Part shown: piece by piece, positions 1-64,000 of the stretch
Position numbering within the stretch: the stretch's first letter is position 1
Layout of the letters: the number at the start of each line of letters is the position of its first letter
DNA from: Candidatus Hermodarchaeota archaeon
GTDB taxonomy: Archaea > Asgardarchaeota > Hermodarchaeia > Hermodarchaeales > Hermodarchaeaceae
Reading direction: 5' to 3'
Assembly (NCBI GenBank): GCA_016839805.1
Contig: JAEOTO010000031.1
Coordinates: 168,322 to 232,321, forward strand
DNA length: 64,000 nt
Translations under genes and position numbers: made by a program
Notes under the pieces: model-generated
What the model saw: the letters and a program-made list of their open reading frames with translations, nothing else
The model's database searches: none
Told to the model about the DNA's origin: nothing

Positions 1-855
1 AACTCCTGCAGGCTCGAGTATACGTCGTTCATTTTCTAGTGTCCAACGAATGGCATCTTGCAATCCCCGTTCTTCCACTAATACAACATCGTCTACGTAT
101 CGTAAGCCAATATCAAGATTCAATTGCTCCGTATTGCCTGCGAGCCCATCAGCGATAGTGGGTTCAACAGGCACGTGAAAAAGCCGACCTACTCGATAAT
201 TCTGGTAAAAAGCACGAGTGGCAGTTGTCTGAACTCCAATCACTTGAATCTCGGGATTAATAGTTTTAACCCATAATGCGACCCCTGAGATAAGTCCACC
301 TCCACCGATTGGGACAATTACAACATTCGTTTCAGGAGAATCCTCAAGAACTTCATAACCAACTGTACCCTGACCAGCTATGACTAGGGGATCAGCATAA
401 GCATGAATAATAGTGGCATTCTTCTTTTTAGCAAACTTTGCACTATGAGTTGCTGCTTCATCATAGTTAGCACCCTTTTCAATAATTGTAGCCTCATACT
501 GTTTGATTTTATCTAGCTTCAGTGGTGATGCTTTTCGGGGAACAAAGATTGTGGCAGAAATTCCTTGTTGTTGGGCAGCATAGGCAACAGCTAGACCATG
601 GTTACCAGTGGAGGCAGTAACGACACCACGTTGGGCAGTTCCCGCTGGGAGGGAAGCTATTTTATTGTAGGCACCACGGAGTTTGAATACGCCAGTTCGT
701 TGCAGGCATTCCCATTTGATAAAAACGGGCGTTTGGGCGATAGTTTCTAATGCAGGTGAGGGCTCGAGGGGTGTTCGTACTATTTTCCCAGTTAAGCGTT
801 TTCTTGCTTGTAAAATCATTGTAGGAGTTACTGGAAAAGATGCAGAGGAAGTCAT
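1..855 (-). CDS. ilvA: PLP-dependent threonine/serine dehydratase (IlvA-like), runs off left edge
   Basis: Not in the ORF track. Manual minus-strand translation from ATG 855: MTSSASFPVTPTMILQARKRLTGKIVRTPLE...FIKWECLQRTGVFKLRGAYNKI...VVTASTGNHG...VPIGGGGLISG (PLP-lysine motif, SxGNHG, GGGGL). Confidence 0.85.
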   Translation of the reverse strand, partial: MTSSASFPVTPTMILQARKRLTGKIVRTPLEPSPALETIAQTPVFIKWECLQRTGVFKLRGAYNKIASLPAGTAQRGVVTASTGNHGLAVAYAAQQQGISATIFVPRKASPLKLDKIKQYEATIIEKGANYDEAATHSAKFAKKKNATIIHAYADPLVIAGQGTVGYEVLEDSPETNVVIVPIGGGGLISGVALWVKTINPEIQVIGVQTTATRAFYQNYRVGRLFHVPVEPTIADGLAGNTEQLNLDIGLRYVDDVVLVEERGLQDAIRWTLENERRILEPAGV

Positions 856-982
856 AATAACCAGCTCTTCTTGAGCAGGGATGTTTCATTTAGTTAGATA
901 ATGATTTCTCAGTGGGTACTATATGGTCCTGCTTGGTTGCGATTGTTTATAAGGCTGCTTTTTAGATAATGGAAGCAAGAGC

Positions 983-1450
983 GTGACACCTATGTCCGTA
1001 GATGAAGTTCAACAGAAACTCAAATGTCGACGCTGTGATCGACCACGCATCATACATCGAGTAAGCAAACCAACAGCTAACAAAGTAAAACTCTACATGT
1101 CCTGTCCCGTTCACACAGCTACCGTAGAATATTCATTACCTTTACAAAGCTATGATGAGGCAAGCGGGCTAATTCGAGAACATGTTCTTTTGTGCCGGAA
1201 ATGTGGGCAACCCGTAGATGTTGTCGGGCAAAAAGCAGGGAAATTAACCACAAAGTTAAACATCCAATGTCCTGAACACGGAAAAGGAGAACGAACTGTG
1301 AACAATTCACTCCTTGATCCTATCTTATCCGCTGTTCCAGCTCCTAAGGCTGCAACTACCCCCACTGGTAAGTTCTGCTCAAGCTGCGGTTCACCCGTTC
1401 CTGCGCCAGAAGCCCGTTTTTGTCACAATTGTGGTGCATCACTCGAATAA
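983..1450 (+). CDS. Multi zinc-ribbon protein
   Basis: Two CxxC...CPxH repeats, then C-terminal FCSSCG...ARFCHNCG double zinc ribbon. Confidence 0.75.
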   Translation: MTPMSVDEVQQKLKCRRCDRPRIIHRVSKPTANKVKLYMSCPVHTATVEYSLPLQSYDEASGLIREHVLLCRKCGQPVDVVGQKAGKLTTKLNIQCPEHGKGERTVNNSLLDPILSAVPAPKAATTPTGKFCSSCGSPVPAPEARFCHNCGASLE

Positions 1451-1503
1451 ACACAAAAATTCAATTTATATTCCGTGTTCTGACCGAACCTTAACCGATG
1501 TTG

Positions 1504-2292
1504 TTAGTGTTGTGTAACTCTGGGTGGATAGACCTTCCGTGCGGAGGTTACATAACCTGTGTGTCCGATCATCCGAGTTGCTGGCCGAGTTTTTCCTGGT
1601 CGAACGAGGATTTCTCGTTCAATAAGCTCACGGGTTACAATCTCAGTGAAATGTGATGCATACAGGGCTTCTACGGTTCGTTGTGTCTGTTCGATGGTCG
1701 GTGAAAAGGAGACAATGACACCACCACCCCGTAATGCGTTATAGGCGTGGGGGACCACATCCCAAGGTACAGCTAAATCAAGGACCACTGAATCGACATT
1801 CTTTTCTGTAATTCCTTCAAGGATATCCTGTTGTTTCACGGTTACGATTCCCTTTAATCCTGCCTTCTCAAGATTGTTTATGGCTACTTCTGCAAAGTCT
1901 TCACGAATTTCATAGGAGATTACTCCACCGTTTGGTGAAACATGATACCCGATGAGAGAGGCAAGGGCACCACTACCCGTTCCTGCCTCCACGACAGTTG
2001 ATCCTGGACCAATTCCAGCTAAGAGAAGGATCAATCCTGCATCCTTAGGATACACGATATTGGTTTGTCGTCCCATTTTGATAGCCTTGTCTCGGGGCAA
2101 GGGAGGTAAAGCTGCGATTTTGGTTCCCAGACTAGTTGTGGCAAAGCTCCCAAATTGTTGGCCAATGACCTCGTCAAAATTTAAAATCCCACGATGTAGA
2201 TGAAAGGATTTTCCTGCCTCTACCCGGAGGAGCCAGTGGCGTCGTGAATCCAAATAAAAGAGAACTTGATCGCCATCACAAATTTTGGTCAT
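1504..2292 (-). CDS. trmI: tRNA (adenine-N1)-methyltransferase TrmI
   Basis: RQTNIVYPKD, EAGTGSG, LDLAVPW, SFSPTIEQ, RPATRMIGHTGY motifs. Confidence 0.93.
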   Translation of the reverse strand: MTKICDGDQVLFYLDSRRHWLLRVEAGKSFHLHRGILNFDEVIGQQFGSFATTSLGTKIAALPPLPRDKAIKMGRQTNIVYPKDAGLILLLAGIGPGSTVVEAGTGSGALASLIGYHVSPNGGVISYEIREDFAEVAINNLEKAGLKGIVTVKQQDILEGITEKNVDSVVLDLAVPWDVVPHAYNALRGGGVIVSFSPTIEQTQRTVEALYASHFTEIVTRELIEREILVRPGKTRPATRMIGHTGYVTSARKVYPPRVTQH

Positions 2293-2408
2293 AGTACCTT
2301 CACCAGTTTGCCTAGTTCAACGTCCCTTTTCAGCCTTCTGCAAGAAAAAGGAAGTTACATTCAACAGAACCCCAAGGCTCAAATTTTACCTCCACCTAAA
2401 GATCTTAG

Positions 2409-3464
2409 ATGTCTAAGTCTAAACTAGAACCCAGTCCATGCATTCGTCCTGCACTTCAAAATGAAAAAATCGATTTAGACACGGTGCAATGCGGAGTCTG
2501 TGAACGCCACTGTAAGATCTCTCCCCAGCAACGTGGTTATTGCGGTGCACGAGAAAACATGAATGGCGAGTTGTTTGTACTCACCTATGGGGATATTAGT
2601 TCCATTAGTGCGAATCCCATTGAAAAGAAACCATTCTTCCATTTTCATCCAGGTACACGAGCTCTTACTATTGGAAGTTGGGGATGTAATTTTGCTTGTC
2701 CTTGGTGTCAAAACTGGAGTATTAGCAAACGTAAAGCCAATCCAAAAGAATGCAATTACCTGTCCCCTGTGCAATTCATTAATGAGATCCAACGCAGAAA
2801 CTGCCAAGGCACAAGTTTCTCCTTCAATGAGCCCACGACCGTCTTCTTTGAATACGCACTGGATGTTATGCCACTTGCGCACAAGTTTGGTTACTACAAC
2901 ACTTTTGTCTCCAATGGGTATATGACACCGAGCACCCTGCAACGATTAGCCGAAGCTGGACTCGATGCCATAAACATCGATATCAAAGGCTGTCGATTGC
3001 CCATTCAGAAATTTTGTCAAATCGACATCGAGAAAGTATGGAATAGTGCCCGACTCGCCAAAGAACTTGGAATTTGGGTTGAGATTACAACGTTAGTAAT
3101 CCCTGGGGTCAATGATTCCACGCAATGCCTTTCACGCATAGCGCATCGTATCCACGATGAACTTGCTGCAGATGTGCCCTGGCATATAAGTGCCTTCCAT
3201 CCCGCCTACAAAGCCTCTCAATTAGGATTAACAACACCTACTCCCACCACAACTCTAGAGCATGCACATTCGCTAGGACGAAAGGCAGGACTGAAATACG
3301 TCTACCTGGGAAATGTTCCCAATCACCGAGCCGAAAATAGTTATTGCCGGAAATGTGGGACACTCCTCATTCAACGACGAGTCTATAACATTTCCCTCGC
3401 CCAACTTGACAAAAAGGGACAGTGTATGGACTGTGGCACATTCAATCATTTCATTTTCTCTTAG
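2409..3464 (+). CDS. amrS: AmmeMemoRadiSam-system radical SAM enzyme
   Basis: N-terminal CxxCxxxC, NPIEKKPFFHFHPG, GCNFACPWCQNW, VEITTLVIPG, YVYLGNVP, C-terminal CxxC. Confidence 0.88.
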   Translation: MSKSKLEPSPCIRPALQNEKIDLDTVQCGVCERHCKISPQQRGYCGARENMNGELFVLTYGDISSISANPIEKKPFFHFHPGTRALTIGSWGCNFACPWCQNWSISKRKANPKECNYLSPVQFINEIQRRNCQGTSFSFNEPTTVFFEYALDVMPLAHKFGYYNTFVSNGYMTPSTLQRLAEAGLDAINIDIKGCRLPIQKFCQIDIEKVWNSARLAKELGIWVEITTLVIPGVNDSTQCLSRIAHRIHDELAADVPWHISAFHPAYKASQLGLTTPTPTTTLEHAHSLGRKAGLKYVYLGNVPNHRAENSYCRKCGTLLIQRRVYNISLAQLDKKGQCMDCGTFNHFIFS

Positions 3465-3541
3465 GAGCGCATAAGACACTGGATTTGAGAGGAAACGCTT
3501 AAGGGCACTCTTGATATTGTCGATAGTAAGGAGGAAGAAGT

Positions 3542-4537
3542 GTGGAAGCTGTACAGCCTAAAGAAACCATGACAGCATTAAAGTGCCAATCCTGCAACGC
3601 TCCTCTCACCGTTAGCCCTGATGATGTTGTAATCGTTTGTGGTTTTTGTGGTTACACATCAACTATCGAGGGTGAGAAAATTGAGAATCATTTCGTCTTG
3701 GAACCAACGATAGATAGTGCAGACGTTCGAGAGAAAATCACTAATTGGGTGGGTCGGGGTGGAAAAGCCCAAGTGACCGAAGCGATCCTGCGATTCGTTC
3801 CCTTCTGGGTCGAGTCAATGCACGCCTATACACATTATGAAGGATACAAAAAACACACCGAAACCGAATATTACACCGACTCTCAAGGTAAACGTCGTTC
3901 CCGCACCAAAATCGAATATGAACCGATTACCGGGGACTTTAATGAAAATCGTTCAGTTAACGTACTTTGCCGACGGGGCGCCACCTTCTATAGCCAAGAT
4001 GAGCTGGATAAGGCACTTCACGTGACTAAGAGGGAAATAAAGCCCTTTGATTATAACACAATTACTGCGGTTGAATCAAAACCCCTCTTCTTGAACAGCG
4101 AACTCACCGATGGAGACGCATATGAAATCGCTGAAACCTTCATTGAACAAGAACATCGTAGTCGCGCTGATTCGAAAGCAACAGAGATTTGGGATTGCCA
4201 TAGCCGGATTGAAAAGACCGGTTCTTACTTGCTACATATCCCACATTGGCTTGTTCGCTACCAATTCGGTACCGAAACCTATCGGGTTGGCGTCGATGGA
4301 CACACGAAAAAAGTTCTGAAAGGCGAAGTCCCTGTATCATCAGCTTTTCGTGGGGCAATGTATTTCATCAGCATTCTCTTTCTACTCATCGGAACAGTTG
4401 GCACCTATTTCATCGCGCAAATACTACAACCATATGATCTGACGTTTCTGTCACTAGCTATGGTTGTTGTGAGTCTAGCAGTTGCAGTTGTGGCGACTAA
4501 CCAAACCTTCAAAATCAGTTCAGAGAAAGGCGACTGA
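3542..4537 (+). CDS. Zn-ribbon membrane protein (YdjG-like), paralog 1
   Basis: CQSCNA...CGFCG, FVPFW, HIPHW..Y, VDGHT.KV.KGEVP, two C-terminal TM helices; GGAGG SD upstream. Confidence 0.7.
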   Translation: MEAVQPKETMTALKCQSCNAPLTVSPDDVVIVCGFCGYTSTIEGEKIENHFVLEPTIDSADVREKITNWVGRGGKAQVTEAILRFVPFWVESMHAYTHYEGYKKHTETEYYTDSQGKRRSRTKIEYEPITGDFNENRSVNVLCRRGATFYSQDELDKALHVTKREIKPFDYNTITAVESKPLFLNSELTDGDAYEIAETFIEQEHRSRADSKATEIWDCHSRIEKTGSYLLHIPHWLVRYQFGTETYRVGVDGHTKKVLKGEVPVSSAFRGAMYFISILFLLIGTVGTYFIAQILQPYDLTFLSLAMVVVSLAVAVVATNQTFKISSEKGD

Positions 4538-4557
4538 AAAGAGAGAACGGAAATAAG

Positions 4558-5571
4558 GTGAAAAAAATGGCTAAGAAACACTGTCCAAATTGCGGGGGAG
4601 AACTTAACGTTCATCCCTCTGATGCAATTATTACCTGTTCATATTGCGGAACGTCCTTCACACCTGAAGGCTCAGAGATGAAAGAACACTACGCGCTTCA
4701 AGTCAATTACACAGAACGTGACGCCCTTGACACGCTCAAAGCCTACCTAGTTAAGGTTCCTGGTGTTGATAATGAGTTAGCTCAAAAGATTTCGCTTGCA
4801 GATCTTTCAATGACCTATTATCCCTATTGGGTGTATACAGTTCAAGGTGACGTCTCTTATCGTGGAATCGATCGGAAAGCCTCCTTCAGAGGTCAATCCG
4901 GAGGTCGATATAATAGTATTCACTGGGAATGGGTTGCTGAATCTGGGCACCAAGAGCAAACTCGCCAAATCCGCCTTTATGCTGGACCAAAGGTTCGCGG
5001 TGAAATTCAAAACTATCCTATTGCCACCAGATCCCGTCGATTCTTTAATCTTGAAGAGGCTAAAGAACATACTGCGAATGTTCTGTTTTCCAAGGTGAGT
5101 GAAGACGCTGCACGACAGCAAGCAATTGCAACTACACGAAATCTCATCTACTCCCGCATCAGTCGCGAAACTGAACGCGTCGAAGATGCTCGTGAAACCT
5201 TCAACGTCACCGATCATGCCTACATTCATGTCCCAATCTATCACATCCGCTTCAACGTTGGGGGAGGCGGAAAAGCCTATGAAGCCGCCATTGATGCGTC
5301 AAATGGTCGGGTTCTCTATTCAGAAATTCCCCGAACCACGGGATTCAAAATGAAGACTATTGGTTCAGCTATCATCTGGTTCGCTATAATGGGATTTGGA
5401 GCCATCATGACATACTTGGCATATGAGGGTTTCTCAATTCTGCCAATTCCAGGAATTGATCCACAATTCCTATTTTATGCTGGTATCGGACTCACGATAA
5501 TTCCAGCAGCTCTGGGAATTATGACACTCTTCTTGGGATTCCGAGGAGTCACCGCTGAAAGAGCGAAGTAA
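4558..5571 (+). CDS. Zn-ribbon membrane protein (YdjG-like), paralog 2 (likely ATG 4567)
   Basis: CPNCGG...CSYCG, YYPYW, HVPIY, IDASNGRV.YSEIP, two TM helices; same architecture as upstream gene. Confidence 0.7.
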   Translation: MKKMAKKHCPNCGGELNVHPSDAIITCSYCGTSFTPEGSEMKEHYALQVNYTERDALDTLKAYLVKVPGVDNELAQKISLADLSMTYYPYWVYTVQGDVSYRGIDRKASFRGQSGGRYNSIHWEWVAESGHQEQTRQIRLYAGPKVRGEIQNYPIATRSRRFFNLEEAKEHTANVLFSKVSEDAARQQAIATTRNLIYSRISRETERVEDARETFNVTDHAYIHVPIYHIRFNVGGGGKAYEAAIDASNGRVLYSEIPRTTGFKMKTIGSAIIWFAIMGFGAIMTYLAYEGFSILPIPGIDPQFLFYAGIGLTIIPAALGIMTLFLGFRGVTAERAK

Positions 5572-5712
5572 TCTAGCAAACTGCCTGGTAATTCAGATGC
5601 GAGTTCACCATTACAAAGAGCACATATGCTAAACAATCGATTCAAGAGCAGTAGCGAGATTTTATAAGCTTTCAATCCAATGCCTAGATAGTGACCAACG
5701 AGGTGATTCCCG

Positions 5713-6258
5713 TTGGGAGATAAAGACAAACCATCTATCATGGAAAAAGTCGATGACGAACGCACTCTTACCCAGAAAATTATGAAGTTAGTTCCCGGTT
5801 GGCGGGGATATCGTATCAAAGAAGAGCGGCGCAACGCTGACCGCATCCTCCGCGATCAAATTGTTAGTCGCTTACGCCGCAGCCAAGATAAAATTGAAGA
5901 CATCCGTTCAGCAGTTGTTGATGCTGAACTTGAATCAATCTACAAGACTGTAGACTCACTCACTAGCCGTACCGAACGCCTCATCAGCCAAATCGAACAC
6001 GCTGATTATGGTTACCGACCATTCTTTGATGCCATCAAAATCAAAGAAGACGACCTTATGAACATGCTTCGATATGACACCTGGTTTGTAGACCAAGTTC
6101 AAGTCTTCGATCAGAGTTGCGATGATGTTTTGACTCTGGTTGAAGATGATTCGGATGAAGCAACAGGACATATCAAGGATCTTCGAAAAATGGTTTCGGA
6201 AATGAACCGCAAGTGGAAGGATCGCGAGCAAGTAATTATGGGCGTTGAAGTAGTCTAG
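5713..6258 (+). CDS. Conserved helical hypothetical protein
   Basis: VPGWRGY...EERRNADRILR and HADYGYRPFFD motifs; GAGGTG SD; pyrimidine tract after stop. Confidence 0.7.
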   Translation: MGDKDKPSIMEKVDDERTLTQKIMKLVPGWRGYRIKEERRNADRILRDQIVSRLRRSQDKIEDIRSAVVDAELESIYKTVDSLTSRTERLISQIEHADYGYRPFFDAIKIKEDDLMNMLRYDTWFVDQVQVFDQSCDDVLTLVEDDSDEATGHIKDLRKMVSEMNRKWKDREQVIMGVEVV

Positions 6259-6468
6259 ATTACTAGACTCTACCACGCTTCTTCGATATCCTTCCTTTTT
6301 CTCTCTTTTTCTTCCTGCTGAGTCAAGAAAAGATTATTTACCATAAATATTAGTTTCCTTTACGATCCAAGATCCTACTTTATATCTTCCCAAACTTCTA
6401 TGATAATGAACGAATGATTAAATGAGAAATCATAGTTGAAAGATTGCTACACATGAGCTGGATAACCT

Positions 6469-7746
6469 ATGTCGGGCGCAAATTCCCTGATTGATAAAAA
6501 TCTTACACGAGCTAGGCGTGTCATAAAATGGACGGCAATTGGTGTGATAGCCTTAGCAACGACATGGTTTATCATAGCTTTTCTATCCGGGAGCGTTGGA
6601 CTATTAGCCAAAGGAATTGATTCTCTCTCAGATCTCATCGCCACAGTCACAGTATTTCTTGGTTTATGGCTTGCCCAACGCGCCCCCAGCAAAAAATATC
6701 CCTACGGTTATTTTAAAGCAGAAACAATGGCAGCTCTGATTGTTGCAGTCTTTATCTTTATTACCGGATTGGGTGTGCTATGGCAAGCCGTTCAACGTAT
6801 TTTATTTCCAACTGAACTGAGTTTCATCGGTTTCGCTCTAGTGATTACCCTTGCATCAATTCCCATTATCTTTGTCATGGCTAGATACTTGAAAAAAGTT
6901 GGCAGGGAAACTGGAAGTACCGCCGTGTATAATAAGGGTCAGGAATTCCAAATTGATATTTTAGCCTCCATAGCAGTTATATTCGGATTGATCTTCGCCT
7001 TTTTTGGATTGCCATGGATTGAGTCGATTGTGGGATTCATAATTGGTCTTTTTATCTTGAGAAGCAGTTTCCAGCTGGCGCATGAATCCGTACTAATTCT
7101 CATGGATGCAGGACAAGATCCCGAACAGATTAAAGCCATTGAACAACTCGCCTTACCTATCCTAGGCGTTCTCGGCGTTCATGCTATTAAGCTACGGAGA
7201 GCAGGACCAATTTGTTTTGGAGAGATGCATCTAGAAGTCGCTGGGAAAACAACCGTTCTTCAATCACATCTCCTTGCTGAAGAAATCTCCACACGAGTGA
7301 AAGAGGCATACCCTGATGTGCTTTCATTCCTTGTTCATGTTGAACCCGTTTTACCTACCACATTTCGCGTGGCATTCCCCGTTGACAATCCGGAAGCAAC
7401 TCCGGACTCAAACCCAAACATGCACTTTGGATCAACCCCCTTTTTCATAGCCATGGATATTGACCGGCGGAAAATTGCACTTTGGGAAGTAATGCCAAAT
7501 CCCTCTGCAAAAGATAGTAAACAACGAGGGAAAAACACAGCACACCTCTTAATTGATGCCAAAGTTGAAATTGTATTTGCAGAGAAGATGGGTGAGACTC
7601 CGCTAAGCATCTTACGAAACCACCTCATACATGTTTATAAGCAAAACTCCCAAGCTAATTGCCGCAAGAACATAGAAGCATTTCTTGAAGATGAGCTTCC
7701 ACCTCTCAAAGCCAAAGAAATCACTGAAACTTCCATTAGACCATAG
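6469..7746 (+). CDS. Cation diffusion facilitator with C-terminal NifB/NifX-like domain
   Basis: DSLSD, YPYGYFKAE, six TM helices, LRRAGP...HVEP dimerisation domain, then RVAFPV...HFGSTPFF. Confidence 0.85.
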   Translation: MSGANSLIDKNLTRARRVIKWTAIGVIALATTWFIIAFLSGSVGLLAKGIDSLSDLIATVTVFLGLWLAQRAPSKKYPYGYFKAETMAALIVAVFIFITGLGVLWQAVQRILFPTELSFIGFALVITLASIPIIFVMARYLKKVGRETGSTAVYNKGQEFQIDILASIAVIFGLIFAFFGLPWIESIVGFIIGLFILRSSFQLAHESVLILMDAGQDPEQIKAIEQLALPILGVLGVHAIKLRRAGPICFGEMHLEVAGKTTVLQSHLLAEEISTRVKEAYPDVLSFLVHVEPVLPTTFRVAFPVDNPEATPDSNPNMHFGSTPFFIAMDIDRRKIALWEVMPNPSAKDSKQRGKNTAHLLIDAKVEIVFAEKMGETPLSILRNHLIHVYKQNSQANCRKNIEAFLEDELPPLKAKEITETSIRP

Positions 7747-7874
7747 ACCGTTAGTATTCTCAACAGAAAAATGAGCCATCAGAACAAAAGTCGTAAAGTT
7801 GAAAAGGCTTGGCACGAATGACATCCCAGACCTTTTATTAACTCCAGCCTGGATTTCCAGGGGGAGACAGAAAC

Positions 7875-8864
7875 ATGCCCGAAATAATTGAATGGAAGAA
7901 AATGCGCAAAGATGACCTCGTCTACAGGTGGCCTAATGACCTCGTGAAGTGGGGCAGCCAATGCCTGGTACGAGAAAACCAAGCAGCCGTCTTCTATCGT
8001 GACGGAAAAGCCCTAGACGTAATGGGCGTTGGACGCCATACACTGACCACAGCAAACGTTCCTATCCTTACTGGTATTCTTCGCCGTATTGCTGGCTTTG
8101 ACAAATCACCCTTCACTTCAGAAGTTGTCTTTCTCAACATGACCAAGTTCCAAGGTAAATTCGGAGGTAGAGGTCAAACCCGAGATCTCGCTCCCCTGAT
8201 GTTCCATGGCGAATTTTGGTTCGAAATCGACGATGCCCAAATCTTCGTTAACGAAGTCGTAGCAGGTGAAAACTATACTACCCAGGACGTCACTAACTTC
8301 ATCCGATCCAAATTCGTCGAACTTGCAATGGATGAACTTTCTGGCTATTCCCTTCAGAATGCGATGACCCGTCTTGATGAAACCAGCATGAAAACCAAAA
8401 CCCGGTTATCCGATAAGTTCGAAGAATATGGCCTAAAGTTACTCGACATGGCATTCGCTGGAATGGACACATCACCTGAATACCGTGAACGCCTCTTCTT
8501 TGCCGTCCAAGGTGTCAGTGGCCGAGAAGTACTCACCGCTGAAACCATGCGGCGAAGTGCAGAAGCCTTGGGTCAGGGTGGAGGATCCGCTGGCGCAGGA
8601 GCAGGTATCGTCCTCATCCCACAACTCGCTGAAATGATGCGGCAATCCCAGAAACCCCAAGAACAAGGTGTCACCCATGTAGCCTGTCCACACTGTGGAG
8701 CGGCAATGCCCCTAAAGGGTGGAAAACCACCGAAGTTTTGCAGCGAGTGCGGAAAGACGATTCGGAAGCAGGTGGATGAACGAAGAAAAGCCAAGCAATT
8801 CTGCCCGAATTGCGGTGCACCCGCAAAGGGTAAATTCTGCGCTGAATGCGGAGAGAAACTTTAG
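7875..8864 (+). CDS. SPFH/Band-7 protein with C-terminal double zinc ribbon (YdjI-like)
   Basis: GSQCLVRENQAAVFYRDGK, GRHTLTTANVP, PFTSEVVF, Gly-rich linker, CPHCG..FCSECG..FCPNCG..FCAECG. Confidence 0.88.
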   Translation: MPEIIEWKKMRKDDLVYRWPNDLVKWGSQCLVRENQAAVFYRDGKALDVMGVGRHTLTTANVPILTGILRRIAGFDKSPFTSEVVFLNMTKFQGKFGGRGQTRDLAPLMFHGEFWFEIDDAQIFVNEVVAGENYTTQDVTNFIRSKFVELAMDELSGYSLQNAMTRLDETSMKTKTRLSDKFEEYGLKLLDMAFAGMDTSPEYRERLFFAVQGVSGREVLTAETMRRSAEALGQGGGSAGAGAGIVLIPQLAEMMRQSQKPQEQGVTHVACPHCGAAMPLKGGKPPKFCSECGKTIRKQVDERRKAKQFCPNCGAPAKGKFCAECGEKL

Positions 8865-8875
8865 CTGTGTTGACC

Positions 8876-8912
8876 AGAGGGCGCTTTGCCCTCTCTTTCC
8901 TTTCTTTTTTAT
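8876..8912 (+). terminator. Hairpin + pyrimidine-tract terminator
   Basis: AGAGGGC-gcttt-GCCCTCT, then ctttcctttctttttt. Confidence 0.7.
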
Positions 8913-8994
8913 AGTCAACGGTAGGAAATATTTTATTCAATTTTCGTTACAAAGGCTTTTACCTGATTAACCATCTAATAGAATACAATAGGCT

Positions 8995-11313
8995 TTGGTG
9001 GCTAGAGGTATGAGACGAAACTTTGCGTTTGTATTAGTAGCACTACTTTTTGCTTTATCAGTCACGCCGCTAATGCTGAATAATTTACAATTATTTAGCA
9101 AAGAACAAGAGAGTGCTCAAACAGCACTCTTGGCACCCAGTGGTCCAGATTTAATCCAAGCGAATTGGACACACAATCATTTTCCAAATCCAGGTTTCGA
9201 AAACTGGTACTCAGTTTGGATTCCTGATGATGTGTATGGCACTACATCCAATGACTATTTAACGAATCCAGTAGGAGCTCCTCATCCCGTGAACGAAGGG
9301 TTGAAATCATTGATGATGCAGGGACGATCCCTGGATGGTCGGGCCTTAGAATTTGATGTGTATAATCCGAATCTGCATTTAGCGCAAGGTTTGGATAATC
9401 TAACGCTCCGTTTCGATTGGTGGGTGGATCAAAATATCGACGATGAGTTGGACCATGATAGGATTTACCTTAAACTTGAGTTCTACCCCGGTTGGAATAT
9501 CTACTATTTTTTGAATGGCTCAGTAACTGCAGCTAATAGTACGAATAATGCCTATTTCTTCTTAGGTGGTTTAATTCAACAATGGAATCAATTTAGCCGG
9601 AATATCACTCATGATATTCTCAGCGTTCCTGAATTTGGAGGAACTATTCCAAGTGGAAGCCAACTTGAAGAAGTGAAATTTACGATTCGCATCCAAGGTG
9701 GAACCACTCAGTATGTACGAGCCTATTTTGATGATGTGCAACTTATCAATGCAACTAATGGGTATGAATGGATTAATGGAACAACCAGGAATGGTAATTT
9801 TGAAGGAATAGGCAGTTGGTTTCATTTCCCATCTGGAACTAATCCAGGTCTCCGGAGTCGAAGTTCATTGGCGCATTCAGGAAGTTGGAGTTTAAACCAA
9901 AGCGTTATTAGTTGGGGGAATAACAGCTGGTCACGTTCATCATATTCACCTGGAGTACGAGTAACACCTCAGAATCCATCAGAGTTACGTTTTTGGTGGT
10001 ACCTAGATGAAGTTCGTAACCCAACAGAGAATACGTACGCATACGTTGAAATCGAGTGTGTGAACTCAACAGCCGATTTTACTTTCATCTACTTTCTTAG
10101 CCATGGAGGAACCGTTCCTCATCCAACAATAATAACAGAATTTGAGCAGTATGTCTTTTATGCAGACAATTTTAATACCACTGGATCCTGGCATTTGTTT
10201 AGTCTGGACCTTCTAACGCAGGCTGAACAACTTTTTACCACTGATGAAGTATTAGTCGAAAATATCCAATTCTACCTTCGAACAGAAGACACCCAGACCC
10301 GGATCGTTCTTCTCTTAGATGATGTCTCCCTAGTTGCCTCAGCAGTCAATGGGGCAGGGTTTGAGGACCAACGATCAGTTAGTGAACCAATTCGTGGATG
10401 GGGAGAAAATACTGAATACAACGAATTCACAGTGACATCCACCGCTTATGCCGGAACAAAGGCAGCAAATCTCACACTCAATGTAGGAGATAATCTGTAT
10501 ACCGATCAGGATGCCAATTATCGTCCTCTCAATGGAACCCGGGAAACTTACCTGGATATTATATGGCGACTTGATCAATACACGCTTGCTTCAGATAACT
10601 ATGTGATTTTACGTTTGAGTTTTGATGACGAAAAAAGCATTAATTACATACTGATTCCTACTACACGATCCGGTCTTACTAATGACAGTACGGAGACGTA
10701 CTTCAATGTGACTGGGATTGGAACACTGAATACCTGGACTCAAATGCATCGAGATCTCGTTCATGACTATGAAGCAGCGTTTGGTGTGATTCCAAGTGTT
10801 CGATTAACTGAGTTCCAACTCGAATGTTCTTGTAATACGGGTACAGCTCTCACATTTCTCATGGATGACTTTTACCTCTACGATGATCCAGCCCCCACTA
10901 TTACTAATGTTTTACAAACTCCACAGGAGCCTTGGTTTTATGATAACGTGAGTATTGCAGCAGATGCTTTTGATCAAGACTTGGAAACAGTTCTATTACT
11001 TTATCGCGTAGATGGCGGATCCTGGCAGTTAGAACCAATGATTCACCAAACAGGTGACACGTTCCATGCTATCATTCCTGTACAGCCAGCTTATGCAGTA
11101 GTAGAATACTATATCACAGCTAATGATTCCTGGGGCATGATTACAACACAAATGAATAACACCAATTACTACAGTTATACTGTATTAGGTTTTTACACAG
11201 GACCGCCACCAATCCCCTGGGTACTCATCATTGGTGCAATAGTTGCAGTACTAATCATAGTGGTCATAATCATTGTATATTACTTCATTCTCCGTCCCCG
11301 TCAACAAGAATAG
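8995..11313 (+). CDS. Large surface glycoprotein with three repeated beta-sandwich-like domains and C-terminal TM anchor
   Basis: Signal peptide; repeats begin NPGFE/NGNFE/GAGFE and end in DDV/DDF; many NxS/T sequons; PPPIPW-TM-RPR tail. Confidence 0.75.
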   Translation: MVARGMRRNFAFVLVALLFALSVTPLMLNNLQLFSKEQESAQTALLAPSGPDLIQANWTHNHFPNPGFENWYSVWIPDDVYGTTSNDYLTNPVGAPHPVNEGLKSLMMQGRSLDGRALEFDVYNPNLHLAQGLDNLTLRFDWWVDQNIDDELDHDRIYLKLEFYPGWNIYYFLNGSVTAANSTNNAYFFLGGLIQQWNQFSRNITHDILSVPEFGGTIPSGSQLEEVKFTIRIQGGTTQYVRAYFDDVQLINATNGYEWINGTTRNGNFEGIGSWFHFPSGTNPGLRSRSSLAHSGSWSLNQSVISWGNNSWSRSSYSPGVRVTPQNPSELRFWWYLDEVRNPTENTYAYVEIECVNSTADFTFIYFLSHGGTVPHPTIITEFEQYVFYADNFNTTGSWHLFSLDLLTQAEQLFTTDEVLVENIQFYLRTEDTQTRIVLLLDDVSLVASAVNGAGFEDQRSVSEPIRGWGENTEYNEFTVTSTAYAGTKAANLTLNVGDNLYTDQDANYRPLNGTRETYLDIIWRLDQYTLASDNYVILRLSFDDEKSINYILIPTTRSGLTNDSTETYFNVTGIGTLNTWTQMHRDLVHDYEAAFGVIPSVRLTEFQLECSCNTGTALTFLMDDFYLYDDPAPTITNVLQTPQEPWFYDNVSIAADAFDQDLETVLLLYRVDGGSWQLEPMIHQTGDTFHAIIPVQPAYAVVEYYITANDSWGMITTQMNNTNYYSYTVLGFYTGPPPIPWVLIIGAIVAVLIIVVIIIVYYFILRPRQQE

Positions 11314-11325
11314 ACTCTAAAGTCC

Positions 11326-11359
11326 GTCCAGCCATGCTGGGCTTTTCCTCCCTTTTGTT
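11326..11359 (+). terminator. Hairpin + pyrimidine-tract terminator
   Basis: GTCCAGC-cat-GCTGGGC, then ttttcctccctttt. Confidence 0.55.
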
Positions 11360-11383
11360 AATCAGGGCTATCAAATGAAATTG

Positions 11384-11420
11384 TCTAGATGAAAAGCTAT
11401 ACTTTTCAGGTTACTTAAAT
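11384..11420 (+). promoter_or_regulatory. Promoter/operator block shared with 13851-13887
   Basis: 29/37 ungapped identity to 13851-13887; TGAAAAG-N5-CTTTTCA palindrome; ends in TATA-like TTAAAT. Confidence 0.6.
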
Positions 11421-11463
11421 ACAGAGATTATACTGTAGATATTGAACACGTGTATCACTGAAA

Positions 11464-12855
11464 GTGGTCCTGGGCATGAAAGGATATGCTAAATGGTTAG
11501 CCGTTGCCCTATTCGGGTTTACTCTACTGTTCTTTATTTCACCAGCCCAAGTCCAAGCCTTACCTCCAGACCAGTGGTTCCCCGGTGCTGAACGTTATTT
11601 CTTTGGCCATACCTTTGCCGAGGATTTATGGACGAATGATTCGATTGTCTTCGAGTCTCCGAATAACGACACCGTTCAGTTCATCGCCAGTTATGTCAAT
11701 TACCAGGAAAGAGTAGGGAGCTTCCAAGCAATGCTTATTGCCCTAGGCGTTGTAGAAAATGAGAATGGAACCCAATCAACGCTACCCTATCAGCTCTTTG
11801 GACTACACTATACGACACCCCAAGATCAAGATGTTTTTGTGGGATCACTGTTAGCGTTTCTCTTTGGATTCAATGACACTGATAACAATGGTGTGCCTAG
11901 CCCAGGTGAAAATCGATTCTTCATTATACCTTATGGTTATAATGAAGGAAACACTACCAAACCCCTAACTATCGAATCGATACCAGCAACCCAGCTAGGT
12001 GAAAACCAATATCGATTTGGGATACGTTACCAAAATCTATATGGACGACTCGTTTCTGCGAATACCGAAGGCGAATTCATCGTCACACTTCTTCTTCCAA
12101 TATTTGAAATCACTTTTAGTGAATTGACTGTTGTGTATGACATTCGAGTTGACACTGAAAGTGGAGAAATCACGACAGAAACCTATTACACAATCGGACA
12201 AGTAACCGATTTCAGGTTTTTAGGAACGTCAGTTCCTAACTTCCATGATGCGCTACAAAACATCGGGATTGGGGTGGCGCATCTAGGAATTATTCTCACT
12301 CAGAAGTATTTTGTACGTACAGCCGGAAGTACACCATATAGTGGTGTTAATCAAACGCTTGCGAATATTTACACCGATTTTCAGGGACAAAATCGTGCTT
12401 TTTCACTCACTACTCGTGGTACCTATGATGTTCTTAATGAGAGTACTACTCCATCAACTGTGCTGAATTCAAATTTACCAGCTTACAGCTGGGTGTTCTC
12501 ACCAGATCCCGTTGATTTACTCTTAATGCTCTGGCAACTCCCGATATCAGCAGACATTTTTAGCATCTTTGCCTTCGCAATGAGTGATTATCTTCAAAAT
12601 CAATTTAATACCCCTCTCGACGTGTATAATCACAGAGAAACTGTATTCAATACAGCAGCATTCTGGTTTGGCGTTACTTTTCCGGAATCCCATGGTTATC
12701 GCGTGGAACATGATCCAGTGTATACAGCTTTTTCTGATATAGGCCAAGGACCTAGCCCATTTGGGTTGATAGTTTTGGGAACCATAGCGCTAATCGGTAT
12801 TATTGTGGTTGTTCTCTTTGTCATCAGGGCTAATGGACGAAAGAAAAATGTCTAA
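11464..12855 (+). CDS. Membrane-anchored surface protein, paralog A
   Basis: Signal peptide, TLPYQLFG, FND.D, YRFG..Y.NLY, WQLP.SAD.F, GYRVEHDPVYTA, C-terminal TM. Confidence 0.75.
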   Translation: MVLGMKGYAKWLAVALFGFTLLFFISPAQVQALPPDQWFPGAERYFFGHTFAEDLWTNDSIVFESPNNDTVQFIASYVNYQERVGSFQAMLIALGVVENENGTQSTLPYQLFGLHYTTPQDQDVFVGSLLAFLFGFNDTDNNGVPSPGENRFFIIPYGYNEGNTTKPLTIESIPATQLGENQYRFGIRYQNLYGRLVSANTEGEFIVTLLLPIFEITFSELTVVYDIRVDTESGEITTETYYTIGQVTDFRFLGTSVPNFHDALQNIGIGVAHLGIILTQKYFVRTAGSTPYSGVNQTLANIYTDFQGQNRAFSLTTRGTYDVLNESTTPSTVLNSNLPAYSWVFSPDPVDLLLMLWQLPISADIFSIFAFAMSDYLQNQFNTPLDVYNHRETVFNTAAFWFGVTFPESHGYRVEHDPVYTAFSDIGQGPSPFGLIVLGTIALIGIIVVVLFVIRANGRKKNV

Positions 12856-13007
12856 CTCACTAATCGCTTACAAGATCTCATGGAGCAACACTCCAATCGT
12901 CCTTTACCATATCCAGACCTCTTGTACGACTCAAGGAACAGTAGAGCGTGGACGATATGTATAAAGGCGCATCTTCGACAGTGAATATAGAACTAGGAGC
13001 ATAACAG

Positions 13008-13796
13008 GTGGACGTAGGTAAAACAGACTTGACGGGGATGAGCCGAGTAGTGACGAACCTGGATGAATTCCTTACAGCTATTGGACATCCACTTCGTCGA
13101 CAAATCCTCGAAACCATTTATGCCAATCCAGATATCACTTACTCCAAGATACTCAGCCGAGTGAACATCTCAAGCGGAAAGCTCAATTTTCATCTACAAA
13201 AGCTAGAATCCTTTCTCATCCAAGTCGACGGACAATATCGCATTTCCAATGAAGGATTGAAACTATATCGAACCTGGCAGATGTTAGAAAATCGACTTGA
13301 TGGAAAAGAATCACCTAGAACTGCTACGACGGGATTCTTCGCGTTCCGTCGCGTGATTGCATTTTTTATTGATATAATTTTAATTTTAGCACTCTTGTTC
13401 ATTGCTGCGGATTTGTCATCAATAACATTGGAAGCAGCATGGTGGCTGAATGGAATACCAGTTCCAGTCTTTGTAACGCGGATTATCGAAATGATGGTGC
13501 TTTATCCACCAGATCTAACTGTTGTGTTAATCCGGGCCTTCATATTAGCAATTATGTGGATGTACTTCACAATTATGGAGGGTTACCGAGGTCAGACACT
13601 AGGTAAAATGTTAGTAAGAGTCCAAATCGTCGATGTAAGCGGGGCTCGAATGGTTCCTCATGCCGCGGCTATTCGGGCGTTAACCAAGGTTCTGATTCTT
13701 CCTTTTGACATTCTCATTGGATTGATTAAATCACGAAAAGCCGGTTTTCTTCGCTTCTTCGGGCACTACACTCGCACCTGGGTTGTCCGCACCTAA
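13008..13796 (+). CDS. ArsR-like winged-helix fused to RDD membrane domain
   Basis: AIGHPLRRQIL...SSGKLNFHLQKL wHTH; RRVIAFFID, YFTIMEG.RGQTLGK RDD motifs. Confidence 0.82.
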   Translation: MDVGKTDLTGMSRVVTNLDEFLTAIGHPLRRQILETIYANPDITYSKILSRVNISSGKLNFHLQKLESFLIQVDGQYRISNEGLKLYRTWQMLENRLDGKESPRTATTGFFAFRRVIAFFIDIILILALLFIAADLSSITLEAAWWLNGIPVPVFVTRIIEMMVLYPPDLTVVLIRAFILAIMWMYFTIMEGYRGQTLGKMLVRVQIVDVSGARMVPHAAAIRALTKVLILPFDILIGLIKSRKAGFLRFFGHYTRTWVVRT

Positions 13797-13850
13797 CAGA
13801 AACCCGATTATGACCTTATTTCTTACAGATTCCTTAGTAAACCGCAGTTT

Positions 13851-13887
13851 TCTAGACGGAAAACTAAACTTATCAGCTTCTTTAAAT
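13851..13887 (+). promoter_or_regulatory. Promoter/operator block shared with 11384-11420
   Basis: tctagacggaaaactaaacttatcagcttctttaaat; TATA-like TTTAAA at the 3' end. Confidence 0.6.
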
Positions 13888-13950
13888 TATTGAGTTCAGA
13901 GGGTTTTCTAACGAGTAACAACCTACCGATACCGGTGTAGGTGTGCTACT

Positions 13951-15339
13951 ATGATTAGAAAAAAGAACATACTTCCAATAGTGGTTCTAGGCCTTGCGTT
14001 AGCGATTCTCTTTGCACCACTGACAGCTCAGGCAGTTCCCGATGAGACTTATATTCCTGGCAGTGAAGCAGCGATCTTCGATGGCCATACCTTTGCAGAA
14101 GCTGGTGGCTGGACAAGCGAAGTAAACATAACTGATGATGACACAGGCAACTGGATTCAGCTCTTTATGCACCACGTGAATCACGGTTCGTTCCAAGCCG
14201 GTCTGTTAGCCCTTGGTGACATCTACATCGCTGAAAACAATACGCATGCCACACTTCCTTATCAGCTCTTTGGGATACATTTCACAACTCCTACGGGTCG
14301 CGAATTATTCGCAGCTGCGAATTTTGCCTTCCTCTTTGCCTTCAATGATACTGATGGCAGCAACACAGTGAACCAACCCGAAGAGGAACGGTGGTTCGTC
14401 ATTCCTTATGGCTGGGATGGTGGTAATCGCACGGCAACACCTGTCGTGTCAGCTATTACCATGGATACCAGTACGCCTGGCGAATATCGATTTGGCGTGA
14501 AATACGAAAACCTCTATGCACGAATCGTTGGAGGAAACCTCCTCGAATTCCTTCTTACTCTCAACTTACCACTCTTTGAGATCCAAATTAGTGAATTGAC
14601 TTTTGAATACGTGATCACTGTTGATGACGACACTGGAGAAATCACAACCAAGACAGACTATACCATCGGTCAAGTCCTAGCTTTTTATGCACTAGGACAA
14701 GAAGTTCCCATCGGCGAGGTCCACACAGCCCTCCAAAATGTTACAATTGGTGCCGCACACTTCATTTCCGTGTTTGGCTCTAATTACTACAAACACACAG
14801 GGAACCAACTCACTCCCCGTCCTGCATCCCAATGGATCGCCGCGAACATCACAACCGATGCAGCTGGTCGACAGCGCGCCTTTGCTGTTGGTATTCGTGG
14901 AACCTGGGAAAAATACAACGAGACTCCGACAGGAAATGACCTCCTCAGCGACGATAATATTGCGTACAGTTGGATTCTTCAACCAGCGTTACTATCACCA
15001 GAAACGCTGCTTCTCCTCTGGCAACTTCCGCTCTCTGCTGATTTCTTCGCCACCTGGGCTTATGCTGTAGGAAGTCCTACATTCCAGACACTCTATGATG
15101 GTCCACTTGACGTCTACGAGAATGCCACCTTAAACTTTAACACTGTTGCATTCTGGTATGCGGTCACCTTTCCGAAGTTCGGAGGTTACCGGGTAGAACA
15201 CGACCCAGTGTATACCGCCTATTCCAACATCGGACAAGCGGCTCCAGGAATCCCTGGATTCCCATGGGAAGCCATCCTGATCGGTGTGGTCGTCTGTTTA
15301 GTGGCAGTCTTTCTCGTTCGCAAACGGAAAAAAGTATAA
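13951..15339 (+). CDS. Surface protein, paralog B, with PGF-CTERM-like sorting signal
   Basis: Collinear motifs with 11464-12855; C-terminus PGIPGFP-TM-RKRKKV. Confidence 0.78.
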   Translation: MIRKKNILPIVVLGLALAILFAPLTAQAVPDETYIPGSEAAIFDGHTFAEAGGWTSEVNITDDDTGNWIQLFMHHVNHGSFQAGLLALGDIYIAENNTHATLPYQLFGIHFTTPTGRELFAAANFAFLFAFNDTDGSNTVNQPEEERWFVIPYGWDGGNRTATPVVSAITMDTSTPGEYRFGVKYENLYARIVGGNLLEFLLTLNLPLFEIQISELTFEYVITVDDDTGEITTKTDYTIGQVLAFYALGQEVPIGEVHTALQNVTIGAAHFISVFGSNYYKHTGNQLTPRPASQWIAANITTDAAGRQRAFAVGIRGTWEKYNETPTGNDLLSDDNIAYSWILQPALLSPETLLLLWQLPLSADFFATWAYAVGSPTFQTLYDGPLDVYENATLNFNTVAFWYAVTFPKFGGYRVEHDPVYTAYSNIGQAAPGIPGFPWEAILIGVVVCLVAVFLVRKRKKV

Positions 15340-15367
15340 TCCTTCGGGAATAACACTCCTTCCTAGT

Positions 15368-15412
15368 ATCCGCTCGATTAGATGAGTCGGGCGGATCCTC
15401 TCTCCTTTTTTC
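15368..15412 (+). terminator. Hairpin + pyrimidine-tract terminator
   Basis: ATCCGCTCGA...TCGGGCGGAT, then cctctctcctttttt. Confidence 0.75.
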
Positions 15413-15500
15413 ACCTCAACTAGAGGAGGTGGTATTGAATTTTGTTTAGGGATTCGTAAGTTAGATGAGATTATAAACCCAAATAGTTAACACCGTTAAC

Positions 15501-16196
15501 ATGCCTGTTCGTGAAATCATCGAAATTGATGAAGAGAAATGCACTGGTTGCGGTGATTGTATCCCCAATTGTGCTGAAGGTGCCCTGCAGATCATCGACG
15601 GGAAAGCTAAGTTGATTCGAGATGATTTATGTGATGGGCTTGGAGCCTGTTTAGGGCACTGTCCAGAGGGCGCGTTACGGATAATTCATCGAGAAGCCCC
15701 TGAATTTGATGAAGAAGCTGTTGAAGAACACTTAGCTCAAATGAGCCCCCCTGGATGTGCTTCCTGCGATATGGTCGTTGACGGGTCCACAGTCGAGACT
15801 GCGTCTCAACTTGAAGGAGCGGTTATTCCTCTCGGGCAACGGCAATGGCCCATTGCTTTGCGATTAGTGCCAGTCCAAGCGTCTTACTTTAAAAATGCTG
15901 ATTTGCTGATTGCGGCAGATTGTGTTCCCTTTGCCTATCCTGAGTTTCAACAGGACCTTTTACCAGACAAGGTCTTGGTGTATGGATGTCCAAAATTTGA
16001 TAATGCCCAGGGATACGTCGAAAAGTTGACAGAGATATTTCGTCAGAATTCAATAAAACGGGTTACAATGGTAAAGATGGAAGTTCCATGCTGTTCTGGC
16101 CTTCAGCGGATTGTTGAAATCGCCGTAGGTCAATCCGGAAAAAGTATTCCAATTGAAAACGTCACCATTGCTGTCAAAGGAAAAAGAAAAGCATGA
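15501..16196 (+). CDS. 4Fe-4S dicluster protein with Cys-rich C-terminal domain
   Basis: CTGCGDCIPNCAEGAL, CDGLGACLGHCP, QWP, IAADC, GCPK, MEVPCC. Confidence 0.88.
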   Translation: MPVREIIEIDEEKCTGCGDCIPNCAEGALQIIDGKAKLIRDDLCDGLGACLGHCPEGALRIIHREAPEFDEEAVEEHLAQMSPPGCASCDMVVDGSTVETASQLEGAVIPLGQRQWPIALRLVPVQASYFKNADLLIAADCVPFAYPEFQQDLLPDKVLVYGCPKFDNAQGYVEKLTEIFRQNSIKRVTMVKMEVPCCSGLQRIVEIAVGQSGKSIPIENVTIAVKGKRKA

Positions 16197-16694
16197 TTAA
16201 GATTCAGTCCGACCGCGACTGATGTCATCGACTGCATGCTGAATTTCACCATAAGGTGGTTCGACCGTTATATTATCGCTAATCCATTTCCAGCGAATGA
16301 AGCCGTCTGGACTGATAACGAATACCGCACGTTTGCTAGACGTATAGCCATATATTCCTACAAGATCTTCTTGGACTATATCATAGGCACGAATCACAAC
16401 CCGATTAAAGTCACTTAATATAGGAAAGGAAATTCGATTCTGCTCCGCAAATGCATGATTAGCGAAGGGATCACTCACGGTAATAGCAATAACTTGAGCG
16501 TTCACAGCCTCAAAGTTCGATAAGGAGTCACGAAGAGCACACAATTCCTGAGTACACACGTCTCCATAGGTAGCAGGAAAGAAGACGAGTACCACAGTTT
16601 TTCCTTTAAATTCCTTGAGGGTGCGGAGCTTACGGTCAGTATCATAGAGCTTGAACGGTGGAGCCGATTGACCAATTTGTAAGCGTGAAGACAT
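16197..16694 (-). CDS. Peroxiredoxin (AhpC/TSA; BCP/AhpE-like)
   Basis: GQSAPPF, VLVFFP...CTQELC, FPILSD, KRAVFVI. Confidence 0.85.
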   Translation of the reverse strand: MSSRLQIGQSAPPFKLYDTDRKLRTLKEFKGKTVVLVFFPATYGDVCTQELCALRDSLSNFEAVNAQVIAITVSDPFANHAFAEQNRISFPILSDFNRVVIRAYDIVQEDLVGIYGYTSSKRAVFVISPDGFIRWKWISDNITVEPPYGEIQHAVDDISRGRTES

Positions 16695-16858
16695 GAACTA
16701 CCCACTCTGAAAGTAATGGATTGATTTTTCCAAAAGCCTTCTGGATTATATATTTTTTAATATTAGCGTATAACAATGCATGGGGTTTCAAAGAAAAAAG
16801 CTGTGGTTTTTTATATTATATCAACCATCTCATTCATTTGATTTCAATGAGGCCACTA

Positions 16859-16939
16859 ATGGGAGAAGATTATCCACAAGCTGTTCCCACTGATCCAAGC
16901 CGACCTTGGCCTTGGCCAATTCCTCCACCACCATTGTGA
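16859..16939 (+). CDS. Putative 26-aa Pro/Trp-rich peptide (MGEDYPQAVPTDPSRPWPWPIPPPPL)
   Basis: TATA-like TTTTATATTATA at about 16809-16820, GAGG just before ATG, strongly biased composition. Confidence 0.45.
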   Translation: MGEDYPQAVPTDPSRPWPWPIPPPPL

Positions 16940-16991
16940 TGCATAGAATAACACGAGTTCTGGGAACAAGACAGAGCACCTAGTTTCTAAA

Positions 16992-18386
16992 CTAGATATC
17001 GTCTTCAACGACTTTCCATTGTTGTCGGGATTCTTGCCAGCGAGTAGTTGCATCGAGAAATGCATGTGATCCAATATTCTCTGCTTTTCGAAGCACCTCG
17101 ATATTCTCTACGCCTTTTTCCCGACTTATTACCCGAACCAACTGCTGAGTGATAGAAGAACACCATATAGGTCGTTGAAAGGAAATTTCACAACCAACAT
17201 CCGTGAAGAGGACAAAAGCGTAAGGCAGAAGAGTCGGTATTAATTTCACAAAATTAAGAGCTTCTGGTGAACACTGCACGGATAAAATGATGAACTCTTC
17301 GAAGGAGGGAGCAACGAAATAGGCATAGGGAAAGAAAGCTTTTTCTTTCAATAACCTTTGTTCTCGCGCCCAGATTGTCTTTTTTGATAATTTGAATCCG
17401 AATTGTTTCAACATATCCTGTTTCCATTCAAAGTTACTCGGGCGAAGAATTATTCCAGCTAAGAGAGCCAGGAGATAGTCAACTTGATCAAATTGGAGAG
17501 GAGATTCAAATTTAAATTCCAAAGGTTCAGGAAGGAGATCACCATGTCTTTTCGTAAAATACAGAATTCCCTCAGAGACGATGTTAGGATCAAGTAACCA
17601 GGATCCACTAGAGGGCTCATAAGCATCGAATGACATGCTGACCTGAGCCCCTATTCCTTTAAGAATTTGACAGGTATCAAAAAATTCGTTTTGGAGCATT
17701 TCAATTCTTTTGTGAAAAAATTTGAGTCCTTTAGGCTGATCGGGAATTTGATAACCCAGATAACCTCTGCGGTAATCTTCATCGAAAGAAAGGGTTCTGA
17801 GAAAGCGGGGTCTTCTTGTTCGGAATAATTCGCTAAGCGATTCTGAATGATTTAGAGATTTTGTCCGAAAATGAACAATGAATTGAGTGAGTTTGAATTT
17901 CTGTGGGTCCTCTAATCCAGCAATCCTGAACGAAAAATAAGTTCGCAGAGATGTTATGTCTTTGGAAAGGCTTCGAAAAGAAATGCCAAGAGTTGTTGCG
18001 ATTTGAGATTTCGATGCTAAAGGATTTTGATAATATTCATTGAGAATTTTTACCATCCGTGGAGTAAGTTTGAGAGTTGAATAGTCTTCAAACGTACAGG
18101 TCAATGAGTCCATTATTCGTTGGGGATCAGATATTTCATAGCGATCAATAAGAGCTAGACGGGATTCTAACGTTTCTAAAGCCGCTTTATCACCTGTTCC
18201 GACCCAATGTGAGATTAATGGATGATCTTGATAGGTAGTTTCCTTTTCTGTCAGTTGTTGACCAGTCATCCGTTTATTAATTAATTTGACATTGGCCAGA
18301 AAATGTTCAAGGTCTGCTTTTTTAGCGGAACTAGGAATTCTCGTTAAAATGCGATCAAGAATGGTTTCCAATTCTTTTTGTTCCAT
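16992..18386 (-). CDS. Large regulator with two Lrp/AsnC-like HTH + effector-domain units
   Basis: LTPRMVKIL..YYQNPLASKSQIATTLGIS HTH; second unit FDQVDYLL...LSKKTIWAREQRL. Confidence 0.6.
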   Translation of the reverse strand: MEQKELETILDRILTRIPSSAKKADLEHFLANVKLINKRMTGQQLTEKETTYQDHPLISHWVGTGDKAALETLESRLALIDRYEISDPQRIMDSLTCTFEDYSTLKLTPRMVKILNEYYQNPLASKSQIATTLGISFRSLSKDITSLRTYFSFRIAGLEDPQKFKLTQFIVHFRTKSLNHSESLSELFRTRRPRFLRTLSFDEDYRRGYLGYQIPDQPKGLKFFHKRIEMLQNEFFDTCQILKGIGAQVSMSFDAYEPSSGSWLLDPNIVSEGILYFTKRHGDLLPEPLEFKFESPLQFDQVDYLLALLAGIILRPSNFEWKQDMLKQFGFKLSKKTIWAREQRLLKEKAFFPYAYFVAPSFEEFIILSVQCSPEALNFVKLIPTLLPYAFVLFTDVGCEISFQRPIWCSSITQQLVRVISREKGVENIEVLRKAENIGSHAFLDATTRWQESRQQWKVVEDDI

Positions 18387-18551
18387 GACCTCTCACTTTT
18401 CATGCCCTAAGATGTTCCACTAATTATGTACCAATAAGCAATTTATCTTCTTTAAGTGACAGGTTTTTAGCCAAGGGTTTTTTGCCTAAAGCCTTTTGAA
18501 CGGGCAGGTATGCTTCTAGAAGCTAGATTGGAGTCGTCGGAGGTTATTAGA

Positions 18552-19946
18552 ATGCAGCAGCCCAAACTAGGATTAATCACCCCAAATGAGCTAGCACTAT
18601 TTCTGGATTATTATGAGTTAACGAGTACAAAAGCTGACTTCGACCATGGTAACGAGGCGGTTGTGACCCAAGAGTATTTTGTGCGACAGTTGCCCTTTGG
18701 GGGCTATTTGATTGCTGCGGGATTAGAACAGGTAATCGCGTTTATTCTGAATCTACGCTTTGAAGAGAAGGACCTGGGATGGTTGGAAGCAACTTCGGGT
18801 CCTGACTTTAAGGACGGATTTTTAGATTTTCTTATGAACTTCAAATTTAGTGGTTATATCTATGCTGTCCCTGAGGGCACGGTGGTTTTTCCCAATGAAC
18901 CCATCATCAATGTTACAGGTCCGACGCTTGAGGTACAACTCCTCGAAACGTACCTGTTGAATGTGATGAATTTTCAGTCTTTAGTCGCGACAAAGACGGT
19001 TCGGATGGTTGACATTGCCGAGCATCGAACCATCGTTGATTTTGGGGCTCGGCGTGCTCATGGTCGCGATGCAGCTGTGCTTGCTGCTAGGGCGGCGTAT
19101 CTTGCAGGGGCGACTGGAACCTCGTTGGTTCTGGCGGGAAAAATGTGGGGGATACCATACATTGGCACGATGCCCCATGCTTTCATCATGAATCGACCCA
19201 ATGAACTTCAGGCATTTCGTGAATATGCAGAATCGTTTCCCCATAATGCCATACTCTTAGTAGATACCTACGATTCGATTGAAGGAGTAAATAACGCCAT
19301 CATAATCGGGAAAGAACTTCGAGAAAGGGGACACCGATTGCAGGGTATCCGATTAGATAGTGGTGATCTGGTATCCCTTAGCAAGAAATCCCGTGAAATT
19401 CTGGATAAAGCCGGTTTTGAAGATGTTAAAATCTTCGTGAGTAGTGACCTCGATGAATATCGAATTGAAGAAATTATTCGGGAGGGCGCTCCCATTGATG
19501 GATTTGGTGTAGGTACACGCCTTGTCACCGGAGCGAATTTCAACTCCATTACTCGAGAAGGTGGTCCATCAGCCTTGCCGGGTGTCTATAAGCTAGTTGA
19601 AAGAATTGGCAAAGATGGCCATCCTATTCCTAAAACTAAGTTAAGCACCGATAAAGTTCTTCTTCCTTATCGCAAACAAGTGCATCGACATTCTGACGAG
19701 GACGGTAATTTCCATCGTGATACTGTGTCCCGGTGGGATGAACCAATCGCCGACGCAGAACCGCTACTCATTCCCATTATCGAGAAAGGTCGTACGGTAT
19801 ACGGCTTTCCCGATCTGGAAGAGAGTAGAAAATACTGTCAGAGCCAACTTACACGTCTACCAAAACCGTATCGTCTTCTTGCTGATACTCCCATCTATCC
19901 CGTGAAACTAAGCCCTCAATTAGAAAAAGTCAGTAAGGTAGCCTAA
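18552..19946 (+). CDS. pncB: Nicotinate phosphoribosyltransferase
   Basis: DYYELT, DFGARRAHG, GTMPHAF, LVDTYD, IRLDSGD, GFGVGT, VYKLV; ORF extends up to 18510. Confidence 0.93.
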   Translation: MQQPKLGLITPNELALFLDYYELTSTKADFDHGNEAVVTQEYFVRQLPFGGYLIAAGLEQVIAFILNLRFEEKDLGWLEATSGPDFKDGFLDFLMNFKFSGYIYAVPEGTVVFPNEPIINVTGPTLEVQLLETYLLNVMNFQSLVATKTVRMVDIAEHRTIVDFGARRAHGRDAAVLAARAAYLAGATGTSLVLAGKMWGIPYIGTMPHAFIMNRPNELQAFREYAESFPHNAILLVDTYDSIEGVNNAIIIGKELRERGHRLQGIRLDSGDLVSLSKKSREILDKAGFEDVKIFVSSDLDEYRIEEIIREGAPIDGFGVGTRLVTGANFNSITREGGPSALPGVYKLVERIGKDGHPIPKTKLSTDKVLLPYRKQVHRHSDEDGNFHRDTVSRWDEPIADAEPLLIPIIEKGRTVYGFPDLEESRKYCQSQLTRLPKPYRLLADTPIYPVKLSPQLEKVSKVA

Positions 19947-20059
19947 ACCAACAGAATTCGAGTAACTAAGACATGTCGAAAATAATTTCAAAATATTCCT
20001 TTCAGAACCCGCTCATCAACTAAGGTTGTTCAAGCAGAGTCATCGACCTTTTTTGATAT

Positions 20060-20599
20060 CTACTTCGGTAATTTCTTGAGTATGGTAGAAGCATCTGAAA
20101 GGGTTGCTCCATAATACTCCTTTAGATAGGCAAGACCAGATTCGTGATCTTCTACGGTGAAGGAATCTACGCCATCCTCCGGCACGATGATTTTGTACCC
20201 GCGGAAAAAGGCATCTGCCGCTGTATGCCGGACACAAAGGTGCGTGTGGAGTCCTGTGAGTATAACCTCTTTGACATTCCGGCTCCGGAGAATCGAGTCC
20301 AAGGGAGTCTCAAAGAAACTACTGTAAACGTGTTTTCCGACAATAATATCATCATCTTGGGGAGTAAGTTCCGGAATAACTTCTGCACCTTCAGTGCCTT
20401 CAATGGCGTGAGCACCCCATCGATGCATTTCAAAGTCAGTATCCAAATGGCTATCATTTGCAAAAATTACCGGAAGCTTGTGTTTGTGAAAACTATCGAT
20501 AAGTTTCCGTATGTGGGGGATAATCCGTTGGGCTCGATCACATTTGAGGGAGCCCGTCACAAAATCATTTAGCATATCGACAACGATTAGTGCTTTCAT
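20060..20599 (-). CDS. pncA: Isochorismatase-family cysteine hydrolase (likely nicotinamidase)
   Basis: ALIVVDMLNDF, DSH, WGAHA..GT.GAE, K..YSSF, LCVRHTAADA; convergent with pncB. Confidence 0.75.
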   Translation of the reverse strand: MKALIVVDMLNDFVTGSLKCDRAQRIIPHIRKLIDSFHKHKLPVIFANDSHLDTDFEMHRWGAHAIEGTEGAEVIPELTPQDDDIIVGKHVYSSFFETPLDSILRSRNVKEVILTGLHTHLCVRHTAADAFFRGYKIIVPEDGVDSFTVEDHESGLAYLKEYYGATLSDASTILKKLPK

Positions 20600-20760
20600 T
20601 GTACTCAACACTGTTTAGAATTCACCGCATTAAAAGACTATTGAACTAGCTACAATCTTGCCTACAACGTTTCACTTAACCATGTTAAGAAGTTCACTAC
20701 AAATATAAAGAGGAACTGTCATCGCATCCAGTAACATTCCGATTCTGGAAGTGATGATGC

Positions 20761-21255
20761 ATGGAAATTAGCAAAGAACTTCAAGATGCAATTAATGATC
20801 AAATTAACTTCGAACTTTACTCTGGTTACATTTATCTTTCCATGGCAGCGTATTTTGAATCCATTAATCTTTCAGGCATGGCCCACTGGATGAAAATCCA
20901 AGCTGGAGAAGAATATGAACACGCCATGCGGTTTTGGGACCACGTCACCGATCGTGGTGGACGTATAATTCTTACTGACATTAAAGGTCCCACAACTGAA
21001 TGGGATTCTCCCTTAGCTGCCTTTGAGAACGCTTATGAGCATGAAAAAATTGTCACCGAACGCATCTTCAAAATTGGTAAATTAGCAGAAAAGTTGGGTG
21101 ATAAATCCGCGATTCCTATGCTCAACTGGTTCTATGATGAACAGGTTGAAGAAGAGGAACAAACCCAACGTATTGCTGATTTGCTGAAGATGGTTGGCGA
21201 TCAAAAGGGTGCCTTATTCATGCTTGATGGCAAACTTGGTCAGCGTGAGAAGTAA
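20761..21255 (+). CDS. ftnA: Non-heme ferritin
   Basis: QINFELYSGYIYLSMAAYF, EEYEHAM, HEK.VT, WF.DEQVEEE. Confidence 0.93.
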   Translation: MEISKELQDAINDQINFELYSGYIYLSMAAYFESINLSGMAHWMKIQAGEEYEHAMRFWDHVTDRGGRIILTDIKGPTTEWDSPLAAFENAYEHEKIVTERIFKIGKLAEKLGDKSAIPMLNWFYDEQVEEEEQTQRIADLLKMVGDQKGALFMLDGKLGQREK

Positions 21256-21300
21256 AATTACTTAACTTCTAATGACGAAGTATTGAACAGTACAACCTTA

Positions 21301-21351
21301 GCAGTGGGTGGTATGACTCCACCCTGCTGCATTCCTTTTTCTTTTCATTTC
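21301..21351 (+). terminator. Hairpin + pyrimidine-tract terminator
   Basis: GGGTGG-tatgact-CCACCC within GCAG...CTGC, then attcctttttcttttc. Confidence 0.65.
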
Positions 21352-21477
21352 ATTGAACTCAAGTTTCGTTGTTATAGTCAACCAATGAGACGCCTAGGAC
21401 AATAGTAACTAATTATAAGGCAAATAAACAAATTCACCAACACCGAATTCCCTACACAATCAATGGGAGGTATGTAT

Positions 21478-21978
21478 ATGGGAACTAAAGGTCGCGAAAT
21501 CGTCAAAGCAGACATTAAAGAACTCCTTGAATTACTCAACAAGGCATTGGCTGACGAATGGCTAGCCTATTATCAATATTGGATCGGATCGAAGATTGTA
21601 GTTGGACCCATGCGCGATTTGGTTGCAAGTGAACTTGAGGAACACGCCAATGAAGAACTTGAACATGCAGGCATGTTAGTCGATCGAATCATCCAGTTGG
21701 GTGGCACTCCAATCCTTAATCCATCGGAGTGGCAATCAAAAACCAATTGTGATTATGAAGCTCCCACAGATCCCTTCGTGATACCAATCCTGAAACAGAA
21801 CATCAAAGGCGAACAGTGTGCTATTGACGTCTACAATAAAATTGCTGAGAAAGTTAAGGGTAAAGATCCCATAACCCTTCATATTGTCTATAAAATCATG
21901 GCAGATGAAGTGGAACACGAAGAAGATCTTGAAGCGATTATGGATGATCTCGAAGCGATGAAAAAACACTTCAAATAG
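21478..21978 (+). CDS. Ferritin-like DPS-like (DPSL) protein
   Basis: LNKALADEWLAYYQYW, EELEHA, RIIQLGG, GEQCAI, DEVEHEEDL; GGAGG SD. Confidence 0.88.
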   Translation: MGTKGREIVKADIKELLELLNKALADEWLAYYQYWIGSKIVVGPMRDLVASELEEHANEELEHAGMLVDRIIQLGGTPILNPSEWQSKTNCDYEAPTDPFVIPILKQNIKGEQCAIDVYNKIAEKVKGKDPITLHIVYKIMADEVEHEEDLEAIMDDLEAMKKHFK

Positions 21979-22046
21979 AATTATATGCAAATCTACAGTT
22001 GCGAACCAGTGGACTTTGTCTGAATTGTTCGCAGAGTTTTCTCTTT

Positions 22047-22973
22047 CTAAAATCCTAATACTACTAGCCAAACGCCACTTATGGTGAGAATGGTTCCTAG
22101 GAGAATGAGAGGTGTGACTTTTTCTTTTAGAAAGAAGATGGTAAATGGGAGTGCAAAGAGTGGTGCGGTTGCGGCGATTACAGAGGTTACGGCAGCTCCG
22201 GTGAAAAAGACCGCATTGACGTAAAGGATGGAACCAATACCCATTCCGAAAAATCCCGCAATTACCACATATTTAGTTGCACGTTTTGTGGGCATTAGCA
22301 TTCCCCGCTGTCGGGCTAAGAAAAAGAAAGGAAGAAGAAAGAAGGACCCAATGAGAATTCGGATGAGATTTGCATCAATTGGATCAGCACCGACTAAACC
22401 AATTTGGAGTATCACGGTCGCCGTGGCCCAACTGAACGCGGCGAGGATAGCTAGTGTAATCCCGAGTATATCCCACTTTATGGATGTTTGATCTTCAGTT
22501 TGTTGTGATATAGTGTTTTCTTGTTGTGCCTGTTCCCGAGTGATGATACTGATTCCAAGTATGGCAAGGATGACTCCGGCGAATCGGGTGATGAGAAGGG
22601 GTTCGTTGAGAAAAAGGATGGAGAAGAAGTATGTGATGATGGGGAATGTCATAGCAATGGGAAACGCCCGAGATACGCCAATCCGAGACTGGCTCGTTAA
22701 ATACATAAGGTCGCCAATACCCGCCCCCAAAATAATGGAGGCAGCTAAAAAGGGAACGGAGGAAAAGGGAACGGTGAATCCCGTTGGGTAAAGGAGTAGA
22801 AGAACTACAAGGGCGATGACAGGAAGCGCAATCCACATCTTGAAAGCATTGATGGCGATTGGTTGGATTTCCGCACTCTGCGATTTGTAAACAACGTTTG
22901 AAATTCCGAAGAGGACAGCACCGAGAAGCCCCATGAAAACTCCAGTGAGAAAAAGCTCGGGGGGAACCACCAT
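22047..22973 (-). CDS. DMT/EamA transporter
   Basis: Ten TM helices in two EamA repeats (FLNEPL, FLKEKV). Confidence 0.88.
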   Translation of the reverse strand: MVVPPELFLTGVFMGLLGAVLFGISNVVYKSQSAEIQPIAINAFKMWIALPVIALVVLLLLYPTGFTVPFSSVPFLAASIILGAGIGDLMYLTSQSRIGVSRAFPIAMTFPIITYFFSILFLNEPLLITRFAGVILAILGISIITREQAQQENTISQQTEDQTSIKWDILGITLAILAAFSWATATVILQIGLVGADPIDANLIRILIGSFFLLPFFFLARQRGMLMPTKRATKYVVIAGFFGMGIGSILYVNAVFFTGAAVTSVIAATAPLFALPFTIFFLKEKVTPLILLGTILTISGVWLVVLGF

Positions 22974-23115
22974 TATTAATCACCTATAATCCAGAATTTA
23001 TTCAAACGTAGAGCCTCTAATGTATAGTTTTCGTCTAAAAACGTTGCAGAGTGGGAAGTTTTTTGAAGAGGATGTGAACAAGTGGGGTACACTTTGGACA
23101 CGGAGGCAACATCTC

Positions 23116-23673
23116 ATGTATCCAATCGACATCCTTCTTGATGAACATAAGTTGGTTGAACGCGTCTTTGCCATAATTGAGAAAGTCCGTGATAAACTCG
23201 AAGATAAAGAAGAAGTCCCAGCCACTATTTTTTGGAAACTTGTTGATTTTATCAGAGGTTACGCTGACGTTATCCACCATAGCAAAGAAGAGGATATTTT
23301 CTTCGAGCAGATGCGTGAACACGACACCGATCTCTCCGATGAAGTTCAGGATAATATCGCTGTTCTCATCGAAGAGCACATTGAAGCCTTGGACCTTGCG
23401 AATGAAATGCATAAAGGAATTCGCGCTTATCGTCGTGGAGCTCCAGAAGCACGGGATAAAATTCTCAAATCAGTTGATGGCTATCTGAAAATCATGAAAC
23501 CTCACTTCGAAATGGAAGAAGAGGACGTCTTCCCTGCAATGGTTGGCGTGCTTAGCAAGGAAGAAAAAACCAAAATGAAAGCTGATTTTTCCCGATTCGA
23601 CGATATACTAGGTGGGAAAGAAGTTCATAAACGATATCACAAACTCGTAGAGGAACTTGAAAAAGAGCTCTAA
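23116..23673 (+). CDS. Hemerythrin (HHE) domain protein
   Basis: LLDEH, HHSKEEDIFF, EEH, HFEMEEEDVFP; GGAGG SD before ATG 23116. Confidence 0.88.
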   Translation: MYPIDILLDEHKLVERVFAIIEKVRDKLEDKEEVPATIFWKLVDFIRGYADVIHHSKEEDIFFEQMREHDTDLSDEVQDNIAVLIEEHIEALDLANEMHKGIRAYRRGAPEARDKILKSVDGYLKIMKPHFEMEEEDVFPAMVGVLSKEEKTKMKADFSRFDDILGGKEVHKRYHKLVEELEKEL

Positions 23674-23828
23674 GCTTATTTATTGATTTTCTCATGCAAG
23701 TGAGAATTAACAGAAATCTAAGAAAACTTATGTGATAGTCTATTACATTTTAGGTTCCTTCTAAAGTAGGACTAGCAGTAGATTTATGTAACAAAACAAG
23801 AACTTTACAGCGTTAAGGATTTGGTTGA

Positions 23829-24215
23829 ATGGCTGAAATAGTGCAAGAAGAGGTATTCAAAGCAATTTTTGAATCAATGCCTGCAGAAGTCTCCTTCGTC
23901 GATAAGGAGGATAAGGTAGCGTTTTTCAATAAAGGGATGAATCGCATTTTTCCTCGTCCTGAAGGCATCATCGGTCGTCCCGTCCAAAAATGTCACCCAT
24001 CGAAAAGTCTGCATGTTGTCGAGCAAATTCTTCAAGATTTCAAAGATGGCAAGCGTGATGTTGCTGAATTTTGGATTGATCACAAAGATCGGAAAATATT
24101 AATCCGATATTTCCCAGTGCACAACACAGATGGTCAATATTTAGGGACACTTGAATTTACTATTGACATTACTGACATTCAAAGGATTACTGGAGAAAAA
24201 CGTCTCCTTGATTAG
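23829..24215 (+). CDS. Stand-alone PAS (PAS_10-like) domain protein
   Basis: SFVDKEDKVAFFN, RIFPR..IIGRPVQKCHP.KS, AEFWI, IRYFPV...G.YLGTLE. Confidence 0.85.
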   Translation: MAEIVQEEVFKAIFESMPAEVSFVDKEDKVAFFNKGMNRIFPRPEGIIGRPVQKCHPSKSLHVVEQILQDFKDGKRDVAEFWIDHKDRKILIRYFPVHNTDGQYLGTLEFTIDITDIQRITGEKRLLD

Positions 24216-24331
24216 AATCCACTCACTTCTTTGTAATCATCTCTTTGTCTTCGATTCTTTCGTAGAAAGAATATGACGGAAATCTTTTTCGACTACACTG
24301 CAGTAAGTAGGGCAACAACGTTTCTAAGACG

Positions 24332-24940
24332 GTGAAAAAATTGCATGAAAGCCCAGAGAGAAAAAACTCATTTAACTGGGATCGAGTATTCGGCGGAATT
24401 GCATCAGTGACCTTTGCTTTACAGCTGATTTCTTTGCTTATTCTGTTTGTAGCCGGTGTCATCTTTTTACTTATGCTAAGTGGCATCTGGGGCATTCTTG
24501 TTGCTAATGAGGACATCTTCATCTTTGTTCTACTCCTTGGAGGCGGGTTTGCTTTCCTTGTTTTCGTTTGGCTAATTGGTGTATTTCTTCGATTCCATCG
24601 ACGAGTTAGAAGGTTCCTTGTAGGCGGTGGTGTCGGTGATATTGATGCTGATGATTCCGCTTCAAAAACAATTCTCACAATGTTTGGTATTGCAATACTG
24701 TTCGTGTTGGTGGCGGGCATTTATGGATATTACTTACTGTGGAAATATATCCTAAATTCCTGGGGAATTGCATGGTTGACCTCTCTCGGAGTCACTGGGA
24801 TTTTCTTCTATGAATTCGGACTCTTCATTGTATGGATAGCAATCGGTATCCTAATCATCACTTTCATAATGCAGATTCTAACTGCAGCAATAAATCGGTA
24901 TGCACGGGGTTTAGTCGAAGCCGTCGACGAAGCACAGTAA
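24332..24940 (+). CDS. Hypothetical membrane protein
   Basis: Four to five hydrophobic helices. Confidence 0.65.
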   Translation: MKKLHESPERKNSFNWDRVFGGIASVTFALQLISLLILFVAGVIFLLMLSGIWGILVANEDIFIFVLLLGGGFAFLVFVWLIGVFLRFHRRVRRFLVGGGVGDIDADDSASKTILTMFGIAILFVLVAGIYGYYLLWKYILNSWGIAWLTSLGVTGIFFYEFGLFIVWIAIGILIITFIMQILTAAINRYARGLVEAVDEAQ

Positions 24941-25008
24941 AATTCCTGCGTAGCTTGATTACTGTTTGAGGCGTCACAGTCTAATAGTTCCTCAATACAG
25001 CATGTTGT

Positions 25009-25776
25009 ATGAACAACCACCTACTCAGTCAATGGGAGGCAAATGCAGGGGCCTTTGCCCAATTAATCAACGGAAAGGGTACACCACATCATCGTAAAAT
25101 TCTAAACCCATGTATTAATCGCCTCATGGGAGATGTAAAAGGAAAGAAAATCCTGGATGCTGGTTGTGGAGAAGGCTATCTATCACGGGTTTATACAGAA
25201 AAAGGTGCAAATGTTGTTGGTGTGGACTTCTCTCCCAAATTGATTGCTTTAAGTCAGAAGAAATTCGCGGACCTAGATATCGAGTTTTTGGTTGCAGACA
25301 TTTGTCAGCTAGATCCCCTGAAAGATAATCAGTTTGATATTGTCCTTTGTAATTTAGTATTGCTCAATATTGAATGTTTAGACAAGAGCCTCCAAGAGTT
25401 TTACCGAGTTCTGCGTCCAGGAGGCTTTCTCATCTTTTCAGTCGTCCATCCTGCATTCAATGTATATGGACCAGGTCGTTGGGAATTAGGTGAAAAAATC
25501 AAAAACACCGGACGTCGAAAAGGCCAGTATTTCGTCATTGACCAATATTTCACTGAAAAAGAGTTTCAGGTTCTTTGGAAGAGTCGAAAAGGAGATGGTT
25601 TTCCGCAAAAGTTTAGTTTCTTTCATCGAACCATTAGTACTTACGTGAATCAAGTCATTGACACCGGTTTCCGTCTCACGATATTAAAAGAACCCCTTCC
25701 GATAATGGATGCCAAATTTTTTGATCGAGAACGTCGGATTCCTTTCTTTCTTGTAGTCAAAGCTGAAAAACCCTAA
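25009..25776 (+). CDS. Class I SAM-dependent methyltransferase
   Basis: ILDAGCGEG, GVDFS, RVLRPGG, HPAF, FHRTISTY. Confidence 0.9.
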   Translation: MNNHLLSQWEANAGAFAQLINGKGTPHHRKILNPCINRLMGDVKGKKILDAGCGEGYLSRVYTEKGANVVGVDFSPKLIALSQKKFADLDIEFLVADICQLDPLKDNQFDIVLCNLVLLNIECLDKSLQEFYRVLRPGGFLIFSVVHPAFNVYGPGRWELGEKIKNTGRRKGQYFVIDQYFTEKEFQVLWKSRKGDGFPQKFSFFHRTISTYVNQVIDTGFRLTILKEPLPIMDAKFFDRERRIPFFLVVKAEKP

Positions 25777-25796
25777 TCGTAAGGTTGCCTTCAATA

Positions 25797-26360
25797 TCAT
25801 TTGGTTTTGGTGAAATCCAGTTGGAAGTGTTGTGGTAAGAGGAGTGAAACTTCAGTAAAGGCTTCAGGTCTTTTAAGAAGGCGAGAGATAAAGCGTGTGA
25901 AGAGCCGAGAATCTTCCGCACAGGCTACTGCAAAACCTACGGGGGACACACCCACAACAAGGAAGCGTTGTGACAGGTTCAGAATTGAACCAGTTTCTTC
26001 GTTTTTTTGGTCATCGAGTTCGTCTAATTGAAGTGTCACATCTTCAGCAAGAAGGAGTACTCCTGCGGAAAGCCCTCGCGGATAACTCTTAGTCAACAAT
26101 GCAAAAAGGGGCGAATCCAGTGGAAGCACTTGGTTTTGGGGAGTGCGAACTTCTTCGATTACCGTCTTAATTAACCAGGTTTCATGGAGTTGAATTTGGT
26201 CTAATAGCTCAGTAATGAAGGTTTCACCAACTACGAATCTGCTTGATTGGAAAAGGGATTCCGTATCCTGAAAATCAAGTGCAACGCGGATATCCTCTTC
26301 TTCTGCTTTTCCACAGACGATTACGATCCATGCGTTATTAGCTTCCACGTATATCAACAA
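25797..26360 (-). CDS. Hypothetical protein
   Basis: 187-aa ORF filling the gap; no motif recognised; start uncertain. Confidence 0.55.
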   Translation of the reverse strand: MLIYVEANNAWIVIVCGKAEEEDIRVALDFQDTESLFQSSRFVVGETFITELLDQIQLHETWLIKTVIEEVRTPQNQVLPLDSPLFALLTKSYPRGLSAGVLLLAEDVTLQLDELDDQKNEETGSILNLSQRFLVVGVSPVGFAVACAEDSRLFTRFISRLLKRPEAFTEVSLLLPQHFQLDFTKTK

Positions 26361-26493
26361 ATTTCTTTTTTGCTTTTTACGATTATGATGATAGACGGGA
26401 AAAGAAAAAACTCTTTGGACTTTAAGGGCACAAGTGTAGATTCATTGATTTCAAGCAAAAACTCATGGTTAGCTTGAGTTCTGAAGAAGGATT

Positions 26494-27291
26494 GTGATTG
26501 TCATCACGAAAATCAATGGCGTAGATATTCAATTGTATGTGTTACAGGAAGGACAAGGACTTTCCGTTGTATTTATCCATGGCTGGGCTGCATCCCATCG
26601 GTTCTGGAAATATCAAATTCCTCACTTTAAACTAAAATATCAGGTAACAGCCTATGACCTCCGTGGACATGGTGAATCAGATAAACCCAGTACAGGATAC
26701 ACGGTTAATGACCATGTCAATGATCTCGAATTGCTTTTAGAAGACTTGAGCATTGAAAATACTGTGCTTATCGGTCACTCCTTGGGAGGTATGATAGCAC
26801 TTGCATATGCATTGAAAGCACCGCATAATCTCCGTGGACTGGTAATAGTGGGAGCTAGTGCCCGTCCAGTTCCATCTCGTAAACGCAGCTTCCAGTTTAC
26901 CTTCTTAGCATGGTTAATTCGTATGTCAAGAACCAGAGCTTCGAAATTCACCCAAAAGGAAATCTTTGCTCCTGATGTGGATCCTGAACTCGTTGACTGG
27001 GTTAATAACGAATCCCTGCGAACACCGACCCATGTGATTCTTCAGATTCTAAAATCAGTGAAAAAATTTGATGTGATGAACCGACTCCAGGAAATCAAAG
27101 TGCCCACTGCTCTTGTAACTGGTGAATATGACACAGTCGTCGACTCCTCTGATCTTAAAGAGATGCAGGGACGATTATCCGCTTCTAAGCAGTTGATTAT
27201 TGATAATGCGGGACACAATTGTATCCTGGAACAGCCTAGCCTGTTCAATTCTAAGCTAGAACACTTTCTCCAGAACTTCGACTCGCCCTAA
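26494..27291 (+). CDS. Alpha/beta hydrolase
   Basis: VFIHGW, DLRGHGES, GHSLGG, GEYD, AGH. Confidence 0.9.
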   Translation: MIVITKINGVDIQLYVLQEGQGLSVVFIHGWAASHRFWKYQIPHFKLKYQVTAYDLRGHGESDKPSTGYTVNDHVNDLELLLEDLSIENTVLIGHSLGGMIALAYALKAPHNLRGLVIVGASARPVPSRKRSFQFTFLAWLIRMSRTRASKFTQKEIFAPDVDPELVDWVNNESLRTPTHVILQILKSVKKFDVMNRLQEIKVPTALVTGEYDTVVDSSDLKEMQGRLSASKQLIIDNAGHNCILEQPSLFNSKLEHFLQNFDSP

Positions 27292-27316
27292 TGGAATGAG
27301 GAGAAATGATTGGGTT

Positions 27317-27721
27317 TTAAGCTGTGATGAAGGGGGCGCCACGTGCATAGACTGTAACTGTTCCTTCTAGTTCACCAAGAGCACAGGTAACGGTGATGAC
27401 ATATGAACCACTAAGATCTAGCCACGGACTAGTTACCGTAGTTGTTGTTGTGTCAATACTTCCATGCGCACGTATTAGATTGTTTGAAGCGTCTCGGATT
27501 TCATATCCCCAAATAGCTGTAACTGATGTCAGGCTAATGGTGACCTGGATCTGACTGTTGGGCCATCCAATCACTCCGGAAATATCAGTTTGAGAGATTA
27601 TTCCTGAGAGGTTTACAGCCTGTGATTGGAGGGGGAAAGGGTATGCTAGTCCAAGATAGATGCCGGCTGAGATGATGACAACTGCTACAATTGCACCTGC
27701 GATTTTTACTGCTTTTCCCAT
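27317..27721 (-). CDS. Small membrane-anchored beta-rich protein
   Basis: MGKAVKIAGAIVAVVIISAG N-terminal TM helix, then beta-strand-rich domain. Confidence 0.6.
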   Translation of the reverse strand: MGKAVKIAGAIVAVVIISAGIYLGLAYPFPLQSQAVNLSGIISQTDISGVIGWPNSQIQVTISLTSVTAIWGYEIRDASNNLIRAHGSIDTTTTTVTSPWLDLSGSYVITVTCALGELEGTVTVYARGAPFITA

Positions 27722-27877
27722 ATTAGAAGCACCTTGTAATTGCTTTCTTTGCGTTGTTGGTCTATTTAGGCTTCTAGTGTTGACCAATGAATGCCGCTTA
27801 ATACAGAAGTGGAATATAATATAGGTTGAAAACGGCATGGGCAATAAACACATCACTCAAGTCTGGAGTCTTCGAAA

Positions 27878-29437
27878 TTGCGAGTGAAAATTGATCTTCT
27901 CATTCATAATGGTAACATCATCACTATGGATGGACAACAGGGTACCGTAGAAGCGCTGGCAGTTAGTAATGGGCGAATCATTGCCATGGGGACGAATTCT
28001 GAACTAAAGGAGTTGAGCAAAAACGCTGATCAAGTCATCGATATGGGAAAATATACAATACTTCCCGGGTTTATTGATACACATGCTCATTTGGTAGGAT
28101 TAGGACATAGGTTACTTCACCTAGACTTGGGAGAGGCTTCATCAGCTGAGGAGGCTATGCGCTTACTGGTAGAACATATGAAGGACAAGATTCCGGGACA
28201 ACTTGTAACAGGATATAATTGGGATGAAAGTAATTGGACGGAACCTCGCTATTTAACCAAAGAGGATCTTGATCCCGTTACTCCTAAGAACCCCGTTATT
28301 TTGATTCGCGTTTGTGGCCACTTGGTCAGTGTTAATTCATTGATATTAAAGCAGCTCTCTTTAGATTTCGATAACCCCGGTGTCGACCAGCACTCAGAAA
28401 CTGGAGAACCTACAGGCGTGCTTCGGGATATAGAAATTGACATCCGCAAGCTTTCTGGTGAGGAAAAAGATCTTTCTCACCCTATTATTGAAGCGTGTCG
28501 TTATGCAAATAGGGTTGGGATTACATCAGCTCATGAAAATCTGTATCACCGACAACTCCCATTTGTAGCCGAGTACATTAAGCTAAGTCAGAAACGACGA
28601 CTTACTGTTCGCGTCTATGCGAATTTGGAAACAAAGCTACTTGATCAACTTGCAGGACTGGGGTTGCCTTCTGGACTAGGTGATGATTATTTCCGTCTTG
28701 GTGGTTTGAAAGTTTTCATTGATGGCTCCTTAGGAGCTCAAACTGCTGCAGTCTCTAAACCATATGCTGATAACCCGGATTCTCGTGGACTCCTTCTTCT
28801 TACGGAAGCTGATTACGAATTCTTACTTGAGACTGCAAACAAGTTGGGGCTGCAGGTCAGCACTCATGCAATTGGTGACCGCGGAATTGACTTAGTGTTA
28901 CGAATTCATGAAAAAATCAGTAAGGCTGATGAAGTAAAGAAGTTACGACATAACATCATTCATGCTGAGCTACTAACCCCACCATTAATTGAACGAGTGA
29001 AACAATTGGACATGCTTGTACTGCAACAACCAAATTTTGTCCATCGATGGGGACTTCCCGGTGGAATGTACGATATGCGTCTGGGACCTGAACGCGCTCA
29101 ACAATTGAATAATTTCCGGCGAATACTTGATGCTGGAATCAAAGTTGCATTTGGCTCAGATTGTATGCCCATGGACCCTATGTATGGAATTTACTCAGCT
29201 ACAACGCATCCAAACACTGCCATTCGAATCACGATTGAAGAAGCTATTCGTCTTTATACTGTTGATGCAGCTTATGCGAGTTTCGAGGAGAATATCAAAG
29301 GGTCGTTGGCAGTTGGGAAACTGGCGGATTTCATTGTTTTATCAAATAATCCTTTACAAGTTAAGCCAGAGGATCTGAAAAATGTAAAGATCCTTGAGAC
29401 CTATGTGGGAGGCCAACGTGTTTTTTCAAGCCTCTAA
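27878..29437 (+). CDS. Amidohydrolase 3 (YtcJ-like)
   Basis: PGFIDTHAH, KVFIDGSLG, HAIGDRG, FGSD.P, KGSL.VGKLADF. Confidence 0.9.
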   Translation: MRVKIDLLIHNGNIITMDGQQGTVEALAVSNGRIIAMGTNSELKELSKNADQVIDMGKYTILPGFIDTHAHLVGLGHRLLHLDLGEASSAEEAMRLLVEHMKDKIPGQLVTGYNWDESNWTEPRYLTKEDLDPVTPKNPVILIRVCGHLVSVNSLILKQLSLDFDNPGVDQHSETGEPTGVLRDIEIDIRKLSGEEKDLSHPIIEACRYANRVGITSAHENLYHRQLPFVAEYIKLSQKRRLTVRVYANLETKLLDQLAGLGLPSGLGDDYFRLGGLKVFIDGSLGAQTAAVSKPYADNPDSRGLLLLTEADYEFLLETANKLGLQVSTHAIGDRGIDLVLRIHEKISKADEVKKLRHNIIHAELLTPPLIERVKQLDMLVLQQPNFVHRWGLPGGMYDMRLGPERAQQLNNFRRILDAGIKVAFGSDCMPMDPMYGIYSATTHPNTAIRITIEEAIRLYTVDAAYASFEENIKGSLAVGKLADFIVLSNNPLQVKPEDLKNVKILETYVGGQRVFSSL

Positions 29438-30418
29438 AGGTCGTTTCCGCATTAGGAATGCGTTCGCCTCTTGGAGTGTTGGAAAGAGTGGTTTGTGGGG
29501 TCGACGAGAAATTCGAAGAGCTGCCACTGCATTAGCGAAGACTGCAGCACGACCCATTGTCGCTCCTGAAAGCATACTTATGGCAAACCCTGCATCAAAT
29601 GCATCCCCAGCAGCGGTAGTATCGACAACTTTGACTTTGAAACCGGGAACCAGATGCTGATCTCGTTTCGTTGCCAATAAACACCCTTTGCTACCAAGTT
29701 TAACAACGAGCGTTGGAGCACCGGCGTCTAATAGGATCTTTGCACCCTTACGTGGACTTCGTTCTCCTGTTAGGGCTTTGACTTCATTGGCATTTGGAAA
29801 GAAGATATCCACGAATTGGAGCGTGGTTTTTATAGCTTCAATGGTTTCCTCAGACCAATCAGAAGGATCCCACCCTGTATCCAGTGATGTGGTGGCTCCT
29901 CGTGATCTAGCTAGCTCAAGTATCGAGGCAGTGGGTTCACCTCGGAGAGAATCCATGAGATGAGATCCCGCCAAATGCACCCACCGCGGTGGTGGATCTT
30001 TCGAAATACAAGCTTTTAACTCGTTTTGGGATAATTGGGCACTTGTTCCTGGATACGTGACAAAAGCACGTTTACCATCTTCACGTACCATTGCCACAGT
30101 AATTCCTGTTGACGAGTCTTCAACTAGTCGTAAGCAGTGTGTATCTACTTCAGCTTCTCGAAACGCTTTCAGTACGACTTCGCCAAATTGGTCAACGGCA
30201 AGCCGTCCAGCAAAACCTGTTTTTATCCCAAGATTTGCTGTGCATAGGGCAAAATTCGCTGCTGACCCTGCAGCCTGAAGCTTGACTCTAGGAACAACAG
30301 CTTCACGACCAATCCGTGGTATTTTCTCCAGTTGGGAAAAAACTAACTCCGCATTTGCATCACCAATAGAAAGAATTTGAACAATGGCAGGAACCAGAGC
30401 ACTATTTTGCGGTTTCAT
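29426..30418 (-). CDS. PfkB-family carbohydrate kinase
   Basis: GSAAN, FFPN..E, VVKLGSKG, DTTAAGDAF. Confidence 0.9.
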   Translation of the reverse strand: MKPQNSALVPAIVQILSIGDANAELVFSQLEKIPRIGREAVVPRVKLQAAGSAANFALCTANLGIKTGFAGRLAVDQFGEVVLKAFREAEVDTHCLRLVEDSSTGITVAMVREDGKRAFVTYPGTSAQLSQNELKACISKDPPPRWVHLAGSHLMDSLRGEPTASILELARSRGATTSLDTGWDPSDWSEETIEAIKTTLQFVDIFFPNANEVKALTGERSPRKGAKILLDAGAPTLVVKLGSKGCLLATKRDQHLVPGFKVKVVDTTAAGDAFDAGFAISMLSGATMGRAAVFANAVAALRISRRPHKPLFPTLQEANAFLMRKRPLEA

Positions 30419-30487
30419 TTGATTTTCCTCCGAAGTTCATTCCGACTAGCAAGTGATATTCCTAATAATACTATCCGCTTGATTAGC

Positions 30488-30552
30488 CCGGCAAAAAGGA
30501 GAGGGAGTAGAACGCCATTGCCCCGTGGCAATACAGCGTTCTCACCTGCCGG
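30488..30552 (-). terminator. Long stem-loop/terminator downstream of alba
   Basis: Nested pairings CCGGCA/TGCCGG, AGAACGC/GCGTTCT, ATTGCC/GGCAAT; CTCTCCTTTTT tract on minus strand. Confidence 0.6.
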
Positions 30553-30614
30553 ATTGGCGGTTTCATGCGATATTCGATCGCTTGATTAGTGCGTGGTTCG
30601 TAGAGGATTGCGAA

Positions 30615-31067
30615 TTAAGTTCCGCGAACCAATGTGATCTCCATTGCTGATACGTTAGCAACGTTGCCTTCTGCAGTTTTGACCTGTTCAGTTGAGATAT
30701 CGATGTTACGCACAACGAGATCAGTCATGAACCGGTTGCGAAGGACCTCGGCCACATCTACAGCGCGGCTGATAGCGCGACCACGAGCCTTGATAACCAG
30801 TTCCTCAGGATTCCGATTGAGCTGCGTAACACAAGCAGTGATGTAGCTCATGAGGGGTTTGCTACCGACGAACACGACGCTTTCGTCGCGTCGGAACTTT
30901 GCGGGTTCAGCTTTCTTCTCAGGTTCTTTAGCAACCTTCTCAGCTTTGGGTTTCCCAGCCTTGGGTTTCTCAGCCTTGGCTTTTTCAGCCTTGGCTTCGG
31001 TTTTCGGTTTTTCAGCCTTAGTTTCTTCAGCTTTTGGAGTCTCAGCAGTGTCTGATTCTTTAGACAT
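30615..31067 (-). CDS. albA: DNA/RNA-binding protein Alba with ~60-aa KAEKP-rich N-terminal tail
   Basis: VFVGSKPLMSY, IKARGRAISRAVDVAE, VSAMEI. Confidence 0.92.
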   Translation of the reverse strand: MSKESDTAETPKAEETKAEKPKTEAKAEKAKAEKPKAGKPKAEKVAKEPEKKAEPAKFRRDESVVFVGSKPLMSYITACVTQLNRNPEELVIKARGRAISRAVDVAEVLRNRFMTDLVVRNIDISTEQVKTAEGNVANVSAMEITLVRGT

Positions 31068-31253
31068 TTTTGGGAGTTTCCTCCATCTCTAGTTTGGTTG
31101 TATTCTGCGTTCACCAGTTATCCAGTGACGCATCACAGATAGAAGTAGAGTGCTTCTTTCTGTAATGATGGTGAGTAGAATCGATACTCTGAATCGCACT
31201 TTAAAGTGTTTGGTTTCTACTCCAATTTTCTTACTCTAGACTAATAGTACGTT

Positions 31254-32339
31254 TTATTCATTTTTCCATTGATTTTTTCGGCGATGAATGATTAAAATTA
31301 ACAAACTAACAGCTATCATAAGACCTACTAGAGCAAAAAGTAGCCACAACCCGGAGAGCCCATTGGGTTGGAAGTTAGTTGGTTGAATCAATTGTTTTTG
31401 AATGAAATCTTCTACTACTCGTCCCACAACCTCCAGCGAACCTGATGAACATTTGTCTGGAGTATCAGCTTGAGTATGCCAATACGGATAATCAAAATCG
31501 ATTATATCAATGGCTGGAATCCCCGCACTGAGAAAGGGGCGATGATCATCTATTAATGAAAATCCAGTTACATCTTGAAAGAGGTCATCGTAACCTAGGT
31601 CGGCAGCAATTGTCCAAATGGTATCGACCAGTGCGGAGGTTGAGCTTTGTTCACGTTTTATTTGGAGGTCAGCATCACCCATCATATCGAGAAGGACGGC
31701 ACTACGAATGTTAGCCTTTTGAAGTGGACTAAGGTTGTTTACATAGTAAGTGGACCCAACAATCCACTCCCACCCATTATAGTTACCTGAGTCCTCAGCA
31801 TCAACAAAAAGTAAAGTCACGACATTTTTCGCTTCCTCAGGGAGAACTGCTGCTAATTCGATGAGGGCTGCTACACCACTCGCCCCATCATTAGCTCCGA
31901 GAATTGGACGTGTACGGTTTACGGGATCCGGGTCATAGTCGGCAATTGGGCGGGTATCATAGTGCGCTAGTAGAACATACAATGGAGCTGAACTAGATCC
32001 GGCGATGATATTTCGTAGAGAGGTAGATTGGTATTCCCAAGTTTGGGTTTGGGTGGTCCAGCCCTGATTTTCTAAGGATGAGATGATGTAATCTCCACAT
32101 GCTGTCAAATTGCTTGAACCTGGTGGGCGAGGGCCGAAAGCGCACTGATCTTCAAGGTAGGTGTAAGCACGAGTACCATTGAACTCCAATGAATTCTGTG
32201 CTGGTTCGGAGGCCAATTGATTAAGATCAGAGGAAGAGTGTGGATTGAAGTGTAATTTGATGGGGAGGAGGGGTACATGAAGTAGCTGAACACAGAGAAA
32301 GACGAGGGTTAATGAAGTGAGAATACGAGGTTGCCTCAT
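31254..32339 (-). CDS. M28 Zn peptidase / glutaminyl-cyclase-like, membrane anchored
   Basis: FGPR.PGS, AHYDTRP, GANDGASGVA, DAED, LLDMMG, DDH.PF, YWHT..D; N-terminal signal and C-terminal TM. Confidence 0.85.
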   Translation of the reverse strand: MRQPRILTSLTLVFLCVQLLHVPLLPIKLHFNPHSSSDLNQLASEPAQNSLEFNGTRAYTYLEDQCAFGPRPPGSSNLTACGDYIISSLENQGWTTQTQTWEYQSTSLRNIIAGSSSAPLYVLLAHYDTRPIADYDPDPVNRTRPILGANDGASGVAALIELAAVLPEEAKNVVTLLFVDAEDSGNYNGWEWIVGSTYYVNNLSPLQKANIRSAVLLDMMGDADLQIKREQSSTSALVDTIWTIAADLGYDDLFQDVTGFSLIDDHRPFLSAGIPAIDIIDFDYPYWHTQADTPDKCSSGSLEVVGRVVEDFIQKQLIQPTNFQPNGLSGLWLLFALVGLMIAVSLLILIIHRRKNQWKNE

Positions 32340-32444
32340 GTTCGCACCCTAGACAAGAGGAATTTTCTAAGATGGAAGTGAGAAAACCCGAAACCTATAA
32401 AAGTACTGGACTGGGTGCCTCAACTACACCGTGGGTGGCTTTGT

Positions 32445-32834
32445 ATGTCGAAGGAATCAGATGAACTTAAACGCATTCGGGAGCGGAAACTCCAGGCCCT
32501 GATTGCAGAACAGCAACGACGTGAAGCTGCAAACTCGGTAAAAATTGAACGCGAGAAAGAACGTGAACAAGTTGTCCAAGCGATTTTTCTCCCTGATGCA
32601 GTAGATTATCTGAAGGAACTTAAAAAGATGAAACCAGATATTGCTAACCGTATTGAAGATTTAGCAATCGCACTTTTCTTACGACGCCAATTGGTAACTC
32701 GAATACCAAAAGCAGGTGTACTACTAGTCCAGCGGAAATTAGAAGGTGTGGAACCAAAAATTACTGTGAAGCGACGGGGCGAAGATGAAGTTAGCTTCTA
32801 TGAAGCGGTTCGGAAAGATTTAGCTGAACAGTAA
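32445..32834 (+). CDS. PDCD5-like (dsDNA-binding family) protein
   Basis: DELKRIRERKLQAL...MKPDIANRIE...ITVKRR pattern. Confidence 0.72.
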   Translation: MSKESDELKRIRERKLQALIAEQQRREAANSVKIEREKEREQVVQAIFLPDAVDYLKELKKMKPDIANRIEDLAIALFLRRQLVTRIPKAGVLLVQRKLEGVEPKITVKRRGEDEVSFYEAVRKDLAEQ

Positions 32835-32900
32835 ATTGAACAGGAAAGACTCGACTCTTTTTAGGTACTCGCCTTTTTTTGATTTCAGCTGGTTAAACAT

Positions 32901-33386
32901 CTAGTAAACTGCTGCTTGTGCTGTCCCAGCTGAGGCTTCTTTTAAAACCCGACCCTGTCGGTTTTGGAGGGCAACTTTGATAACGCTAACAGCATTAGCT
33001 CCCCAAACCGTTCGTTTTACGTCTCGTTCGAGCATTTCAATTGCTGAATCGTTACTTAGTTCTTGAAATGCTGTAGGGCCTAAATGAAGGAGCAGATGGA
33101 GGATAGTTCCAGCTTCATTGAAAAGGGGATTGGGAGGAAGATCCATCTCAAGTGATTCCGAAGGAGGTGACGATACTTGTATCTTCCAATGGAAATATCG
33201 TTTCCGTGCCTCTTTCCGAATGTCCACTAACCCAACGCAACAAAGAACTTCAATGACATCGTATAGTCGGCGTTTTTCTTGGAGTGGCAAGCCTAGATGC
33301 ATGAGGAGAGTGTTTGCGGTATATTCTTTTTCAGGATGTTCCCGCAAAAAAGTGATTACATGACGCGCAACTTCGCCTAATTTCAT
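32901..33386 (-). CDS. E2F/DP-like winged-helix DNA-binding protein
   Basis: KLGEVARHVITFLRE...KRRLYDVIEVLCCVGLV...WK matches E2F pattern LG....F..LL.E...KRRIYDITNVLEGIGLI...WK. Confidence 0.72.
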   Translation of the reverse strand: MKLGEVARHVITFLREHPEKEYTANTLLMHLGLPLQEKRRLYDVIEVLCCVGLVDIRKEARKRYFHWKIQVSSPPSESLEMDLPPNPLFNEAGTILHLLLHLGPTAFQELSNDSAIEMLERDVKRTVWGANAVSVIKVALQNRQGRVLKEASAGTAQAAVY

Positions 33387-33674
33387 ACTGATATCCTCGC
33401 CCAGTCTCTCATGTTACAAGGGAGCTCCAGGTAGCTCCTCTCATAGGAAAGTGAGATGAAAGTTACATCTACACCTTTCGAATCAGATGAAAGTTTCCCC
33501 CATAACATAAAGTGTGTTCTTATCCTTTCTTCTTTCTCGTTAAAAAGTGCTGGTATTACATGGAAAAGAATTAATCGAGGTGAAACGGAGAAAGTAGTTA
33601 TTGACAAAAGTCAGTAAAAGGGTAGAGCTTAAATCAATAGATTCCTTGCTAGGAAGGGGGCAAGGCTGGTCTGA

Positions 33675-34895
33675 ATGCGAAAATTGCGTCAAGGGTTGGT
33701 GGCAACATTTTTCTTTCTCCTAGCGCTACTTGCAGTGCTACCTCCCCAAACAGCGGCCTTTCAATACATCCATTACTGGCGGGTAAACTTTACCGGTTTT
33801 TTAGAAGTGTCTGGAAACCAATCACTTCCAATTCTGCCCTATTGGAATTACATTGGCAATCAATCCTGGCAAACATGTGAGCAAATTCATTTCGACATGA
33901 CTCATAACAATGATACTATCGAGCCCATTGAGATCGTAATCGACCTTGATGGAAACCCTCAGCTGGTTTTGAATCTTACAACACCCCTAGAACCGAATGA
34001 CACACTAACGTGGCACGATGAATGGTTAATCTCCGTGTCGAACCTACGACCGCGTCTGCCCCAGATTTACATTGATCAATCCGGAAACATCAGTGAAATC
34101 GAAGAACTAATGGAACCCGAGGAGTATGATCGTTACACACGTGGGACAACGTTATGGAAGACGTGGAACCAGTCTTTAGTAAACACATCACGAGACATTC
34201 GAAATAGCCTTCCCATTGAATTGCATAACAACACACTTGCACTTGTTCATGCTGCAATCCGATGGATTCAAACCAACATCCAGCGATCTATTGGATTATC
34301 CGAACCTCAATATCCAGAAGAAATCATAGTCAGTAAAATCGGAGACTGTGATGATCAATCCAATTTATTGATCACATTTTTACGAATTTTTAATATTCCG
34401 TGTTATCTAATGACAGGCCATTGGTTTCAAGAAGGAGCTAGTACTAATGGCTACCTCTGGGGATCAGTAGAAGAGAACGCCTTTTTCTATGTTAATTGGG
34501 AGAATGCAGTTGGTCATGGATGGGCGATGGTGTATGTTCCTCCATGGGGTTGGTTACCCTTTGATCTAACAGCAGCGGGTTATGGAGTTGACCCAGCTAA
34601 CACCTATTATGAATCGCTATATGCTTCGAGCTTACCATTTGTTACCTTGTGGCAGGTCGTTGTTACTGATTACATTCAAGAACGTCGAACAGAGAAACTT
34701 GATTTATTCACCTTTGAACTTCACCGTATTGAATACGAAGAATGGATTTCACTTGGTTCAATTCCAATCGCTGACTTTCAATACTTCTTGACTAATGTTG
34801 CCACCTTAGTTGCACTAATAGGCACTCTGGCTTTGTTCGGTTGTATTATTGGAATTGCCCTTCGGCGTCGAGGGAAGGAGGCACCTAAACAATGA
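33675..34895 (+). CDS. Membrane-anchored transglutaminase-like protein
   Basis: Signal peptide; GDCDD, GHGW, GWLPFDLT (Cys-His-Asp triad); C-terminal TM; ATGA overlap with bshC. Confidence 0.85.
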   Translation: MRKLRQGLVATFFFLLALLAVLPPQTAAFQYIHYWRVNFTGFLEVSGNQSLPILPYWNYIGNQSWQTCEQIHFDMTHNNDTIEPIEIVIDLDGNPQLVLNLTTPLEPNDTLTWHDEWLISVSNLRPRLPQIYIDQSGNISEIEELMEPEEYDRYTRGTTLWKTWNQSLVNTSRDIRNSLPIELHNNTLALVHAAIRWIQTNIQRSIGLSEPQYPEEIIVSKIGDCDDQSNLLITFLRIFNIPCYLMTGHWFQEGASTNGYLWGSVEENAFFYVNWENAVGHGWAMVYVPPWGWLPFDLTAAGYGVDPANTYYESLYASSLPFVTLWQVVVTDYIQERRTEKLDLFTFELHRIEYEEWISLGSIPIADFQYFLTNVATLVALIGTLALFGCIIGIALRRRGKEAPKQ

Positions 34896-36667
34896 TTTCC
34901 CGGGCTGCCCCTAACGAATTGTATTCTGAATACGTCTTTGATGGAAAAAAAACAGCGCTAGAATTCTGGGGGCATATCCCCCATAACATGAAAGAAGCTG
35001 TGACCCTTAGTAAATCCATAATCAAAGCGTATCGGGAAAAACACCAACCACTCTTCACACCTGAACGACTTAATGATTTACTCAAAGCCATTAAAACATT
35101 TCATCAAAAACACAAAGCCTTAACTCCAAACGCCAAGCAAAATCTTACCCTTCTTGAAGAGCAATATGGTGCAGTCGAAGCAGGTCACCAACCAGCCCTC
35201 TTAGGTGGTCCAGGATTCGTTATTAACAAACTTGCCGCCATTGCACGCTTAGCGGCGTTCCAACATACAGCACCCATCATGTTTGTGGGTGATCATGATC
35301 ACGAGCAAAAAGAATTGACAGTAATTCATCTACCAAGTCCAGGTCCCCGAGGACTTATCTTTACATACCGAGTACCACGCGAGTATCAACTATCACCCTT
35401 ACATGTACTTCCCCTCCCACCTCTTACCTGGTTGAAACAGGTAGTTGAAAAAATCACATCAACATATCATGAAATGGTTGCAGATTCTGGAAGGGAAAAG
35501 AAAGACATCTACGAAACCAGAATCCAACGTCTCCGTCAATTACTCGTAAACACGTATAATCAAGCCAACACGTTTTCTGAATGGACCGTGTTGATTTGGA
35601 TTCAAATCATCAACATGTCCCAAGATGTTGGGATTCTCTTTCAGGTGTTCTCAGACCCAAGGATTCGCGATCTAATGCTCCCTGCCTTTGAATATCTTTT
35701 AGCGTCCTCAAATCGCACTCAACTAATCCAAGCGCTAAATCAAAGTGCAACCAAGCTTGAAAACCTTGGTTATCAACCCGGAATAGGCATACGCACAGAG
35801 AATTATGTACCCTTCCATCTCGAATGTCTGACCCAAGGCTGTCATCGAACCCGTCTTGACCCACATCTTACTGATTATTCGACAAGCAGTACTATTGAAA
35901 TCTCAGCTAACTGTCCTAAGTGTAATACGATTCATACTCTAGAATTGAAAGCCAGTTCACCTGATCTTTCACCCTGGAAGGACTTTTTATCACCACGAGT
36001 AGATACTAGAGCCTTTCTCGTACAAAGCTATACACCTGTAATTCTTCATTGTGGTGGAGCCGGAGAAACAGATTACCACGCCCAGGTTTCACCTGCACTT
36101 AAGGCCATAAAGAGTATTGCACCCATTTTCTTCCGCTATACAAGGCTGTATTATGGAAACCCATGGACACACCGCCAAAGTCTGAAACTTTCCCAAGAAA
36201 ATCTAAGCCCGTTAGACCTTAGTGAACTTCAACGCTATTCCTCTGCAATCATCACAGGATATAAGGAAGAAAATGTGGGAGTCATCCAATCGTTATTTGC
36301 AGCAAGTAATGAACACATCACAAAAACGGCTACCCACCTGATTCAGGTTGAATCACAAATGGAGAAGAAACGAATGGACACAATTATTTTACAGCGCGAA
36401 GCGTCAGAACCAACTATCAAAAAAGAGCTCCAAACAGAAATTGGTGCACTAACCCGTAATCGCCAGTTAATACAAACCTATCTTTCGCAAATGTTTGGTC
36501 GCTATTCCCCTGAACGGCTTGGTCAAGAAGTGAGTTTTGCATGGATTGACTTTGCTTTATCCCTCAGCCCAGAGCACCTTTTCTCCAGACTTTTTACTCA
36601 CTACCAGCCACTTACGCCGTCAGCTGCAACTTTCTACTTACCTGAAAACCCAACTAAGCTTGAATAA
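34892..36667 (+). CDS. bshC: Bacillithiol cysteine-adding enzyme BshC-like
   Basis: AVEAGHQPALLGGP...NK, DHD, SPRVDTR..VQ, GGAGE.DY.AQ, C-terminal coiled coil; adjacent to bshA. Confidence 0.75.
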   Translation: MISRAAPNELYSEYVFDGKKTALEFWGHIPHNMKEAVTLSKSIIKAYREKHQPLFTPERLNDLLKAIKTFHQKHKALTPNAKQNLTLLEEQYGAVEAGHQPALLGGPGFVINKLAAIARLAAFQHTAPIMFVGDHDHEQKELTVIHLPSPGPRGLIFTYRVPREYQLSPLHVLPLPPLTWLKQVVEKITSTYHEMVADSGREKKDIYETRIQRLRQLLVNTYNQANTFSEWTVLIWIQIINMSQDVGILFQVFSDPRIRDLMLPAFEYLLASSNRTQLIQALNQSATKLENLGYQPGIGIRTENYVPFHLECLTQGCHRTRLDPHLTDYSTSSTIEISANCPKCNTIHTLELKASSPDLSPWKDFLSPRVDTRAFLVQSYTPVILHCGGAGETDYHAQVSPALKAIKSIAPIFFRYTRLYYGNPWTHRQSLKLSQENLSPLDLSELQRYSSAIITGYKEENVGVIQSLFAASNEHITKTATHLIQVESQMEKKRMDTIILQREASEPTIKKELQTEIGALTRNRQLIQTYLSQMFGRYSPERLGQEVSFAWIDFALSLSPEHLFSRLFTHYQPLTPSAATFYLPENPTKLE

Positions 36668-37760
36668 CTTTTTCATAAATCGCTTCGTATTGAGGTAAGA
36701 CTTTCTCAACCGTATGATGCTTAATGATATGTTGCCGAGCCTGTTTACCTAAGCGACCCGCAAGAGTGGAATCGGTTAGGATGGCATATAGCTTTTCAGC
36801 CATTGCATCAATATCACCAAAGGGTACGAGAAGCCCGTTTTCGCCATCTTCGATAATCTCAGGTATTCCCCCAACAGCTGTTGAAACGACAGGTAATCCA
36901 CAACTCATAGCCTCAAGAAGCGACAAGGGTGCACCTTCTAACTCAGAGCTTAGTGCAAAAGCATCGGCACATCGAAGATACTGATGGACATCTCGTTTGA
37001 ATCCAGGACATTGAATACGGTTATTCAATTCATATTTTCGGATTAACCGATCGACATCATGTCGGGTTGGACCATCTCCAAGCAAGAGCAAGTCGACATC
37101 AGGCACCTCGGAAGCAATTTGGGCAAAAGCTGTCACTAAATCGCTCACTCGTTTCACTGGACGAAAATTCGAGACGTGAATTAATTGTTGTTTCCCATTT
37201 CTCATCTGAAATTCACAGGCATTAGGTTTAAACAATTCAGTATCTGTGAAATTAGTAATAGGTTCAATTGAACAGCGAACTCCCAAGGTCTGTTCTGCAG
37301 TTTGACAGATATGGTTCGTGACACAAGTTACAGCATGCGCAGCCTCTACTGCAAACCGTGTGGCAGGTTGATAAGCTGGATCCGCACCCAGCGTATGAAC
37401 ATCAGAACCATGTAAGGTCACAACATAAGGAACTCCCGTCATTTGATTTGCCATAAACGCAGACAAGGCATGGGGAATAGCGTAATGCACATGCAAAATG
37501 TCCAGCTGATGCTTTTGAGCCACCTGAGCCATTCGAGAAGCAAGTGCAACCGTATAAGGGGGATATCGGAAAAGTGGATACTCCAGAACATCAACAAGAT
37601 CCACTTTGACATTTTCGTAGACCCCTTCTTGTAACTCAAATGGCACTTCGTAAGTAATAAAGCGCACTTCATGGTCGCGTTTTGCTAATTCAACGCCTAA
37701 ACGGGTGGCTAGAAGGCCTGAACCACCCACACCGGGATAACACGTGATGCCAATTCGCAT
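36654..37760 (-). CDS. bshA: N-acetyl-alpha-D-glucosaminyl L-malate synthase BshA
   Basis: MRIGITCYP..GGSG..AT.LG, YPLFRYPPY, HVHYAIPHA, TLHG.D, HVSNFRPVKR. Confidence 0.9.
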   Translation of the reverse strand: MRIGITCYPGVGGSGLLATRLGVELAKRDHEVRFITYEVPFELQEGVYENVKVDLVDVLEYPLFRYPPYTVALASRMAQVAQKHQLDILHVHYAIPHALSAFMANQMTGVPYVVTLHGSDVHTLGADPAYQPATRFAVEAAHAVTCVTNHICQTAEQTLGVRCSIEPITNFTDTELFKPNACEFQMRNGKQQLIHVSNFRPVKRVSDLVTAFAQIASEVPDVDLLLLGDGPTRHDVDRLIRKYELNNRIQCPGFKRDVHQYLRCADAFALSSELEGAPLSLLEAMSCGLPVVSTAVGGIPEIIEDGENGLLVPFGDIDAMAEKLYAILTDSTLAGRLGKQARQHIIKHHTVEKVLPQYEAIYEKVIQA

Positions 37761-37945
37761 CGTTAATCCCTTGGCATCCCGTCTTACCCGCCCTTATGTC
37801 TTCCGTTGTCCGAAACTTACCCAGACCTGTGCCAGAATGGTGTTCGGTTCCTGCATCATCGACGGGCACTGCCCCACCAGGGGGCTGTCACCTCCCACCT
37901 CACGACAGGCGTTTAGAGTCTCCGCCCAACTGTCGGCGACACCAA
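37761..37945 (-). ncRNA. Candidate structured leader / ncRNA upstream of bshA
   Basis: GC-rich non-coding stretch behind TTTTTATA box (37961-37968); closing stem UGGUGU/ACACCA, GCCCC/GGGGC hairpin, kink-turn-like GAGGUGGG...CCCGUC-GAU-GA. Confidence 0.5.
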
Positions 37946-38146
37946 TGTGTCCAAGAAGGATATAAAAACTCCACCTAATGAAACTCCCTTTCACGAAGAC
38001 AGTTAGATGGTAATACGGACTAGTTGTCAATAAATGGACCTAGAAAAACCACGAAATATCACCTATTAACACCAATTAAAATGAAATTTCGTGATTTTTC
38101 CTTCAGCAAGGAAAACTTTTGGTGCTAAAAGAGCTTACTTACGGAT

Positions 38147-38821
38147 ATGCCTCTTTCCGCTTCAAATCGATTACTAATTGTTGGAGCCCATCCAGACGAT
38201 GAAACCTTTGGTTGTGGAGGAACTATTGCTCTTGAAACTGTTCGAGGAACCAGCGTTACCGTTTGTTGTCTAACAGGAACACCTCAGCGCCATAAGGAGT
38301 TACGAGCTGCGTGTAAAATACTCGGTGCATCGGTAATTGCTTATAAGGGTACGGATTTGGAGCTCATTGTTTCTGACGTCACAAAGGTGCTTATCCCCAT
38401 CATCCAAGAGCTCAAACCTCAAGTGATTATCTCACACAGTGGCAATGATTATCATGATGACCACCGAGTTGTGTACCAGGCACTTTTCCGTTCAGCTGAA
38501 TGGGCAGGTCATGCAACACAATATAAAACAAAAGCATGGCGACCTCACCGCCTACTAAGCATGGAAATTAATACACTATTAGCCGCACCAACCTTACTTG
38601 TCGATGTATCCGATTACATTGATTTGAAAATGCGAGCAATCAATCGCTATCAAAGCCAATTGAAAAAAACCAAACAATACTATCATGAATTTAATTTACA
38701 AAAGGCAAAATTACGAGGACTTCAGGGTGGCTGTGAATATGCAGAAGCATTTCAGGAGGTCCTTATGCCCATTCATGGACCCTTCTATTCACCTTCTCCG
38801 ACAGTAAAAAGCATCTTTTAG
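38147..38821 (+). CDS. bshB: PIG-L family deacetylase (BshB-like)
   Basis: GAHPDDE..GCGGTI, H...DYHDDH, VDVSDY...K..AI..Y.SQ, RG...G.EYAEAF; divergent from bshA. Confidence 0.75.
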   Translation: MPLSASNRLLIVGAHPDDETFGCGGTIALETVRGTSVTVCCLTGTPQRHKELRAACKILGASVIAYKGTDLELIVSDVTKVLIPIIQELKPQVIISHSGNDYHDDHRVVYQALFRSAEWAGHATQYKTKAWRPHRLLSMEINTLLAAPTLLVDVSDYIDLKMRAINRYQSQLKKTKQYYHEFNLQKAKLRGLQGGCEYAEAFQEVLMPIHGPFYSPSPTVKSIF

Positions 38822-38844
38822 ATGACATACCCGGACTATGGTGT

Positions 38845-39867
38845 CTATTCATCGAGTGGAGGCGGGGTCTGAATTCTTGATTCGCGAATTCGTTTGACCC
38901 AAGTATCAAAGGCCTTGCCTGGCGGAGATTTTTCGTAAAGCTCAGCACGACCAGCTTCTAGTAAATTATCAGTTAAACCTAATACCTCTGCTATGGTAAT
39001 TACTTGATTTCCCTTTTCACTGGCATGTGACTGTATGGGATTCAGCCATTCGTGCCAGTTTTGGTCACGTAGAAGATGATGATCAACAAGAATCATGGGT
39101 ATCTGTTCAGCGAGGTTTCTAAGATTATCTGCAGCCATACCCAAAACCTTTGGATCTACACGCTCAGGTGAAAGATATGTTGGTGGTCCTGCAAGGATTA
39201 AGACATCTGGTTTTTGTCCAAGAATCCAATCTGCTGTCTTCTTTACCATGGGTCCTTGTATATCGGATGCATGCACTATGGAAAAGTCACCACATCGGAT
39301 AGCCGTCATAATCACCCACCCGAGTTTGGTTCCCTCTTCCCCATGAGGAACAGCAGGGGAGAACCGAATCAGTGTAGCTCCGATTTTCAACGCACGACCA
39401 TCTGCATATTTTATCTCCATCGCTAATTTTCGAGCGCTGCGAACGAAATTATATCCGCGACGTTGCTGTGAATAGTTAATGTGTTGTCGAATATCTTTGC
39501 ACCAGATTCGTCGATCTTTGTAAAGGTGAGTAGCCTCATTACGTGAAGACCAGAAATATGCATAATTCACGAAGAAAGGCATGAAGTGATCGTGATGAAA
39601 ATGTGAAACTACAATAAGCTCCGTAGTTTGAGCGATATCACTGATTTTTTGGCGGATGCGTTTAAGGAGAAGATACTCTGATGGATGAGGATGGAGTTGA
39701 CCTCGGAAGCCTAGTGCAACACCTGGGTCAATGAGAATGGAGGTGTTTGCGGTTTTGACGTGCGTCGCTAAACTTCGCACGCCGAGACTTTCAGAGGCTA
39801 AAGGGGTTATTCCCATTTGACTGCTAAGCTGAATTTTTCCTAAAGGCGCCAGCGTGTCAGGCATCAT
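38845..39867 (-). CDS. UPF0282-type metallo-beta-lactamase-fold hydrolase
   Basis: ASESLGVRS, IDPGVALG, SHFHHDH, PHG...KLGWV, SDIQGP, DHHLLRD. Confidence 0.85.
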   Translation of the reverse strand: MMPDTLAPLGKIQLSSQMGITPLASESLGVRSLATHVKTANTSILIDPGVALGFRGQLHPHPSEYLLLKRIRQKISDIAQTTELIVVSHFHHDHFMPFFVNYAYFWSSRNEATHLYKDRRIWCKDIRQHINYSQQRRGYNFVRSARKLAMEIKYADGRALKIGATLIRFSPAVPHGEEGTKLGWVIMTAIRCGDFSIVHASDIQGPMVKKTADWILGQKPDVLILAGPPTYLSPERVDPKVLGMAADNLRNLAEQIPMILVDHHLLRDQNWHEWLNPIQSHASEKGNQVITIAEVLGLTDNLLEAGRAELYEKSPPGKAFDTWVKRIRESRIQTPPPLDE

Positions 39868-39971
39868 CTAGAACTCCAATAGTTTCAAGGGGCGGTCTGC
39901 CCTGATATTTAATTCAATTATCTGTGCTATATTCTTCTCCTTATACACATGACACGTGGAAACAATATCAG

Positions 39972-40018
39972 AGAAAAGAAGGAGAGGGGTTCAGAGTTCA
40001 ATCCTCTGCTCTGAACCC
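39972..40018 (-). terminator. Hairpin + pyrimidine-tract terminator
   Basis: 11-bp stem GGGGTTCAGAG/CTCTGAACCCC, then TCTCCTTCTTTTC on minus strand. Confidence 0.75.
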
Positions 40019-40034
40019 CAAGGTTGTGGACCAA

Positions 40035-41234
40035 TTATTTCATGAGTTTATCAGGACTTGGAAGCTGTTTAACCTGTTGTGGTTCTTGTCGGAAGCGCAC
40101 ACCGGGCTCTGTTTCTAATCGCTCAGTGTAAAGGACTTCGCCTTCCACTGTTACATCTCGTTCGATGTAGATTTCACGCCCATACAGGTTTTTCACCCGA
40201 GCCCGTTCCTCCACACGGATGGAATCACCATGAAAGGATTCGCCCCGAGCTTTTTCTTCAACCGTAATTGCATGACCCTCAACAAAGCCTGAAACTTCAC
40301 CACCTCTTCCAATTCGAAAGACTTTACTGGATTTTATATGAGTAGCACTAATTGATCCACCGACATCAATCCTTGGTGATTCAATTTTTTGACCCGCTCG
40401 TAAAGAACCACCCACGTCAATTTCTTCACCCACAAGCAGATCCGTGCCAACAGTAACCGCACCACCAACATCTAATTTCTCAGACAAAACTAGTGACTGT
40501 TCCGCTTTGACAGCGCCTCCAACATCAATTAACTTACCAGTGGCATTTCCTGTGAATTTTGCGGCACCACCAACATTCAACATTTCAAAGCTCACATCAC
40601 CTTCGCCTTTGAATGAGCCACCAACATCAATTGACACAACTTTGGAACCAGGACCAACGACTACAGCTCCACCAACATCAATACTCCCGATTTCGATTGC
40701 GCCTTCCGCTTTAAAGGAACCACCTACATCGACTTTGCCAATGTTGCCCGTGTTGCACTTGACAGCGCCTCCAACCCTGAGCGTTTTCGCATCAATCTTT
40801 TCACCAATTTTCACTGCACCCCCCACATTGATGTCTTCAACTGTTGCATTTCCACGAACCGAGAGAGCCCCACCAATCGAGACCTTAGTGGCTAGCAAAT
40901 CCTTACCAACAGAAAGAGCCGCGCCAATATCAAACTTATTAGCGGTAGCCGAACCTTCAACCTCGAGTTTTCCACGTCGAACATTTACAGATCGATCAAT
41001 CGAAAGATTTCCACGGATTTCAGTTGTGTTTCGTCCATCAATTTCCAAATAATTAGCCCTAAGGGACCCTTCAATTCTAGAATCCCCTCGAATCAACATT
41101 TCTCCCTCAACAACTATTTCATCACCCTTCTCTGGGAGAATGATTTGACAATTCTTGATTTCCACATCGCCTTTGACGTGACCTAGCTTGAGTTCGCGTT
41201 CATTTTCAAATCGGAGTTTTTCACCCATTTTCAT
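40035..41234 (-). CDS. Beta-helical repeat protein (bactofilin/polymer-forming-like)
   Basis: About eleven ~16-18-aa repeats with (D/N)VGG(A/S) core; C-terminal IYIE....V.GEVLYT. Confidence 0.7.
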   Translation of the reverse strand: MKMGEKLRFENERELKLGHVKGDVEIKNCQIILPEKGDEIVVEGEMLIRGDSRIEGSLRANYLEIDGRNTTEIRGNLSIDRSVNVRRGKLEVEGSATANKFDIGAALSVGKDLLATKVSIGGALSVRGNATVEDINVGGAVKIGEKIDAKTLRVGGAVKCNTGNIGKVDVGGSFKAEGAIEIGSIDVGGAVVVGPGSKVVSIDVGGSFKGEGDVSFEMLNVGGAAKFTGNATGKLIDVGGAVKAEQSLVLSEKLDVGGAVTVGTDLLVGEEIDVGGSLRAGQKIESPRIDVGGSISATHIKSSKVFRIGRGGEVSGFVEGHAITVEEKARGESFHGDSIRVEERARVKNLYGREIYIERDVTVEGEVLYTERLETEPGVRFRQEPQQVKQLPSPDKLMK

Positions 41235-41662
41235 AATGCCTCCGTATTATTCGCTAATGAAATGAAGGCGGGTTCATCTTTAAAAGACGGACTCACAATT
41301 TGGGGTCACATAATGTTACTTTACTCACATTTTGTTAATAGTAAGAAACCCAAAACATGATTCGGGTCTTTGCAGGGGAAGATTATGCAGTATCAGTTGT
41401 CCCATCCAAAGCGCAAGCCCTGCTCTCACGGTATGATTTCCATTCATAGCACTATGAAGTTTGCGCTGACATCGACGACTAATTAAATAGTTAGACCGAG
41501 GGCGGGCGAATCTGTAATCAATGGGAATTAGAACTTGAAATCATTGAGTTAGTGTTATCGGGTACTATCTTTTTATGGAGTGGGTTTAGTACATATCTGA
41601 TTAGGGGAGTCTATAGGGAATCAGCTTTAGACCCTCACTCACTTACGGGAGTTCCCAACACC

Positions 41663-41968
41663 ATGTATTATATGTTCACAACCAAGTGTCCACCTCACAA
41701 GGCAAAAGAAGTTTTGAAAATCTTTTCCGAAACAAAGGGCCCTGAAACCCCCAAATACGTTAAGCAACACTTTCTGCTCTCCACACTCGCTAAGAATATC
41801 AAATCCTATGCTCTCTTCGAAATCGACAATGACAAAGTCAAGGAAGGCCTAACCTATATCAACGAAATTCTTGCTCCCTACTTTGAAATTGAAGGATACA
41901 AAGTCACGGTCGAACCCTTATACACAATGGAAGATGCACTAGCGCTTTTCGGATTCAAATCAGGTTGA
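41663..41968 (+). CDS. Small hypothetical protein (possible ferredoxin-like fold)
   Basis: MYYMFTTKCPPHKAKEV...IEGYKVTVEPL; terminator follows. Confidence 0.65.
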   Translation: MYYMFTTKCPPHKAKEVLKIFSETKGPETPKYVKQHFLLSTLAKNIKSYALFEIDNDKVKEGLTYINEILAPYFEIEGYKVTVEPLYTMEDALALFGFKSG

Positions 41969-41982
41969 AACCCCAGCTTATT

Positions 41983-42025
41983 TGAAGTGATGGCTTTACG
42001 GCATCACTTCATTTCCCTTCTTTTT
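41983..42025 (+). terminator. Hairpin + pyrimidine-tract terminator
   Basis: TGAAGTGATG/CATCACTTCA, then tttcccttcttttt. Confidence 0.75.
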
Positions 42026-42145
42026 GGCTATCAACCTGATTTTAGAGTCACAAAATATGACCACTTATATTCTCTAAAATTGAAACCTATTTTGAAGGCA
42101 GTTGTAGTAGTGTGTGGTCTGTTCTAATCTTCATTCACGTGCCTG

Positions 42146-43675
42146 TTATCCCCGTTTCTTCAAGTATACGATAACTGCGATTACCAACACTAATGCGACT
42201 ACACCTCCACCAATGAGAATTAGTAGAAATGGGAATGGTAGTGGAATCATTGCATCAACTTCATCGGAGGCATCGCCTTCCCCAATCCCATTCACCGCCC
42301 GAACCACATAGTAGTAGGTGATGCCTGCAGTGACGTTTGTATCTGAATATGTTTTGACATCACCCAGCTCGACAAACAGGCTCAAATCACCTGAGATTGC
42401 GCCCCGGTAGACGGTATAGCCAGTGATGGGCGATCCGGCATCAGTGAATGGAACGTCCCAGTTGAGGGTGATTGTTGCAGTTCCGCTGGTGGCCTGAAGG
42501 TTTAGGGGCGCACTGGGGGGATTAGGCTGATAATCGTACGCCCACGTGTCATCGAACGCCGTGGAAGGCCCACCAGTACTAAAACCACCGAAGAGGATGG
42601 TCCGATCGGATTCTGCATCGTAGGTCATATAAGCCCTGTATCTGGCTGCGGGGTGGATGGCTGAGTTCATGTTGGTCCAAGTATCCGTGTTGAAATCGTA
42701 AGCCCATGTGTCGGAAGTTAATTCGTCTCCCGCTCGATCTATGGCTCCACCGAAGGAGATGACCCGATCCGACTCCCCATCATAAGATAGTCCAGTGCTT
42801 GCGGTTTGAGGATGGGGACTTGGGCTCATTTGAGTCCAGGTGTTGTGATTGAAATCATACGCCCAGGTTTCATCAAAGAATTCTTGATCATGCCACCCTC
42901 CCATGATGATCACCTGATCCGACTCCACATCATAGGCCATAGGAGCCTGTTGACGGGGTGACGGGTGCGTCGTGGGATTCATATTAGTCCAAGTATTCGT
43001 ATTGTAATGATACGTCCAGGTCTCTGCGTTGTAAATTCCTCCATCAAGATAGCCACCGAAGAGAATGATGCGATCAGACTCGCTATCATAGGCGAAGCTA
43101 GCTTCCACTCGTCCGGAAGGCATCACAGGGGGAGCCATATTAGTCCAATTGTTCGTGCTCAAGTCATATGCCCAAATTTCTTGTCTGGTTACAAGGGTGG
43201 GTCCCCACCCAGATCTCGCTCCGCCGAAGAGAATGACTCGATCTGACTCCACATCGTAGGCTAGTACGTGTCCACCACGTCCAGGGGGCAAAGTCGACGG
43301 AGACATATTGGTCCACGTGTTCGTATTGAAATGATAGGTCCATGTATCATTGTAAAACAAATCCGCCCGTTCGGAGTTGTTCGTCCAGCCACTGAAGAGA
43401 ATAACTCGATCCGATTGACTAACATACACTAAAGGAGAATTGACACGAGGGAGAGGGGCTGTGGCGGGGTCCATATTGGTCCAATCCGTCTCCCCTTGAA
43501 GCAAGGAACCAGTGACCTGCGAAGCTTTTTCATTTTTTGTAAGGTTGGCGATCAAAGGCTGAGAAACCTGCATTCCAACAGTAATCGGGTTTGATCCCTG
43601 AACATTGATGACCATGAGAAACGTGAGAAGGAGTAAAACCACCAAAACGCTATACGATTTGTGAACCCGTTTCAT
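42146..43675 (-). CDS. Kelch-repeat beta-propeller + FN3 surface protein with C-terminal TM
   Basis: Six YD.ESDR.ILFGG...TW.Y..NT.TWTNM repeats; PSAP.NL...W..P...GSPITGY.VYR FN3. Confidence 0.88.
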   Translation of the reverse strand: MKRVHKSYSVLVVLLLLTFLMVINVQGSNPITVGMQVSQPLIANLTKNEKASQVTGSLLQGETDWTNMDPATAPLPRVNSPLVYVSQSDRVILFSGWTNNSERADLFYNDTWTYHFNTNTWTNMSPSTLPPGRGGHVLAYDVESDRVILFGGARSGWGPTLVTRQEIWAYDLSTNNWTNMAPPVMPSGRVEASFAYDSESDRIILFGGYLDGGIYNAETWTYHYNTNTWTNMNPTTHPSPRQQAPMAYDVESDQVIIMGGWHDQEFFDETWAYDFNHNTWTQMSPSPHPQTASTGLSYDGESDRVISFGGAIDRAGDELTSDTWAYDFNTDTWTNMNSAIHPAARYRAYMTYDAESDRTILFGGFSTGGPSTAFDDTWAYDYQPNPPSAPLNLQATSGTATITLNWDVPFTDAGSPITGYTVYRGAISGDLSLFVELGDVKTYSDTNVTAGITYYYVVRAVNGIGEGDASDEVDAMIPLPFPFLLILIGGGVVALVLVIAVIVYLKKRG

Positions 43676-44030
43676 CTTTGAACCTCCATTGGTAATAAAA
43701 CGATCAAAAAAAGATGATCGAAAATCCCTCAATTGAATAAATTCAATATTGGACTACCCACGATAATAAACTTAACTACGCCAGTCTCATTATAAGAGAG
43801 ATGGAAATTTCTTGTAAATAAAACTAAAAAAGATAGATTTAGTTCTAGATTCTTCTGTTGAAAGAATTTTCAATTAACAGTGTGAGTAAAGGCTATTTTT
43901 GAGGCTCACATAATTTAACTATTCACAGAGCGGGAAAATCAGACTCTTACCTTATTAAGATGCATTCAAAAAGGAAATCTTTAACGTTAGGTATATGACT
44001 TGTAGTTTGTTTCTAAATCCTCTATGAGGG

Positions 44031-44516
44031 ATGGAATTGTCATATAAGCAGCCACCTCATCTCAATGATCAGGAAATGCAAGCCTTCTTTCAAATCGCTA
44101 AAACTGCCCGATTATGTAGTATTAATAAAAACGGGACCATCCATGCGGTTCCGGTTTGGTTCAAGTTTGAACAAGACCAATTTGTAATTGCAGCACCAGA
44201 AAAAAGCCAAAAAGTTCGGAATATCCTCCGAAACAACAATGTCACGTTGTTGGTTGATGTTGAGGGGCCACCTACTCGTGGCGTCATTGTATACGGACGA
44301 GCGCATGTTAGTTTTGACAAATGGGACGATGAAGCAGTTGATTTACTCTCGAGATACTTCTCACGAGAACAAGCAGAAAAAACAACGAAAGGTCTCCAGA
44401 CTATTGCCAATTGGGTAAAAATCACTATCACTCCTAACCGATTCGCATCCTTCGACTATGAAAAAGATGACGAGTACTGGAAAGCCGCAAGATACGTTCC
44501 AGGCCAATCAGGATGA
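44031..44516 (+). CDS. Pyridoxamine 5'-phosphate oxidase-like (PPOX) protein
   Basis: ARLCSINKNG.IHAVPVWF, KVRNI.RN..V.LLVD, GV.V.G.A. Confidence 0.85.
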   Translation: MELSYKQPPHLNDQEMQAFFQIAKTARLCSINKNGTIHAVPVWFKFEQDQFVIAAPEKSQKVRNILRNNNVTLLVDVEGPPTRGVIVYGRAHVSFDKWDDEAVDLLSRYFSREQAEKTTKGLQTIANWVKITITPNRFASFDYEKDDEYWKAARYVPGQSG

Positions 44517-44596
44517 ATCCAATTAAAATAATCTCCTATCCAATATTTGGACTTAGACTATATGAGTACACTCTAAGTTGGGGTCACATAAAGCGA

Positions 44597-45193
44597 CTAC
44601 TTTCTTGCGAATATCCAGTAGTGGGTTTCGCCCCCGCGTTCAAGCACCTCATCGCGGATGATTTCAAAGCCGGCTTGTTTAACTAAAGCGAGTGATGTTT
44701 CTTTTCGGGGATGACTCCAGAACATGGGTGTTCCCATATAGTCCTCAATAGCTTCCCATGCGTCTGGACCAGTAGAGAAGAAGAGGATCCCTCCTGGTTT
44801 CAGAACTCGGTAAAAATTCTGGTAGATGGTTGCATGTTTCTCTTTTGGCACATGAATTATTGCGTAGGTGGATACGACGCCATCAAAGGAGTTAGCGGGG
44901 AATGTCAGTTGGGTCATATCGCCTTCCAAGAATTCGGCTCCAGGAACATGTTGACGGGCGAGGTTTATCATGCTCGTTGAAATATCAATGCCGGTGACAG
45001 AGTATCCACGGTCTACCAAAAACTTCCCGACAGGTACACCTGCTCCGCATCCGGCATCTAATATTCGAGCTCCCTTAGGGAGGAGCGAGATGAAAAACTC
45101 TAATTCCATTTCGTTCTTAAACTGGTCCCTTGATGCGTTATATTTTGCAGCAATTTTGTTGTAACCCTTTCTGACGATATCATCTTGTTTCAT
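44597..45193 (-). CDS. Class I SAM-dependent methyltransferase
   Basis: ILDAGCGAG, GIDIS, YAIIHVP, RVLKPGG. Confidence 0.9.
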   Translation of the reverse strand: MKQDDIVRKGYNKIAAKYNASRDQFKNEMELEFFISLLPKGARILDAGCGAGVPVGKFLVDRGYSVTGIDISTSMINLARQHVPGAEFLEGDMTQLTFPANSFDGVVSTYAIIHVPKEKHATIYQNFYRVLKPGGILFFSTGPDAWEAIEDYMGTPMFWSHPRKETSLALVKQAGFEIIRDEVLERGGETHYWIFARK

Positions 45194-45205
45194 GCAGAAC
45201 TCGCC

Positions 45206-46162
45206 TCAATCAGAAGCTAGCAGGAAATGGGTAATCATAATTCCAGCATATACTCCCGTGCCAACTGCCGTAGCAACTGTTTGGGTCATAGGTCGAACAT
45301 CGCCTGCAACCCAAACGCCTTCAACATTTGTGCCACCTTGATTATCTGTAATAATGTTTCCTTGATCATCGACTTCAATTCCTAGTTGGACTGCTAGCTC
45401 ACTGCGTGGGATGCCGATCCATGCAACAAAGAAGGTATTGCATTCGAGGGTTTGTCCATCCGCGGTTAGAAGTTGTTGCCTTTTGCCAGGTTCTAATATC
45501 TTGATTTCTTTGATAAGACCGTGCGTCCATTCAAATCCAGATTGTTTCAGAATGGTTTCTGATTCTTTCGTAAAGGGAGCGTAACTGTCTTCAGTCATGA
45601 AGATATGAATTCTCTTAGCAAAGGGTTTGATACACCGTGCGACATGCAGGGCACTTTTCACGGTTCCCGCATTGACAATGACGACATCCCTTCCTGCGAC
45701 TTGTGGGCTATCACAATCCGGACAATAATAGCTCATGTGATTTTTTGCAGCATACGGTAACCATTTTTTCCAGTCACCATTGACCTTAGGATGTTTGCGA
45801 GAAATCCCTGTTGCTAAGACCAAGGTTTTTGCAGTGAAAAAAGTAGGTGTCGGTTTCCTAGATTTTACATGAACCTGGAAGTTAGGAGTCTGTCCTTCTA
45901 GTTTGATTACATTTCCAAAGAGGGTCTCTACATTAAATTCGCGGAGTTCTTTTCGCATTTTCCGAAGTATCTTGTTGGGGGCAGTGAGGGGTTTGATTCC
46001 TGGATAATTATGAACAGGCGTATTAGCAAATTGCATTGGAGATGTTTTCCGGTCAATGACTAAGACTCTCAGTCGGTGGAATCCGAGATGCATTGCTGTG
46101 GCGATTCCTGCGGGTCCGCCTCCAACAACGACGGTATCATAGTGGGTTGATTTGTTCTTCAT
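45206..46162 (-). CDS. Thioredoxin-reductase-like FAD/NAD(P) oxidoreductase
   Basis: VVGGGPAG, LATG, CPDCD, TNVEGVW.AGD. Confidence 0.85.
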   Translation of the reverse strand: MKNKSTHYDTVVVGGGPAGIATAMHLGFHRLRVLVIDRKTSPMQFANTPVHNYPGIKPLTAPNKILRKMRKELREFNVETLFGNVIKLEGQTPNFQVHVKSRKPTPTFFTAKTLVLATGISRKHPKVNGDWKKWLPYAAKNHMSYYCPDCDSPQVAGRDVVIVNAGTVKSALHVARCIKPFAKRIHIFMTEDSYAPFTKESETILKQSGFEWTHGLIKEIKILEPGKRQQLLTADGQTLECNTFFVAWIGIPRSELAVQLGIEVDDQGNIITDNQGGTNVEGVWVAGDVRPMTQTVATAVGTGVYAGIMITHFLLASD

Positions 46163-46237
46163 TGCTAACCCTCTGATTTTTCTAGGGGACTCACCACTCT
46201 TTGAGTGTAAAAATGATAGCTTTTCATGAGAAGTGCC

Positions 46238-46746
46238 TTAGAAGATCCAGACTAGAGCGGCAAGGATTAGGCTAAGTATAATTATCAGAAGTAAGCCTTT
46301 GATGTGACCTTTTGCATGATATTTTCGAAAGTCTTTGTACTCCTTCTCGCGCATGTGTTCGGTTCCATGAAGAATGACAAAGTCGGGAGTAAGAGTGCCT
46401 ACAATCAAAAAGTCTAATATGATGTAATCAGCGAGAAAACCGAACATGCGAATTACAAAGATCGAGAGGAATGCATCCAGAAGGGAGATGACTCCACCAT
46501 TCAGGTTTTAAGAAAATAAGTTGTTGCAAGCGGGTAGCCAATTCCGATAACAAGAAAGAGGATGTATACGATTCGGGCTTGCCGTTTTTCGGCGTCAGTT
46601 TGGGGGGGAACATGGTCCGTGATTTCAGGAGGATAATCACTCATCGCCCATACACGGGGACTCAACCCCCTCATAATGGCGAATGGATATAGGGTGAAGA
46701 TAATCGCAAAAATCGTTGCATGAATCAAAATTTAGGAAAGCAACAT
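46238..46746 (-). pseudogene. Disrupted membrane-protein gene
   Basis: ATG 46746, then in-frame TAA at codon 5; frameshift near 46503 joins ...TYFLK to LNGGVISLLDAFLSIF...GTLTPDFVILHGTE. Confidence 0.65.
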
Positions 46747-46767
46747 CAGGATTTCACTCCTCCGTCG

Positions 46768-47070
46768 CTAGAACGGCGTGACGGGTTCTGGCATGGGCAT
46801 CCCAACAAAGCTAATCATACGTTTATACATTTCCAGATATTGTCGACCCCGAACGGTTACACGGAATTGCCGGCGGCCATCCTCTTCTACAGCCTCTATA
46901 AGGCCACGTTCCTCAAGAAACGCAAGCGTTGTCTTCGCTCGGTCCACTGGTAGATTCGTTGAACGAGCAGCTCGTGTGAGTGGACAGTAACCATGAATGA
47001 TAATAATCCGGATGAGCATTGCGTAGATATCATAGCGCGTTCGTTTATGGATAGGACCTTCTTGAGCCAT
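46768..47070 (-). CDS. Small archaeal winged-helix regulator
   Basis: KRTRYDI...LT.....NL.....L..LEERGLI...FRVT.RG..YL. Confidence 0.8.
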   Translation of the reverse strand: MAQEGPIHKRTRYDIYAMLIRIIIIHGYCPLTRAARSTNLPVDRAKTTLAFLEERGLIEAVEEDGRRQFRVTVRGRQYLEMYKRMISFVGMPMPEPVTPF

Positions 47071-47253
47071 ACTTGATCACCAGATTCCAAGCACCGTGTA
47101 CTAGTAGAGCGCTGTTTCTATAAAAAAAGCGTACGAATTTCGCTTTTTGCAGGCGTAATAAGGTCGAATCCCAGTTGTCGAAAAGGTTTTTCTAGGGTTG
47201 CTCCGAAAGGGTCGAATACAACCTCACAACACCAACATTCTGAGGCAACCCAC

Positions 47254-47661
47254 ATGGGAAAACGTATAGAAGAAATCACCCAGCTCCTCGATGAACTCGA
47301 AGTCAAATACGAACTCAAAGACGAAACCGTTGTCGCCCTCTGGAAAACTGACAAATGGGAAAACCTCGTCGTCAACTTCATCTTCTCCCCAAACGAAATC
47401 TGGCTAACGATAGTGGGATGGCGTAAATTCCCCCAACTCTCTGATACTGATGCCACAAATTTCTACAAGAAACTACTCCAGGAAAGCTGGAACTATAATG
47501 GTACAAAGTTCTGTTTAGATCCTGATGGTGACCTTGCTGTTGTCGTGGAGACGGCGGATATGGATTTAACTAGGGATGAGCTTTCTCGGTATATTCGTCA
47601 GGTGCTGAATGCCGCTGATGAGATGCATGATTTCGTTTCATCTGAAGCCTGGAAAGAGTAG
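47254..47661 (+). CDS. YbjN/CesT-like domain protein
   Basis: KLL..SW....KF.LD.DGDL pattern; acidic, 135 aa. Confidence 0.65.
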   Translation: MGKRIEEITQLLDELEVKYELKDETVVALWKTDKWENLVVNFIFSPNEIWLTIVGWRKFPQLSDTDATNFYKKLLQESWNYNGTKFCLDPDGDLAVVVETADMDLTRDELSRYIRQVLNAADEMHDFVSSEAWKE

Positions 47662-47713
47662 AGAAAAAGTTTGGATTGAAATATTGTTTACCCTTGGCAA
47701 AGCCAGTTTAATT

Positions 47714-48268
47714 TTACTTTGATTTCATTCCTCGGTCGAGGTTTAATCCAAGTGTTTTCAAGACATCTGCGACTTTAACGAGAGTGTTGACGCAGCCGTC
47801 GCGGAGAAGGAGAATAGCACGCCCTACGACACCGAGTTTTTGGAGTAAGAGTCCTCCGAGAAGAGCTTCTTTTTCACAGGCGATGCCGAGGATGGCGTGG
47901 GGTTGGCTGAAATCGATGATTTTTTGGACCATGGTGCCTCCTGGTAGGATGTAGACGCCTTTGTAACCGAGGTGTTGGGCGGCTTTGGTGATTTGGTTGA
48001 CTTGACAGTCGGGATTGCAGTGTTGGCAGAGGTAACCATATTCACCGAGGGGAGCTTTACAATCGGATTTGCGGAGGCATTGGGGAACAAAAACTATCCG
48101 TTCTTCAATGGGAGTTGCTTGGAATTCTTTGTGGTTGAAGTTGTTCATCTTCTGGATGTATGCTTGGATTACTTCCTTTTCGGTGCAGCCATTTTCTTCG
48201 GCTTCTCGTTTTATTTGAGTAAATACTTCAAGTTCAAGGGACGAATCGACCATGAGGAGGAGCTCCAA
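47714..48268 (-). CDS. DUF116 protein
   Basis: FVPQCLR..C.A, C.HC...C, YILPGG, GIACEKE, L..DGCVNT. Confidence 0.85.
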   Translation of the reverse strand: MELLLMVDSSLELEVFTQIKREAEENGCTEKEVIQAYIQKMNNFNHKEFQATPIEERIVFVPQCLRKSDCKAPLGEYGYLCQHCNPDCQVNQITKAAQHLGYKGVYILPGGTMVQKIIDFSQPHAILGIACEKEALLGGLLLQKLGVVGRAILLLRDGCVNTLVKVADVLKTLGLNLDRGMKSK

Positions 48269-48356
48269 GGGAGAGGGGAAAGTTTTGAGGGAAATATGTC
48301 ATTGTTTAGCGTACCTATATATGTATCAGAAGAGCCAGTGATTTCACTTACAGAAA

Positions 48357-49277
48357 GTGTGTAGAATGGATGCTGAAAAGACTGGCACCATCTTCATTCT
48401 CGTTGGCCTCTTTGTCTATGGCATTCACCCAGTAGTAGTGGAATTTGGCGGGTCCCTTATGGCTCCACTGCTTTTTGCCTCCATAGCCGCTTTAATTGCT
48501 GGTATAGTGGCGTTAATTGTGGCGTTGAAAGCTAATTCATCATTCATGAAGGAGATTCCTCGGTCTGATCAGCTGCGCCTTATTATGGCTGGCGTTCTAG
48601 GCACTTTTTTGGCATTTACGTGTTTGTTTCTTGGATTACAATTTACGAGTAGTAATAATGCGGCAGTGATATTACGAGCAGAATTAGCTTTTGCGTTACT
48701 CTTTGGCTACCTCTTTCTCGGTGAAACGATATCGTGGCGTCAAGCCGGAGCAATGATGTTGATGCTCATCGGTGTTTTACTGGTTGTTACAACCACCCAG
48801 TTAATTACTGTGGGAATTGGCGATTTTCTTCTCCTCATCACACCTATAGCCTGGGCAGCAGGGCATACCTTCGCCAAACCCACTCTGAAACACATTGCAC
48901 CCTGTACCGTCGTTGCCTACCGTAATTTGGTTGGTGGTGCTCTACTCCTTTCATTAGCTGCAGGCTTCATTTGGATAGGAGCCCCACCTATATTGACGCC
49001 TAATATCCTTGTTATACTCGGTATCATCATCGTTGAGGCAATTGTCATTCTGCTAGCTCACAGCCTTTGGTACGCTGGGATAAGTCGCATTAATCTCGGG
49101 AAAGCAACAGCCCTTATTGCACCAGCGCCATTAGTCACCTTTCTCATATCTGCCCTCGTCTTTCGAATTCTCCCCACACCATGGCAACTTATTGGTGCGG
49201 CTCTCGTTATTCTGGCGACCACATTATTGAGTCGAGAAGTAAGTTTACGTCGCCCAACTGAACCAGAACCCCTCTGA
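48357..49277 (+). CDS. DMT/EamA transporter
   Basis: Ten TM helices, FLGE, GDFL.L. Confidence 0.85.
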   Translation: MCRMDAEKTGTIFILVGLFVYGIHPVVVEFGGSLMAPLLFASIAALIAGIVALIVALKANSSFMKEIPRSDQLRLIMAGVLGTFLAFTCLFLGLQFTSSNNAAVILRAELAFALLFGYLFLGETISWRQAGAMMLMLIGVLLVVTTTQLITVGIGDFLLLITPIAWAAGHTFAKPTLKHIAPCTVVAYRNLVGGALLLSLAAGFIWIGAPPILTPNILVILGIIIVEAIVILLAHSLWYAGISRINLGKATALIAPAPLVTFLISALVFRILPTPWQLIGAALVILATTLLSREVSLRRPTEPEPL

Positions 49278-49352
49278 ATTAGATTTCAATAATGAATTTG
49301 TCATAACAATTACCTCTTTAAACCAAGAGGTTGAAAAAGAGGCATTTCTGAA

Positions 49353-51311
49353 GTGATTGAAATGGTGAAGAACCCGAAAACATTTCCACTCGAATCTCTG
49401 CTGTCTGCCCGACGTCTGTTATCTCCACAGTTAGTTGACGAACGTATTTATTTCATCAGTGATTTGAGCGGGATGTATAGTTTGTTCGTAATGGACAAAC
49501 AAGGCAGTATCCCAGAGCCACTTCTCCCACGGGGTCTAGCCCTACAAAATCCCCACCTCATGGCAGGATATAATTTTCGAGTTGTGCCTACACTCAACAA
49601 GATCGTGGTAATGGTCGACCAAGATGGTGATGAGAACTATCAACCCTGCTTCATCCCTCTCACCGGTGGAGTTCCTGAACCCATTTTTAATGACCGTTAT
49701 GCTGGACAACAACTCATGTTCATCAGTTACGATAAACCAACTGCAACAGCTTACTTCACCATTGATGATCGGAAAAGCGCCGATATGGAAACCAATCAAG
49801 TTGATCTTACTTCAATGAAAACCCAGTCCTTGGGCACAAGTATTTACGGTAATTATCCAATAGGGTTTTCCAAGAATCAGGAAACCGTCATTCTTGTTGA
49901 CACCATCTCAGCAAATGATGACATTCTGTATATCTGGAATAAAGGAGATAAAGAACGAACCCTTCTCTTCGGCACTCCCCTTGATTTACGCCAAGATGGA
50001 CAAGACTACCCTTTGCTAGGAATTGGTCGCTGCTTCTTCATACAGGACAACTCGGGACTGATTTTCACAACAACAGTTTACGATGATAAGGGTGGTATCG
50101 GTTACCTAGAATTAGCCAATCCTTCTACGATTCTTCCCGTGAAAGTCACAGGGATAAAACACAAGGGAGTAGGGGAATTGAATTGGATGCAACACGTTCA
50201 TCAAAATATCTACTTGATTGGCTACAACATCGACGGATGCAGTTGGATATATCAAGCAGAGCTAAATGAATCAGTAGAACCCCCCCAATTCAAGTTAACT
50301 TTGCCACTGATGGGTCCTGCTCCGTTAAAAGATGGCGTCGAATTAGGCGTTGAACCCGCAGTAGATACGTCAAAAACTAAACCAATGATCGAATATGTTG
50401 CTGCATTTACCACCGCAACCTCTCCCTCCCAGTTATATCTCATTAATCCCCAAGTAAAGGAAAACCGCGTCATCCAACTTTCCAATGAGCGGATTTTAGG
50501 GATTGACCAACAGTTTCTAGCCCCTGGAGAAGATGCTAGTTTTACCAGTTTTGACGGGCTGCATATCTCAGCACGATTATACCTTCCATCGAAATCGCTG
50601 GGATTCAAGGTACCCCATCCATTAATCCTATACGTCCATGGTGGGCCTCAAAGTCAAGAGCGCCCCGACTTTACCTGGTTCTCCATGCCTCTCATCCAAT
50701 ACTTCACGTTGAATGGATTTGCTGTCTTCGTCCCCAATGTCCGTGGCAGTAGGGGCTATGGTCAAACCTACATGAAGATGGTGGATCGTGATTGGGGCGG
50801 CGATGATGCCAAAGATCATATTGAGGGCTTGAAATACCTTGAGAAGGATAAACGGGTGGATTCCACGTACCGGGCTGTGACCGGTCGGAGTTATGGGGGT
50901 TACATGACTCTATGGTTGTCTGCTAACTACCCCGAATATTGGCAAGCTTCCTGCGATATGTTTGGTCCTTATAATCTACTGACCTTCACTGAGCGACTTC
51001 CTAAGACATGGCAGACTTGGATTCACCACACTATTGGTCACCCAGAAAAAGACCGGGAGTTCTTCATTGAACGGTCACCCGCAACCTACTTCCATCAGGT
51101 AAAATCTCCGATGCTTATTATTCAAGGTGCCAATGATCCTCGAGTAGTGGAAGCAGAATCAGCAGATGTCGTGGAACAACTCAGAAAACAGGGAGTAGAC
51201 GTCGAATACCTAGTCTTTGCTGATGAAGGTCATGGGTTTGGCAAGGTTACTAACTTGATGACAGCTTACAAACGGATTGTAGCGTTCTTCAAGCAGCATT
51301 TGATGACTTGA
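49353..51311 (+). CDS. S9 prolyl oligopeptidase family peptidase
   Basis: VHGGP, PNVRGS.GYG, GRSYGG, QGANDPRV, DEGHG. Confidence 0.92.
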   Translation: MIEMVKNPKTFPLESLLSARRLLSPQLVDERIYFISDLSGMYSLFVMDKQGSIPEPLLPRGLALQNPHLMAGYNFRVVPTLNKIVVMVDQDGDENYQPCFIPLTGGVPEPIFNDRYAGQQLMFISYDKPTATAYFTIDDRKSADMETNQVDLTSMKTQSLGTSIYGNYPIGFSKNQETVILVDTISANDDILYIWNKGDKERTLLFGTPLDLRQDGQDYPLLGIGRCFFIQDNSGLIFTTTVYDDKGGIGYLELANPSTILPVKVTGIKHKGVGELNWMQHVHQNIYLIGYNIDGCSWIYQAELNESVEPPQFKLTLPLMGPAPLKDGVELGVEPAVDTSKTKPMIEYVAAFTTATSPSQLYLINPQVKENRVIQLSNERILGIDQQFLAPGEDASFTSFDGLHISARLYLPSKSLGFKVPHPLILYVHGGPQSQERPDFTWFSMPLIQYFTLNGFAVFVPNVRGSRGYGQTYMKMVDRDWGGDDAKDHIEGLKYLEKDKRVDSTYRAVTGRSYGGYMTLWLSANYPEYWQASCDMFGPYNLLTFTERLPKTWQTWIHHTIGHPEKDREFFIERSPATYFHQVKSPMLIIQGANDPRVVEAESADVVEQLRKQGVDVEYLVFADEGHGFGKVTNLMTAYKRIVAFFKQHLMT

Positions 51312-51493
51312 GCACAACGAAATAAGGCGTCGATTGACCGTCCAACATTCGACAGTTAGCGATTTTTCCGTTCCTTCAACGGCAAGGTTTATAACCATTT
51401 TTTATCAAACCACGCAAACAGAACGAGAATTTGTTATCCTCTATTCCCTGGAGCATCAAACCCTGAACCAAGTAAACAACCAACTAATGAAAG

Positions 51494-52459
51494 ATGAAAC
51501 TTCCCATGACACTGCTGGACCCACTGAATATTCTGATAGCCCTTGTCATTTTGGGAGTCCTGGCAGTAATTGCGTACAAGACCCGTATCGTTACGAAATC
51601 TGGACTTGTTGCAGCGTTCTTCCTTGGGCTAGCAATTTGGGTATTAACCTCCTGGGCGTGGTTTCTAATCGTTCTTATCTTCTTCGTTGTAACCGCCCAG
51701 TTCACTCATTATAAGTATAAGATGAAACGGCAACATGGAGCCGCCCAAGAAAAAGGAGGTGCCCGGGACTGGTCTCATGTTCTTGCGAATGGAGCGTTAC
51801 CCCTAAGCATCATAATTATTGGAGTCTTAACCATTGTTCTCTTTGGGCAGATGAACGCATTTGGTCGACTTGAAGTGGGCTTGGGCCCCCTCATTATTCC
51901 TGCTTCGTTAGTAATTGCTGTAAGTTTTGCGGCCTTCTTAGGAGCTGTCGCAACTGCCACTGCAGACACTCTTGCCACGGAGATTGGCCTGCTTAATCCA
52001 TCGCCTCCGAGACTCATTACAAAACCATGGAAAGTTGTACCTCCGGGGACTTCAGGCGGTGTTTCGTTAGCGGGAGAGTTAGCGACATTAATGGGAACAT
52101 TACTCATTGGTGGAATCGCGGCATTACTTGCCGCTCCATTTTGGATTAACTTTTTCGGGACGTCCTTAATACCAGAAATTACAGGATTCGCTCCGGTCAC
52201 GATGATTATTGTCGCAATGGTTGGAGGAGTTGTGGGCTGTTCTGTTGATAGTATTTTGGGGGCAACAATTCAGGGCATGTGGTCGTGTAACGTGTGTGGG
52301 AAACAAACTGAAAAGAAACACCACTGTGGTGAAAAAGCCACTTATCTTCGTGGTAACCGCTTTCTAGATAACCACTTTGTTAATATCGTCTCTTGTCTGA
52401 TTGGTGCATTCGTAGCCATCGCTCTTTATTTATTCTTGTTTGGCATCAGCTTTGCCTAA
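51494..52459 (+). CDS. DUF92 (TMEM19-like) membrane protein
   Basis: GARDW..VLANG, ADTLATEIG, VPPGTSGGVS, DSILGATIQ, DNH.VN. Confidence 0.88.
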   Translation: MKLPMTLLDPLNILIALVILGVLAVIAYKTRIVTKSGLVAAFFLGLAIWVLTSWAWFLIVLIFFVVTAQFTHYKYKMKRQHGAAQEKGGARDWSHVLANGALPLSIIIIGVLTIVLFGQMNAFGRLEVGLGPLIIPASLVIAVSFAAFLGAVATATADTLATEIGLLNPSPPRLITKPWKVVPPGTSGGVSLAGELATLMGTLLIGGIAALLAAPFWINFFGTSLIPEITGFAPVTMIIVAMVGGVVGCSVDSILGATIQGMWSCNVCGKQTEKKHHCGEKATYLRGNRFLDNHFVNIVSCLIGAFVAIALYLFLFGISFA

Positions 52460-52575
52460 ACCCATTAGTCGATTTCTCGTTTAACATGATTCAAGAAAAA
52501 ATAATTTCATTTTGAGTTTGAATTGATATGGAACCGTCTCTCGCTTTCGCACTTCTTGTGTGGAATGGGATGAAT

Positions 52576-53241
52576 TCATGCTAGACGTATATGGTCTAGG
52601 TCTTCAACTTGTAGTTTTCCAATGTCAGCTGCAGTCTGTAAGACTTGTTCTAGTTCTTGCTGGTCAACATCAAGTGTGAAATATTTTTTGAGTCCTTGAA
52701 GGATGTCCTTTGTACTGAGTGTTCGGTTCTTGTCATTATCGAAGAGTTTGATGGTAAGATTGCGAAGATCTTCAAACCGGTTCCAAAACCAAATAAACCA
52801 GACCCAGTCGCTTTCTTTGACCGTATAATAGTCAGGTTCAATCTCTGAGACAGTTAGATAAAGCATTACAGCGAGTCTGACTTCTTTAGCACCAAGGTTG
52901 TTGACATATTCGAGGGTTTGAACTGCAGACCGTCCTGTATCAACGATATCATCGATTACTAGAACACGTTTGTCCTTTACGGGCAAAGGGGATTGAACTG
53001 GAATCACAGCATCTTCTTGGTGTTCAGCGGTTGTATCTAACCAATGTTCGACTTTGAGAGCATAGAGGTTAGAATTACCCATAAAGTCGGACATAAGACG
53101 GCCAGGAACAAAGCCACTTCGGGCAATAGCTAACAGCACGTCGGGTTTATACCCTGATTCTGTGACTTTGAATGCAAGCTGCTTCGAGTAATTATAAATA
53201 TCTTCGTAGTTGACGAATTGGCATTTTATGGGCTCAACCAT
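52576..53241 (-). CDS. Type I (purine) phosphoribosyltransferase with C-terminal extension
   Basis: AIARSG.VP.R, VLVIDDIVDTG, PDYY...W..F.W. Confidence 0.85.
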   Translation of the reverse strand: MVEPIKCQFVNYEDIYNYSKQLAFKVTESGYKPDVLLAIARSGFVPGRLMSDFMGNSNLYALKVEHWLDTTAEHQEDAVIPVQSPLPVKDKRVLVIDDIVDTGRSAVQTLEYVNNLGAKEVRLAVMLYLTVSEIEPDYYTVKESDWVWFIWFWNRFEDLRNLTIKLFDNDKNRTLSTKDILQGLKKYFTLDVDQQELEQVLQTAADIGKLQVEDLDHIRLA

Positions 53242-53320
53242 GAGACACAGCTCCTAATGAGCACATACCAGCCACCAAAGGATTCACTTCCATAAAAGTG
53301 TCTAGCACAGCGAAAGTGTA

Positions 53321-54322
53321 CTATGATTGGGTAGAATAGAATCTGAGTACACAGAGTGCTCGAAGAGTAATCCATTTTGAAGGCTGTCCTTTCTTTTCAA
53401 TGTCATGCCAAAATTTGCCATTGAAGCTATGTTTGAGCAGCCATTTTCCATCGGGTTGTTGTGTTTCCAAAACGAGATTGAGTGCATCTTGTGTACGAGC
53501 ATCACGGATTTTTAACCGAGCTAAGGTGTCAAGGATTTCGAGGACATCAGAATTGTAGAATAGAGGAAAACCAAAACGTTTCCACCCTGCTTTTTCCTTT
53601 CGGGTTCCATCTGGGTTTCTAAGATATTTGTAAATTTGATTTTCCAAGATGATTTCTACGACTTGATCAATGATTGTGTTAATTATGCGAGATCGGTATT
53701 GTTTTGGAAAAACAGAGAAGCATTTGAGGACTTTGCATAATCCCATGTAACATAACTGTGGGAAGACTGCTTCTTCATTAATAGGATAAGCGCGACATTT
53801 CCATCCGCCCTGGTTTTCGTCGTAGTGGTCAACGAGAAAGTGAATCGTTTTTTGAGTACGTGGATCATCAAGAAAGTCAAAGTGAGCGAGGTAGTAGAGT
53901 ATGTTTGCATCAAGGCAACAGGTGTCACTGATTTGACTCGCATAACCTCGGGCAGTTTTCGGACGAACAGTGCTAAAATGACCTGAATCAAGTTGGAAAG
54001 TAAAGAGGTCTTCGATTCCACGTTCAATCGCCGGTGACCGTTTGAGCCCAAATTCTGCAAGAATGAGAAGAGAATGTGTCGTGGCTGTATACTTATTGGC
54101 GTATATGTGGTTAGGTTTACCCCAGTAACCCTGGGAATCTTGTGCTGCGAGAATAGCCTGCACGACAGGTCCCTGCGCAATGGCCTTTTGAGCATTTTGA
54201 ACTTCATTGCTTGCTGGTGCCCGATCCATGAGATGTTGTAAAGCCCAGTAACGAACACTAGGATTTGAAGGTTCTAAGAGCCATTCAAGAACTTCAGGTC
54301 GAGCGACCTCATTATAATTCAT
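53321..54322 (-). CDS. Prenyltransferase/squalene-oxidase repeat (alpha/alpha toroid) protein
   Basis: WLLE..PSVRY, Q...GYW, GGW.C, FGFPLFY..D.LE, Q..DGKW, PSKWITLRAL. Confidence 0.75.
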   Translation of the reverse strand: MNYNEVARPEVLEWLLEPSNPSVRYWALQHLMDRAPASNEVQNAQKAIAQGPVVQAILAAQDSQGYWGKPNHIYANKYTATTHSLLILAEFGLKRSPAIERGIEDLFTFQLDSGHFSTVRPKTARGYASQISDTCCLDANILYYLAHFDFLDDPRTQKTIHFLVDHYDENQGGWKCRAYPINEEAVFPQLCYMGLCKVLKCFSVFPKQYRSRIINTIIDQVVEIILENQIYKYLRNPDGTRKEKAGWKRFGFPLFYNSDVLEILDTLARLKIRDARTQDALNLVLETQQPDGKWLLKHSFNGKFWHDIEKKGQPSKWITLRALCVLRFYSTQS

Positions 54323-54424
54323 GGCATACAAAAGGAGAGTACACCATAAAAAAGTTAATTCGCCTTTAAGCACTGCCTTTACTACAATCACTCAACAATG
54401 ATACTTAGAAACAAGTGAAATGGA

Positions 54425-55228
54425 TCAAACGGCACCTTGTAAGGCCTTCCCACAATCACACCTATCCTGTTTTAGAGACATGGTGGGAATGACTGCCGTG
54501 AGGAGCTTTTTGACTTTATCGAGGTTGGCTGCCATCGTTATTTGAACTTCTTCGTGGCTAACAGGTCTTTCAGCGTAAACATCATAGTCAGTGATCATAG
54601 AAACGTTTGTGAAACAGAGTTCGGCTTCCCGGGCGAGGTAGACTTCGGGATGGAGTGTCATGCCGATAATATGAAAGCCTTGGGCACGGTAAAACTTGGA
54701 TTCAGCTTTTGTGGAGAATTGGGGTCCTTCGATAGTGATTATTGTACCCTTGTGGTGATAGGGTAGTTTTAGGACTTTGGCTTTATCCGCGATGAACTTG
54801 GAGAGTTCAGAGCAAAAAGGTTCGGCAACTGAGACATGAGCGACGGTGCCTTCTTCGAAAAATGTGCGCTTTCGGCTGCGAGTCCAATCGAAGGCTTGAT
54901 CCGGAATAAATAGATCTCCAGGTTTGATTTCATCTTGGAGGCTGCCAACTGCTGAAACGGTAAGGAGACGTTGAACACCAAGGGCTTTTAATGCCCAGAT
55001 GTTGGCTCGATAGTTAACCAAGTGAGGCGGATACATGTGGGTGCGTCCATGGCGGGGAATGAAAGCGATACGACGGTTTTGAAGAGTTCCAACCATGACT
55101 TTGTCAGAAGGAGCGCCAAAGGGCGTGTAGATTTTGTACTCTTTGATATCAGTAAAAACTTCAGGATCATAAACACCAGTTCCACCAATCATGCCAATTG
55201 TTACATTTTCTGGAGGCTCTAGGAGCAT
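54425..55228 (-). CDS. mtnP: S-methyl-5'-thioadenosine phosphorylase
   Basis: IGGTG, TPFG.PS, RHGR.H..PP, AVGSL, EGPQFST.AES, GMT..PE, TDYD. Confidence 0.92.
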   Translation of the reverse strand: MLLEPPENVTIGMIGGTGVYDPEVFTDIKEYKIYTPFGAPSDKVMVGTLQNRRIAFIPRHGRTHMYPPHLVNYRANIWALKALGVQRLLTVSAVGSLQDEIKPGDLFIPDQAFDWTRSRKRTFFEEGTVAHVSVAEPFCSELSKFIADKAKVLKLPYHHKGTIITIEGPQFSTKAESKFYRAQGFHIIGMTLHPEVYLAREAELCFTNVSMITDYDVYAERPVSHEEVQITMAANLDKVKKLLTAVIPTMSLKQDRCDCGKALQGAV

Positions 55229-55393
55229 TTTTCATGACACCTCTTAGGAAATGGAAGCATAACATCTAGGATGAATGAAAAGCAGGTTCTATACTTAAGT
55301 ATACATGCTTATTGTGCCCAAACCTGTCTATTAATAACCAGAAACCTGCTAACTGAAAAATGTGATAGGGCGTATCTTGGGATAGTGTGAATT

Positions 55394-55831
55394 ATGTCAC
55401 GAGAACGTGAATTAAAATTGGAGACCGAACTTCATGGACGAACCCTCCGTGTTTATTACGAATTATTATCGATTCGAGGTCCGGTGGGACCCCGTGAGCT
55501 ACAACGAAAGTTGGGTTTGTCTTCGCCAAGCCTGGCTGCATATCATTTAGACAAGCTCGTTGATCTAGGTCTGGTGAAACGTGAAAGGGGTGAATATGCC
55601 ATTGAAGAGGCAGTCCAAGTGGGAGTGTTAAAACAGTTTATCTGGATAGGACAGCGAGCCCTTCCTCGACATCTATTTTATGCTGCATTTTTCACCACTG
55701 CGTTAATCACATATTTAGTGGTATATCCTCAGTATCTAACCTTTGCCAATGTTGCAGCTTGGCTCTTTGGGAGTAGCGCCGCGATTCTATTATGGTATGA
55801 AACTTGGCGATCATTTAAGGATCTGCCCTAA
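55394..55831 (+). CDS. Winged-helix regulator with two C-terminal TM helices
   Basis: GRTLRVY...GPRELQRKLGLSSPSLA.YHL.KL, then PR..FYA.FF TM segments. Confidence 0.8.
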   Translation: MSRERELKLETELHGRTLRVYYELLSIRGPVGPRELQRKLGLSSPSLAAYHLDKLVDLGLVKRERGEYAIEEAVQVGVLKQFIWIGQRALPRHLFYAAFFTTALITYLVVYPQYLTFANVAAWLFGSSAAILLWYETWRSFKDLP

Positions 55832-55891
55832 ATGAGGTGTTCTAAACCGTAGTCTAATAATGGAAGCCATCACTAAGAAAGGTGAAGAATC

Positions 55892-56209
55892 GTGACAAAA
55901 CAACCTCCAGAAAAAGGAAACAGGCGACGAGAACTCTATCTTGTTGCTGGAATAATAATCGGCGTTACTCTTCTTACCATGCCATTTATAGTCCATTTAA
56001 TGATGGGAGAAACCTCACCGTTTATCCAAAGTGTCGCAGAGCCAAGGGTTTTTGGAGATATTACCATCACGTCACCACTCGACGTAGTGATTGAATTATT
56101 TTGGCTGGTACTCCCCGCTATATTTGTAATTCTAGCATTATTTTGGATTGTACGCCGCCGAAGGCGATGGTCCGGTTATGATGAAGCTGTGAAGTGGACG
56201 CGCCATTAA
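55892..56209 (+). CDS. Small two-TM membrane protein
   Basis: Two hydrophobic helices flanked by Arg clusters. Confidence 0.55.
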   Translation: MTKQPPEKGNRRRELYLVAGIIIGVTLLTMPFIVHLMMGETSPFIQSVAEPRVFGDITITSPLDVVIELFWLVLPAIFVILALFWIVRRRRRWSGYDEAVKWTRH

Positions 56210-56330
56210 AAGCCAAACAGTTAAAGCGGTACTCAGTGTTCTGAGCAATGCTTAGGCACAATACACTAATGCTGAATCGTCCAAATGAAAACTTTTGCAT
56301 AATAATAAACAGAGGGTTAATACTTTGCAA

Positions 56331-58109
56331 ATGACAGCCTCAGAACTTAGGAAGCGTTTCCTTCAGTTCTTTAAAGACAAAGATCATGCTATCATCCCCT
56401 CTGCTTCGCTAATTCCCCAACTCGATCCCACGGTTTTGTTTATGAGTGCGGGGATGCAATCCCTTGTCCCTTTCCTGTTGGGGCAGCCACATCCTCAAGG
56501 AACTCGATTGGCGAATGTGCAAAAATGTATCCGAACAGACGACATTGACGAAGTAGGTGATACTTTTCATCTTACCTTCTTTGAAATGTTAGGAAATTGG
56601 TCGTTAGGAGATTATTGGAAGCGTGCTGCAATTGAAATGGCCATGGATTTCCTAATTGCCCCAGAATACGGATTGGGACTCCAAAAAGACGTATTACACG
56701 TTACATTGTTTGAAGGAGATAAGGAAGTTTCGGCTGACGAAGAAGCTGCAGGTATTTGGGAAGAGATGGGAATTTCACGTGATCACATTCACTTTCTCCC
56801 ATACAAGGATAATTGGTGGGGACTTGGTGAGACGGGACCCCAAGGACCCGATACAGAAATCTTCGTTGATATTGGCATCTCAGCCTGTTCGAAAACCTGT
56901 CGACCTGGTTGTGGGTGTGGCAAGTTCGTAGAGATTTGGAATCTCGTCTTCATGAGTTATGATCGTGCCGCGGATGGCAAGCTGACTCCTCTGGAAAGAA
57001 AGAATATTGATACTGGTATGGGGTTAGAGCGGGCACTGCAAGTGTTAAATCAGTTATCCAGCGTGTTTGAAACTCCAGTGTTCAAACCAATTATGGACAA
57101 GATTAAAGCAATCACTAAAATTTCTGAACCCTCGGCTGAACAGATGCGTTCAATGCGAATTATTGCCGACCATATCCGATCGGCCGCCATGGCTTTAGCT
57201 GACGACCAGGGGTTAGTGCCTTCTAATGTCGAACGAGGTTATGTAATTCGGCGGTTAATCCGAGTCGCTATCCGCCGAGGTCTCCAATTAGGTGTGGAAC
57301 ACTTCTTCCTGGGTGAATTAATTCCTCCAATTCTTGAGACCCTTGGAGGTGAATACGATGAGCTCCTTCGAAATAAAGACCATATCCAAAAGGAAATTGA
57401 GAAGGAAGAAAAACGGTTTCGGACCACTGTTCGACGCGGATTACGAATCGCTGGGAGAATTCTTGACGAGAAAGGAGTACTCACGGGAAAGGATGCCTTC
57501 ATGCTTTTTGCCACCTATGGGTTTCCAATTGAAATGACGGTGCAGATCGCTGAAGAACATGGTCAAAAAATCGATATTGGTGAGTTTCGGGAAGAGTTTG
57601 AACGCCATCAACAAATTTCTCGTGATGCAACTCAACAACGATTCACCAGCGGGTTAACTGACCATTCAGAGGAGGTAATTCAACTTCACACTGCTACTCA
57701 TCTACTGCATCAAGCACTCCGTCAAATCATAGGGCCCTCTGTGTATCAGAAGGGAAGTAATATCACTAAGGAACGTCTACGCCTGGATGTTCAACTGAAT
57801 CGAAAGCTCACTGCAGAGGAACTTCAGCAAGTTGAAACTTGGGTGAATGAAATCATCGAACAGAATCTCCCAATTAGCTTCGAAACCATGTCTCCTGAGG
57901 AGGCAGAGAGACAGGGTGCCCTTGGTTTCTTTGGCGAAAAGTATGGAAACCAAGTGAAGGTTTATAGTGTAGGGGATGTGTCCAAGGAAATCTGCAGTGG
58001 CCCTCATGTTGAACGTACTGGTGTCCTAGGCAAATTCCGTATTATGAAGCAAAAGCGAATTGGTGCAGATACCTTACGTCTGCGAGCCATTTTGAAAGTT
58101 GAAGGATAG
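56331..58109 (+). CDS. alaS: Alanine--tRNA ligase, short form lacking C-Ala
   Basis: LF..AGMQ, QKCIR, H.TFFEMLGNWS.GDY.K, IDTGMGLER, ADH.R, HTATHLL, E.CSGPHV. Confidence 0.93.
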   Translation: MTASELRKRFLQFFKDKDHAIIPSASLIPQLDPTVLFMSAGMQSLVPFLLGQPHPQGTRLANVQKCIRTDDIDEVGDTFHLTFFEMLGNWSLGDYWKRAAIEMAMDFLIAPEYGLGLQKDVLHVTLFEGDKEVSADEEAAGIWEEMGISRDHIHFLPYKDNWWGLGETGPQGPDTEIFVDIGISACSKTCRPGCGCGKFVEIWNLVFMSYDRAADGKLTPLERKNIDTGMGLERALQVLNQLSSVFETPVFKPIMDKIKAITKISEPSAEQMRSMRIIADHIRSAAMALADDQGLVPSNVERGYVIRRLIRVAIRRGLQLGVEHFFLGELIPPILETLGGEYDELLRNKDHIQKEIEKEEKRFRTTVRRGLRIAGRILDEKGVLTGKDAFMLFATYGFPIEMTVQIAEEHGQKIDIGEFREEFERHQQISRDATQQRFTSGLTDHSEEVIQLHTATHLLHQALRQIIGPSVYQKGSNITKERLRLDVQLNRKLTAEELQQVETWVNEIIEQNLPISFETMSPEEAERQGALGFFGEKYGNQVKVYSVGDVSKEICSGPHVERTGVLGKFRIMKQKRIGADTLRLRAILKVEG

Positions 58110-58163
58110 CTTACACTGATGTCAAACTTTCTGGTTAAGTGGTGGAGGTTTCGTTTAAAATTC

Positions 58164-58649
58164 TTAATCTTTTTTCTTAATAGGAAGAGGCATGATGTAC
58201 ATCTGTGAGATGAATTGTGTGCCACCACACGCACAGGTGCCTTCTTTTTTGAAGATATAATCCTCTTTCTCCCAAATCCGTTCACTTGTCCTGTCGCACG
58301 CTTCACAACGAAGTTGAACCACAACGCCAATTTTTTTGTATTCAAGCATGTACCGATTGAGCCGTGCGTTGACGGTTCCTGTGATGGCATAGACTACCAT
58401 TGCGAAAAGAAAGGTGAGCATCAGAACATAGTAGAACCATTCAGGTAAGGGAAAGGGGATTCCCCCAAGGAATAATGGGAGAAAATTCATGTAAATGAGA
58501 ATACCCATTTGGATCATAAGGGCTAAGAGGAGGATAGATGATACGATTCCCATTACCCTACTCGTTCTCACATATGACTGAATTCGCTGGACTAGTCTTC
58601 GGACTTGGTCAATAGTAGGTTTGGGTTCTCGCCAAGTATCTACAGTCAT
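58164..58649 (-). CDS. Membrane protein with C-terminal Zn finger
   Basis: Two TM helices, then CEAC....R.W...DYIFK..G.C.CGG. Confidence 0.65.
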   Translation of the reverse strand: MTVDTWREPKPTIDQVRRLVQRIQSYVRTSRVMGIVSSILLLALMIQMGILIYMNFLPLFLGGIPFPLPEWFYYVLMLTFLFAMVVYAITGTVNARLNRYMLEYKKIGVVVQLRCEACDRTSERIWEKEDYIFKKEGTCACGGTQFISQMYIMPLPIKKKD

Positions 58650-58722
58650 ATTCGTCCTGCTGGCGTAGTGAACATAGGCTTTTAAGGCTTACGAAGTCGC
58701 ACGTTAGTAAGTCGTACATTAG

Positions 58723-59160
58723 GTGGCTGAGAATATGCCCGGGGCAAATACACGGTGGACAGCCGCAGGAGTTAACTCACCGGTTTTGGCGGTTGATGCT
58801 GTTATCCGATTGAAGGAGGGAGGAGTGCTATTCGTTCGACGACAAAACCACCCATTTAAAGATTGGTGGGCACTTCCCGGAGGTCTAGTAGAAGTCGGAG
58901 AAACCATTGAAGAAGCATTGATTCGAGAGATAGAAGAAGAAACGGGCCTCCTTGTGAAATCAATGCAATTAATCGGAGTCTTCTCGGATCCTAAGAGGGA
59001 TCCGAGGGGTCATACTGTGAGTGTCGCCTACCTAGTCTCTTCGGTTAGTGGAACTCTAAAGGCAGGAAGTGATGCAGCCGAAGTTCGAGTATTTAGCAAG
59101 TTACCTGAGAAGCTAGCATTTGATCACCGACACATCATTGATGTCTCAGGCGTCTTCTAG
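58723..59160 (+). CDS. NUDIX hydrolase (ADP-ribose pyrophosphatase-like)
   Basis: WALPGG.VE.GET..EA..RE..EETGL, RDPRGH, LAFDH. Confidence 0.9.
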   Translation: MAENMPGANTRWTAAGVNSPVLAVDAVIRLKEGGVLFVRRQNHPFKDWWALPGGLVEVGETIEEALIREIEEETGLLVKSMQLIGVFSDPKRDPRGHTVSVAYLVSSVSGTLKAGSDAAEVRVFSKLPEKLAFDHRHIIDVSGVF

Positions 59161-59282
59161 GGTGGAGAGGACCGCAATTCCCGTTTAGTTAATGAGTAGA
59201 GCTCAACAAAGTTTATATGTAAGCCTATTACACTCTAGCTTGCAGTACCCCCAACCGCTACAGATGGCGGGGTGTAGCAAGA

Positions 59283-59921
59283 ATGTCAGACACAGACAAG
59301 GAAGCCATCTTGATTCGCGTTTCCGAATTTCTCTCTAAAGCTGTCAATGATTTAGCTGATGCGCTAAACACAGTCACCAGACAGGTTACTGAATTTCAAT
59401 CTAGCCTGAAGAAAATCCGTTCAGACCTCAAAACCGCACAAGTCACTCCAATGGCAGCAGCCAGTACACCACTAATGGCTACTGAAATTAGTACAGCGGG
59501 TCCTTCGACAGACAGCCTGTTTGATTTTCTGGAAGGTGATACTGCTGCTATGACCACAGCAGCTCCTAGCAGTGATGCTGAATCAATCCTTCTAGGCGAA
59601 ACTCCTGCTGCCGCACCTACTGCTGCGCCTCCCTCAGTACCGCCCGTAGGACCACCAGCGGAACCAGCTGCTATGCCTCCTTCAGCCCCACCTAAAGCAC
59701 CACCTGTTGCTCCAGCTCCAAAGGCACCGCCAAGTGGACCTCCCTCTGCTCCACCTGCTGCTGCACCACCTATTGCACCTGCCGCTGCACCACCTGCTGC
59801 AGGCCCACCGAGTCCACCTGTTGCCGCTCCTGGTGCCCCAGCTGCTGGTGCTGGTATTGCTGGGCTTCGGAATGAAATGATGGCAGAAATCAAGCGGATC
59901 AAAGAAATCTTTGAAAGCTAG
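59283..59921 (+). CDS. Coiled-coil / Pro-Ala-rich protein with C-terminal amphipathic helix
   Basis: N-terminal heptads, ~85-aa PPxAPP region, C-terminal LRNEMMAEIKRIK; TTTATA box upstream. Confidence 0.72.
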   Translation: MSDTDKEAILIRVSEFLSKAVNDLADALNTVTRQVTEFQSSLKKIRSDLKTAQVTPMAAASTPLMATEISTAGPSTDSLFDFLEGDTAAMTTAAPSSDAESILLGETPAAAPTAAPPSVPPVGPPAEPAAMPPSAPPKAPPVAPAPKAPPSGPPSAPPAAAPPIAPAAAPPAAGPPSPPVAAPGAPAAGAGIAGLRNEMMAEIKRIKEIFES

Positions 59922-60062
59922 AGCCCAGTTCTTCATTTCTTTTTGTAATAGATTCTGAAGTAATATACCAACTTCAGATGAGGTTTCGGGATGTAGTTAT
60001 CACTTATGTTACGCGAGGAATAAAGGAAAAAGGGGAAGCAGGGCTGCGCGTATTCTAGATTG

Positions 60063-60395
60063 TTAGGTTGACAAGCGCCAGATCATATCACTGGTGATAA
60101 TGAAGAAGGATTCATCCTTATAGATTACAAGGGCATGATGGTATTTTGCCACTGCTAGGAACGTTTTGATTTTTGTCTCCTCGCCGTCACGGTACCTCAT
60201 ATCTATCGTTCCACCGACAGAGCCCTTATTAATTCCGAGCTTGTCAATTGCACGTTCATCCACAATTGGTATCTTTAACGACTTTGCTTCATTGTAGACT
60301 GCCTGGCGGAATGCGCTAACTGCTGGTTTTGACATAGCATACTTCTCTCCGTAATCTGGATAGTGGGATAGGATTGACTTTATGGATTTGAGCAT
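60063..60395 (-). CDS. Hypothetical protein
   Basis: ORF downstream of lysS, followed by pyrimidine tract; start uncertain. Confidence 0.55.
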   Translation of the reverse strand: MLKSIKSILSHYPDYGEKYAMSKPAVSAFRQAVYNEAKSLKIPIVDERAIDKLGINKGSVGGTIDMRYRDGEETKIKTFLAVAKYHHALVIYKDESFFIITSDMIWRLST

Positions 60396-60444
60396 ATATA
60401 GGTTGCGTCTTGTTTGCCGAAAGATGGTTTGGTTTAATAAGCTC

Positions 60445-62106
60445 TCACTTTGAGAGAGAGGCAAGATATTGGAGACGTAGACGAACTATGGCAGGGTCAG
60501 TGAATGCAAAATAGGCGGAAATCCGGGGCCCTTTATCGGTGCCAAAAAATGCTTGGTAGAGATATCGGAAGAAGGCACGTTGCATGTCTTTGGGCATTGA
60601 TTGGGTAAGCTGTTTCATTGCATCTGTAATCTTATGTTCTGTCCATTGTGTTGGGTCAAGGGTGTCATAGAGCTGTTGATAGAAGGTTCGGAGCTCATTA
60701 GTTATGGTTTGGTTCAGTCCGTCTGGTGGAGTAGAGAGGGTTGTGATGCGGTAGGTTTCGGGAGCATAATGATTAACCCAAGTTTTCGCCCGTTCTAGCC
60801 GGGTTATGATATAGGTCTGCTGATCATTAGTTTGAGACGAGGGAATGATGCCACTACTTGCGAGTTTATCAATGGCAGCACCTGGTAGGCTGTCTGCAGG
60901 TATTATTTGCGTTAGAAGCACTGCATGAAGATAGGGGACTTGGATGGGCGGTGTATCCGGGAGCGGATCAAGATTAGCCAGTTCATAGCTGCGACAAATA
61001 TCAGCAATTTCCTGGGGTGAAGCCCTAGGCATGTCAATCTTGTAATATACTCGTTCAGCGCGTTCATATTGCCCGATATAAGTAGGGATATATTCCAAGC
61101 CTAAGGTGAGGCGTTTCATAGATTTGTTTTTCAAGTAAATATAGCGAAGAGCTTCCCCAGGGGCGACAGAGATCCAGGTTTTTGGTGTGAACCCATTGAA
61201 GTTTGAGCTGCCCATATCACCTTTATCGACTCCGTCTTCAATGAGGCCGACCCACTCATTGGCATACGGAACTGGAGGTTTGAATTTATAGAAAGTTTCC
61301 GCTATTTCTTTTGCACTGTCCCGCGATCCTCCAGGAGTGGCGTGGTCTTTCCCAAAGGGTTCGAATCCAACACCGAGAACCTTCCAGAGGGCAGCCCATT
61401 CGAAGCGCCAGGATAATTTTCCATTAAAAATACTGGTGGTTCCATTATGACCACACCTGTCGCAGCGGTAACTGGCTGTGTAGGTTTCTAAATTCACTTC
61501 CATGACCGTGGTTGTACTAATTCGGTGACATTGTTCACACACGACGTTGATTGGATACCATCCTTTTGGAAACGGATTTCGAACCCGATATTTATTGACA
61601 ATCTTACGGGCTTGTTCCCGATGTTTAATGGTAAAGCGCACTAATTCATGCATCTTGGACCAGGTGTAAATTTCATTAGTACTGACTAATTTAGTATCAC
61701 GACTAAAGTAGTCTAAGTAGTCTCCAAAATCTAACCAATATCGATCTACCCAGCTTTCTAGCTCACCCTGAGGATCTGGTACATCGATGAGACGGCGACC
61801 GACATATTCTTTGGCCTTATCAGGGTTTGGAAACTGAGCCAGCTGACCCTCTTTGCCTTTCCATTCGTCACTAGTATACCGGACGATGTTGTGCTGAGAC
61901 TTGTACCCCTTTTGACGGAGCTGGTGCATAACGGTATTTGTTAAGGTAATTTCACCGCGAAGCCGACCAACATGCTGCAAGCCAGAGACGGATAATCCAC
62001 AACTACAGTCAATCGTCGAAGCATTTACTCCCCAGTACTCGATGATTTCATGGACGAGGGCGTCAATCCAATGTTGATAAGTTGCTTGCTCCGTCACGTC
62101 ATTCAC
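60445..62106 (-). CDS. lysS: Lysine--tRNA ligase, class I
   Basis: HW.D, SG..HVG..R, Zn knuckles, GKL.WR.EW, EP.GKDH...GGS, MGSS, GPR. Confidence 0.93.
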   Translation of the reverse strand: MNDVTEQATYQHWIDALVHEIIEYWGVNASTIDCSCGLSVSGLQHVGRLRGEITLTNTVMHQLRQKGYKSQHNIVRYTSDEWKGKEGQLAQFPNPDKAKEYVGRRLIDVPDPQGELESWVDRYWLDFGDYLDYFSRDTKLVSTNEIYTWSKMHELVRFTIKHREQARKIVNKYRVRNPFPKGWYPINVVCEQCHRISTTTVMEVNLETYTASYRCDRCGHNGTTSIFNGKLSWRFEWAALWKVLGVGFEPFGKDHATPGGSRDSAKEIAETFYKFKPPVPYANEWVGLIEDGVDKGDMGSSNFNGFTPKTWISVAPGEALRYIYLKNKSMKRLTLGLEYIPTYIGQYERAERVYYKIDMPRASPQEIADICRSYELANLDPLPDTPPIQVPYLHAVLLTQIIPADSLPGAAIDKLASSGIIPSSQTNDQQTYIITRLERAKTWVNHYAPETYRITTLSTPPDGLNQTITNELRTFYQQLYDTLDPTQWTEHKITDAMKQLTQSMPKDMQRAFFRYLYQAFFGTDKGPRISAYFAFTDPAIVRLRLQYLASLSK

Positions 62107-62154
62107 CAGTTACCGTTTCCAGTAATGAACAAGACTTTATCAAGGGTTCGTTTC

Positions 62155-63297
62155 TCAGCTACTCACTGACGATGATGGAACCGCCCCAACGTCATTATAT
62201 AAACGACGAATACCACTAGTGAGTTCACCAAGATTCCATTCCGTTTCCGCGGACACCAATACCGAAGGAAGCCCATAATCCTCTTGAATAAAGGAACCCA
62301 CTTCTTCAGTTAACTCATGCCCGACCAAATCCGTCTTGTTCAACACAACTATAATCCGCGCTTCATCAACTCCAGTCTCCTGTAAAATCTCTAATGAACT
62401 CCTAACCTTCATCTTCAAGAGTTGCATCGGATCAGAAAGATCGACAACAAGAAGCACTACATCTGATCCCCGCATATCATCCAAATTCAACTGAAACGCA
62501 GAAATTAACTCAGGATCCAAATCTAACGCAAAACCAATAGTATCCACAAAGAACATCTCGGGGTGTACAGCCTTCGACCACTTTGACGCCAACGTGGTAA
62601 ACGGACGATCACTCACTTCTTTGTCCGCTCCTGTTAAAGCGTTAAAAAGACTTGTTTTTCCAGCATTATAACACCCGACGAAACACACCATTGGCACTCC
62701 CAATTCATTCCGCTTTTGCATCCGCCGTTGATGTTCCCGTCGAAACCGAGCCAGCTCCGCAGTCACCTTCGCAATACGCTTTCTCAACTGCCGGAGTTGG
62801 GCATGATAAGCATACTCTCCCGGACCACGCCCCCCTCGTCGTGCGGGCCGTTCTTTTAATAACCGTTCACTCTCTATCACCTTGATGAAGGGATAGCTTT
62901 TCTGCAACCGGGCCAGCTCGAGCTGCAACTTTGACACTCGATCCCGTGCCTCACGATCAAACACCTGTAGCACAACTTCGTACCGATCTAATACAGGGAC
63001 ACCCAGCTCTCGTTGTAGGTTATGCTTTTGCATCGAGGTGAGGACATTATAGACCGCAACAACATCAATATCTTCAAGAGCCACTAATGTCGCTATCTCA
63101 GCCAGCTTCCCCCTACCAAACATGTAACCCCCATGGATTTTCACTCGCGTTTGTAATACCGTTTCAATAACGTCAAACCCAGCAGCTTCGATTAACTGCA
63201 GAAACTCCTCTAACTGCAGCGTCCACTCCACATGATCATGAACCCTCTGTCGCAGCATTGCAACTAATGCACGATTCAATGCTAATTCACCCATCAA
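62155..63297 (-). CDS. hflX: GTPase HflX
   Basis: G.GKL.E, DR...L..F, LQ.ELA.L, G.GPGE, NAGKTSLFNALT, DTIGF, NKTD, VSA. Confidence 0.88.
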   Translation of the reverse strand: MMGELALNRALVAMLRQRVHDHVEWTLQLEEFLQLIEAAGFDVIETVLQTRVKIHGGYMFGRGKLAEIATLVALEDIDVVAVYNVLTSMQKHNLQRELGVPVLDRYEVVLQVFDREARDRVSKLQLELARLQKSYPFIKVIESERLLKERPARRGGRGPGEYAYHAQLRQLRKRIAKVTAELARFRREHQRRMQKRNELGVPMVCFVGCYNAGKTSLFNALTGADKEVSDRPFTTLASKWSKAVHPEMFFVDTIGFALDLDPELISAFQLNLDDMRGSDVVLLVVDLSDPMQLLKMKVRSSLEILQETGVDEARIIVVLNKTDLVGHELTEEVGSFIQEDYGLPSVLVSAETEWNLGELTSGIRRLYNDVGAVPSSSVSS

Positions 63298-63344
63298 TCG
63301 TAATTGTGATTATTTTCAATTAAAATACTATCAAGTCGTGCTAT

Positions 63345-63381
63345 AAAAAAGAGAGAAACAGGGAGTCGACGCTGACTCCCT
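63345..63381 (-). terminator. Hairpin + pyrimidine-tract terminator
   Basis: AGGGAGTC/GACTCCCT stem, then TTTCTCTCTTTTTT on minus strand. Confidence 0.7.
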
Positions 63382-63385
63382 AGTT

Positions 63386-63610
63386 TTAGAATGGTAAGAG
63401 CGGAGCCAGGAAGAATGCGAAGAGCCAGGCAAAGATGAGATGGATGATAAACGCTAGTATGGCGACTATTAAGGCACCAATACACCCTGTTTGGAAATAG
63501 TACCTAATGACGAGTAGGTAGGCAATGAAGATTACAAGACCAGCCGCCCACCAAAACGGTGCGAGAAACGCTAGGAAAGCATAATAGAGTAATCTTTTTA
63601 CATCTCCCAT
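63386..63610 (-). CDS. Small hydrophobic membrane protein
   Basis: 74-aa hydrophobic ORF with a terminator immediately downstream. Confidence 0.6.
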   Translation of the reverse strand: MGDVKRLLYYAFLAFLAPFWWAAGLVIFIAYLLVIRYYFQTGCIGALIVAILAFIIHLIFAWLFAFFLAPLLPF

Positions 63611-64000
63611 TCATAGCTTTGTGCTAATTTATTCAACAAAAACCCCGGAAACCAGTTGATGCGCGCCATAACCAAGCTAAAACACCGAAAACCCCACTTT
63701 AACGCATCTAACCACGCAAAATGAGGAACAAAACCGACTTAATTCCCGAATCCGCAACAACAAAAGCCCGTAGAACCGCTGAAACGTAACGATTATAAGG
63801 CGCCACAACGCACAGTAATACAGCGAGAAAGGTGACAGGAAACTAACCCCCTGTCTCCGGAGGTTACCCCGGGAACAAGCATACTTGGCTTCAACGAGGA
63901 AAAGCCGCAATGCAAGCCTAGAATTTTAAAAACCTCGATATCCCCGCTGGAAATCTGTAGCCACACCTTTCTCCCAGGCGAGTGTGCTTCCCTTTGGGGC

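Follow-up and report, generated by a model that had tools for sequence, protein, structure and literature searches.

An E2F/DP-type winged-helix protein of Hermodarchaeia with a predicted self-pairing domain and a candidate site beside orc1/cdc6

A gene within the 64,000-nucleotide stretch of Hermodarchaeota DNA analysed here (the window) encodes a 161-residue archaeal relative of the E2F/DP transcription factors, which belongs to an already published set of Asgard homologs. E2F/DP proteins drive G1/S transcription in eukaryotes and were long regarded as eukaryote-specific. The explanation that best fits our observations overall, to which we assign a probability of roughly 0.6, is that the protein is an Asgard E2F/DP homodimer, a regulator that reads a GC dyad without the DP, Rb and cyclin layer and for which orc1 offers the best candidate site. 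The presence of E2F/DP proteins in Asgard archaea bears on the origin of cell-cycle control, a point already made in the literature. For this subtype we add the hypotheses that a C-terminal domain of no recognisable fold mediates self-pairing, and that the protein recognises a 6-bp GC dyad beside a replication-initiator gene. If binding at the orc1 dyad is real, a link between E2F and the replication initiator or origin would predate eukaryotes as well as control by DP, Rb and cyclin/CDK.

Asgard E2F/DP homologs were first pinpointed by de Mendoza & Sebe-Pedros 2019, according to Eme et al. 2023 (Nature 618:992, PMC10307638). In that paper's supplement (Suppl. Discussion 4.1.5), the homologs are described as present in Asgard archaea and missing from other archaea; homology is confined to the DNA-binding domain, the base-contacting residues are conserved, and the Asgard proteins are said to lack regulator-binding (Rb) and dimerisation domains. 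The accompanying sequence table (Supplementary file 5) contains about 151 PF02319 entries, including 17 with the identical helix KRRLYDVIEVL and 3 with KRRVYDVIEVL, in passages labelled Hermodarchaeia, as well as 4 Odinarchaeia entries with KRRIYDVLDVL. The window protein has the same helix and the same C-terminal motif as the subfamily listed there, and one locus of our own set (L018) is identical to the table's Odinarchaeota LCB_4 entry. These correspondences identify the source as a Hermodarchaeia-type Asgard metagenome-assembled genome. A 2024 review (PMC7617429) restates the existence of the Asgard homologs. The homologs, including the window's subfamily, are already published; what may be new is self-pairing through the protein's own domain and binding of a conserved DNA word beside orc1/cdc6. 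In searchable papers we found no published statement on the tails or target sites of Asgard E2F-like proteins.

The E2F/DP winged helix

The coding sequence occupies positions 32901..33386 of the minus strand, as given by the list of open reading frames and the translation, with its stop codon at 32901-32903. An initial annotation, made from the letters of the window, had proposed an E2F/DP-like DNA-binding domain in residues 1-68. The translation reproduces the quoted residues exactly, and the landmarks listed there are all found in order, as helix 1 (residues 3-16), KRRLYD, VL..VGLV and the wing tryptophan W67. The substitution of Glu for the usual Asn of NVL was also read correctly; the residue is E46 here, and E or D across the subfamily. 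Because the Asn that follows RRxYD is replaced in this way, DNA specificity may differ from that of eukaryotic E2F/DP.

The winged-helix domain (residues 1-68; 33183..33386, minus strand) is delimited by the Pfam E2F_TDP profile, an AF2 model and hhalign. E2F_TDP (PF02319) matches residues 3-67 over profile positions 5-63 of 65, and its score of 36.8 bits (E = 3.3e-9; gathering cut-off 25.7) is far above the level of chance and bears out the proposed relationship to E2F/DP; an NCBIfam search with the 161-residue protein returned no family. In the AF2 model of the whole protein (mean pLDDT 76.9), the winged helix spans residues 1-68, residues 72-82 form a disordered linker, and residues 84-154 make up the C-terminal domain. 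The winged-helix part comprises helices at residues 3-16, 24-31 and 35-50 and strands at 54-59 and 62-67, with pLDDT values of 83-91.

A word-indexed search recovered 32 homologs at 58-96% identity, all with PF02319 and all titled 'hypothetical protein', from metagenome-assembled genomes labelled Thor-, Prometh- or Hodarchaeota. A divergent group of 152-residue proteins at 25-30% identity, one of them labelled Odinarchaeia, was picked up by an exhaustive HMMER search. The subtype occurs in Hermodarchaeia and a divergent form of it in Odinarchaeia. The recognition-helix motif K38-R39-R40-L41-Y42-D43 (RRxYD; 33258..33275, minus strand) is conserved throughout: K38, R39, R40, Y42, D43 and V44 are invariant in an alignment of 25 sequences of the window's type, type A (alignment A1), that reaches down to 22% identity, and R39, R40, Y42 and D43 are also invariant in 13/13 sequences of a second Asgard type, type B (alignment A3). 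In eukaryotic E2F/DP proteins, RRxYD touches the GCGC core of the site (PMC4862756).

When the A1 profile was run with hmmsearch against 177,635 PDB sequences, it matched E2F8 (E = 4.2e-5), E2F4 (2e-4) and DP2 (0.042). The remaining rows were DnaJ-type J-domain chains at E values of at least 0.079, which are chance matches, and hundreds of other winged helix-turn-helix (wHTH) chains went unmatched. The window protein has in common with eukaryotic E2F4/DP2 (PDB 1CF7) and E2F8 (4YO2) the winged helix itself, RRxYD in helix 3 and the wing Trp. Profile matches and motif conservation identify residues 1-68 as a genuine winged helix of the E2F/DP family, in which RRxYD is invariant.

The C-terminal domain and predicted self-pairing

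Beyond a variable linker (residues 69-83; 33138..33182, minus strand), in which pLDDT falls below 50 at residues 72-82 and the alignment columns are poorly conserved, lies a C-terminal domain specific to the subfamily (residues 84-161; 32904..33137, minus strand), delimited by conservation (alignment A2) and modelling and predicted to be a homodimerisation domain. Its motif M118..R121-D122.K124-R125 (33012..33035, minus strand) is invariant in A1 and A2, and M118, R121, D122, K124 and R125 are retained in relatives at 22-26% identity, including the Odinarchaeia-labelled one. The conservation pattern marks these 78 residues as a conserved domain confined to this subtype. The remark in the initial annotation that the tail of about 80 residues does not resemble the marked box agrees with our finding that neither E2F_CC-MB nor a DP dimerisation domain matched the protein at E values up to 10. 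A Pfam scan of the domain matched no family. Modelled alone, the domain reached a pLDDT of 81.4 and had no convincing fold match in the PDB (best Z of 3.4 in a wide VIA search; best Foldseek E of 0.72) or in the ESM Atlas, where TM was at most 0.42 and a feature search gave 0.77, the noise level. If dimerisation is obligatory for this domain, the monomer model may show its fold only in part. No longer or fused proteins with this domain were found, in a search that constitutes weak evidence.

When two copies of the protein were modelled together from alignment A1, the median ipSAE was 0.45 (0.57, 0.15 and 0.45 in the single runs, one of the three being low), compared with 0.00 for the best of three controls, so that the homodimer modelling suggested at the outset passes its controls. 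In the calibration of the method, 20 of 30 proteins with a solved pair structure and 1 of 23 with a solved single-chain structure attained this ipSAE mark; these counts apply only roughly to a prediction made with our own alignment. At least 52% of contacts were common to the runs, and partner pLDDT was at least 60. The predicted interface lies mainly in the C-terminal domain (residues 88-107 and 119-145) where the two chains pair symmetrically and in antiparallel orientation at about residues 94-102 (contacts 97:97 and 98:98); the winged helices are predicted to contribute further contacts through helix 1 (3-11) and through the C-terminal half of helix 3 (43-53). The E2F4-DP2 interface is likewise built from helices 1 and 3. 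The protein, as modelled, probably pairs with itself through its own C-terminal domain. In the mechanism that we propose, two copies would join by strand pairing at about residues 94-102 together with helix and hairpin contacts, and the paired winged helices would also touch through helices 1 and 3.

Eukaryotic E2F/DP proteins carry a coiled-coil/marked-box region, a transactivation region, a pocket-protein-binding region and a DP partner, whereas the window protein has none of these; it is a predicted homodimer, whereas the eukaryotic proteins act as heterodimers or through tandem domains. A pocket-protein-binding region is missing from a chain that stops at residue 161 with an unrelated domain. 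Profile searches of the source genome (a 2.31-Mb assembly in 50 contigs, 86.7% complete) found neither PF16421 nor PF08781, and no RB_A domain (PF01858) above cut-off, the best score being 12.6 bits. Because no DP, CC-MB or Rb domain was found and the genome has a single PF02319 gene above cut-off, a heterodimer of the E2F-DP type and control by Rb are both excluded for this organism to the extent that an 86.7%-complete genome allows.

When the window protein was aligned with E2F-like proteins from 19 genomes of different families (20 loci in all), two Asgard types emerged. Type A, to which the window protein belongs, combines a three-residue insert ahead of KRR with the M..RD.KR domain, and its spacing before KRR equals that of E2F4, with which it aligns free of gaps. 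Type B (for example loci L019-L035) lacks the insert; its tail begins with a heptad-rich coiled coil, in which residues 75-125 give weak bZIP, HALZ, YabA and ZapB matches, and continues into a beta-rich domain, with no E2F_CC-MB or DP match. The winged helices of the two types are clearly homologous (hhalign 98.8% over 76 columns), whereas their tails are unrelated (0.08%). Like type A, type B is mostly single copy, but its usual neighbours differ from those of type A and are cyclophilin-like and CxxCxxCC proteins. The tails of both types look like dimerisation devices, and this qualifies the published statement that a dimerisation domain is absent: it is the eukaryotic one that is lacking.

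A conserved GC-core dyad upstream of orc1/cdc6

E2F homodimers bind GGCGCC, and E2F/DP binds GCGCGC (PMC4686757). Three orc1/cdc6 genes and two ftsZ genes were located in the source genome. Among them the canonical word is found only at one orc1 gene, orc1_a (contig C22, 204109-205344), as GCGCCAAA at -149; both ftsZ genes are free of GCGC and CGCG within 350 nt upstream. Genome-wide, TTTSGCGC shows no intergenic enrichment (84 coding and 11 intergenic sites in the source genome, a density ratio of 0.98), and TTTSGCGCSAAA is absent from that genome.

Upstream of orc1_a, at about 203,930-203,990 of contig C22, the block GTTCACAWTT-WW[C/G]GCGCC-AAWTGTGAAC is nearly invariant among 14 genomes of the family, with the GC-core word in the middle of a 10-nt inverted repeat (GTTCACAWTT / AAWTGTGAAC) in an origin-like region. 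The core [C/G]GCGCC-AAW lies at about -148 in 12/14 of these genomes, and TTSGCGC is likewise carried by 12/14 at the element; three copies are perfect palindromes (TTTCGCGCCAAA in L063, TTGGCGCCAA in L066 and L067). A textbook ORB box (GTTCCAGTGGAAAC..AAGGGG), which is also conserved, lies about 110 nt farther upstream. The conservation of the orc1 element marks it as a real, selected sequence, and its core matches the E2F-homodimer word. Because the word lies inside a longer inverted repeat in an origin-like region, the constraint on it may come from Orc1 or from some other factor.

Similar words are found ahead of orc1 in three further families, and in three families that carry the type-A protein the [C/G]GCGCC word is conserved some 150 nt ahead of orc1/cdc6 and beside an ORB box. 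In Odinarchaeia (family f2), 4/4 genomes have AAGCGCCA, with a GCGCC core, at -150 to -154, where the surrounding DNA is 25% GC; family f20 has TGGCGCC at -220 between GTTCACA and TGTGAAT arms together with TTTTTGGCGCG at -147 (3/3 genomes), and family f14 carries the word at about -285 (2/2). In families f6, f18, f13 and f15, which have type-B or short proteins, a search out to 500 nt from the orc1 ortholog found no such word, and the AT-embedded element was not found in seven families without the gene (including f9, 0/16 genomes, f4, f7, f17 and f16). The orc1 regions of f9 are only 23% GC; in f12 and f3 the word occurs only in GC-rich, coding-like DNA. Set against possession of the E2F-like gene, the word is present in 4/8 families with the gene and 0/7 without it (Fisher one-sided p of about 0.05, a test that ignores phylogeny). 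The word-positive families probably form one clade, and shared ancestry confounds the correlation.

About 28 genes of the source genome face an intergenic TTSGCGC, including orc1 and the gene for the large RPA subunit. The others are unrelated and include genes for TnpB, an Arf-like GTPase, Rpb2, TIM and a proteasome alpha subunit. The word at the RPA gene is kept in 7/13 congeners and overlaps the Shine-Dalgarno sequence and ATG of a divergent Lhr gene.

Under the proposed mechanism, the two RRxYD helices of the dimer would read a short GC-core dyad ([C/G]GCGCC-like), as E2F homodimers do, and the dimer would be a sequence-specific DNA-binding regulator that lacks the eukaryotic DP/Rb/cyclin layer. 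Its best candidate site would be the [C/G]GCGCC word that precedes orc1/cdc6 by about 150 nt, beside the ORB box. The protein would thereby be placed at the promoter of a replication initiator or at an origin, the least secure step of the scheme. A role at the orc1 promoter or origin, suggested by the position of the element, is a plausible hypothesis that we nevertheless consider unlikely. Similarly tentative is the fuller proposition that, in Asgard archaea of the Hermod/Odin type, an E2F-like protein that homodimerises through a domain of its own recognises the conserved [C/G]GCGCC dyad situated between the ORB box and orc1/cdc6.

Competing explanations and genomic setting

The resemblance of the R.YD helix to E2F/DP could have arisen by convergence in a generic archaeal wHTH regulator of the TrmB, MarR or ArsR kind, an explanation suggested by the fold searches and by weak TrmB matches. 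Superposition of the model on E2F4 gave a TM of 0.72 at 25% identity (Foldseek) and on DP2 a Z of 8.5 (VIA), which confirms the winged-helix fold; the preference for E2F/DP over other wHTH families that the initial annotation had looked to structure searches to decide did not emerge, since Z-alpha, ArsR/HlyU, MarR and Fur proteins ranked level with or ahead of E2F4 and DP2. A Foldseek search of the PDB with the whole model returned nothing at E values of 0.001 or below, with E2F4 in rank 16, and the wide VIA search gave Z values of 8.5-10.6 for many wHTH families. For a winged helix of 65 residues, the fold by itself does not reveal the family, and because the fold search sees only a generic winged helix, the assignment is taken from sequence profiles only. 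The profiles point the other way from convergence. TrmB (PF01978), which the initial annotation had named as an example of a competing family, scored 14.9 bits here against 36.8 for E2F_TDP and reached 25.2 bits in type-B proteins, but stayed under its cut-off of 25.6 in every protein scanned; E2F_TDP was above cut-off in 25/25 type-A and 10/10 type-B proteins. Among the 25 aligned type-A relatives only 2 matched TrmB, even at E values up to 0.01, and 3 had weak TFIIE_beta matches. TrmB proteins are archaeal wHTH regulators with a similar helix-3 pattern, but the window protein lacks their C-terminal sugar-binding domain, and its RRxYD and wing Trp are the E2F/DP signature. Since, in addition, the profile search of the PDB yielded only E2F8, E2F4 and DP2, and RRxYD, whose loss in homologs had been foreseen as an argument against the family, is invariant in homologs at 22-26% identity, with KRRxYD equally fixed in type A, we regard convergence as highly improbable. 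A recent acquisition of the gene from a eukaryote or a giant virus, or contamination of the assembly, might be suspected from tandem E2F_TDP proteins on a giant-virus-like contig (P0039) and from the patchy spread of the gene over Asgard families. The gene, however, lies on a 232-kb contig of even composition (42-46% GC), and, as the initial annotation had argued, it is intronless and in an archaeal setting, with Alba and PDCD5-like neighbours; because it sits among archaeal genes in a contig of this size, eukaryotic contamination can be set aside. Synteny is kept throughout the family of the source genome, a Shine-Dalgarno sequence is present, and the C-terminal domain was not found in any longer or fused protein. 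PF02319 exceeds its cut-off in 122/301 sampled genomes and 35/70 genera of the phylum, mostly as a single copy, compared with 0/14 control genomes. Contamination or recent transfer is very unlikely.

A different possibility accepts the family assignment and sees in the protein not a transcription factor but a DNA-binding protein of the origin-associated or chromatin type, which would bind the GC-core element of oriC, or DNA generally, and would modulate replication initiation or local DNA architecture instead of gene expression. The sole conserved candidate site is flanked by the ORB box and orc1 and falls within an inverted repeat, promoters show no regulon-like enrichment of the word, and several neighbours are DNA-binding or chromatin proteins. 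The nearest of these, a PDCD5/TFAR19-like dsDNA-binding protein (32415..32834, plus strand; Pfam PF01984, 29.1 bits), is convergent with the E2F-like gene, ends 66 nt from its 3' end, and occupies the same position in L017 and in the Odinarchaeum locus L018; another is an Alba protein with a Lys/Ala/Glu-rich N-terminal tail. Across lineages, Alba is a neighbour in 8/21 loci and TBP in 2. Yet the recurrent neighbours do not form an operon with the E2F-like gene, because they are convergent with it or separately transcribed; a position 150 nt ahead of orc1 would suit a promoter operator just as well; and all characterised PF02319 proteins known to us are transcription factors. We consider an origin or chromatin role of this kind unlikely, and we prefer a homodimeric, GC-dyad-reading regulator.

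Synteny was also searched for an operon partner, and the recurrent PDCD5-like, cyclophilin-like, CxxCxxCC and Alba genes were rejected as candidates on account of their convergent or separate transcription. Further neighbours are an M28 peptidase, a divergent transglutaminase-like membrane protein and a set of BshC-like, GT4 and PIG-L genes. Expression of the locus is weakly supported by one wetland metatranscriptome. It contains three short contigs that are 93-98% identical to positions 32675-32861, 32881-33000 and 33177-33327, parts of the E2F-like gene and of its neighbour; the contigs derive from a relative, have low depth and may reflect DNA carry-over.

The region upstream of the E2F-like gene contains two conserved blocks, neither of which has a GCGC-core word, so that autoregulation through a GC-core site is not supported. 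A footprint over 16 genomes of two genera defines the first, GTAATACCAGCAC-TTTTTAAC (33539..33559, minus strand), about 150-170 nt ahead of the ATG. It contains an invariant GTAWTACCA word and is a probable TATA/BRE promoter region, which would give a predicted 5' UTR of about 120-140 nt; GTAWTACC as a general promoter word was discarded, being merely 2.1-fold denser in intergenic DNA. The second block, GACTGGGCGAGGATATC (33390..33406, minus strand), lies immediately 5' of the ATG, is invariant within the genus and includes a Shine-Dalgarno-like GAGGA. A 1-nt indel within this block in the second genus indicates that it is non-coding, and the block accounts for the spurious N-terminal '..GLGEDI.M' extensions of some database entries.

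The region upstream of the E2F-like gene

Phylogenetic footprinting of the intergenic region upstream of the E2F-like gene (33387-33674 of the window, in minus-strand reading) revealed three conserved blocks. The first, an invariant GTAWTACCA together with TTTTTAAC (33539-33559, minus-strand reading), is kept in two genera, and its position implies a predicted 5' UTR of approximately 120-140 nt for the E2F-like gene. The second, GACTGGGCGAGGATATC (33390-33406, minus-strand reading), is invariant throughout the genus and spans the Shine-Dalgarno sequence. The third, the TATA-like GATTTAAGCTCT, is assigned to the divergent gene at 33675.

The invariant word preceding the TATA box of the E2F-like gene, GTAWTACC, also occurs three times at positions 165,100-165,220 of contig C22 of the same genome assembly, 5' of an operon comprising a small RHH-like ORF and ftsZ_1. 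Genome-wide, the density of this word in intergenic DNA is just 2.1-fold higher (24 sites), and the three copies before the ftsZ_1 operon may therefore be due to chance.

Genes neighboring the E2F-like gene

In 8 of 21 loci, an Alba protein is encoded no more than five genes away from the E2F-like gene. The Alba protein encoded in the window (30615-31067, minus strand) carries an N-terminal extension of approximately 60 residues rich in Lys, Ala, Glu and Pro, whereas the Alba proteins of other lineages are 77-96 aa in length. Around the E2F-like genes of other Asgard families, a cyclophilin-like gene (PF04126) is convergent and downstream in 13 of 21 loci, and a CxxCxxCC protein is encoded upstream in seven.

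Genes encoding a BshC-like protein (34892-36667), a GT4 glycosyltransferase (36654-37760, minus strand) and a PIG-L deacetylase (38147-38821) are clustered at window positions 34892-38821. This cluster, which is also kept in loci L016 and L017, is the gene set for a bacillithiol-type low-molecular-weight thiol pathway in an Asgard archaeon.

Domain architecture of other E2F-like proteins

Most of the other Asgard E2F-like proteins (L019-L035) consist of a winged helix, a coiled coil and a beta-rich domain, in that order. This layout parallels the DBD/leucine-zipper/marked-box order of eukaryotic E2F, with no detectable sequence homology between the two. Two further proteins, P0037 (L177:1948-2634) and P0039 (L178:6001-6588), each possess two tandem E2F_TDP (PF02319) stretches, as do the atypical E2F7/8. 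The 70-kb contig encoding P0039 is ORFan-dense and bears TBP-like, RCC1 and Ser/Thr-kinase genes, a context suggestive of a giant virus and not of an archaeon.

Observations outside the window

An origin-like region is located 5' of the orc1/cdc6 gene orc1_a (C22, ~203,750-204,108). The features of this region and of loci L054-L068 are an ORB box (GTTCCAGTGGAAAC..AAGGGG) that is conserved, multiple copies of the words TGTTCAC/TGTTAAC, a segment rich in AT and, as an inverted repeat, GTTCACAWTT-WW[C/G]GCGCC-AAWTGTGAAC. In the Asgard family f3, the orc1 orthologs (L129, G002:C1:43844-45046; L130, G014:C234:2588-3649) each contain one in-frame TGA and are otherwise intact, which may reflect stop-codon recoding in this lineage. 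Finally, a perfect palindrome, TTCGCGCGAA, is present at C21:97697 of the window's own assembly, 113 nt 5' of a gene encoding an Arf-family small GTPase, a eukaryotic-signature protein.

Follow-up and report, generated by a model that had tools for sequence, protein, structure and literature searches.

A probable bacillithiol-type thiol biosynthesis cluster with an archaeal-type BshC in Hermodarchaeia

[quoted passage not shown] Bacillithiol itself (Cys-GlcN-malate) is the likeliest candidate (probability about 0.7). From the gene identities, fold, motifs, clustering and co-distribution described below, we infer the catalytic steps, substrates and product as follows. With UDP-GlcNAc as the donor, BshA would add GlcNAc to L-malate; the acetyl group would next be stripped off by the PIG-L zinc hydrolase, and the archaeal-type BshC would attach cysteine to the freed amine. 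The shared divergent spacer may drive both bshA and bshB, while bshC may be read together with the transglutaminase-like gene upstream. The thiol would probably be used by the DinB-type S-transferases of this genome, and probably recycled via something other than the bacterial Bdr/Brx system. The inference of the first-pass annotation, that this lineage makes bacillithiol or a variant of it, is favoured by the equivalog-level BshA, the intact deacetylase motif, the BshC fold and the co-occurrence of the three genes.

Table 1. Features of the bsh locus (positions in the window).
Feature	Position	Strand	Description	Basis
Transglutaminase-like surface protein gene	33675-34895	+	406 aa	PF01841, 42 bits
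bshC-like (archaeal-type)	34892-36667	+	591 aa; putative cysteine-adding enzyme	PF10079, AF2 fold, family tree
Zinc-ribbon-like insert within bshC	35825-35923	+	residues 312-344, E-C-x4-C ... C-x2-C	
bshA	36654-37760	-	368 aa; GT4 N-acetylglucosaminyl-L-malate synthase	TIGR03999
bshA/bshB divergent intergenic region	37761-38146	.	386-bp spacer	
bshB-like PIG-L/LmbE zinc deacetylase	38147-38821	+	224 aa	BshB1 model, PF02585

The first-pass annotation had described a bshC/bshA/bshB cluster, and its three open reading frames were confirmed without any shift in coordinates (Table 1). The bshA and bshC genes are convergent and their 3' ends share 14 bp, while the deacetylase gene is divergent from bshA. 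In several relatives a nitroreductase-like ORF separates bshC and bshA, which is not the case in this window. The host genome is a Hermodarchaeia MAG that is 86.7% complete and in which no 16S gene was found; the closest relatives are named Candidatus Hermodarchaeum/Hermodarchaeota MAGs. Rfam and tRNA scans of the window gave no match.

The claimed identity of BshA was borne out by profile search. The protein scored 398.2 bits (E 3e-119) against TIGR03999 over profile positions 1-374 of 375, well above the NCBI equivalog cut-off of 273.7 bits, whereas the runner-up family reached 157 bits and the MshA model merely 64.8 bits. Both GT4 domains (PF13439 and PF00534) were found, and the structures of Bacillus anthracis BshA (2jjm, 3mbo) matched over the full length (phmmer, E 3e-93). 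The window BshA matched Bacillus BshA with 315.6 bits (phmmer) and a Thor-type Asgard BshA with 323 bits at 43% identity (BLASTP). Hermod BshA is nearer to the BshA of Bathyarchaeia (54%) than to that of other Asgard archaea (35-43%). BshA is a bona fide equivalog, with predicted use of malate and UDP-GlcNAc.

The deacetylase had been described as a PIG-L protein, and this is supported by its PF02585 score (74 bits) and intact HxDD+H zinc motif. Its best NCBIfam match was BshB1 (TIGR04001; 95.3 bits, E 4e-27), which is under the curated cut-off of 182.5 bits; the MshB model gave 35.7 bits. The best PDB sequence match was the BshB1 structure 6p2t (E 4e-15), and the archaeal diacetylchitobiose deacetylase was matched as well (E 2e-12). 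In BC1534 of the BshB1/LmbE superfamily, the metal-binding and general-base residues are His12-Asp14-Asp15, His110 and His113 (PMC4101496), and these align with H15-P-D17-D18, H103 and H106 of the Hermod protein. Arg53 and Arg109 of BC1534 are contacts for GlcNAc-Mal that were predicted by docking only (PMC4101496). The equivalent of Arg53 is kept as Arg48, whereas the position of Arg109 is occupied by Tyr102, and a Tyr was found at this position in all BshA-linked archaeal deacetylases examined. The retained metal and catalytic motif of the deacetylase, together with a BshA above its equivalog cut-off, argues for a bacillithiol-type pathway.

The proposed match of the third gene to BshC holds at the level of family and fold, but not at the equivalog level. 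The protein exceeded the gathering score of PF10079 (61.2 bits vs 27), but reached only 64.6 bits (E 8e-18) against TIGR03998, for which the NCBI equivalog cut-off is 265.8 bits and six canonical BshC representatives scored 376-593 bits. The AF2 model (pLDDT 95.1, pTM 0.93) had as its best PDB match 4wbd, the BshC of B. subtilis (Foldseek E 1.7e-20, TM 0.66/0.72). With VIA, the two were aligned over 481 residues (model 5-585, chain 12-539; Z 34.3, rmsd 3.6 Å), and the overall fold matches, including the C-terminal long-helix domain, at an identity of 14-16% in structure-based alignments. The next-best structural match was class I lysyl-tRNA synthetase (1irx; Z 20.4, 302 residues), which outranked other class I synthetases (Z ~11-12). 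Only the catalytic Rossmann part is matched (13% identity), and an anticodon-binding domain was not recognised in the BshC-like protein. Nine residues (Q100, K113, P128, D136, F308, R321, G389, Y395 and P411) were at least 80% conserved both in the archaeal-type set and in a set of weaker hits that includes canonical BshC. The full-length BshC fold and the residues in common with canonical BshC are further arguments for the bacillithiol reading.

In the family tree, the BshC-like protein falls in a distinct archaeal-type clade (SH-aLRT 98), and a long branch with full support lies between this clade and canonical BshC. Hermod BshC forms a long branch of its own, with at most 34% identity to any other family. 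Hence, the divergence noted at first pass is real, but it is not peculiar to this genome. Since it is a property of a large archaeal-type clade, the two explanations that had been offered for it, long residence and a different product, cannot be told apart here.

A further feature of the archaeal-type clade is its Cys-rich insert. Among 34 archaeal-type sequences, C312 and C341 never vary and C344 is conserved to at least 90%; the same positions are unconserved in 39 weaker hits, canonical BshC among them. As judged by eye, 19 of 28 representatives also carry the second Cys of the first knuckle, and most of the remainder have Asp there. The conserved cysteines resemble a zinc ribbon and may bind a metal. 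In CysRS and MshC, zinc helps to select or activate cysteine. Archaeal-type BshC could then be a self-sufficient cysteine ligase, with the metal site perhaps selecting or activating cysteine, a speculative idea suggested by the conserved three-Cys (plus Cys or Asp) site and by class I LysRS as the nearest structural kin outside BshC, and one that we regard as doubtful. If true, the archaeal-type clade would offer a tractable route to the unexplained reaction of BshC, and an old archaeal history of glucosamine-cysteine thiols would be indicated.

BshC is said to have been originally identified by phyletic co-occurrence and co-localisation with bshA. Our co-distribution survey covered 400 Asgard genomes grouped by family (f numbers). 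Of these, 146 had a BshA above its cut-off, all of them in f1, f6-f9, f12 and f31-33, while f24 had one weaker match (E 4e-65). These families also contain BshB-like orthologues (E<1e-28) and archaeal-type BshC, with the exception of f12, where a canonical BshC (376-386 bits) lies ~700 bp from bshA. BshA and some form of BshC thus coincide in all of these cut-off families and are usually adjacent. The arrangement is bshA-><-bshC in Hermodarchaeia, f7 and Bathyarchaeia, and bshB<->bshA->bshC in f31; the trio co-occurs and clusters in several Asgard families and in Bathyarchaeia. Tight co-distribution at the family level, combined with adjacency in differing arrangements, is consistent with a common pathway of the bacillithiol type. 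BshA is not the sole partner of the archaeal-type BshC clade: f10, f11, f19 and f21 have such a BshC but no BshA, and in f20 it is accompanied by a GT2.

In part, the genomic context of thiol supply and use points in the same direction. Precursor supply looks adequate, since two GlmS genes were found in the genome, and class I fumarase and malic enzyme are present in 15/19 and 17/19 Hermod genomes, respectively. The genome contains at least five intact DinB-superfamily ORFs, DinB_2 follows the BshC family in its distribution across families, and no GCS2-type gamma-glutamylcysteine ligase was found. Malate dehydrogenase of the LDH-family or Ldh_2 type was not found in this genome, and the LDH-family type occurred in 0/19 Hermod genomes. 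The first-pass annotation had proposed a search for YpdA and bacilliredoxins, which yielded none in the 86.7%-complete genome: the best match to the YpdA (Bdr) model had 64 bits vs a cut-off of 339.9, and TIGR04019 and TIGR04191, searched for BrxA/B and BrxC (YtxJ), were without matches. A TrxR-like gene at 45206-46162 was considered for the role of dedicated disulfide reductase and rejected: its CxxC motif (CPDC) is ordinary, the YpdA model gave 43 bits, and its identity to the TrxR-like gene next to the f20 operon is only 26%. A SAM methyltransferase at 44597-45193, considered as NmbA, had no specific family match.

Several of these results count against bacillithiol as the product, and might be explained by a related but different glucosamine-based thiol, in which the aglycone is a different hydroxy-acid or a polyol, or in which the divergent BshC adds an amino acid other than cysteine. 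The BshB-like and BshC-like proteins are far under their NCBI equivalog cut-offs, the docking-predicted Arg109 contact is a Tyr in every BshA-linked archaeal deacetylase examined, and LDH-type malate dehydrogenase was not found. In addition, archaeal-type BshC sits on a long branch with an extra Cys-rich insert, and f20 pairs the same clade with a GT2, so the module has been re-used with other first steps. The lack of matches to YpdA/Bdr, BrxA/B and YtxJ and the occurrence of archaeal-type BshC without BshA also weigh against the bacillithiol reading, as do two points from the literature: no archaeon has yet been shown to contain bacillithiol (PMC7278568), and in vitro reconstitution is lacking even for canonical BshC (PMC5790435). 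Yet, we consider a different thiol unlikely. BshA, the enzyme that chooses the aglycone, exceeds the malate-synthase equivalog cut-off by 124 bits and closely resembles the Bacillus enzymes that have been characterised, fumarase or malic enzyme can supply malate, and the combination of BshA with canonical BshC in f12 suggests that the two BshC types are interchangeable.

Two other explanations are much less probable. Since PIG-L and GT4 families are common in glycoconjugate pathways, such as those of GPI-type anchors, the cluster might have a cell-surface role, perhaps in connection with the glycosylated surface protein encoded next to it; the gene for this heavily sequon-rich protein and bshC are apparently co-transcribed, and the deacetylase matches the diacetylchitobiose enzyme. 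However, BshA is specific at the equivalog level and not a generic GT4, a glycoconjugate role would leave the three-way co-distribution with a BshC-fold protein without function, and the proximity of the transglutaminase-like gene carries no information, since synteny in this one family extends over the entire region and tblastn did not find the gene in the 1.5-kb flanks of the f31 loci. We therefore regard a glycoconjugate role as very improbable. The remaining explanation, that the cluster is mis-binned bacterial DNA or was transferred very recently from bacteria, has in its favour that BshA is roughly equally similar to its Bacillus and Thor-type Asgard counterparts. It is hardly credible, as the contig is 232 kb long, the GC content of the three genes (0.43-0.45) equals that of the window (0.44), the flanking genes are of archaeal types (e.g., PRK04286 and the PDCD5-like PRK04239), and BshC is archaeal-type, not bacterial-type. 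Mis-binning in particular was rejected because of this native GC and a 13-kb gene order that recurs in ~15 independently assembled Hermodarchaeota MAGs, with protein identities of 55-90%.

Compared to the bacillithiol system of Bacillus subtilis, B. anthracis and Staphylococcus aureus (BshA-BshB1/B2-BshC), the Hermod cluster contains representatives of all three enzyme families, and the logical order of the steps is the same. As in Bacillus, bshA and bshB are neighbours; bshC is unlinked to bshA in Bacillus, but adjacent to it here. Canonical BshC lacks the zinc-ribbon-like cysteines of the insert and belongs to a separate clade, and no counterpart of the bacterial Bdr (YpdA), BrxA/B and BrxC was found in this host, an Asgard archaeon. 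Archaeal-type BshC, Tyr-type deacetylase and equivalog-level BshA are common to Hermodarchaeia, the clusters of other Asgard archaea (titled Thorarchaeota) and those of Bathyarchaeia, and the convergent, overlapping bshA/bshC layout recurs in Bathyarchaeia CP070784.1. The f20 operon likewise combines an archaeal-type BshC with a PIG-L deacetylase, but its first enzyme is an unrelated GT2 with no BshA, its deacetylase has Trp at the Arg109 position, and TrxR-like and Amidohydro_2 genes lie alongside; its product probably differs. The mycothiol pathway of Actinobacteria (MshA-MshB-MshC-MshD) follows a similar logic, with a GT4, an LmbE deacetylase and a class-I-aaRS-like cysteine ligase. However, MshC is a CysRS paralogue, unlike BshC, and an MshD-type acetyltransferase is absent from the Hermod cluster.

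Bacillithiol, a sugar-cysteine antioxidant for which measurements exist only from bacteria, is regarded as a bacterial thiol, and the first-pass annotation had presented the cluster as unexpected for archaea. This framing is outdated: a review from 2020 lists InterPro matches to 39 archaeal BshA and 39 BshC, mostly from Asgard archaea (Rawat & Maupin-Furlow; PMC7278568, section 13), and the NCBI annotation already names these proteins BshA and BshC. The novelty is modest and lies mainly in the archaeal-type BshC; specialists aware of the review will not be surprised, and the window contributes only the Hermodarchaeia instance of archaeal bsh clusters. Nevertheless, equivalog BshA in 146 of 400 Asgard genomes and in Bathyarchaeia indicates that a redox buffer of the sugar-cysteine kind may operate in many sediment archaea, some of them relatives of the eukaryotic ancestor, and this bears on archaeal tolerance of oxygen, metals and electrophiles. 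Moreover, the reaction of BshC is a long-standing open problem, as no in vitro reconstitution of the enzyme has been achieved, and biochemists could turn to proteins of this second, very divergent clade, with its probable metal site, for an independent attempt.

The transglutaminase-like gene upstream of bshC is an extra feature of Hermodarchaeia relative to other archaeal bsh clusters. Its stop codon overlaps the bshC start (ATGA), and the two genes are probably co-transcribed, to judge from the sequence. Inspection by eye shows a signal/TM segment at the N-terminus of the protein, a TM anchor at its C-terminus and many N-x-S/T sequons. The gene lies immediately upstream of bshC in every Hermod locus extending that far, and tblastn of the 1.5-kb flanks of the f31 loci did not find it. 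It was rejected as a functional partner of BshC, since conservation in this single family extends equally over the whole 13-kb neighbourhood and the protein seems to be extracellular.

The spacer between bshA and bshB is ~116 bp in relatives. In the window it contains a 274-bp insertion at 37808-38081 that is absent from these relatives, and the segment 37803-37945 has three more copies elsewhere in the same genome (C42, C22 and C10) with 78-82% identity.

We infer every catalytic step of a bacillithiol pathway from the bsh genes of the window: BshA would produce GlcNAc-malate, the deacetylase would convert it to GlcN-malate, and an archaeal-type BshC would add cysteine to yield bacillithiol. 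We assign this reading a probability of about 0.7. The first-pass annotation had proposed bacillithiol or a variant, which is favoured by a BshA above its family cut-off, the BshC fold, the clustering of the genes and their co-distribution; it had also placed the three open reading frames exactly. In vitro reconstitution of even canonical (bacterial-type) BshC has never been achieved (PMC5790435).

Features of the bsh locus and its surroundings (window positions)
Feature	Position	Strand	Length	Arrangement
Transglutaminase-like gene	33675-34895	+	406 aa	ends within the bshC start codon (ATGA)
BshC-like gene	34892-36667	+	591 aa	
bshA	36654-37760	-	368 aa	convergent with bshC, 14-bp overlap of 3' ends
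Core repeat of spacer insertion	37803-37945			
Spacer insertion	37808-38081		274 bp	between bshA and bshB
PIG-L deacetylase gene (bshB)	38147-38821	+	224 aa	divergent from bshA, 386-bp spacer
TrxR-like flavoprotein gene	within 44597-46162	-		6 kb from bshB

The identity of BshA was borne out by the family profile search, with 398.2 bits on TIGR03999 (cut-off 273.7), 157 bits for the runner-up family and 64.8 bits for MshA. Over its whole length the protein aligns with the BshA structures of B. anthracis (E 3e-93) and B. subtilis (E 9e-87). For the proposed BshB, BshB1 is indeed the best-matching family, but its 95.3 bits fall short of the cut-off of 182.5. The closest solved relatives are BshB1 (6p2t, E 4e-15) and the deacetylase BC1534 (2ixd), and archaeal diacetylchitobiose deacetylase is only a little weaker as a match. 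The HxDD+H superfamily motif is intact (H15, D17, D18, H103, H106), and the equivalent of Arg53 is retained as Arg48. Tyr102 occupies the position of BC1534 Arg109, a GlcNAc-malate contact proposed from docking (PMC4101496); Tyr is also found there in the examined BshA-linked deacetylases of three other archaeal groups.

The BshC-like protein passes Pfam PF10079 (61.2 bits; gathering score 27) and shares the fold of B. subtilis BshC (4wbd), as its first-pass name implied, but it misses NCBI's TIGR03998 equivalog cut-off (64.6 vs 265.8 bits). Among 1.84 billion representatives, only 41 clusters matched at E<1e-30, followed by a gap and then by canonical BshC at E 1e-7 to 1e-3, six of which score 376-593 bits on TIGR03998. 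A tree of 66 sequences resolved three clades: the canonical one (SH-aLRT 100), the archaeal-type one (98) and a further, uncharacterised one (100). Within the archaeal-type clade the Hermod BshC sequences form a separate long branch. Canonical and archaeal-type proteins have Q100, K113, D136, F308, R321, G389 and Y395 in common. The archaeal type has extra cysteines, with C312 and C341 invariant and C344 nearly so, while the second cysteine of the first knuckle occurs in 19 of 28 archaeal-type representatives, with Asp in its place in most of the others. Judged from sequence, this layout, absent from canonical BshC, resembles a zinc ribbon. An AlphaFold model built on an alignment of 34 sequences was confident (pLDDT 95.1, pTM 0.93). 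Its top PDB match was 4wbd (Foldseek E 1.7e-20; VIA: Z 34.3, rmsd 3.6 A, 481 residues across the whole chain), with class I LysRS next (Z 20.4) and other class I synthetases at ~11-12. Hence, fold and motifs place the protein in the BshC superfamily, although it lies outside NCBI's equivalog.

The altered deacetylase pocket and the divergence of BshC both speak for a variant thiol as the product, which we regard as less probable than bacillithiol but as a serious alternative. A glycoconjugate role of the bsh genes is unlikely. Mis-binning is likewise unlikely, and contamination or a very recent transfer is excluded, because the genes have the same GC as the window and a gene order of ~13 kb is kept in ~15 Hermodarchaeum/Hermodarchaeota MAGs at 55-90% protein identity. 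In sequence, its genes encode an M28 peptidase, a PDCD5-like protein, an E2F/DP-type winged-helix protein, the transglutaminase-like protein, BshC, BshA, BshB, an MBL-fold protein and a bactofilin. The closest loci among named genomes are those of Candidatus Hermodarchaeum yapensis and Candidatus Hermodarchaeota MAGs; other homologues are labelled, for example, Promethearchaeota, Thorarchaeota or Hodarchaeota archaeon.

Several details of the locus are noteworthy. Features of the transglutaminase-like protein include a signal/TM segment, a TM anchor at the C-terminus and numerous N-glycosylation sequons; by eye, its Cys-His-Asp core looks intact. Since the stop of its gene overlaps the bshC start, one transcript seems to encode both this surface enzyme and a cytoplasmic protein of the thiol pathway. 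The bshA-bshB spacer measures ~116 bp in relatives and is longer in the window owing to the insertion, of which ~100-148 bp recur at three further sites in the genome (contigs C42, C22 and C10; 78-82% identity). These copies suggest a small mobile or repeated element within the divergent promoter region. In many Hermod relatives, bshC and bshA are separated by an additional ORF of ~175 aa (L041:7750-8335; equivalent gaps in loci L042, L045, L046, L048-L050, L052 and L054), which by eye resembles the nitroreductase family; the window lacks this ORF, and its bshC and bshA overlap instead. In two Hermod MAGs bshC is in two pieces (G105:C27:7066-8939; L054:5986-7865), one with an in-frame TAG, which could reflect assembly error or gene decay. 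The TrxR-like flavoprotein has the redox motif CPDC and, at 130 bits, stays under the TrxR cut-off; the next gene encodes a class I SAM methyltransferase, and no specific tie between this pair and the bsh genes was found.

Archaeal bsh genes have been noticed before. Rawat and Maupin-Furlow (2020, section 13) listed 39 archaeal InterPro matches to BshA and another 39 to BshC, most of them from Asgard archaea, and proposed bacillithiol in archaea as possible, noting it as undetected (PMC7278568). NCBI annotation already gives these proteins bsh names. A 2025 RefSeq survey found no archaeal bacillithiol pathway (PMC12719100). Presumably it missed these proteins, possibly because RefSeq holds few MAGs and because the survey's BLAST thresholds would probably leave out the divergent BshC. 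The window adds a Hermodarchaeia instance of the cluster and its layout; also new here are the argument drawn from BshA-BshC pairing in family f12, the co-distribution with DinB and the check on malate supply.

The window's genome (a MAG of 2.31 Mb in 50 contigs, 86.7% complete) has two GlmS genes, class I fumarase and malic enzyme; an LDH-family or Ldh_2 malate dehydrogenase was not found in it. Across 19 Hermodarchaeia genomes (G000, G093-G110), LDH/MDH-family malate dehydrogenase was found in none, despite class I fumarase in 15 and malic enzyme in 17, which is an unusual gap in Hermodarchaeia C4 metabolism. Searches of the window's genome found no GCS2-type ligase, no CoA-disulfide reductase over cut-off and no YpdA/Bdr, BrxA/B or YtxJ.

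Bacillithiol and mycothiol S-transferases are members of the DinB superfamily, of which the window's genome encodes at least five intact ORFs. Among 400 Asgard genomes, DinB_2 follows BshC closely by family (f1, the Hermod family, 16/18; f7 30/31; f9 12/12; f10 21/22; f11 2/2; f31-33 72/89) and was absent from f13-f18 and f21-f30. In f20 (135 genomes, 19 BshC-positive), 7 of 10 DinB_2-positive genomes also have BshC. This co-distribution is suggestive only, as related genomes are not independent.

In the same scan, BshA exceeded its cut-off in 146 genomes (f1 15/18, f7 30/31, f9 12/12, f12 11/12, f31-33 78/89; also f6 and f8), with a single weaker match in f24. BshB-like orthologues (E<1e-28) and archaeal-type BshC occur in the BshA families minus f12, where a canonical BshC (376-386 bits) lies ~700 bp from bshA in 5/5 genomes tested. 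BshA is thus paired with either one BshC type or the other, which argues that the archaeal type performs the same job. The f12 BshC adjoins the phylum's top-scoring BshA (up to 423 bits; L068-L070), and its position inside the canonical clade suggests that f12 gained a bacterial-type cluster separately. The bsh genes are adjacent in varying layouts, with bshB and bshA divergent and bshC downstream of bshA in f31, and bshA and bshC convergent in Hermodarchaeia and f7. The convergent pair also occurs in a complete Bathyarchaeia genome, with PIG-L and DinB genes nearby and a BshC-like protein 32% identical to the window's.

As a caveat on co-distribution, f10, f11, f19, f20 and f21 hold members of the archaeal-type BshC clade without BshA. 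An f20 locus (L071, G204:C1:91000-106000) has a GT2 - PIG-L - BshC-like operon, accompanied by an Amidohydro_2 gene and a divergently oriented gene for a TrxR-like oxidoreductase; the 400-genome scan found BshA in no f20 genome, and the product is probably a different glucosamine-cysteine compound. In f10, 20 of 22 genomes carry the archaeal-type BshC-like gene, and DinB_2 genes are abundant. At one f10 locus (L072, G067:C1:1502000-1516000), the gene lies beside those for a protein of 1167 aa that belongs to no known family, a class I/II aminotransferase and ArgRS; at an f31 locus (L074), bshC is likewise followed by an aminotransferase gene.
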